Source: Wallemia ichthyophaga EXF-994 (lineage: Eukaryota; Fungi; Basidiomycota). From it: DNA of 32,000 nt. Below the pieces are notes generated by a model. That model had not been told where the DNA came from. It ran no database searches and was given only the letters and a program-made list of their open reading frames with translations. Positions within the stretch are counted from its first letter, which is position 1. Each line of letters begins with the position of its first letter. Positions 1-32,000 of the stretch are shown here, piece after piece. The stretch spans positions 42,065 to 74,064 of the forward strand of contig NW_008806301.1 in NCBI RefSeq assembly GCF_000400465.1. Reading direction: 5' to 3'. A program made the position numbers and the translations under genes.

Positions 1-2322
1 GTCTCACCTAGCTCACCGTCCTCACTCTCACTAGCATCACCACTCACTTCAGTGGTCAACACCTCATCTACCCCTAGACTTCCAACTAACCCAGCAACCC
101 ACTGTCCTGCCTCTGTTTCATCTGTTTCACCTTTCTCATCACCCTCTTCCTCTTCTTGTCCCTCCCTCACCCTTCTCATCATGCGCTCCTCATATTGGAG
201 CTTCTTCTGATAATTGTATTCAATTGTCTTGTCAGCTTCTTCCATTATCCACCGCCGCTCCGTTTCTCCAATTGGAAGTATAAATTCCAGATCCATCTTC
301 TTATCAGCATCAACCCCATCGCGTAGGAAATCGTAACATCCCTCAATCCACTCTCCGAAGCTATCGAACAGTGCATCCCCTTTAGAGTGAACATTGTGAA
401 CGAATGAATAGAATTGATTCTGATGGCGTGTAACTAGATCCACAAATATATGCACCGCATTTATTGGATTCGAGTGCTGCTGTTGCTCTTCCTCTACTCT
501 CTCAACCACATCAATCAGGTCTGTTATAAAGGCTTGTAAATCATAAAGCGCATCTGAAATATTAGCTGCTTTATAAACTTGCGCGAGTGGTGTATAAAAT
601 ATCGTTACCATATCTTTTAATAACTCCGCTGTAACTCCTTCAAAAATCATCTCAATCATTTGATGACGCTCTTTAAGCTTCAATTGCAATTTGAGGAGAT
701 GATCTAGTTGGAAGAAGAGTGATGACATGTCTTCATCTTCGTCTGAGTCTTTGTCTATAAAAGAACTGTAACTACGCTGCACCATTCCCAGACTGGCGCT
801 CGATATCTCATCACCTTTCAACACCACGTTTAAAACATGCGTCTCGAGCTTATCGGCTTCCTCCTTGCAATAATTATGCACCTCAAATGGAGATGCAACA
901 AAGTGCGCAATCTTGCTTATTATTTCTTGGTTCTGTATCCTCTCCTTAACAAGATCGACATCATCCTCCAACTGCTTAATTTCTTCGTAGATAGAAGCAG
1001 AGAACATCCTATAGATGTGTGAGCTATTAAAACCCAAAAAAATACCAAACAAACCTCTGTAATACACTCTTTTGTCCGAATGGCTGCGCAAGAAACAAAT
1101 CAATTACACCCCTAACCATTGCCATCGGGTTGCTAATCTTGAGTATACCCCTCAACACAAAATACGGCATGAGACTGTGAATACTTTTCAATCCGCTGAA
1201 GGTCTCAGAAGATGTATCACTACTGATAAATGTCGAGTAAAGTGTAGACGCGAATGATATTTTAGCCCATTCGACCACCTTTGAGTATTGTGATGGAAGG
1301 GTTTCAATGGTTTGATTATCCTTAATCAGACTAAACATTCTCTTGAAGCCATTCTTGGATGATATATCCGATTTAAACTGCTTGACACTCTCCATAACCT
1401 CAGCTGCACGCTCATCCATTTCCCTCTTGAATGAATTTTTGCTTTCCACTTTCATAGCATCATGTGCCAGTCTCTTGTGAATATCTTTAATTTCCTCATC
1501 AGACAGCGCTGTGGGGTTGGAGAGGAGGAAAGATTGAAGAGTGGTGGAGTTGGCAATTGCAGATGACAAATTGAGTAAATCCTTCAAATAGGCTCTTAAA
1601 GTCAATCTATTCTTTTCTCTGAACAGTGTAGAGTTTGAGGATTTGTCTTTCTGGGGTGGAGAAGGGATATCATCGTCGGTGAACTCCAATCTGAGTTGAT
1701 TAGACAGAGCCATGAAATCGTTGTAGGATCTCGCAACATATATATCCTCAGATCGAGCCTGATTCGTCAGCTTTGAATGTATTATAAATTCGTCGTCGTG
1801 TTTGTGATGTAATAGGGATTTCTTTTGATGTGCTCTGATAGTGACGATGTTTATATGCAATTTGTGTGTGTTAGTGGAGTGCTTGCGCGTATACTGCTTC
1901 AGATCGTTAACATTTACCCTGATGACGTCTTCATCCTGCACCATCTTGAAACCGCTCGATAGGAGAATGGTCATGTGCTTCTGTAGCTTGATAATTAGGG
2001 CTTTTCTCTTTGTGAGCTCATCCTGGTCAATTGATGATGACAAGTTTCGCGATAAGAAATCGTTTACGAACACCTGGAGCTTATCAGACCAGAAAGAGGG
2101 CGGCGAGGAAGTGAGAAGAGGGAAAGTGATGATAAATCTATTGAAGATGTATTTGAGCAGAGGTATTGAAGTCGGGGATGGATTCACTGGCTGCGAGAAT
2201 GGATTACCAAGCAAAGAGAGTCCATCGGGCTTAGATAGCTGATCCATCTCATTCTCCAATTCCCTGCCAATGAGATATTTCTTGATATAGTGGCATCTCA
2301 ACGGATTTAAGTCCACGTCCAT
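1..2322 (-). CDS. PX-domain / DUF3818 protein (yeast YPR097W/Lec1-like), 3' end runs off the window
   Basis: ATG at 2322 (MDVDLNPLRCHYIKKYLI). PX-like segment (YVARSYNDFMALSNQL...REKNRLTLRAYL). A 46-nt intron at 1009-1054 gives ...SVLQR|MFSASIYEEIK..., and the frame stays open from 1008 to base 1 (ELLKDMVTIFYTPLAQVYKAANISDAL, typical of the family as I recall it). Confidence 0.85.
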
Positions 2323-2329
2323 CACCGTT

Positions 2330-3133
2330 ATGGAGAAGATGTGCTTAATCGGATTGCTGTGGTGTTTATTAACATCAATTATTTATTTATCTTCGGTTTA
2401 CTTTACAGGGAATTCAAGAGGGGATAGAAATTCAACCAACGTTATTAAATCTCGTCTACAAAATGTTATGGCGTCAACGGTGATCGATTTAACTTTGGTT
2501 GTGGCTTTGTACTTGAGAAGCGGCTATAGCTTTACAGACACGCTCAATCTACTCGGTCTCACTCATTTACAAGTAAAATCCATCGCACTTACTCCACTGC
2601 TTTACTTGGGATACATTTCTCAAGTAATTTTAACTCACTCTCTTCTCTCTGAATCTCTTGACATTTTCTTCCTCAGAAATTTCATCATTGCTCCCATCAC
2701 AGAGGAAGTCTGCTATCGATTGTGTATAGTGTCTTTGCTCAGGTTGTATACCCACCCACATTCAAACATCTCCATCGTTCTCTTTTCTCCATTCTTCTTT
2801 GGTCTCTCTCACGTACATCACGGTGTTGTTTCTTATCTACAACACAAATCTCTCTCAAAATCCATCTTAACCACATCCTTCCAATTCGCCTATACCTCTC
2901 TTTTCGGCTCATTTGCTGCATTTGTTTATCTCAGAACTGGTTCTATTTACCCTTGCATCATATCTCATTCTCTCTGCAATTTCCTTGGATTGCCAATGAT
3001 CAACGAAATTACGCACCTCGATAGCAAATTAAGCAAGACAATTATCTCATCCATATACTTGATCGGAATCTTTCTATTCATGTACCTCCTTTGGCCTTTG
3101 ACTAGCTCAACTAACTCTTTTTGGATCCAGTGA
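2330..3133 (+). CDS. RCE1: CAAX prenyl protease 2 (Rce1, CPBP/Abi family)
   Basis: Intronless 267-aa hydrophobic ORF with catalytic motifs APITEEVCYR, FFGLSHVHH and HSLCNFLGLP. Confidence 0.93.
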   Translation: MEKMCLIGLLWCLLTSIIYLSSVYFTGNSRGDRNSTNVIKSRLQNVMASTVIDLTLVVALYLRSGYSFTDTLNLLGLTHLQVKSIALTPLLYLGYISQVILTHSLLSESLDIFFLRNFIIAPITEEVCYRLCIVSLLRLYTHPHSNISIVLFSPFFFGLSHVHHGVVSYLQHKSLSKSILTTSFQFAYTSLFGSFAAFVYLRTGSIYPCIISHSLCNFLGLPMINEITHLDSKLSKTIISSIYLIGIFLFMYLLWPLTSSTNSFWIQ

Positions 3134-3472
3134 TTAGATTTTTTTTGCTGTACAAAACTTAGACTGAACGTCTGAATATATCATATTCTCCGGACAGAGG
3201 AACGCTTGTGCTGTTGAATGGCTTTAAAGGGGCTTAAAATTTCAGCATATACAGTCTTACTGAACAGCGTTATCTTTGGAAGCAAAAGAGCTGTAATTAG
3301 TTCAGACGTTTTAGATATGTAAAAAAATGCTTTTAAAATGTTATAATGCTGATTTTTGCCTATAGCCAATGAATAATTTTAAGGTGATAATTATTTTAAG
3401 CGGTTTTATTATTACGTTTGTAGAACATGTCAACAATCAATTAGTACAATGGATATCAGCATTGACTAAATA

Positions 3473-3544
3473 TCGGTTATGTGGTAGGGGCTATCCTCCC
3501 AGATTCTCATTCTGGAGACCCGGGTTCGATTCCCGGTAACCGAA
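3473..3544 (+). tRNA. tRNA-Glu(CTC)
   Basis: Acceptor TCGGTTA/TAACCGA; anticodon arm CCAGA-TTCTCAT-TCTGG; T arm CCGGG-TTCGATT-CCCGG; T5 run at 3549-3553. Confidence 0.95.
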
Positions 3545-3548
3545 TAAA

Positions 3549-3553
3549 TTTTT
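3549..3553 (+). terminator. Pol III T-run terminator of tRNA-Glu
   Basis: TTTTT 4 nt after the discriminator base. Confidence 0.75.
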
Positions 3554-5255
3554 GGATTTGGCTTTTGGGCTCAGGCATTTTTCAAATGAAACCTGCGAAG
3601 GTTTCTCAGATTAAGGGATACAAAAAATTTCCATCACTCACTTAAGTCTAGTAGAACTTTTCGGATTTATTGCTTTTTTTTGGGAGGGTGATTTATTTGC
3701 TTTTCTCTTTGCTTTTCTGAACTTTGACGAGGTAGTTGTATAACTATCACGTCCTGACTTATTTTTCAAGCAGCTTTTCTCAAAGTATGAATGCTTAAGC
3801 AATTCTTTTCTTTCATCAGTCCTAATGTTGTACTTCCAATCTTAAATTTGTTCTTTATTGTAAAGTTGTTTGTGTTACTTTTCTTATCGTCTCAAAAGGT
3901 TTGCTCATATTATTGAGTCTCTTGGATATTTTTCCTCAGTAAAAGGTCGGGTTTTCACGACCATTTCTTTTAAATGTAAGTCCTGTACTTTATATGACAG
4001 CATACCAAGACCTTTACTACCCAGTGCTACTTGATCTTTTTCTGTTTGGGATAGCAAGCAGCACGAGCTTTGGCTGCTTTCTTCTCAGTCCGTTCGTTAT
4101 TTTTCATTTTTACTTTTGGTTTTGGTTTTTGTAAAATATCTCAAATTCAGTACGATTCATTTTCACAGTAAGTCATTTTTAATTTTAATCCTATATATGC
4201 GTCATTCCCCAAAAATCTAAGTCTTTGTCGCACATAGCCTTCAAGATCACCCTCAAGTAAAAATTGTTTGTTGACATCTGAAGACATTGTAGAAAAATTG
4301 CGTTGCCCTACAGAGCTGCATTTCCCTTAAATTTCTTTTGGTGCTCAAGCGGCTAGGTCTGATATACATCGAATGAATTCACTGCAAAAATATTGACATT
4401 AGGAACGTTAATAGTTATACTAACAATTTTAGAAGCTAAAAAATTATTTTAAATCGATCGCTATTACCGCTGCTGCTTCTTATCAGTCTGGCATCGTTTG
4501 TATTAGGTCTCTCACTCAGAGCAGCGAAACTACACTTAACGTTATGGCAGATAGTATTGAAGTGTAGAGGAATTTACCAAGAAAAAAAAAGTTTTCCAAT
4601 CCCTGGTCGTAGAGTTGAAAGTAAACATTCAAAGAGATATGTGCATTTATAAATAATTTGAAATAAATTGACAAAAAAGTCCTTGCTTAGCATTCTATTT
4701 TTTGTTATTGCCGAACACTTACTATGAAAGCGAAACATATCAACAATAACATAATCATATGTACAAAAACATTTTGTCGATAAATCCAACCTTCGAAAAT
4801 CTACTGACACTAATTATCTCGTATTTTCTAAATTTTTTAGAGTTAAGTGTTGAGTTGATATTATCAAAGTAAAAAATTGGCAACATGTAAATTTAAAAAT
4901 TCCATAGTGATACTTAGCTCGAATGAGAGCCATAGGAGTCCTATTGATGATGATGATGAAATATGAATATATTTTTAAGACGATACATGTTTAATCTGCG
5001 TCCATCAATACTTTTTAAAGCATGAGGATTCAAATGGGGTGCTGAATTTACTGGTAGCGTTTCTTGACTAGCGTCGTAGTTTGTAATTTGTTGAAGGTTC
5101 TCAATTACCCTGAACCACCGGAGTATCTTTGGTAAGTAGTCAATTGCGGATTAAACAAATCATAAAGGGCTTATCATACGAGTCCTTAGTTGTTGTGATT
5201 TTCTGCGAAAATTTGTTTAAAAGATATAAATTATTTATAAAAAAGTTTCGATATC

Positions 5256-5336
5256 GGTTCGATGGTCTAGGGGTATGATTCTCGCTTTGGGACACCAATT
5301 TGCGAGAGGTCCAGGGTTCAAATCCCTGTCGAACCC
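5256..5336 (+). tRNA. tRNA-Pro(TGG) with 9-nt intron (5292-5300)
   Basis: Acceptor GGTTCGA/TCGAACC; D arm TGGTCTAGGGGTATGA; anticodon arm CTCGC-TTTGGG-[ACACCAATT]-T-GCGAG with the intron at the canonical 37/38 position; T arm CAGGG-TTCAAAT-CCCTG. Confidence 0.95.
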
Positions 5337-5343
5337 TTTTTTT
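5337..5343 (+). terminator. Pol III T-run terminator of tRNA-Pro
   Basis: T7 immediately after the tRNA. Confidence 0.8.
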
Positions 5344-5347
5344 CCTT

Positions 5348-5563
5348 TTACAATCTTAAAAGATCATAATTCCTGTCAATTATGTTGATGGTGCAGCTGA
5401 TGAGACCGCTCGATTTCAGAGAGCTCGAAATTAAACTGTTCGTGTTGTTTGCTGTCTGTATGACTCCACAATGTCCGGAGTTCGAGAGCGCGGAGGAGCG
5501 TTGAAGATACAAAAAGGAAAAAAAAAGAAAAACAGCTTTATTCAGAAACAAAGATTGCTTCAT
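5348..5563 (-). CDS. Possible 71-aa small secreted peptide (doubtful)
   Basis: From ATG 5563: MKQSLFLNKAVFLFFSFLYLQRSSA|LSNSGHCG...SCTINII. The signal-like N-terminus is partly encoded by a T-rich tract, so it may be spurious. Confidence 0.2.
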   Translation of the reverse strand: MKQSLFLNKAVFLFFSFLYLQRSSALSNSGHCGVIQTANNTNSLISSSLKSSGLISCTINIIDRNYDLLRL

Positions 5564-5858
5564 GATGCATAATTTGCTCAAAAATATTAGTTCGACTATT
5601 AGCAAAATATTTCTTTTTAATGTCCTATGTATTAGAATTAAATGTAGATATTATACAGCAATGAAATGAATATGTGTGAAAGAGTGAGGGCACAAGCCAA
5701 GCAAACACCGTCGCTCAAACGAGTCCCCCCCCTCCCCCAATCAAAGAATGATGGCACCAAACATGGCCGAAACAATGGTCAAACCAAAGAATCTATATGG
5801 TAAATTTGACGAGGAAAGAGCGCCAGAAGAGTTATTCTCTTCAAGTACAGCGACGCTG

Positions 5859-6854
5859 TTAGAAGGTCAATAGAAGTACTACTGAAAACACTAAACAAAC
5901 CCACCTTGGATCAACAGATGGTGACTCCTTGATAGCTGGATTAGACTTGGTCGGTACAGCATTGGAGTCAACGGTTTTGCCGTCCTGAAATGGTGTGACT
6001 TGTGCTTTGCCCTCTCCTGTCTTCGTTGGTTCTCTGTAGTCATCCTGGTAGGTTGAAGTTTTTCCAGTGCCTTCAAAGCTACCTTTCTCCTTCTGTGTGC
6101 CGTCAATCATTGAGATGATGTTTGCACATGCAATCCGTGTGTTAGATTCATCCGTGATCACCACAGAGCGGCCGAGAAGAGAGAACGGTTGAGGGAAGAA
6201 CCTGAGGTATTCATCTCTAAATTCCTCTTTGCATGAGCCATGGCTGTGCATTTTGAGCTGGCCATGTTTGCCTGACAGGTCACCTTCTTTGCAGTACTCT
6301 GGTTTCTTCTCGTCGCAGATTACGTTCTCTGGAATACCAACTGGGTTGACTAGAGAGGCGTTAGATTCGGTGGTATCTAAGCATTTCTACCCACGGATAT
6401 CTCCTGCACTGTTGCAATCGCCATCATCTATCCGCTGCACGTTGACGGAATAATTGTATCTCTTGTGCTCTTCCAAACCCTCATTTATATCAATCTCAAC
6501 GACTGTGGGCTCTTTCCAGTTACCTTTAATCTTCACATTACCCTTGATATTGTCTGTAAATTGTGCGTGTGCGATTTGATGTATGTTCTTCCAATCGATG
6601 TTGTTTGGATCGTCTGGTGTTGCTTTTTCATCGCCGCTGCTGCTTGCAGTTACCATGTCTGACTTGTCAAAGTTGCTATTGGTGTCTTTTAATTGTTGCG
6701 TTGTGTCTTGCTGTTTCGGTTGATTACCGCCGTTGAATGCATTAATCGCGCTGCTGATAGAACCATTCATGTCTCCAAGCTGTCTGGAGTTGATGGCAGC
6801 TGCTGATACTGCTGCTGAAATAAGTGAGAGTGCTGCGATCCTGTTCAGTAACAT
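5859..6854 (-). CDS. Secreted, probably GPI-anchored Cu/Zn-SOD-fold protein (Cu-only SOD/Sod5-like) lacking the Cu-ligand histidines
   Basis: Signal peptide MLLNRIAALSLISAAVSA. A 45-nt intron at 6350-6394 gives DCNSAGDI|LNPVG. Motifs CKEGDLSGKHG, SLLGRSVVIT and TRIACANI; hydrophobic C-terminus WVCLVFSVVLLLTF. Confidence 0.88.
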
Positions 6855-6940
6855 TTTTGATGTGAAAAATCCTGATTCCTGGTGAGTGTTGTAGTAAGTT
6901 GATGCGCTTGCTAATGAAGAAAGAGAGTAATTCAGTCTCC

Positions 6941-6948
6941 CTTTTATA
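6941..6948 (-). promoter_or_regulatory. TATA box of SOD-like gene
   Basis: TATAAAAG on the minus strand about 90 nt upstream of ATG 6854. Confidence 0.6.
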
Positions 6949-7013
6949 TTCCTCAATATCATTCCATTTCTTCCCCTTCCTCCGCCTACACAAACGCGAC
7001 ATGCCTACCGGAT

Positions 7014-7076
7014 TGTCTGGAATGTCTGGAATGTCTGGAATGTCTGGAATGTCTGGAAGATCTTGAAGATCTGGAA
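7014..7076. repeat. 9-bp minisatellite, 7 units
   Basis: (TGTCTGGAA)x5 followed by GATCTTGAA and GATCTGGAA. Confidence 0.95.
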
Positions 7077-7252
7077 TGCAATGAAGATATAAAGTAATAT
7101 TAACATTTATACAATTTTGAATGAGCAGAATCTCAAGAAAATGCTGCTGGATTTATGCTACTTTCATTATAACAAGATTTTTAAGAATGCTGATCATGAT
7201 TGGTTCTAAGAAATGCGTGAATGCCATTGTCGTTGCCGAGTTCATATGCTTA

Positions 7253-9145
7253 TTATGCGAGCGAGGGAATTGTGATGTGATATGACCACCTGTCTTCCAT
7301 GTGACCCTGTAGAGTGTCTTCCAGCAAAATGTTTTGTCTTGACTTGACGTAATTAGTAGCATTTTGCATCTGCGAGCGTAATTCAGGTATTGTCTCGACG
7401 TCCAGTGGCTTTTCTAGTAGTTCTGAGAGGTTCTCTACAGCCTTCTCGAGATCTGCTTGATTGTCCTCGAACAGTTCCGTCATCGAGTTACGGTCCAAGT
7501 AGTAAGCCATTGCGTATGTCCACTTGAGAGTCATGCGACACTTGGTCACTGTCTCAACTGCCTTTTTAACAAATTGTACTTCAATCCAGGTCAATGATGT
7601 TGATCTTTGCATTTCATCCATCTTGCGCTCGGTCTTTGCGTAAAGCTCTTGGTCTAAACGGGCTGATTGCTCGTGGTTGGAAAAACGATTGTAGTACTGT
7701 TTAAATTGATTAGTTATTTATGACGTCAATAAAAATAAACTCACATGAAGATATCTCTCCAAAGACACTCTGCTCTTCTGCTGACCGTCACGTGCATCTT
7801 TGCCAGACTTATCCTCAAATCGGTTGCAGTTATAGTAGCTGGTGCCATGCGCGCTCCAGTCACCCATGCATATCCAGCACCATTCATGACGACACTTGCG
7901 ACAAGTCATATGATTACAGCCACCGTTCTTTTCAATCGTGGAGTGACACTATGGGGTACTCTATTAGTAAACGAATGGGATATCAACAACAACCCACCCT
8001 TGGGCACTCCTTTGTGTTGGCGCTGATCCAATTGGCAGTTTCACTGTCATCTTCACACTTTTTCACCCACAACTTGGTGACGCCACATAAAGCTGGTCTA
8101 TGATCACCGCTGAAGCTACAGCCAAAGCAGCTCGCCTGGCCGCATTTGCATACTACTATCGGAATAAGCGATTCAAGATCAGAGCCTCTGACTTGACACT
8201 CGATGACATTTCCGCAATCAGGTCCCGGACAGAAACGCAAACCCCTCCTGTTATCCTCAACGTATGTTTTATTTGCGAGGGTCTGATATCTTTGGAAGAT
8301 ATATTCTGGGACAACTTGGCTGATTACCTGCTCGCTCATGACAGTCTGGATATTGTGAGCCGTGTCGGTTAAGGAACAATATGAGTGCGCACCTGACAGT
8401 CACCCTGCATACATTCTATTTTGCGGCTTTCACCCTGACCGCTAATCTTCTCTTCACAATGCATCTTCCAGCAGTCAGAGCAGAATCTGTGACCGCATGC
8501 GAGAGCGAGTGTCTGGTAGCGAATTAGAAGACACAACAAGTGAACAGACAACGCACCTGAGTCGAGGTATCTTCGGAACCAGTAAAGCAGATTTCGCAAG
8601 TGAAACCCTTGACTCTCTTCAAACGCACTGGGCTATTGGCACGAGAGTCGGACTGGGCAGAGGCCGAAGTACCCGGAGCAAGACCAACTTGCTTGAGAAT
8701 GCGTTCTGGGTCCTCGCTGTAGCGTTCAATGAGTTTCTCCCTATTCCAACCAAAGTGTCGCAAGAGGATAGTGGCATCCTGTCGCTGTTAAGGCGATTAG
8801 CTGTAAATAATAAGCCATAAAGGAGCTTACCTGTAAGCCAAAGATGCTACAGACTTGCTCAGTTTCTGACTGCTGATTTGAGATAATGTCATTGATGTCG
8901 TATACCTTGTAATCAACATCGAATTTGGATTTCTTCGGCTTTACTGGCTCGTTAACGATGAAAGCTTCGTTGTCCTCGATCTCAACGTCGTCGTCTGAGA
9001 AAGCCTCTGAGGGGTTGCTGGATTGATAGTCTGGGATGTTTGAGTGGGGATGGAACGTGGGTCAAAGCGGTGAAATCTCACCTTCGACGATATCAGAGCC
9101 TTCGAATGATGCTGCGTCCATGTAGTTATCGCTGTCGTCGCTCAT
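7253..9145 (-). CDS. ARI1: Ariadne-family RING-IBR-RING E3 ubiquitin ligase
   Basis: Multi-exon gene. Acidic N-terminus (MSDDSDNYMD), LLRHFGWNREKLIERY, RING1 (CEIC...CGHRFCSDCW), IBR (CPGPDC...CKCGQASCFGC), RING2 (NHMTCRKCRHEWCWIC), and Ariadne domain (KCRMTLKWTYAMAYYL...FEDNQADLE). Confidence 0.95.
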
Positions 9146-9668
9146 CTCTCGGTTGTTTTGGTTGCTGCGATGGTGAATGTGGAAGAGATAGCGCGGGATG
9201 GGCGGATACGAGCACAAAGGCGGAAATTTTACGGCGTAGATGGTACAAAGAGTGGCGTATATCTAATAAACATCTGTATTCATTCATTTCACATCGCTCG
9301 ACAAATACGCCGTACCTTGACATCTCACAGAAGCAGTACGAGGTGAAAGCGGGCTAGAAACTTGGAAATCTCATTAAGACAAAAGTATTGCTGCCGCGCA
9401 CAACACAACCACCAAAGGATCTCTCATCTGGCCATGTACTTGGAACCGGCGCCGAATCGCCACCAAAATTACTTGAGTTATTTCATTCACGGCGATTAGC
9501 GGCAGATACGGATACAGGCGATTCCCTCATGTCCCCGCAGTATCTCTCTCGAAAGTTCGAGCCGAAATCTTGCCTGCCTGCTTACTGATCTGCTTGCTTA
9601 CAAACCCGAGGCTTTTACCGAAATATTCTCCTCAGCAACCTTTTCTCTCTCCAACACACATCAACTGA

Positions 9669-9770
9669 GTGAGTCTACATCTTCAAAGCTGCTGTGTAGA
9701 CGAAGACGAATGTTACATCTTTGGCTTAGCAGCTGTCTCTTCATTCAACTCAACTAACCAACCAATTCAG
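9669..9770 (+). other. Probable 5'UTR intron of the OYE gene (102 nt)
   Basis: GTGAGT donor at 9669, CTAAC at 9754-9758, CAG acceptor ending 9770 (a second CAG ends 9777), 10 nt before ATG 9781. Confidence 0.6.
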
Positions 9771-9780
9771 ACTACAGAAT

Positions 9781-11212
9781 ATGTCCGACAGAATTAGCAA
9801 CGAACACGTCGACGTTAGCAAATCACTTGCCCAGAAGATCACTCTGCCTAATGGCGTGGTGATTCCAAACCGTTTCATAAAGTCTCCAATGACAGAAAGA
9901 CTGTCTACGTACAACCAGAATCCAGATCCTAAACTCAGGGGTATTCCAACCCAAGCCCTCATCGACCTCTACAAGGAGTGGGGTCAGGGCGAAATCGGGT
10001 TGATCATCGCAGGCAACACACCAGTAGCCGGTGATCACCTTGAGGCACCAGCAAACCCTGTCCTTGGTATTGGCTATGACGAGCCAGCGCGTCTTCGAAA
10101 GTTCAGAGAACTTGTCGCTGCTTCCAGTGCCGGTGGATCAGGTGCGATGTTGTTAAACTATGGAAATCCTTCTAACATGCTCTACAGTGACTATCTGCCA
10201 AATCACCCACTCAGGCAGACAATGTTATGAGCAGGTAAACCCTCATCCTATTGCGCCTTCAGCTGTTCGTGTCGAAGGTGTCAACATGCCAGGTGTAACT
10301 TTTGGCCAACCTAGAGCAGCTACTATTGAGGATATCAAGAACATCGTCAAGCAATTCGCTTACACCGCCAAGCTCTGCAAGGATGTAGGATACCACGGCG
10401 TTCAGCTCCACGGTGCTCACGGCTACTTGTTGTCTGCTTTCCTCGGCAAGCACACGAACCGTCGTACAGACGACTATGGTGGATCTTTGGAGAACCGCGC
10501 ACGTATCATATTCGAGATTATCGACGCGATCAGAGAGCAAGTCAAGGATCCTTCATTCATCCTTTCTATCAAGCTCAACTCGCAAGACTTCAACTCAGAC
10601 AGTGGTCTGACACCTGAAGAGTCACAGAAGGTCTGTCAATGGCTAGATGAGAAGGGCATCGATCTCATCGAGTTGTCGGGTGGTTCATATGAACGTTCGG
10701 CTTTCTCTAACTCAGCACCAAACCCTCGCGAGGCTTACTTCATCGAGTACTCCGAGAACGTTCGCAAGGTTATCAAGAATGCAGTGGTAGGTGTCACTGG
10801 TGGTTTCCGCACTGCAAAGGCTATGTCTCAAGCTGTTGAATCTGGCGCTACTCAGATGGTTGGTTTGGCTAGACCACTCTGTGGAGAGCCACACCTCTGC
10901 AAGGATATCCTTTCAGGCAAGGTTTCAAGTGCAAAGAAGACGCTCGTCAACCCTCTCTTCTCACTTCCCCTTGCAGGCACTCAGCTCACTGCGGTTGGTT
11001 ACAACGACAAGCCATGGGACGCATCAAATGAAGAAAGCGCTAAAGCTTTTGAGGCCATTTTCGCCGACTACGCTAAGGACTTTGGCGTTGACGAGAAAGG
11101 CAACCCTATCAGACCTGACAAGGCTGGTGTTGCAGGTTTCATGAAACTTGCCTTGGACAAGCATGGTAAACACTATGGTGTATCCCAACAAGAGCTTATC
11201 GCATCAGCTTAA
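9781..11212 (+). CDS. NADH:flavin oxidoreductase / Old Yellow Enzyme family
   Basis: NRFIKSPMTE. A 46-nt intron at 10142-10187 gives GGS|VTICQITHSGRQ. Motifs GVQLHGAHGYLL, NRRTDDYGGSLENRARI, IELSGG, VTGGFRT and VGLARP. Confidence 0.95.
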
Positions 11213-11345
11213 AATCCACTCATAGAAATTCACATTGTAATAATGACAACTCATTTATGCCACTCCGCCTTCTTTAGGTATAGAAAATATTGAAACTCTA
11301 ATCATGTATACACAGAAACCGCTAAGATGGACTTCCAGTAATCAA

Positions 11346-12587
11346 TTATAGCAGAAGGTTTCCAATCACTGCTGTCAACAAAGCAGTAAACAGACTACTG
11401 AAAAAGTTGACTTGGGTATTAGAGAAGAGATTGAAGCCAGAGATCAGCTTAACTTCAGCCGTTTCCTTTGACTTGCTTCTCCGCGCCTCATCGTACATCC
11501 TCGCGAATGCAGGATCAGAGCCATCAGTCAAAATTTTGCCTCTCTCTTTATGCAGCAGGGTGCGTTGGAGGGTAGCACCTATCAGAGAATCAAGCAGGCT
11601 TCCAAAGAGGCCAGAAAAGACAGAAAGCAGGAGCAGTTTGGCAGAAGTGAAGGATATGAGTGCCTGACCGAAAGAGAAATTTTGACCAAAGCACGATGAG
11701 TCTTCGATGGCCAGAGATATAACAGCTGTGAGACCAATTAGCAGTCCACCAGCACCTGAAACTACAACTCCGAATGCTGAATCGAATGAGTTATTATCAC
11801 ATTGTAGCAATGCACACTCACAGCTAACACCGCCGTTCGTGCCTGGAGGTACTGTCTTGCTCGGATTGGTGACTAGTCGTGGGAAGTTGCCTGAAAGTAT
11901 GCCGAGCTGAGAGTGTGTTAGACGACTGACAATGCAAACCACGATACGCACCTCAGAAGCGAGCGTATCAGCACTACAGCACGCGTAATGTCCAAGAGCC
12001 ATCAACAGCAGCGTTTGAGAAGATATGTAGACTGAGCTGTGCAGTATACATTCAGAAGTATCTGTGATATCAGCAGGGGTGATGATGACGTGTTGCACTC
12101 TGTAGATGATAGCGCAGATAGCGCCAGTGTAGGAGTTTGCCAGCACCTGGAGCCAGTTTCTCACTCCACCTGGCTTTTCACTGTCATGGCCATCCTCGAG
12201 CTGAGCCTTGACGTAGTGTTTAACCTTGTTTGAGTTGAGTTGGGTGCTGCTTTCAAGGAAAATGCACAGACGCACCTTTGTAGCTTTGGATCCGGAGAGG
12301 TAGAACACGATGAGCATTACTCCGAATGAGCAAATGGTGCTCGACAAAGACGCGTATCCTACGATGAATGCTGAAATTGCACCAGAGAGAGAGAGAGAGC
12401 GCTTCTTCAAACCAGAGTAGGCGAGATATGAGGCTACTAATATTGCTATCAGATCCCTCCGCGGCTGTATTTGCGGATGCGAGAGACGTGTGCTTTCATT
12501 CTGGCTCGCAGAGAAGAAGGCAATGACGGGAGCGAGGTGGGAGGCGTGGAAGTGCGCTGAAGCCTGTAAGAATTGATTGACGGGCAT
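11346..12587 (-). CDS. TMEM19 / DUF92 integral membrane protein (start uncertain)
   Basis: Motifs KKRSLSLSGA, RNWLQVLAN, ADTLASE|LG, VPPGTNGGVS and GSLLDSLIGATLQ. Introns at 12225-12275, 11907-11951 and 11777-11821. First in-frame ATG at 12587. Confidence 0.88.
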   Translation of the reverse strand: MPVNQFLQASAHFHASHLAPVIAFFSASQNESTRLSHPQIQPRRDLIAILVASYLAYSGLKKRSLSLSGAISAFIVGYASLSSTICSFGVMLIVFYLSGSKATKVRLCIFLESSTQLNSNKVKHYVKAQLEDGHDSEKPGGVRNWLQVLANSYTGAICAIIYRVQHVIITPADITDTSECILHSSVYISSQTLLLMALGHYACCSADTLASEVRIVVCIVSRLTHSQLGILSGNFPRLVTNPSKTVPPGTNGGVSCECALLQCDNNSFDSAFGVVVSGAGGLLIGLTAVISLAIEDSSCFGQNFSFGQALISFTSAKLLLLSVFSGLFGSLLDSLIGATLQRTLLHKERGKILTDGSDPAFARMYDEARRSKSKETAEVKLISGFNLFSNTQVNFFSSLFTALLTAVIGNLLL

Positions 12588-12771
12588 CTGCGTACACACC
12601 CTCCACGCTGCACAATAACAATGCGGTTACTGTCAATGACGCTATCATTTGATGACTGTCGAGGACAAGGAAGCGTCATAAGCGGGGCTTTTGAATCTTG
12701 AAGATGATTGGCTACTGTATAATAACCGTATCGCGCTCGCTGGGAATTCTGTATATCTCAACTCAGGGCTC

Positions 12772-12798
12772 GACGCTTAAGACGCTTAGGACGCTTGG
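12772..12798. repeat. GACGCTTRR x3 tandem repeat in a divergent promoter
   Basis: GACGCTTAA GACGCTTAG GACGCTTGG. Confidence 0.7.
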
Positions 12799-13283
12799 AG
12801 TAAGAAGCGTGGTGTGAATTTAAGTATAACAGCACACATACGCTATTAATTACTCATATCACAGCATTTCTCGCACAATTTCCCTCACACGCCACACCAC
12901 CCAGACACACCACACAGCACCCGAAAAACGCCGGAATAAAACGAAAGGCATCACACGCGCCACAGAAGAGGCTTCAAGCGTAAATAGATGCTGCGGGAGC
13001 TATAAGAATATTGGGGTCCGAACACGGGCAGTACAGTACCTCGCTCGGTTACATAATCTAGCAACTTTTCCGCCCACCGAATCTGACACGAGTGTGGCTC
13101 AGGAGAATTTTACAGAAGCTGCATGTAGGCGGTAGGTTGTGTGCATATTCATACCAAAACCCACCTGATTTGCAGACCAAGAATCTTCAAATATCACCCA
13201 AGCTCAGCCCGACCAGCGGGAAATATACGGTATCACGGCTTATTCAAATACAACCAAGGGAAAAATATTTAAATGCATCATAG

Positions 13284-14684
13284 ATGTATATAAACCTACC
13301 AGATATACAAAACGAGCAAACAACGACTATACACTCAAATTACGCCCCTCAGAGGCCCAAGCTATCTTCAACGCGCTCGAGAGGCCGTTCCATCACCCAA
13401 ATTCCTACAAGCAGTACTCCAGATGCTGATGTGCAGTTTAGCTTGCAGCAGCAGCCACTCTTAGCTGCCGCAGACAATGAGTCCTCCGCGGAGGGCAGTC
13501 AGAGTGGTCGACCAAGGGCCAACTCCACTCAGAGTAAGCTCAACCAAACAAAATTTAGTGCCAGAAATAGAAGCCATTCACTCGAACTATCACCACCGCT
13601 AGAAGCACCGATTATCAGCGTGAAAACTTCCAAGGTTAGACCTTCAATCAACATTGAGAATATACCTCTGTCTCCAATCCACTCGCCATTGAACTCACCA
13701 TCTTCTCCACAGATACCAGACCCTTATCCAATCAGACCAAAATTAAAGGATAGTTTGCCTGCTCTGGCCAAGTTGGCTGCTATCTTCGTCCTTAGCACTG
13801 CTTTTATGTTTATGGCACTGAGCTCAGTTAAGCAGCTACACGTGCCTCAGAAGCTCACCGACGTAAGAAAGTTGGCTTTTGATTTGAGAGCGTACATGAC
13901 GCTATCGTCACTCAACTCGCTCCACGTCCTCGGCGTAATTGGCTTGATGTATGTTTGGAAACAAACATGGTCAATCCCTGGATCTGCAATCGTCAATGTT
14001 ATTCTTGGGGCACTCCTACCAACTTGGATTGCTACCGCCTACGCTTGTTTGCTCACCGCCTTTGGCGGCTTCTTGAGTTCGTTCACAGCGCTCCCAGTCG
14101 CACCACACATCCACTACCATTTCCCAAACGCTATCAATAACCTTCGCTCAATCAACAAAGACCCATTCAGACTTTTTGAGAGGTTACTGATTGCAAGATT
14201 AATTCCGGTGATCCCATACGCTGTTCTCAATTTGGCAGGTGGCGTGGTAGGCGTATCCTATGTGCCATTTGTCGTTAGCTTGTGAGTGGATATATTGTCA
14301 AGCGGGAATTAAACTAATAATATGACTAGGTTCCTTGGTAGTATCCCTATGAACGGCGTAGCGTGTGCAGTTGGTGATGTCTTAGTCAGTCTAGCGTACG
14401 TCGACGAAGGTGAAAGTCTCAGTCACAGAATGTTTAGCAAAGAAATGATCATCAAGTTTGCATTTTTATCAGTGTTAGGATTACTTCCTGTGCTTTTGAA
14501 GCATATATTTGCGCCTATGGCCACAACAGCGACAGGAACAACAACTGCAACGACGCCAAAGCCAACATCATCGATACACTGGTCGATTAAGAAGCGTCTC
14601 AACAAGGTATATAGCCACCTCTTGCCAGCTTCATTGATAAATACAGATGCTAGCACAAAGAACACTGACTGTACAATATCTTAG
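13284..14684 (+). CDS. TMEM41/Tvp38 (VTT/DedA, SNARE-associated) membrane protein
   Basis: Disordered S/P-rich N-terminus, then WKQTWSIPGS and ARLIPVIPYAVLN. A 48-nt intron at 14282-14329 gives VVSL|FLGSIP. Confidence 0.88.
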
Positions 14685-14827
14685 AAACGGATCAATAGCT
14701 TTTCACTCTGTCATATGTTTGAACAATTGTAATGATTATTTAATTTGTTTTATAAATGCTCCCCAGCCTTCAATTTAAGTGATTTTGCATGTTGAAGTTG
14801 ATCAATCATCTACTCAGATATTTCACA

Positions 14828-15951
14828 ATGGCTGAGGCATCCAAAAAGGTAAAGCTAGATGGACAGTCTAGCAAGGTACGCTTAGGCTGTTTTTATGGAT
14901 CATAGCTGACGTCGCTGCGTAGACGATTGGTACACACAACGGCGTTTTTCACGCAGACGAGGCATTGGCTGTGTTCTTATTGAGATTGTTACCAGAGTAC
15001 AAAGCATCTCGTAGGTTCTGTCGCAAGCTTTTATACCAATTGACCACAAACGCAGCTGTTACGAGAACGAGAGATATCAACATTTTAAACCAAATGGATA
15101 TCGTTGTTGATGTCGGTGACGTTTACGACCATGATAAGAAACGCTACGATCATCATTACAGAGGTTTCAATGAGGTGTTTGGTCATAACCACAACACAAA
15201 GCTCAGCTCGGCTGGTTTGATCTATAAGCACTACGGTAAGAAGATTATCAGTGGTCATCTGGGTTGGAATGAGGACGAGGAGCGTACACTGCAGATCTGG
15301 CTGAAGGTTTACAGAGAATTCATAGAAGCTTTGGATGCTATTGATAATGGCGTCAGTCTCTATCCTACTGTAGAAAACCTTCCTGAGGCTGCATACCGCA
15401 ACAGGACTGATCTAAGCAGTCGCGTTGGCAAGCTCAACAGCAATTGGAATGAAGAATTTACCGAGCAGTCTCAGATGGTTAGATTCGAAGAGGCTTCCAA
15501 ATTGACAGGAAAAGAGTTCCTTGAAAGCGTTGACCAGTACGCAAAGGTGTGGTTACCTGCACGTGATATTGTCGTGGATGCTTTGAGCAAGCGTAACCAA
15601 GTTGATGATTCTGGCAAGATAATCCTTTTCGAGACATTTTGTCCATGGATAGACCACTATTTTGAACTCGAACATCTCGATCAATTCCAAATAAAGCAAG
15701 GTGAAGAGCCACTCTACGCTCTCTTACCTGATGGCAGCAAAGGTTGGAGGGTACGTGGAATTCCACCAAACAGCACTACATTTGCTCTTCGCAAACCGCT
15801 CCCAGAACCTTGGAGAGGTCTGAGAGATGAAAAATTGGCGGAGGTTAGCGGAGTTCCTGGTACTATCTTTTGTCATGCAAGTGGATTCATTGGTGGTAAT
15901 GACACATTCGAAGGTGCGCTCGAGATGGCGAGAAAGGCAGTCCAATTTTAG
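14828..15951 (+). CDS. MYG1: MYG1 (UPF0160) DHH-family exonuclease
   Basis: ATG 14828. Intron 14876-14922 gives K|TIGTHNGVFHADEALA; intron 15011-15055. Motifs VVDVGDVYD, RYDHH, KLSSAGLIYKHYG, RKPLPEPWRGLRD and FCHASGFIGGN. Confidence 0.96.
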
Positions 15952-15979
15952 GGCCATCATATGTACATAAATAAGTTAT

Positions 15980-17418
15980 CTAATAGTTGAAATTAGCTGC
16001 TACTTCATTCAATGCATCTTCGTCAGAATCTAGAAGATCTATTTCTTCTTCTGGTTGGGATGGTTCTGAGGGTTCATTTGGTTGATGAAGCTGATGAATA
16101 TGATGCTGCGACACTGCTTGCTCCTTCTTCTCTTGCTGTTGTTTCTGTTGCTTCTTCTGCTCATCACTCACATTATCTTGCTTTGAATGATCAAAATTAG
16201 CAGCAACTTGGTCCAACGCATCTTCATCAGAGTCGAGTAAATCAATCTCCTCCCCATCTCGTTGCTGTAATGCTTGATTTTCTGAAACACCCGAGCCCGC
16301 ATCCGCACCGGTCTGCTGAATACTTTGCGACTGGTTCTTGTTCTTATTCTCAACACCTGTATCAGCATTCTTACCAGACAGTTGTTGCCCTTTTACTCCA
16401 ACTTTCAATGAATAGTTGAATGCTTCTTGCATACGACGCACTTTGACGTCGCCGAAACCAGGACATTTCGTCAGCTCATCGGGAGAAGCTTTTACAATAT
16501 TTTTGAAGCTCTGTTGGGAATGTGAGTATGGTAGTGAGTTTGATGCAACACTTACACCAAATCTCGTTAATAGCTGATAGACGTCTGTCTTGTTAACACC
16601 TTTAATCGTCGTGAGGGCGTTATTGACGATACTCTGGTAATCTGTCGGCGTCTTCTCCTTTAGACTGTCTGGAGGTTTATTGTCGAGCTGGAGGTAGAGA
16701 CTGAGATAATGACCTGCTTGTTGTGGACTTATGTGAGTGTTAGTTGTGTATGTTCAGCAGACACTGCACGAAACAGGACTTACGACCAAGCTATAACCAC
16801 AGTCATGTTGTTAATTAGGCATGTCTGTTAAGAACACTGATTTAAGTGAATTCCATAAAGCACTCCATCGCAACTAACCTTTGTTACTTCTTTTATTGAG
16901 CCTTCAGAGTCTGCCTGGATTGATTTTGAGTACATCCTTATACGAAATCATAGACACTCACGACATCGCACATGAGGAGTAGTATACGAAGCTGATACAT
17001 CGCGCCCAGACGCTCTATCCGCATGTGTATGTATTCTGGATGCAAGCGATGATATCGTAGACTTGTATGGGAAGTCAATACGCCTTTTACCAGTCGAAAT
17101 AAGCCCACCTCAAGAACATAATACCTGTACTAGATCCAGCGACGTAATCTGGTACTATATCTGCATACTCCCAGTTGACATTTCTAACTTCTTTAAGAAT
17201 GGGATTACCACGCTGCAATAGTCATCAGGCTGGGCTTCTCCTTCCCTCCACTGCAATCTCACCTGGCACGAATTCACCAGCACTGCATTCCTACTATTGG
17301 GTATTGCACGTTTAGGCGATTGATTTGTACTTTTCTGTGGCTGTGTCTGTGCTTGTCGAGATTGGCTACTCTGCGCTGCGCTCTGCTCCTGCTGAGCTCC
17401 GCTTCCGCTCAAGCTCAT
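15980..17418 (-). CDS. RAD10: ERCC1/Rad10/Swi10 DNA repair endonuclease subunit
   Basis: Spliced VLVNSCQ|[16 protein letters not shown]...MFLS|[11 protein letters not shown]; HhH2 ([11 protein letters not shown]...[11 protein letters not shown]); six short introns; acidic C-terminal tail. Confidence 0.95.
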
Positions 17419-17468
17419 TTTGGCGTGATGTGAGTGCGTTATCAAGCCCCACTTAATATCAAATAGTC

Positions 17469-18980
17469 ATGTTCAAATTGCTGACAACGCTTAAATACAC
17501 TCCAAGTGAAAGTGAGCGTGTGGCGGATGGCGTGTACTTATGGGAAAGCCATATGCATCGCTTGCGTGAAGGTGTTGATGCGTTGAGCCCATTCTCTGCC
17601 TCGGATTTGAGAGAAAGCGACGTAACTAATGAATTGGCCCATTCAATTGGTCTTGCAAATGGTCTTAATCAATCTCATAGAGTTGGTTTTGCGTTTTGAT
17701 TGATTAGCCAGCTAAAGTTTCCCCATAGGTCTCTGTAACTCTCGATCCAAGCACACTGGAAGTTTCAGCAACAGCAACAGAGCTCAAAAGTATGCCTGAT
17801 TGTATGTAACCGCTGTGGTCGCTTTTATAACCTAATAAGCTGCTTAGATCCTGTGAATGTCGTGATAGACAAAGAACCCACGAGGTCATATTCCAAGGTG
17901 CTGCCATACAAGAGTAACAATAGGCGCATTTATTTGCAATCAAAGCTAAGGAATGGTTCGTACTACGTAAATACATTTTCATCTCACAGAAAATCGCAGG
18001 TGTTTCATACTCGACAGTTCGAGATAGCACGTTTGACGTTCTAATGCACAACAAAAATGGATACGTTACTGAGACGACCATTGCAAATATCTTCTACAAG
18101 TTCAACAATGACGACACATGGTACACTCCTCCAGTGGAAGATGGTTTGCTGCCAGGATTAATGAGGAGTCATCTCCTTGATATTGACTTCTGCTCAGAAC
18201 GTTCGTTGTACATATCTGAGCTCACTGTGGGTGTCTAACTCGCTTATCAAAGTCTAATTCGCTTATCAATCTCAACTGGTCTGTTTGAAGAGGAATCACA
18301 TAAAATTAAAAGCTGCAAACGCTTTAAGAGGATTGTTCGATATACAAATTACAGATAACCAAGGTTCACTTATTCCTTGTACCCCAACGCCTATGATGGA
18401 AGCACCAGCGAACTTACCCAAGTTGATAGTATTTGATTTAGATTACACTTTATGGGATCTATGGATAGATACTCACATTTCTGGTGGGTTAGTCTACAAC
18501 CTTCGGATAACACCTAACAATGCTTCAGGACCGATAAAACCATCATCAAATTACAACGAGGTAATTCCAAGACGAGGATCGCCCTTTGGATTCTACAGAG
18601 ATGTCCCAGAAATGCTACAGCGCTTGAAGAGTGAAGGAATTGAAATTGCAGCAGCGAGTAGAACAGCAGCACCGGATTATGCTTACGATGCACTTAAGCA
18701 TCTCAAACTAAAGAATAGGAGTGGTGGTGATAATATCAGCGCAAAGTCTCTGTTCGATTACACTGAGGTATACCCCGGCTCCAAGGTGAAGCATTTCCAG
18801 AAGCTTGCAAAGAAATCTGGCTTTGCGTATGAGGACATGCTATTTTTTGATGATGAGTCTAGGAACAAGGAGGTTGAGTCGCTTGGTGTAACATTTCAGC
18901 TGGTTGGCGTTAGTGGCACGGATGAAAACACTTTGCAGAAAGGAGTCAAAGCCTGGAGACAGCGTCGTGGGATTAGCTGA
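17469..18980 (+). CDS. Fusion: class IV PLP aminodeoxychorismate-lyase-like (Abz2) domain + magnesium-dependent phosphatase 1 (MDP-1, HAD IIIC); 421 aa
   Basis: Exons 17469-17681, 17729-17801, 17848-17955, 18000-18226, 18291-18483, 18529-18980 (1266 nt, phases consistent). Lyase motifs LLTTL, HMHRL, PYKSNNR, FDVLMHN..GYVTETTIANI, GLLPGLMR and ANALRG. HAD motifs FDLDYTLW, ASRT, GSKVKHF and FFDDE. Confidence 0.85.
18235..18272 (+). repeat. 19-bp tandem duplication containing the branch site inside intron 4 of the fusion gene
   Basis: CTAACTCGCTTATCAAAGT / CTAATTCGCTTATCAATCT (16/19 identical). Confidence 0.9.
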
Positions 18981-19414
18981 TGGATTCGCTATTTAATGAT
19001 ACATTTAGATTCATTTAGGTTTGTTTGGTGAGTGTGTGAGTGTTTGAGTGCTTATATTTGCATTCTAAATTGCATATCTTAGATAATACATAATTATCAC
19101 CAAATCACAGCAGGTCAAAGTCATCAAGCTGATCTAGTATACGAAATCCACCACAACATAACGCCACTCACCTCGTCATTGTATTACCTTACAGCTCTTT
19201 TGAACACCCTCATTTACGCGTTTTGTTTCGCATACGCCCTACGCTACGCTCATAGAAATTGACAATTATAATTTATCATGATTAATTTAAATGCAAATAT
19301 CATTTTATACAGTTTTATTGACTTGTCGATTGATAACTGTTCTATTTGAATTGATTTTATGAGTTGAATTTGTTGATCCACCTTGTCTTAACTTGATTAC
19401 CACCTCAAGCTAAT

Positions 19415-21161
19415 CTATAATCTACTCAGAACTGTATTCATGCGATCAATCAGGTATGATCTGATATCGTATACGCCATAAGTGAAATCTAAGCCAGTAA
19501 ATGCACAAAGCATTTCAATAGCCTGCTTAAAACCACCTTCACTAAGACTACCTTGTTCGTAAAAGCGTGTTATTTGAATAGCGTCAGATTTAATCAAGTC
19601 GACCATTGTTGGTTGATGACTCAATTTTCTCTTCAACTCCATTATCCATGCTAACTCATTATCCATCCTCTCTTGCTCGACTGAGTACTTTTCATGATTA
19701 AGATCATCGACAGCAACAGCAGCTGAAGCGAGTGCCAAGAGGTGATTATTAGCATGGTGATCTGAAAGAGCGTAGTTTGGTGCGCTAATATATGAACCAT
19801 CATGTCTAGTTTGAGCGGGGAGTGAATGTGACAAAGATTGAACTTGATGTTGTTGAGGGTGGTGGGTGTATGTATAAGACTGTGCTGCTGGAGATTCTAC
19901 TTGGTTGACCTCTTCCAAATAATCGGTAGTCTCCTCATGTTCTGATGGAGTCGCACTACCCATTTCTGATTCAGGTCCTTGAACAAAGCTACTAGCAGCA
20001 CTAACAGTGCTAACAGCACTAGGAGTACCACTTCCAGAAGCTGTAGCACCATTTACTTTACCTTTTCTAATATTATTGCGCTCTTTAAACTTTTCTACCC
20101 ATCCTGACGACGCTTTAAACTTTTCCTCAGGGTATCCGAGCGAGCGAGCGACAGTTTTAGCCTTTTCGCGTATAGCGTGGTCTGTCAAGTAGTAGTTGGT
20201 TAAAGCACAGTCTTGTGCCCATGCGGATAAGCGTGATTCAATGTCAGGAAACTTTGAAGGTCTGATGTGATTATATTGAGGTTAGTATTATGCGTAATAA
20301 TATGCAAATGGGAATTGAACCCACCTATGCTTAGCGACGCGTGCAGACGCACCACCTGGAATAATAGACTTCCACTTATCTTTTTGTTTGAGTATCTTTG
20401 AAACTGTGCTACGCTCAATCTGGTAACGAGAAGCGATATCTTCTTGACGTGCACTAGGGTTCTCTTCAGCAAACACACAAATAGCACGTCGGGTTTCGTT
20501 GATTAGTTTAGTTTTGCGACGTGGACCAATTGAGCTACCAGCAGAAGTGTTTGAAGAGCCACTGGGAGAGGGAGCCATGAGAGATTGAATGCCTGGAATC
20601 TGATTTGACATCCAATGTGGAGAAGGAGAATGCTTTGGAGAAGGCGTTGCTGCAGCTGACTGAGCTTGTTGCTGCTGAAACGAGAAGGAAGTTTGGGACG
20701 TTGAAGCGACACTGTTTGTAGGGGAAGTAGAGCGAGTGACGCAAGAACTAGAAGCCGTAGTAGGAGTCAGAGGTAGCCTGCCAATAGGAAGTGGAGTCTG
20801 GAGAGAATACATGGAGTTAAGCGGTGAGTTCATGTTGTGTGGTAATGCCGCGCCAGTAAGACCATTCGGTATGGTGCCAGGGGACTTTAAAGGGGTTAAC
20901 GGAGTTTATGGGGATTATTATGGATTGTTAAACACACCTGCATGTTCCTTGCAGCCATAGCAGCTCTATGCCTGGTCATAATCTGTTGGTGGTCAGCACC
21001 GGGACAAAAATTGCGTAAAAAATCAAACTAACACCAGAGCTGTCACCGTAAGATCCATGATTAAGAGCAGCAGCCATTCTGAGGTGGTTGTCTTGTTGAA
21101 AGGCCCATTCCTTTGCAGACTGCTGCGAATTGGATTGAGCGAGGTCTTGAGGGTGTTCCAT
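19415..21161 (-). CDS. CENP-B/Tc5(pogo)-type double-HTH DNA-binding protein without a DDE domain
   Basis: RRAICVFAEENPSARQEDIASRYQIERSTVSKILK, then (after an intron) RPSKFPDIESRLSAW...IREKAKTVA...FKASSGWVEKFKERNNI. Upstream exons are reconstructed to ATG 21161 (less certain); ATG 20833 is an alternative. Confidence 0.85.
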
Positions 21162-21282
21162 ATGGGTTTCAGTATCCAGCTAATTACTAGAATTTTAAGC
21201 GCTGGACACTCAAACTTTATCCAAGTTGAGTTGGCGTTGGAGGAAGAGATGTTTCTTTAAAATCAACAACGAATTTGAAAAA

Positions 21283-21518
21283 ATGTGAGCGCAAACAAAT
21301 CAAATTGAGCAGCCGCTGACATCAATTATCTACACAGGCCAAAGTATAACGATCCCTGGGCTAGAAGAGAGGCATGGCGAAGCAACCCCATCTTCGGTAT
21401 TGGCAAGTTCCATAAGAAACTCTTACCCGGTTTCGGCACGGCAGTCGTTGCATTCACCGCATACGTTTTGGCAGACAAAGTGCTCGAGGCACCACACGCA
21501 GACAAGAAGCACCACTAA
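21283..21518 (+). CDS. NDUFB3: NADH:ubiquinone oxidoreductase B12 subunit (NDUFB3/NB2M), 60 aa; missed by the ORF track
   Basis: AT|intron 21285-21337|G gives MPKYNDPWARREAWRSNPIFGIGKFHKKLLPGFGTAVVAFTAYVLADKVLEAPHADKKHH. DPWxRxEAWR plus PGFG-TM is the family signature. Confidence 0.88.
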
Positions 21519-21530
21519 TTGTACACTACT

Positions 21531-22499
21531 CTACATCTGATTCCTGACTACATCTAATCCGACCTCGTACACTCCCAAGAATACAGCACCACCTGCTGAA
21601 ATCCATGCAACGCGTGGAACTAAACCTGCAAAGAAAGCTCTATAACCTCCTTGGTTGTATACGCTGCTTATGACGGTTGCAAATGAGATGCGCTGTGTTT
21701 GTGTTAGTGTGGTTTAATAAACAGTAACTTATCTACACACCTCCTTTGAAAGCATTGTCCGCGTTTTTATCACGTCTAGCGGTGTCGTCGAGCCTGCTGC
21801 CACCGCTCCGGCTACTGTCCCGCACAGCGCACCTTCATGGGGTCTAGCGTGGTCTCTGCCTTTATACCTAGCAACACGAGATTTGAGATATTCGTAGAGT
21901 GGAAATTGTACGCTTGTGAAAGGTATCTCTCTGAAGACTGTAATACCAAACCCTCTATAGAAACCTTTCAGCCCTTCCTGAGAAATGAGTAGCTGAGCTG
22001 CCTTCAGACTGCTCACACTGCCATATGCCATCGTCTGTTGCCTAGACTTGACTACCTCCGTTGGTACTCGTATCAAGCAAGCTGCTGTTTCACCACCAGA
22101 TCCAGCAAGCATGTGTACAGCTGCATCTGGGAGGTTCGAGAAGCTAGAAATTGTTGGAATCGCTTTCTTAAGCGTCTCATAAGTTGTGAAGAAGGCAGCC
22201 GCTGTGATGTGATCTGAGTCTTGGTGCGCACGTCTATTGAGCCCAACATACCACCTGGCGCACCACCGAATGCTACACTTCCAACGCCTTTGTAAATATT
22301 TCTAAATCCGCCCGCTTTTATGAATCCTTGCGTAGATTGCAACCTCGTCTTGAGTGTGTCGACTGGGTAGAAGAACACATCTACTGTTACACCCGAGAGC
22401 GCACCTGCCTAATTCAAGTGAGTTTATGCTTCACAATTCACTCATTTATCTCCAACTCACAAACAACGCGTGGTAGAACGGAGGTGGTGTATTCGACAT
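21531..22499 (-). CDS. PET8: Mitochondrial carrier, S-adenosylmethionine transporter (Pet8/Sam5, SLC25A26-like)
   Basis: Three PX[DE]XX[KR]X[RK] repeats (YPVDTLKTR, VPTEVVKSR, TPLDVIKTR), FREIPFTSVQFPLYE, and PRVAWISAGGAVFLGVYE. Confidence 0.9.
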
Positions 22500-22535
22500 G
22501 GTCGCTGAACACGAATAAGTTATTATAAAATACCT

Positions 22536-24482
22536 TCACTTTAGAGTTACTACAATTTGATCCCCGCTTTCAACGCTAAACCACCGAAGATCTTTGTAGT
22601 CATCGTCCAAATCCACATCGGTGCGTTCGTCTTCGACTTGTCCCATCATGTTCGGTTGTGGTATCATGGTAGCTGTTAGTTTAAATTTGGTGTGAGAAAT
22701 ACCAAAGATTCTTTCAACTATCACCCGCAGCTTCTTTACTGGGATGGACGAGATGGTTGTAAGTGGGTATGTCTTGCTATCCATGCGCAATTCTATGTCT
22801 AAGAGGGATTAATGGGTGTTTTCAAGGCGTAGAAATAACCCACTGAGCTTCTTCATTTGCAAATGAGTAAGTGTTTTGCTTGGCTGACTACTAGGTTGAT
22901 AGTCGTACTCTTCAGCGATTCGATTGTTGTTAGTTTCAAAGCAGAGATAACAAATACCACCCACTCTCACAAAGCTCTTTGTAGCGCGCCTGTTTGGGAT
23001 CCTCTTCAGTCGGTATATTCTTGATATAGAAGTATTCTGCATCTTTTCTCTCTTCGATCGATACCTGTTAGGCAGGTCATTGAGCTGGGCAGTCATGCGA
23101 AGAAGGTTACCCACCTCGCTTAGGTTGAGCAGATGCAACTTTTCAAACCTTGCTATGACCTTCTGTCTTGCCTTGCCGACATCTGTCTCTGAAGTGTGGG
23201 TGAGATTTGAGGGCCATCTGATGATACAACAGCCTACGCGTGCTCATGATAGGGCAGTCAGTCAGCGACAGTGACTCTAATTGTGGTACCTGCAATGCCA
23301 ATGCGTCAACAGATATCCAATCTTTGATCTCGTTGCGCGACAGTTTGAGCGTCTTGATTGAATTGTTCGGTGAAACTGAGCGGGGTTTGTAAGGTATCCT
23401 TGCAATCTTGTTGCTGTCGATATTTAGAGTTTGCAAGCTGAACTGGATTAGCTTAGGGTGGAAAGGAGTTGCTGAACAAACCTCGACATCCGTAACAGTT
23501 TCTCAACCTCGTTCCATTCTGAAATGTTATTGTGTGACATTATGAGTGTATGAAGGGTGGCGATAATAGGTGCATCTTTCAATAATTCTATTCCATTATA
23601 TCCCAGCTCGAGCTCCTCTAATGAGCCAAGCGAATCACTCAAAGCAACCACCTTTGTAATGTTAGCCAGGACAGTCAATTCAAGCAGAGCGCACCTCGCT
23701 ATAATCTGTGAGAGTGTTGTTAAGCTTCAAAATTTTAAGTTTGTGCAAGTGTGGGTATGGTCTGTTCCATATAGCGACTCTGTTCGAGCTGATGTGGTGT
23801 TATTGAGGTGAGTAAGCCATTGCCATCTACTCACCTAATATCAAGCTCCTGTATGCTAGGCAGGTATTCCACGAGCTTATCGACGTCCTCCATGGACGAT
23901 ATTAAAGAATGCGCCAGCGAGAGCTGTCTTAAACCTGTACACATGTGAGACAAACTCCGATAAGAACAATATCGCTCACTTTGCGCCTCTCGCCTTACTT
24001 GATCCTTATCACTATCCCCAATCCCAAAGACAGCCATGTGCTCCAAACCTGCAACCTTGAGCTGAGACGTTTGGCTGAGTTTCTTGCTAATGCGATCAAT
24101 ATTCGGAGCAAATTCAAGCTTATCGTCGCTATATGCGTACTTTTGCTTGAAAGCATTAAGGAATGATTGCCCTGTATGTATCTTCTTGGATGGTCGAACA
24201 AACGTCGCAGAAAAGGGAATTCTGAATAATTTCATGTAAGCTGGGCGTGTATTTCAACTAGAAATTCTCCCACTTGGTTTTAAAGTACTGCTTGCCATCC
24301 TTGTCGCCGCTGTGCTTCCCCCGGCTACTATCATCCCACTCAATGCCGCACCACAAGCCATCGGTAGAATCAACAGGGCCAAAATATTTAACAGTTCCAC
24401 GTAAATTACTCAATTCACCTTTACTCGTGAGCAATTGAATCCTTTGAGGGATACCTCTAATATCAACGTGGTTGTTATCCAT
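22536..24482 (-). CDS. TBCE: Tubulin-specific chaperone E (CAP-Gly + LRR + ubiquitin-like)
   Basis: CAP-Gly GTVKYFGPV...WCGIEWDDSSRGKHSG; LRR exons (LEELELGYNGI, LHTLIMSHNNI, IKTLKLSRNEI); C-terminal UBL (DLDDDYKDLRWFSVESGDQI); many introns. Confidence 0.9.
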
Positions 24483-24521
24483 AAAAGTAGCAAATCTAAT
24501 GAAATCCAGTTTATTTTACAA

Positions 24522-26924
24522 TCAAATCTTCTCATTTCCAAAGAAGCTACCAAAATCAAATGATGTTGGCGACGCTGTTATCTCCTGTATGAAATGATTC
24601 GATAACAACTCTTCCATGGAAATATTTGGTGGATTGAGTGATGGTAGATTATCCATGCCTTGGTTACTGCTCGTGTTTGATTCAGCGGGGGCGTATTCCA
24701 TCGCAGGTGCAACTTCCGGGCCTATAGTTGGAGTTTGAGTTGCAGTAGTTGGTGGTGAAGGTTTCTGAGGTGGAGTTCTTGACAATTTTTGCACTATTCC
24801 ACTATCAGGTAGGGATATGAATGATTGAATCGCGTCTGATGTTAGAGAGAAGTCAACTTGGTCTAAACCACTGACTGATGCTCGTTGTTCTAAGAGATTA
24901 ACAATATAACCTATACCCTGCCAAGGAATGGTCATTCTTTTGAGTGCTTTGTACACTATAAAGAAGTTTTGAGCAGAAATTGTTCCTAGCAATCCTGTGC
25001 CTGGAGTGTGTTATTGATAGTTTTCGCTTTGAAAAATTACTAACCTTTATCAGCATTCACCTCAGCTGGTACGGAAAGAGGATCGTTTGAATCTGTAGAC
25101 TTCTTGAGCGGTCCCAAAGACACATTGTGATTTACACGGGCATCATGTACAAATGCACATGCAGCAATAAATAACGGTTGTGAAATAAATGGCGATGCAA
25201 GATAACTTTGGTTAGTGAATAGGTCAGCAAAGACAAGACACTCTGATATCATCTGTGCTGAATTTAGTGAGCTTTTGAGTGACGCTTCTGTGACGTTTGA
25301 GCCTGGCGTTTGATGTTGATCAACAAATGCCAGTACAGCGTTGTCTTGGAATTTTTTTGTTAGTAGTTGTAAAAAAAAAAAAAAGATAACCCCACTCACA
25401 CCACAAGTGGATGAACAAGTATAAACCACCTTGGCCATTCGCAGCGTGTAATTTCAAGTTCTCGACAGACCACTTAATATCCGAGGGCAGATTGGTGTAA
25501 AAGTCTCTCAACTGAGCTTCAAGGAAGTGTCTGCGATCATTGTTCTGTGCTTCGACGTCTTGAGTGTCATTCGATCTGCGCCTCCTGAGGACGTCCCTGC
25601 AATTAAGTGTATCACTTATTCTTCCAACTAGAATAATCATTTTGACAGCGACAGGAAAGCACCATGGTATTTGATTTGGAGGAGCAAAAGGAACGAACGC
25701 AGGTAGAGGTGGCTGGTGGGATGATTCCGGTAGGGTGATCTCGACATTCTCAGACATAGACGAAGGTCTACCGGTACCAAAGGACAGCACTCTATCCTAA
25801 GTCCGAAGTTAGCGGGGAATGACGTAATCGGAGGAACGCACCATGACAAAGAGAGTCCAAAAGAGGAGCCTTGCACGGCGAGCTTCATCTGGAGATTCGA
25901 ACAGGGCGTCGACAGTGCTATTATGGAGACCCAAATCAAAGGCCATTCGGATAGCCATACCGGAGAACTGCCATAAACCACTCTCGGAGTTTTGACCGAA
26001 TTCGCAGTAGCTGAGAAGTAAAAGGCCGGCGACGGTGTCAGTTGTAGGTAGTCTAAGTAGTTCTATTAGCAGGGTATTCGCTTGTTGGATATAGGGCAAG
26101 CTCGCTTGGACGGGGTTCATATCAGGGGGCGGAACAAAGCGGACTGCGGTACCACAAATGGCGTTGACGAGAAAAGCGGACATGGTGCCATTGCGGAGTC
26201 TGGATTCAACGGAACCTCTCTCGAGGAAAGGAAAAAATTGAACGAGATCACGGAAGAATATGTCGAGTAAAGGACCGTAGGTGGATGGAGTGGGCATCTT
26301 GGAAATGGGATCGAAGAAGGCGTTGTTTGAAGTGTTTGGGATGTTAGGGAGGCCGTCGAGGAGGATAGATCGGGGAGAAATTTGCTGCGTCATGGGCTTA
26401 TGTTTGAGTTTTATGCAGATTCTGTTGAGGCCTGGGTGAAGAGCGGTAGAGCCAGACTAAAGGGAGTCAGGCGAGTGAGTATATCTATTGAATGCACAAT
26501 AAACAATACACACCATTCTATACTGTATTATATGTCAAAAGAAATTGTGTCACGATTGAGCGACTCACATAATACAGCTTGAGCTCATCACCGCCGCCAG
26601 TGTCATCAATGTAAGTGATTTGATTAGTCACAGCTTGCATGAGATTGATTGAAGATGACGTTGATTGGTCTGTCGACTGATCTGTATCTCTCTGCCGTGC
26701 GGCTTCCATCTCTTTACGTGTACGCTTGCGACGTCTACCTGGGCAATTTCAGAGATGGATTTAGTTGCGGGTAGATGCAACGTACCAGATGGCCAATCAC
26801 AGTGTACATTTGCTTTGTTACAAGCATCACAGCGGCCGTCAACGTTGCCATCGCTAGTGATACACTTGCTCTTCTTTGCTCTACATCGTAAACAAGCCAA
26901 GTTTATCTTTAAATTTGTGTCCAT
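24522..26924 (-). CDS. Zn(II)2Cys6 transcription factor with fungal-specific TF domain
   Basis: CLRCRAKKSKCITSDGNVDGRCDACNKANVHCDWP binuclear cluster; middle region GLWQFSGMAIRMAFDLGLH...RARLLFWTLFVM. Exon boundaries were only partly resolved. Confidence 0.9.
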
Positions 26925-26993
26925 CTCCTTGTCTTGTTCAGCGTTAGCGAGCAACCGTCGTGTGGGAAATACAAACAATTAATAAATAACATC

Positions 26994-28544
26994 ATGGAAC
27001 AGCAGTTTGAACCTAAACCGAGGCCTGAAATTCAAGCTGGTATTTATCCCACTGAGGTTATTCGTGTGCGTGTTCATTGAGCCATTCAACCCACCCATCA
27101 CTCACGTACACCACTCAGGACGTAGCCGAGAGCGTCGGTATCACTGGTTTAACTGACAGTGTCGCAACGGGCTTGGCTGGCGATGTAGAATACCGCATCA
27201 CTCTTGTCATTGAGGTGTGTTTCCCTTGTGCACAACCCCATTCACTCACCCTCTCCTAGGAGGCAAACAAGTTCATGAAGCACTCAAAGCGCTCCACGCT
27301 CCTCCCTTGTGACATTGAGAACGCGCTCAAGGTCCTCAACATCGAGCCCCTCTACTCCCCGCACCCTGCTTCCTCAGTGCCTACTTATAGGAGAGTCCCT
27401 ACCTCGGCTGGCCCCGTTTTCGCTTTGGAAGACAAGGAAATCGACTTTGAGAAGGCTTTGAGGGAGCCCCTCCCGAGACTCTCCAAAGGTCCTTCCTACA
27501 CTGCTCATTGGCTGGCCATCGAGGGTGTTCAACCACTCATCCCCCAGAACCCCGCTCCTGTTGACGCTGCTCCTATTCATCAACTCGCTCCCGCTCAACC
27601 TGCTCTGAATAATAATTCCTCAAACCCTAATCCCTCCTCATCCACCACCATTCACCCCCCAGTCAAGCACCTCCTTTCTCACGAACTGCAGCTATACTAC
27701 ATTAGGCTCACCTCCGCCCTTCTCTCCCCCGCTTCAAATGCTTCCGAGGCTAGACAAGCTGCCCTCGCCAGTTTGCGCGGTGACCCTGGTCTCGGCGGTC
27801 TCGTTCCATACCTCGTTAGGTTCGCCGCGGAGAAGGTCTCAACTAACTTGTCCAATGTTGATATCGTAGACGCCATGCTTGGTGTCGTACATTCTCTCAT
27901 AGAAAATCAAACTCTCTTCATCGAACCTTACCTACACCAGATCCTCCCATTGCTCCTAACTACCCTTCTCACCTCTTCCTATCCTGCCCCTCCTAATCAG
28001 CACGCCCTTTGGCTACGTCAAAAGTCAGCATCACTCATCTCTAGGCTTCTCCATGAGTACGGTAGCAGTTACCCTACTTTGTCAGGAAGAGTTGCCAAGA
28101 CGCTCCTCAGTGCACTCAAGGGTGACCAACACTCCGTTGGTGAGATTGCTTCTCGTGATGTAGGAACTAGAATGGGTAGCTTGTTAGGTCTTATGGCGGT
28201 AGGAAAGCACACGGCAATCAGAGCACTCATTCATGACAGCGGTGAGTATCATTTTAGACGGTTTATTACATTATATGCTAACCTTTATTACAGGTATTAA
28301 AGGTATTAGTGAGCTCACTGAGTCGCTCGACCAAGATGCAAGGTTGCAGGTCGTCGATACCGTTGTTGAGGTGCTCATTCAAGTATTGCCAGAATCCAAG
28401 GCTGCAAAAGTTGACTCTAAGCACATTGAAAACCTCTGCGCTCAAGTCTGCGGCTCTATCATTACCTCTCATGTATTCCTCAAAAAGCCGGAACTAGCGT
28501 CATCGATAGTGTCAACTTTGGAGGATGAGAAATTCGTTGAGTGA
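26994..28544 (+). CDS. TAF6: TFIID/SAGA subunit TAF6
   Basis: Histone fold (VIR|DVAESVGI...LAGDVEYRI...|EANKFMKHSKRSTLLPCDIENAL), SYTAHWLAIEGVQPLIPQNP, KHLLSHELQLYY, ALASLRGDPGLGGLVPY, LFIEPYLHQ. Confidence 0.95.
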
Positions 28545-28579
28545 TTTAGATTTTTTGTATTTTATTGCCTTAATTTATA

Positions 28580-30270
28580 TTAAAAGTACTCGCCAATACA
28601 ATGCCAATATTTTATATTTATAGTATTATCACTATATTCGGCACAGGATATATCATAAAAAAAGCATTCAATCAATTTACCTCGAAGCGCCACAACTTGA
28701 AGCCTGTAAAGTTCTGGGTTTCGGATAAATGGAGATATCTTTCTGAGCCCGTTGTAACTCCGGATGATGAAATTCCGGCTAATGAAACCCGCATGATAAC
28801 TCGGGTAATTAAACACCCCAGCATCCGATAATGTCTGTTCAAAATCCATGGCGCAATTATCACAGTAATTTTAATGTGGGTGTAATTGTAGTGCTGCGTA
28901 TCTCTAATGATGTAATAAATATCAAGACAAAACATTTATAATGATGGCATGTTCCAAGGTCATTAATATGCTTAGTATCAGTATCAGCAGATTTCCATTC
29001 GCTATAGTATACAGAAAAGCTTCACAAGCTACCAAATCAAACCGTCTTTCCGCTGAGATTATGTTGATCAGGCGAACCCAAGAACTACCTGAACGGCATG
29101 AAGATGTCAGTACTCATATGAAAATCGCAAAGAGAAAACAGCACCTCACTCACTAAGTTTTTAATCTAAACAAATCATCTAGTAAGACCGTGTACTGATA
29201 ATAACTTTTGCACATAGACAACTCATCAACTTATTCACACTTGTTGAATTGGGGAATGAAGATAAAATACACTACTATATGATATGATATCACATTACAT
29301 CGATCAAGCTTAGGATTTCCTCCGAGCTGGCAGAAGCGAGGACGCAATTAAAAACGATATTGGCATCTGTGCTTTCAAGCTTCACTAGCGCGTCTGTGAT
29401 TGTGTGGATGATTGTCTTCGATTGTAGCAGTGCAATCTCTTCCTCCGTGATTGGCTCTATCGATGGGTGCAGCTTGTCCTGTCAAGTAACCCTTAGACCC
29501 ATCGTCGATGAGCTTGAGTGGCTCAGGAAGCAAATATCAATCCCAGCAATATCCGTTAGATTGTCCTAATTTTGCAATAAAATCTACCTCAAATACCCCG
29601 CAAAGGTCATACACCCTACCCCCACATACATCTGCAAACCACTGAAGGCTTCTTGCGCGCTTTAAAGACCCTAGGCGCATAACTCTGAGCAAAGCCTTCG
29701 ATCCACAGCGTTTAAACAATTAGTAAGGAAGGTATTATCGATTGAGAAATTCAATAAACGAGGTGCTTTAAAACTTTTATTGAGCTTGTTTATGTCCCTC
29801 AAGTCGAATGAATCGCCTTTATCATCCAATGACGTTTCTAGCCTGACTCAAAGCTGGTACGCGACAAATTTATACGGATCTACTATCGTTCTGTTTCCTC
29901 TCAGGACCAAGTTTTCATTAAATCAGCTAATGATTGAATCTCTGATTGTGATGGTTAATTGATTGAAGTGCCTCCTCTCGACGCGACGACAAAAAATACG
30001 TGACACAGATAGGCAGGTTATTATAGTAAATACTATAACTACTCGGAGACTATCATGCAGATATGCTTTGAACTTATACAACTGTATATACAGATGCATA
30101 TCGACAATTACCTCGCGATAACGACAAGCCCACACACTTTACCCAAACCACTAAGGTCGATAAGATTCGTTAACAAATCTCTATTAATCAATTTAGGCAA
30201 AATGGAATAATAGGCGAAATTGTCAGATCTCCTCAATCGTATTATCAAGAACCCCTGCGATTGAACGGAT
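28580..30270 (-). pseudogene. Probable decayed multi-exon gene of unrecognised family
   Basis: A clean 60-codon exon-like block at 29299-29478 is flanked by CAG and GTAATG. Other protein-like frames are broken by in-frame stops (29923, 29848, 29671, 29662). Residual GTATGT/GTGAGT donors and a CTGAC...CAG acceptor. Boundaries are approximate. Confidence 0.4.
28601..28831 (+). CDS. Possible 76-aa single-TM orphan microprotein
   Basis: ATG start, N-terminal hydrophobic stretch (PIFYIYSIITIFGTGYII) followed by basic residues. No family recognised; it overlaps antisense ORFs. Confidence 0.3.
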   Translation: MPIFYIYSIITIFGTGYIIKKAFNQFTSKRHNLKPVKFWVSDKWRYLSEPVVTPDDEIPANETRMITRVIKHPSIR

Positions 30271-30780
30271 AAGAATGAAGAATTAGACGAGCGCGGAAGA
30301 ATGCAATGCTTGAGGCTTGATAGCTATACCCTAGTTTAATTAAAACAAACTTAAATTTTTGCGCCATACTATTGCCTACGCGCCTTTGTTAAAGTAGCCG
30401 CTTATGCTAATAAGCCTTTGCTAGTGATCACTGCAATGAAGCAGACCCGTTGTCTATTATAACGACGTGCGACTCATAAATTTGCTCCAACGGCTTATTT
30501 TTCCCCGATCGGACACACTCTCAAGCGTTGATATGAATGAGACTTGTACTGTCACTAGTCTCGTATTGCATCAAATCAATGAATGGGTAAGGGATCAAGA
30601 ACGTTAATGAGATAGAGTTTGTTGTAACTTTTATTTACTTTGGGTCATCCATGCTTCGATAGATATGGAGTAATTGCGGTTTTGCTCGCGTATTTGCATA
30701 GATGAGATAGTGAGACATGAAAGTAACTAGAGCTTATTAAGTAATATTCAATGCTTAATTCTACAAATGGCAGGAACCTT

Positions 30781-31142
30781 TTAAATGAGAGGGATTGGAG
30801 TGCAGTTGATACCGACGAGACCATCGTCCTTGACGTCCTCACAACAGGTTGGGGTGTTCTTGCACTCGTCTGTGGCGTGTTAGCTGTGATATAAAGCAAG
30901 CGCGTTTACTAACCTTCAATTGCAACTCCAATGAGGAGAGGGATTTGAGTGCATTGGATGGCGACTTGGTCGAGGATGTTGCCGGTGTGGAGGAGGCCGT
31001 CTTCTTCACCGGTGGACTTTTGGGCCTTCTTGTTGGTATCGCAGCACGAGAGTTTTCCGGTATTGCATGAGCCGGTCTTGGAGGTCCAGCCAGCTGAGAC
31101 AGAGGCGACGAGGGCAGCAGCGAAGACAGTTTGAGCGATCAT
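30781..31142 (-). CDS. Class I hydrophobin, 105 aa
   Basis: Signal MIAQTVFAAALVASVSA; 44-nt intron at 30870-30913; eight Cys in the pattern C-X6-CC-X29-C-X14-C-X5-CC-X12-C, ending GINCTPIPLI. Confidence 0.96.
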
Positions 31143-31194
31143 AGTGAGATTGGAAGAGTTGTTGAGTGTAATATTATCCCAAGGAGACCTTCTA

Positions 31195-31202
31195 CTTTTA
31201 TA
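31195..31202 (-). promoter_or_regulatory. TATA box of hydrophobin gene
   Basis: TATAAAAG about 50 nt upstream of ATG 31142. Confidence 0.65.
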
Positions 31203-31972
31203 TGTTGCCAATTTTTAGTTTATTGATTAGTCTCACTTTTAGTTTTAATTTTAGTGAGCCATTAACGCGTTCATACCGTCTGAATGATTCAGTGGACACG
31301 AAGAATGTAAATGTGCGTGAGGGTAAAAATCTATGGACATTTTAATTGCAAGCAAAATGATATCAAGTTATACAGATTTTTTGCTAGCCGTGTTCAAGAA
31401 GTCCTGTGAAAAGTCAGTCGTGGCGCTGTGTGCAACACACAATCTCAAGAATGCAGCTTCTCACTTCTTCCGACCGCGAGCAGCACCAGTTAAAAGCGTG
31501 TTTCACAAACTGTTGTGCGAGTTGTCGTAGTTTGTTCGGTCCGTGTTTAGCTGTGCGACAGCTACATTTTTGTGTTTTTGACCTCGCGAACCTGTCGATA
31601 TCGTTTTTGATTTTGTCTTGTGGTTTGGAATACTCTTAAAACATTGGTACTTGAACGCTTGACCACACTACAGAAAACATGCTGTGGAATGGGGTTGGTT
31701 GAAACTGATCATATGTCCAGATCATATGATCAAGATCTATGAGAGATTAATGAGTCCCTATTCGATACTTAAGCAGACTCTTTAGAAGTCATTAAAGCAT
31801 ACTAAGAAGCGCCGTTCACTTAAAGTCGAAAAGATAAGCATTTCTAGCGAATTTCTAAACGGACTATCGATGCTCAAGTGTGAAGTGTGAACTAATAAAA
31901 TTGACAATACACAGTCTAAACGAATTTAAAATATAATTACAACATTTTGGGAACGTCAAAAGATTAAAAACA

Positions 31973-32000
31973 AGGTCCCAGCCGGATTCGAACCGGCGAC
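31973..32000 (-). tRNA. 3' part of a tRNA gene (probably tRNA-Cys), truncated by the window edge
   Basis: GTC-GCCGG-TTCGAAT-CCGGC-TGGGACC-T, then a T5 run at 31966-31970. The U73 discriminator is characteristic of tRNA-Cys; the anticodon lies outside the window. Confidence 0.8.

What the first reader, a model, noticed from the sequence alone, without database searches (positions are those of the whole stretch)
17469..18980. In-frame fusion of an Abz2-like aminodeoxychorismate lyase with an MDP-1 HAD phosphatase
Seen: six exons with canonical splice signals give one 421-aa ORF. The last conserved element of the class IV PLP fold (KLKAANALRGLFDI) lies in exon 5 and runs with no stop, via a ~20-aa linker (TDNQGSLIPCTPTPMMEAPANL), into a complete HAD IIIC domain with all four motifs. 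A complete lyase domain therefore cannot be made without the phosphatase attached. Established: Abz2/PabC makes 4-aminobenzoate for folate (and CoQ in yeast); MDP-1 (yeast YER134C) is normally a stand-alone acid phosphatase. I do not recall this architecture, but could not search for it. Inference: a Rosetta-stone hint that MDP-1 acts on a folate/pterin or B6 phosphate (e.g. dihydroneopterin monophosphate, PLP/PMP). Alternatively the fusion arose by stop loss during genome compaction: MDP-1 keeps its own ATG-ATG at 18393, and the linker is about the size of the 36-39 bp tandem spacers in this window.
Basis: partly seen in the sequence, partly recalled or inferred. Interest (0 to 1): 0.85.

Follow-up and report, generated by a model that had tools for sequence, protein, structure and literature searches.

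The report
Species-specific stop-loss fusion of two neighbouring genes
In the salt-loving fungus Wallemia ichthyophaga, a small PLP enzyme gene (probably aminodeoxychorismate lyase) lost its stop codon and now reads straight into the neighbouring MDP-1 phosphatase gene. This is a real, recent, one-species gene fusion, not evidence that the two enzymes work together.

Summary
Exons 17469-17681, 17729-17801, 17848-17955, 18000-18226, 18291-18483 and 18529-18980 give one 421-aa ORF. It has Aminotran_4 at residues 22-220 and a full Acid_PPase/MDP-1 domain at 245-413.

The window is Wallemia ichthyophaga. The ORF is identical to the existing RefSeq/UniProt model XP_009270380.1 / R9A9C0. The stop-free junction is identical in seven other strain assemblies, so it is not a sequencing error.

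Four other Wallemia lineages have the same two genes in the same order and strand, but as separate ORFs. Each lyase ends in its own stop just after the conserved ...NALRGxFDI strand, and 42-69 nt later comes the MDP-1 ATG. Small indels in W. ichthyophaga removed the stop and left a 42-nt open, in-frame spacer, which is now the linker.

An RNA-derived contig from a W. sebi-complex species covers both genes and the spacer. Read-through transcription therefore probably came before the fusion.

Only W. ichthyophaga shows this architecture among 1.84 billion representative proteins. Three other basidiomycetes lack even the adjacency. There is no transcript or protein evidence from W. ichthyophaga itself.

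The parts
17469..17681 (+). Exon 1 (codons 1-71), start of the class IV PLP (ADC-lyase-like) domain
   Evidence: The ATG is about 50 bp from the divergent Rad10 gene's ATG (coordinates mapped to the window).
17729..17801 (+). Exon 2. The GTATGT donor at 17802 gives ...KSMPDY|PVN.
   Evidence: The junction matches W. mellicola ...NMPDYAVN and the spliced RNA contig L014.
17848..17955 (+). Exon 3, carrying the catalytic lysine (K117 in LPYKSNNR)
   Evidence: K117 is invariant in the 42-sequence family alignment.
18000..18226 (+). Exon 4 (TETTIANIF and LLPGLMR motifs), ending at the GTGGGT donor
   Evidence: The donor is conserved in L002 and L013. E156, N161, G184 and R187 are invariant.
18227..18290 (+). 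Intron 4 (64 nt, phase 0). It contains a 19-nt tandem duplication (18233-18269). If the intron is retained, an in-frame TAA (18236-18238) truncates the lyase at ...ELTVGV*.
   Evidence: The homologous intron is the only one retained in the sister-species RNA contig.
18291..18350 (+). First part of exon 5: the last two beta-strands of the lyase fold (RNHIKLKAANALRGLFDIQI, residues 208-227)
   Evidence: Conserved in 5 Wallemia lineages. Aligns to the C-terminus of 3qqm and 3lul. AF2 strands 211-217 and 221-228 have pLDDT about 86-92.
18351..18392 (+). Linker TDNQGSLIPCTPTP (residues 228-241). This is the former intergenic spacer, now open and in frame. The ancestral stop position aligns to about 18354-18357, where a TAA survives out of frame (gaTAAc).
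   Evidence: pLDDT is below 50. Identical in 7 other strain assemblies.
18393..18483 (+). Retained MDP-1 start (ATG-ATG) and HAD motif I (FDLDYT), to the end of exon 5
   Evidence: Homologous to the start codons of the stand-alone W. mellicola, W. hederae and L002 MDP-1 genes.
18484..18528 (+). Intron 5 (45 nt, in frame and stop-free)
   Evidence: The homologous intron is spliced out in RNA contig L014.
18529..18980 (+). Exon 6: the rest of the MDP-1 (Acid_PPase, HAD) domain and the TGA stop at 18978-18980

Best explanation
This is a lineage-specific gene fusion made by stop-codon loss between two tandem genes that were already packed almost end to end.

Shown:
- In the genus Wallemia, a short class IV PLP enzyme gene (probable aminodeoxychorismate lyase) is followed 42-69 nt later, on the same strand, by the MDP-1 phosphatase gene.
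- On the W. ichthyophaga branch, after its split from the closest sampled relative (dS about 0.8-0.9), small indels in the spacer removed or frame-shifted the lyase stop codon.
- The remaining 42 nt have no stop and are in frame with the old MDP-1 ATG. The result is one 421-codon ORF: lyase, a 14-residue probably disordered linker, then MDP-1.

Inferred:
- A 42-69 nt spacer cannot hold both a terminator and a promoter, and RNA from a sister species covers both genes and the spacer. Transcription from the lyase promoter probably ran through MDP-1 before the fusion.
- Once the stop was gone, that long transcript, when intron 4 is spliced, would be translated into a two-domain protein. This would now be the only way to make a complete lyase.
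- MDP-1 alone may still be made from a shorter transcript using the retained ATG at 18393.
- The fusion is most simply a neutral or nearly neutral by-product of genome compaction. It is not a signal of a shared pathway.
For: - The ORF and both domains are real. The junction is identical in 7 other strain assemblies, and at least 17 strain contigs carry models that read through the linker.
- The genes are separate, with stops TAG, TGA, TAA and TAA, in W. mellicola (L001), W. hederae (L013), Wallemia sp. L002 and W. sebi-complex L014. Flanking genes are the same: VTT, MYG1 and Rad10 upstream, CAP_GLY/Mito_carr downstream.
- Contig L014 (1465 nt) lacks exactly four annotated introns, so it is RNA-derived. 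It runs from 28 nt upstream of the lyase ATG to 97 nt past the MDP-1 stop.
- The lyase is still constrained. dN/dS between W. ichthyophaga and L002 is 0.235. All 11 family-invariant residues, including the catalytic K117, are kept. Tajima relative-rate tests are not significant (21 v 12, p=0.12; 15 v 11, p=0.43).
- MDP-1 is under strong constraint (dN/dS 0.03).
- No other Aminotran_4 + Acid_PPase protein appears among the best 150 of 2180 hits in 1.84e9 representatives, where a fusion would score additively. None appears in three word-indexed searches.
- No lyase lies within 5 kb of MDP-1 in three other basidiomycete subphyla.
- Polycistronic transcripts are documented in basidiomycetes (PMC4503453).
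Against: - There is no transcript or protein evidence from W. ichthyophaga itself. The reference model is GeneMark-ES ab initio (PMC3849046). The strain models used the reference proteome as evidence, and the strain assemblies were reference-guided (PMC6738226).
- The sister-species RNA contig retains intron 4, so that RNA would not encode a full lyase. A de Bruijn contig can also join overlapping transcripts rather than represent one molecule.
- The spacer alignment is ambiguous, with several equally good alignments. The exact mutation, a deletion spanning the stop or a frame-shifting indel, is unresolved.
- The selection tests have little power over 230 codons and cannot exclude either recent relaxation or an adaptive benefit.
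Confidence: 0.72

Rival explanations
1. The ORF is fused but the fusion protein is not a significant product. MDP-1 is made from its own internal transcript and start codon. Lyase-promoter transcripts mostly retain intron 4 (giving ...ELTVGV*) or end without a stop and are degraded. On this reading the lyase is effectively being lost in W. ichthyophaga.
For: - The only RNA evidence, from sister-species L014, retains intron 4.
- The W. ichthyophaga intron 4 carries a 19-nt duplication that lengthens it to 64 nt, against 46 nt in L002.
- The MDP-1 ATG-ATG is conserved.
- The dN estimate on the W. ichthyophaga lyase branch is higher than on the sister branch (0.115-0.138 v 0.052-0.074).
Against: - The relative-rate difference is not significant.
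- dN/dS is 0.235, and all invariant catalytic and fold residues are kept.
- There are no frameshifts or stops in 229 lyase codons across the branch since the split from L002 (dS about 0.8).
Confidence: 0.2
2. The fusion is adaptive and reports a functional link (a Rosetta stone). MDP-1 would dephosphorylate a folate, pterin, pABA-pathway or B6 phosphate, and tethering it to the lyase would give a benefit.
For: - The gene pair is adjacent in all five Wallemia lineages examined and covered by one RNA contig.
- The fusion is fixed in the species.
Against: - The fusion occurs in one species only.
- Wallemia genomes share long syntenic regions, and here the flanking genes are in the same order too, so the conserved adjacency says little (PMC3849046).
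- The adjacency is absent in three other basidiomycetes.
- MDP-1 is merged with unrelated neighbours elsewhere.
- The linker is simply the old spacer.
Confidence: 0.07
3. It is an artefact: a sequencing or assembly error removed a stop, or a gene finder wrongly merged two genes.
For: - The reference model is ab initio.
- The strain annotations demonstrably over-merge the downstream genes.
- The strain assemblies were reference-guided.
Against: - The junction is identical in 7 further assemblies from independent reads at more than 200x on a different platform, and these assemblies do show SNPs elsewhere in the gene.
- There is no stop in the frame, so no gene finder is needed to see the fusion.
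Confidence: 0.01

Closest known systems
The unfused orthologous gene pair in W. mellicola (EIM19110.1 lyase 230 aa + EIM19111.1 MDP-1 180 aa) and W. hederae (E3P99_03988 225 aa + E3P99_03989 180 aa)
   Same: Same order, strand, flanking genes and intron positions. The lyase is 56-57% identical and MDP-1 91-95% identical.
   Different: They keep a lyase stop codon (TAG or TGA) and a 42-53 nt untranslated spacer. W. ichthyophaga has neither.
Short class IV PLP proteins of the Mlr3007 (PDB 3qqm) / NCBIfam PRK07546 type, including PabB-PabC fusions (Chorismate_bind + Aminotran_4)
   Same: Length of about 200-230 aa. Full-length profile match (E 4e-21). Fold TM 0.90 at 2.2 A rmsd. The invariant K/E/N/R set is the same.
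   Different: The match scores are below the NCBIfam equivalog cut-offs. Those proteins are bacterial, fused (if at all) to PabB, never to a HAD phosphatase. The function of 3qqm itself is unassigned.
Characterised ADC lyases: E. coli PabC (1et0), Legionella 3lul, yeast Abz2 (4k6n)
   Same: Class IV fold and shared catalytic motifs. They are the next-best profile hits (8e-14, 4e-8 and 3e-6), ahead of BCATs.
   Different: They are larger proteins (269-383 aa) and only the C-terminal half aligns. Orthology to yeast Abz2 is not established.
MDP-1 (mouse 1u7o, human 2wm8; S. pombe P8B7.31; yeast YER134C), Pfam Acid_PPase
   Same: Full-length domain with all HAD motifs; E about 1e-32 to the structures.
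   Different: It is normally a stand-alone protein of about 165-240 aa. Here it is the C-terminal half of a 421-aa ORF.
Read-through or polycistronic transcription units in basidiomycetes (Gordon et al. 2015, PMC4503453) and fusions of tandem genes by stop loss
   Same: Two same-strand neighbours covered by continuous RNA in a sister species. Stop loss converts them into one ORF.
   Different: Those reports concern Agaricomycetes and separate ORFs. Single-molecule evidence is lacking for Wallemia.

Membership tests
Class IV PLP-dependent enzymes (Pfam Aminotran_4) | Significant full-domain profile match | tested here: met
   70.5 bits against a cut-off of 28.5, covering profile positions 13-219 of 223
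Class IV PLP-dependent enzymes (Pfam Aminotran_4) | Catalytic (Schiff-base) lysine and the conserved E / N / R set | tested here: met
   R31, K117, E156, N161, G184, R187 and E198 are invariant in a 42-sequence alignment and present here
Class IV PLP-dependent enzymes (Pfam Aminotran_4) | Complete two-subdomain fold including the C-terminal strands | tested here: met
   AF2 pLDDT is about 80-97 over nearly all of residues 1-230, with one short dip at 136-140. TM is 0.90 to 3qqm.
Aminodeoxychorismate lyase (PabC / Abz2) | Match to curated PabC equivalog models above cut-off | tested here: not met
   TIGR03461 scores 35.5 bits against a cut-off of 176.85; PRK06092 scores 30 against 260
Aminodeoxychorismate lyase (PabC / Abz2) | Closer to ADC lyases than to BCAT or D-amino-acid transaminases; linked to PabB | tested here: inconclusive
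   The profile ranks ADC lyases above BCATs, but by modest margins. Five close non-Wallemia relatives are fused to Chorismate_bind. The best structural match, 3qqm, has no assigned function.
Aminodeoxychorismate lyase (PabC / Abz2) | ADC to pABA + pyruvate activity, or complementation of pabC / abz2 mutants | not testable with these tools
   Needs a bench assay
MDP-1 / Acid_PPase (HAD superfamily) | Full-length profile match | tested here: met
   194.4 bits against a cut-off of 27, covering profile positions 2-169 of 169. 2wm8 and 1u7o match at E about 1e-32.
MDP-1 / Acid_PPase (HAD superfamily) | HAD motifs I-IV (DxDxT, S/T, K, DD/E) | tested here: met
   FDLDYT, AASRT, GSKVK and FFDDE are read directly and aligned to the MDP-1 structures
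Composite (fused) gene derived from two adjacent genes | One uninterrupted ORF here; separate orthologous ORFs in relatives | tested here: met
Composite (fused) gene derived from two adjacent genes | A single mRNA and polypeptide spanning both parts in this organism | not testable with these tools
   Only a sister-species RNA contig spans both genes, and it retains intron 4. No W. ichthyophaga RNA or peptide data were reachable.
Rosetta-stone (functionally linked) fusion | The fusion recurs in independent lineages, or the partners are linked elsewhere | tested here: not met
   One species only. No adjacency in 3 other basidiomycetes.

The most novel reading that the evidence does not exclude
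In Wallemia the lyase and MDP-1 form a genuine dicistronic transcription unit, and W. ichthyophaga has converted it into a bifunctional enzyme that is the cell's only source of ADC lyase. The tethered MDP-1 would then act on a phosphate ester connected with pABA, folate or PLP metabolism. That would give MDP-1, whose physiological substrate in fungi is unsettled, a testable role.
Probability: 0.08. Interest if true: 0.6.

Novelty: new member of a known kind. Interest (0 to 1): 0.3.

Why it matters
This is a clean, datable natural example of how extreme gene packing turns two neighbours into one ORF. The unfused state is preserved in four related lineages, and there is RNA evidence that read-through came before the fusion.

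It has practical value in three ways:
- It warns against reading single-species fusions in compact genomes as functional links.
- It corrects the strain annotations. Their 391- and 362-aa models splice out the last strands of the lyase.
- It offers a simple system to ask whether a class IV PLP enzyme tolerates a C-terminal passenger domain.

It does not currently tell us anything about MDP-1's substrate.

Tried and rejected
- My first splice model (donor at 17790, acceptor at 17990) broke the frame or gave 417 aa. I corrected it to 421 aa using homologues.
- An alternative donor at 18231 gives a stand-alone lyase ending ...TVEESHKIKSCKRFKRIVRYTNYR*. I rejected it because it removes the conserved NALRGLFDI strands, and the GTGGGT donor and phase are conserved in relatives.
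- The MAKER strain models (391 and 362 aa) skip 18202-18355. I rejected them for the same reason.
- Single-sequence AlphaFold was useless, with pLDDT 30.
- A mixed alignment of lyases and MDP-1s misaligned the lyases onto the phosphatase and was discarded. As a result the MDP-1 half of the final model is unreliable.
- I tried to resolve the exact stop-loss mutation by pairwise alignment with four scoring schemes. The results were several equally good, mutually inconsistent alignments.
- Literature searches by accession found nothing. The MDP-1 literature search returned nothing bearing on a folate or B6 link.
- tRNA, Rfam and tandem-repeat scans of the window found nothing bearing on the locus except the intron-4 duplication.

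Full report
**What is there**

Translating the three forward frames of 17400-19050 and joining them at GT-AG sites gives six exons: 17469-17681, 17729-17801, 17848-17955, 18000-18226, 18291-18483 and 18529-18980. The introns are 47, 46, 44, 64 and 45 nt, and the CDS is 1266 nt, or 421 aa.

My first model used a weaker donor in intron 2 and gave 417 aa.

Pfam finds Aminotran_4 (E 2.5e-19) and a full-length Acid_PPase domain (E 1.7e-57). The phosphatase half aligns end to end with the human and mouse MDP-1 crystal structures (E about 1e-32), and the four HAD motifs are readable in the sequence.

**Whose genome, and is the ORF already known**

The closest database proteins are all from Wallemia ichthyophaga. 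Cluster look-up shows that the 421-aa product is letter for letter EOQ98803.1 / XP_009270380.1 / UniProt R9A9C0. That entry is named 'Putative magnesium-dependent phosphatase P8B7.31' in the type strain EXF-994.

The reference model was an ab initio GeneMark-ES prediction (PMC3849046). The 21-strain population study (PMC6738226) annotated with MAKER, using the reference proteome as evidence. Its 391- and 362-aa models also join the two domains, but they splice out 18202-18355.

I found no paper that cites the accession or discusses the fusion.

**Not a sequencing error**

I compared the gene with seven other strain assemblies (L003-L009). They differ from the window at 0-3 positions within the gene, and 18291-18400 is identical in all seven.

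Those assemblies were reference-guided. However, they come from independent reads at more than 200x on another platform, and they do show SNPs nearby.

**The comparison that explains it**

- W. mellicola (L001): lyase and MDP-1 are separate annotated genes, 230 and 180 aa, 53 nt apart.
- W. hederae (L013): 225 and 180 aa, 42 nt apart.
- An unnamed Wallemia from SRR25399871 (L002): my homology model gives a 228-aa lyase ending ...ELFDIRILK-TAA, 69 nt before the MDP-1 ATG.
- A W. sebi-complex RNA contig (L014): the lyase ends ...DIVIVW-TAA.

The flanking genes (VTT, MYG1, Rad10 upstream; CAP_GLY/Mito_carr downstream) and the intron positions are the same throughout.

The lyase C-terminal tails are:
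- W. mellicola: DIMIV*
- W. hederae: DIHTHPQRQ*
- L002: DIRILK*
- L014: DIVIVW*
- W. ichthyophaga: DIQITDNQGSLIPCTPTP-MMEAP...

The linker is therefore the old spacer. It is now 42 nt long, free of stops, and in frame.

Alignment of the spacer is ambiguous. One solution deletes about 17 nt including the stop. Another keeps the old TAA out of frame (gaTAAc, 18355-18357) after a small indel. I cannot say which is right.

By synonymous divergence, L002 is the nearest sampled relative (dS about 0.8-0.9), followed by W. hederae and then W. mellicola. The stop loss therefore happened on the W. ichthyophaga branch.

**Is the last lyase element really needed**

- The segment encoded at 18291-18350 is conserved in all five lineages.
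- It aligns to the C-terminal strands of PDB 3qqm and 3lul.
- In an AlphaFold model built on 42 family members it forms strands 211-217 and 221-228, at pLDDT about 86-92. Confidence collapses from residue 231.
- The domain superposes on the whole of 3qqm (TM 0.90, 2.2 A rmsd).

A complete fold cannot terminate before 18978 unless the frame changes. The alternatives I examined both remove these strands: the donor at 18231, and retention of intron 4.

**What the N-terminal domain is**

It is a compact class IV PLP protein of about 230 aa.
- NCBIfam ranks the PRK07546 'hypothetical' short class IV models first, then the PabC models. All are below their cut-offs.
- A profile of the Wallemia proteins hits 3qqm (4e-21), then ADC lyases (3lul 8e-14, yeast Abz2 4e-8, E. 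coli PabC 3e-6), then BCATs (5e-6).
- Several of the nearest non-Wallemia relatives carry a Chorismate_bind (PabB) domain on the same polypeptide.

ADC lyase is thus a reasonable but unproven function. 'Abz2-like' overstates the closeness to the yeast enzyme.

**Is the lyase decaying**

- dN/dS between W. ichthyophaga and L002 is 0.235 for the lyase and 0.033 for MDP-1.
- The W. ichthyophaga lyase branch has a higher dN estimate than its sister branch. Tajima relative-rate counts are not significant, however: 21 v 12 (p=0.12), 15 v 11 (p=0.43), and 9 v 8 where both outgroups agree.
- All eleven columns that are invariant across 42 family members are intact, including the catalytic K117.

I see no sign of pseudogenisation, though the power of these tests is low.

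**Transcription**

Contig L014 (Logan, SRR23314750, 1465 nt) is about 92% identical to W. mellicola in the aligned bases. It lacks exactly four annotated introns: lyase introns 1-3 and the MDP-1 intron. It keeps lyase intron 4. It must therefore be RNA-derived.

It begins 28 nt before the lyase ATG and ends 97 nt after the MDP-1 stop, and it covers the spacer. Either one RNA spans both genes, or two RNAs overlap across the spacer. In both cases the spacer is transcribed, and there is no room for a separate terminator and promoter.

Polycistronic transcripts are known in basidiomycetes (PMC4503453).

I infer that read-through existed before the stop was lost. That would make a fusion protein the automatic outcome. 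This is inference, because no W. ichthyophaga RNA or peptide data were reachable. The retained intron 4 in L014 means that particular RNA would give a truncated lyase.

**Is the architecture found elsewhere, and does it imply a functional link**

- phmmer of the fusion against 1.84 billion representatives found 2180 hits. Among the best 150, only the W. ichthyophaga cluster matches over both domains.
- The long MDP-1 hits carry unrelated partners: SYO1 TPR, GGACT and Blm10/PSME4.
- The three word-indexed searches show Aminotran_4 + Acid_PPase only in W. ichthyophaga.
- Around MDP-1 in Cystobasidium, Pseudozyma and Mycena there is no lyase within 5 kb, checked by annotation and by tblastn.

The fusion occurs in a single species, in a genome described as about three-quarters coding. 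In a published survey, W. ichthyophaga also had among the most 'additional domain' events of 20 non-Saccharomycotina fungal proteomes (PMC10158824). This is what accident predicts. The Rosetta-stone reading is not excluded, but it has no positive support.

**Verdict**

This is a real fused ORF that is already in public annotation. It is best explained as a recent stop-loss fusion of two tandem genes that were probably co-transcribed. It is of modest interest as a tidy evolutionary example and as an annotation correction. The decisive missing piece is transcript and peptide evidence from W. ichthyophaga itself.

Noticed in passing
window 18233-18269 (inside intron 4, 18227-18290): A 19-nt tandem duplication (GTCTAACTCGCTTATCAAA, 1.9 copies) makes this intron 64 nt. 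The L002 relative has a single copy and a 46-nt intron. The duplication carries CTAAC/CTAAT branch-point-like motifs and the TAA that would truncate the lyase if the intron is retained. The homologous intron is the only one retained in the sister-species RNA contig.
   Followed up: partly
window about 17418-17469: The Rad10-like gene (minus strand) and the lyase start codons are only about 50 bp apart, so the two genes share a tiny divergent promoter region.
   Followed up: no
window 18484-18528: The MDP-1 intron is 45 nt, in frame and stop-free. 18291-18980 is therefore one uninterrupted ORF even without splicing. The same is true in L002.
   Followed up: partly
window 19415 to about 26000, minus strand (L003-L009 3447-4512+): The strain annotations give a single 1824-1890-aa gene combining Fungal_trans, CAP_GLY/LRR, Mito_carr and HTH_Tnp_Tc5 domains. 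Similar merges appear in W. mellicola and W. hederae. These are probably chimeric gene models of several neighbours, or further fusions worth checking.
   Followed up: no
window 17553-17555 (lyase codon 29): Three alleles at one codon among W. ichthyophaga strains (His, Tyr, Arg in P0001, P0003, P0005), in an otherwise almost invariant gene.
   Followed up: no
L013 3550-3624 (W. hederae lyase): The annotated W. hederae model lacks the 9 residues equivalent to VSYSTVRDS at the exon 3/4 junction. The other species and the RNA contig include them. The acceptor was probably mis-called.
   Followed up: no
window 3473-3544, 5256-5336 and 7010-7078: tRNA-Glu(CTC); tRNA-Pro(GGG), which at 81 nt possibly contains an intron; and a 9-nt x 7.7 tandem repeat (GGAATGTCT).
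   Followed up: no
L002 (Logan SRR25399871): A Wallemia genome closer to W. ichthyophaga than W. hederae is (dS about 0.8-0.9 against about 1.9 or more). W. hederae is described as the sister species, so this may be an undescribed or unsequenced species.
   Followed up: partly
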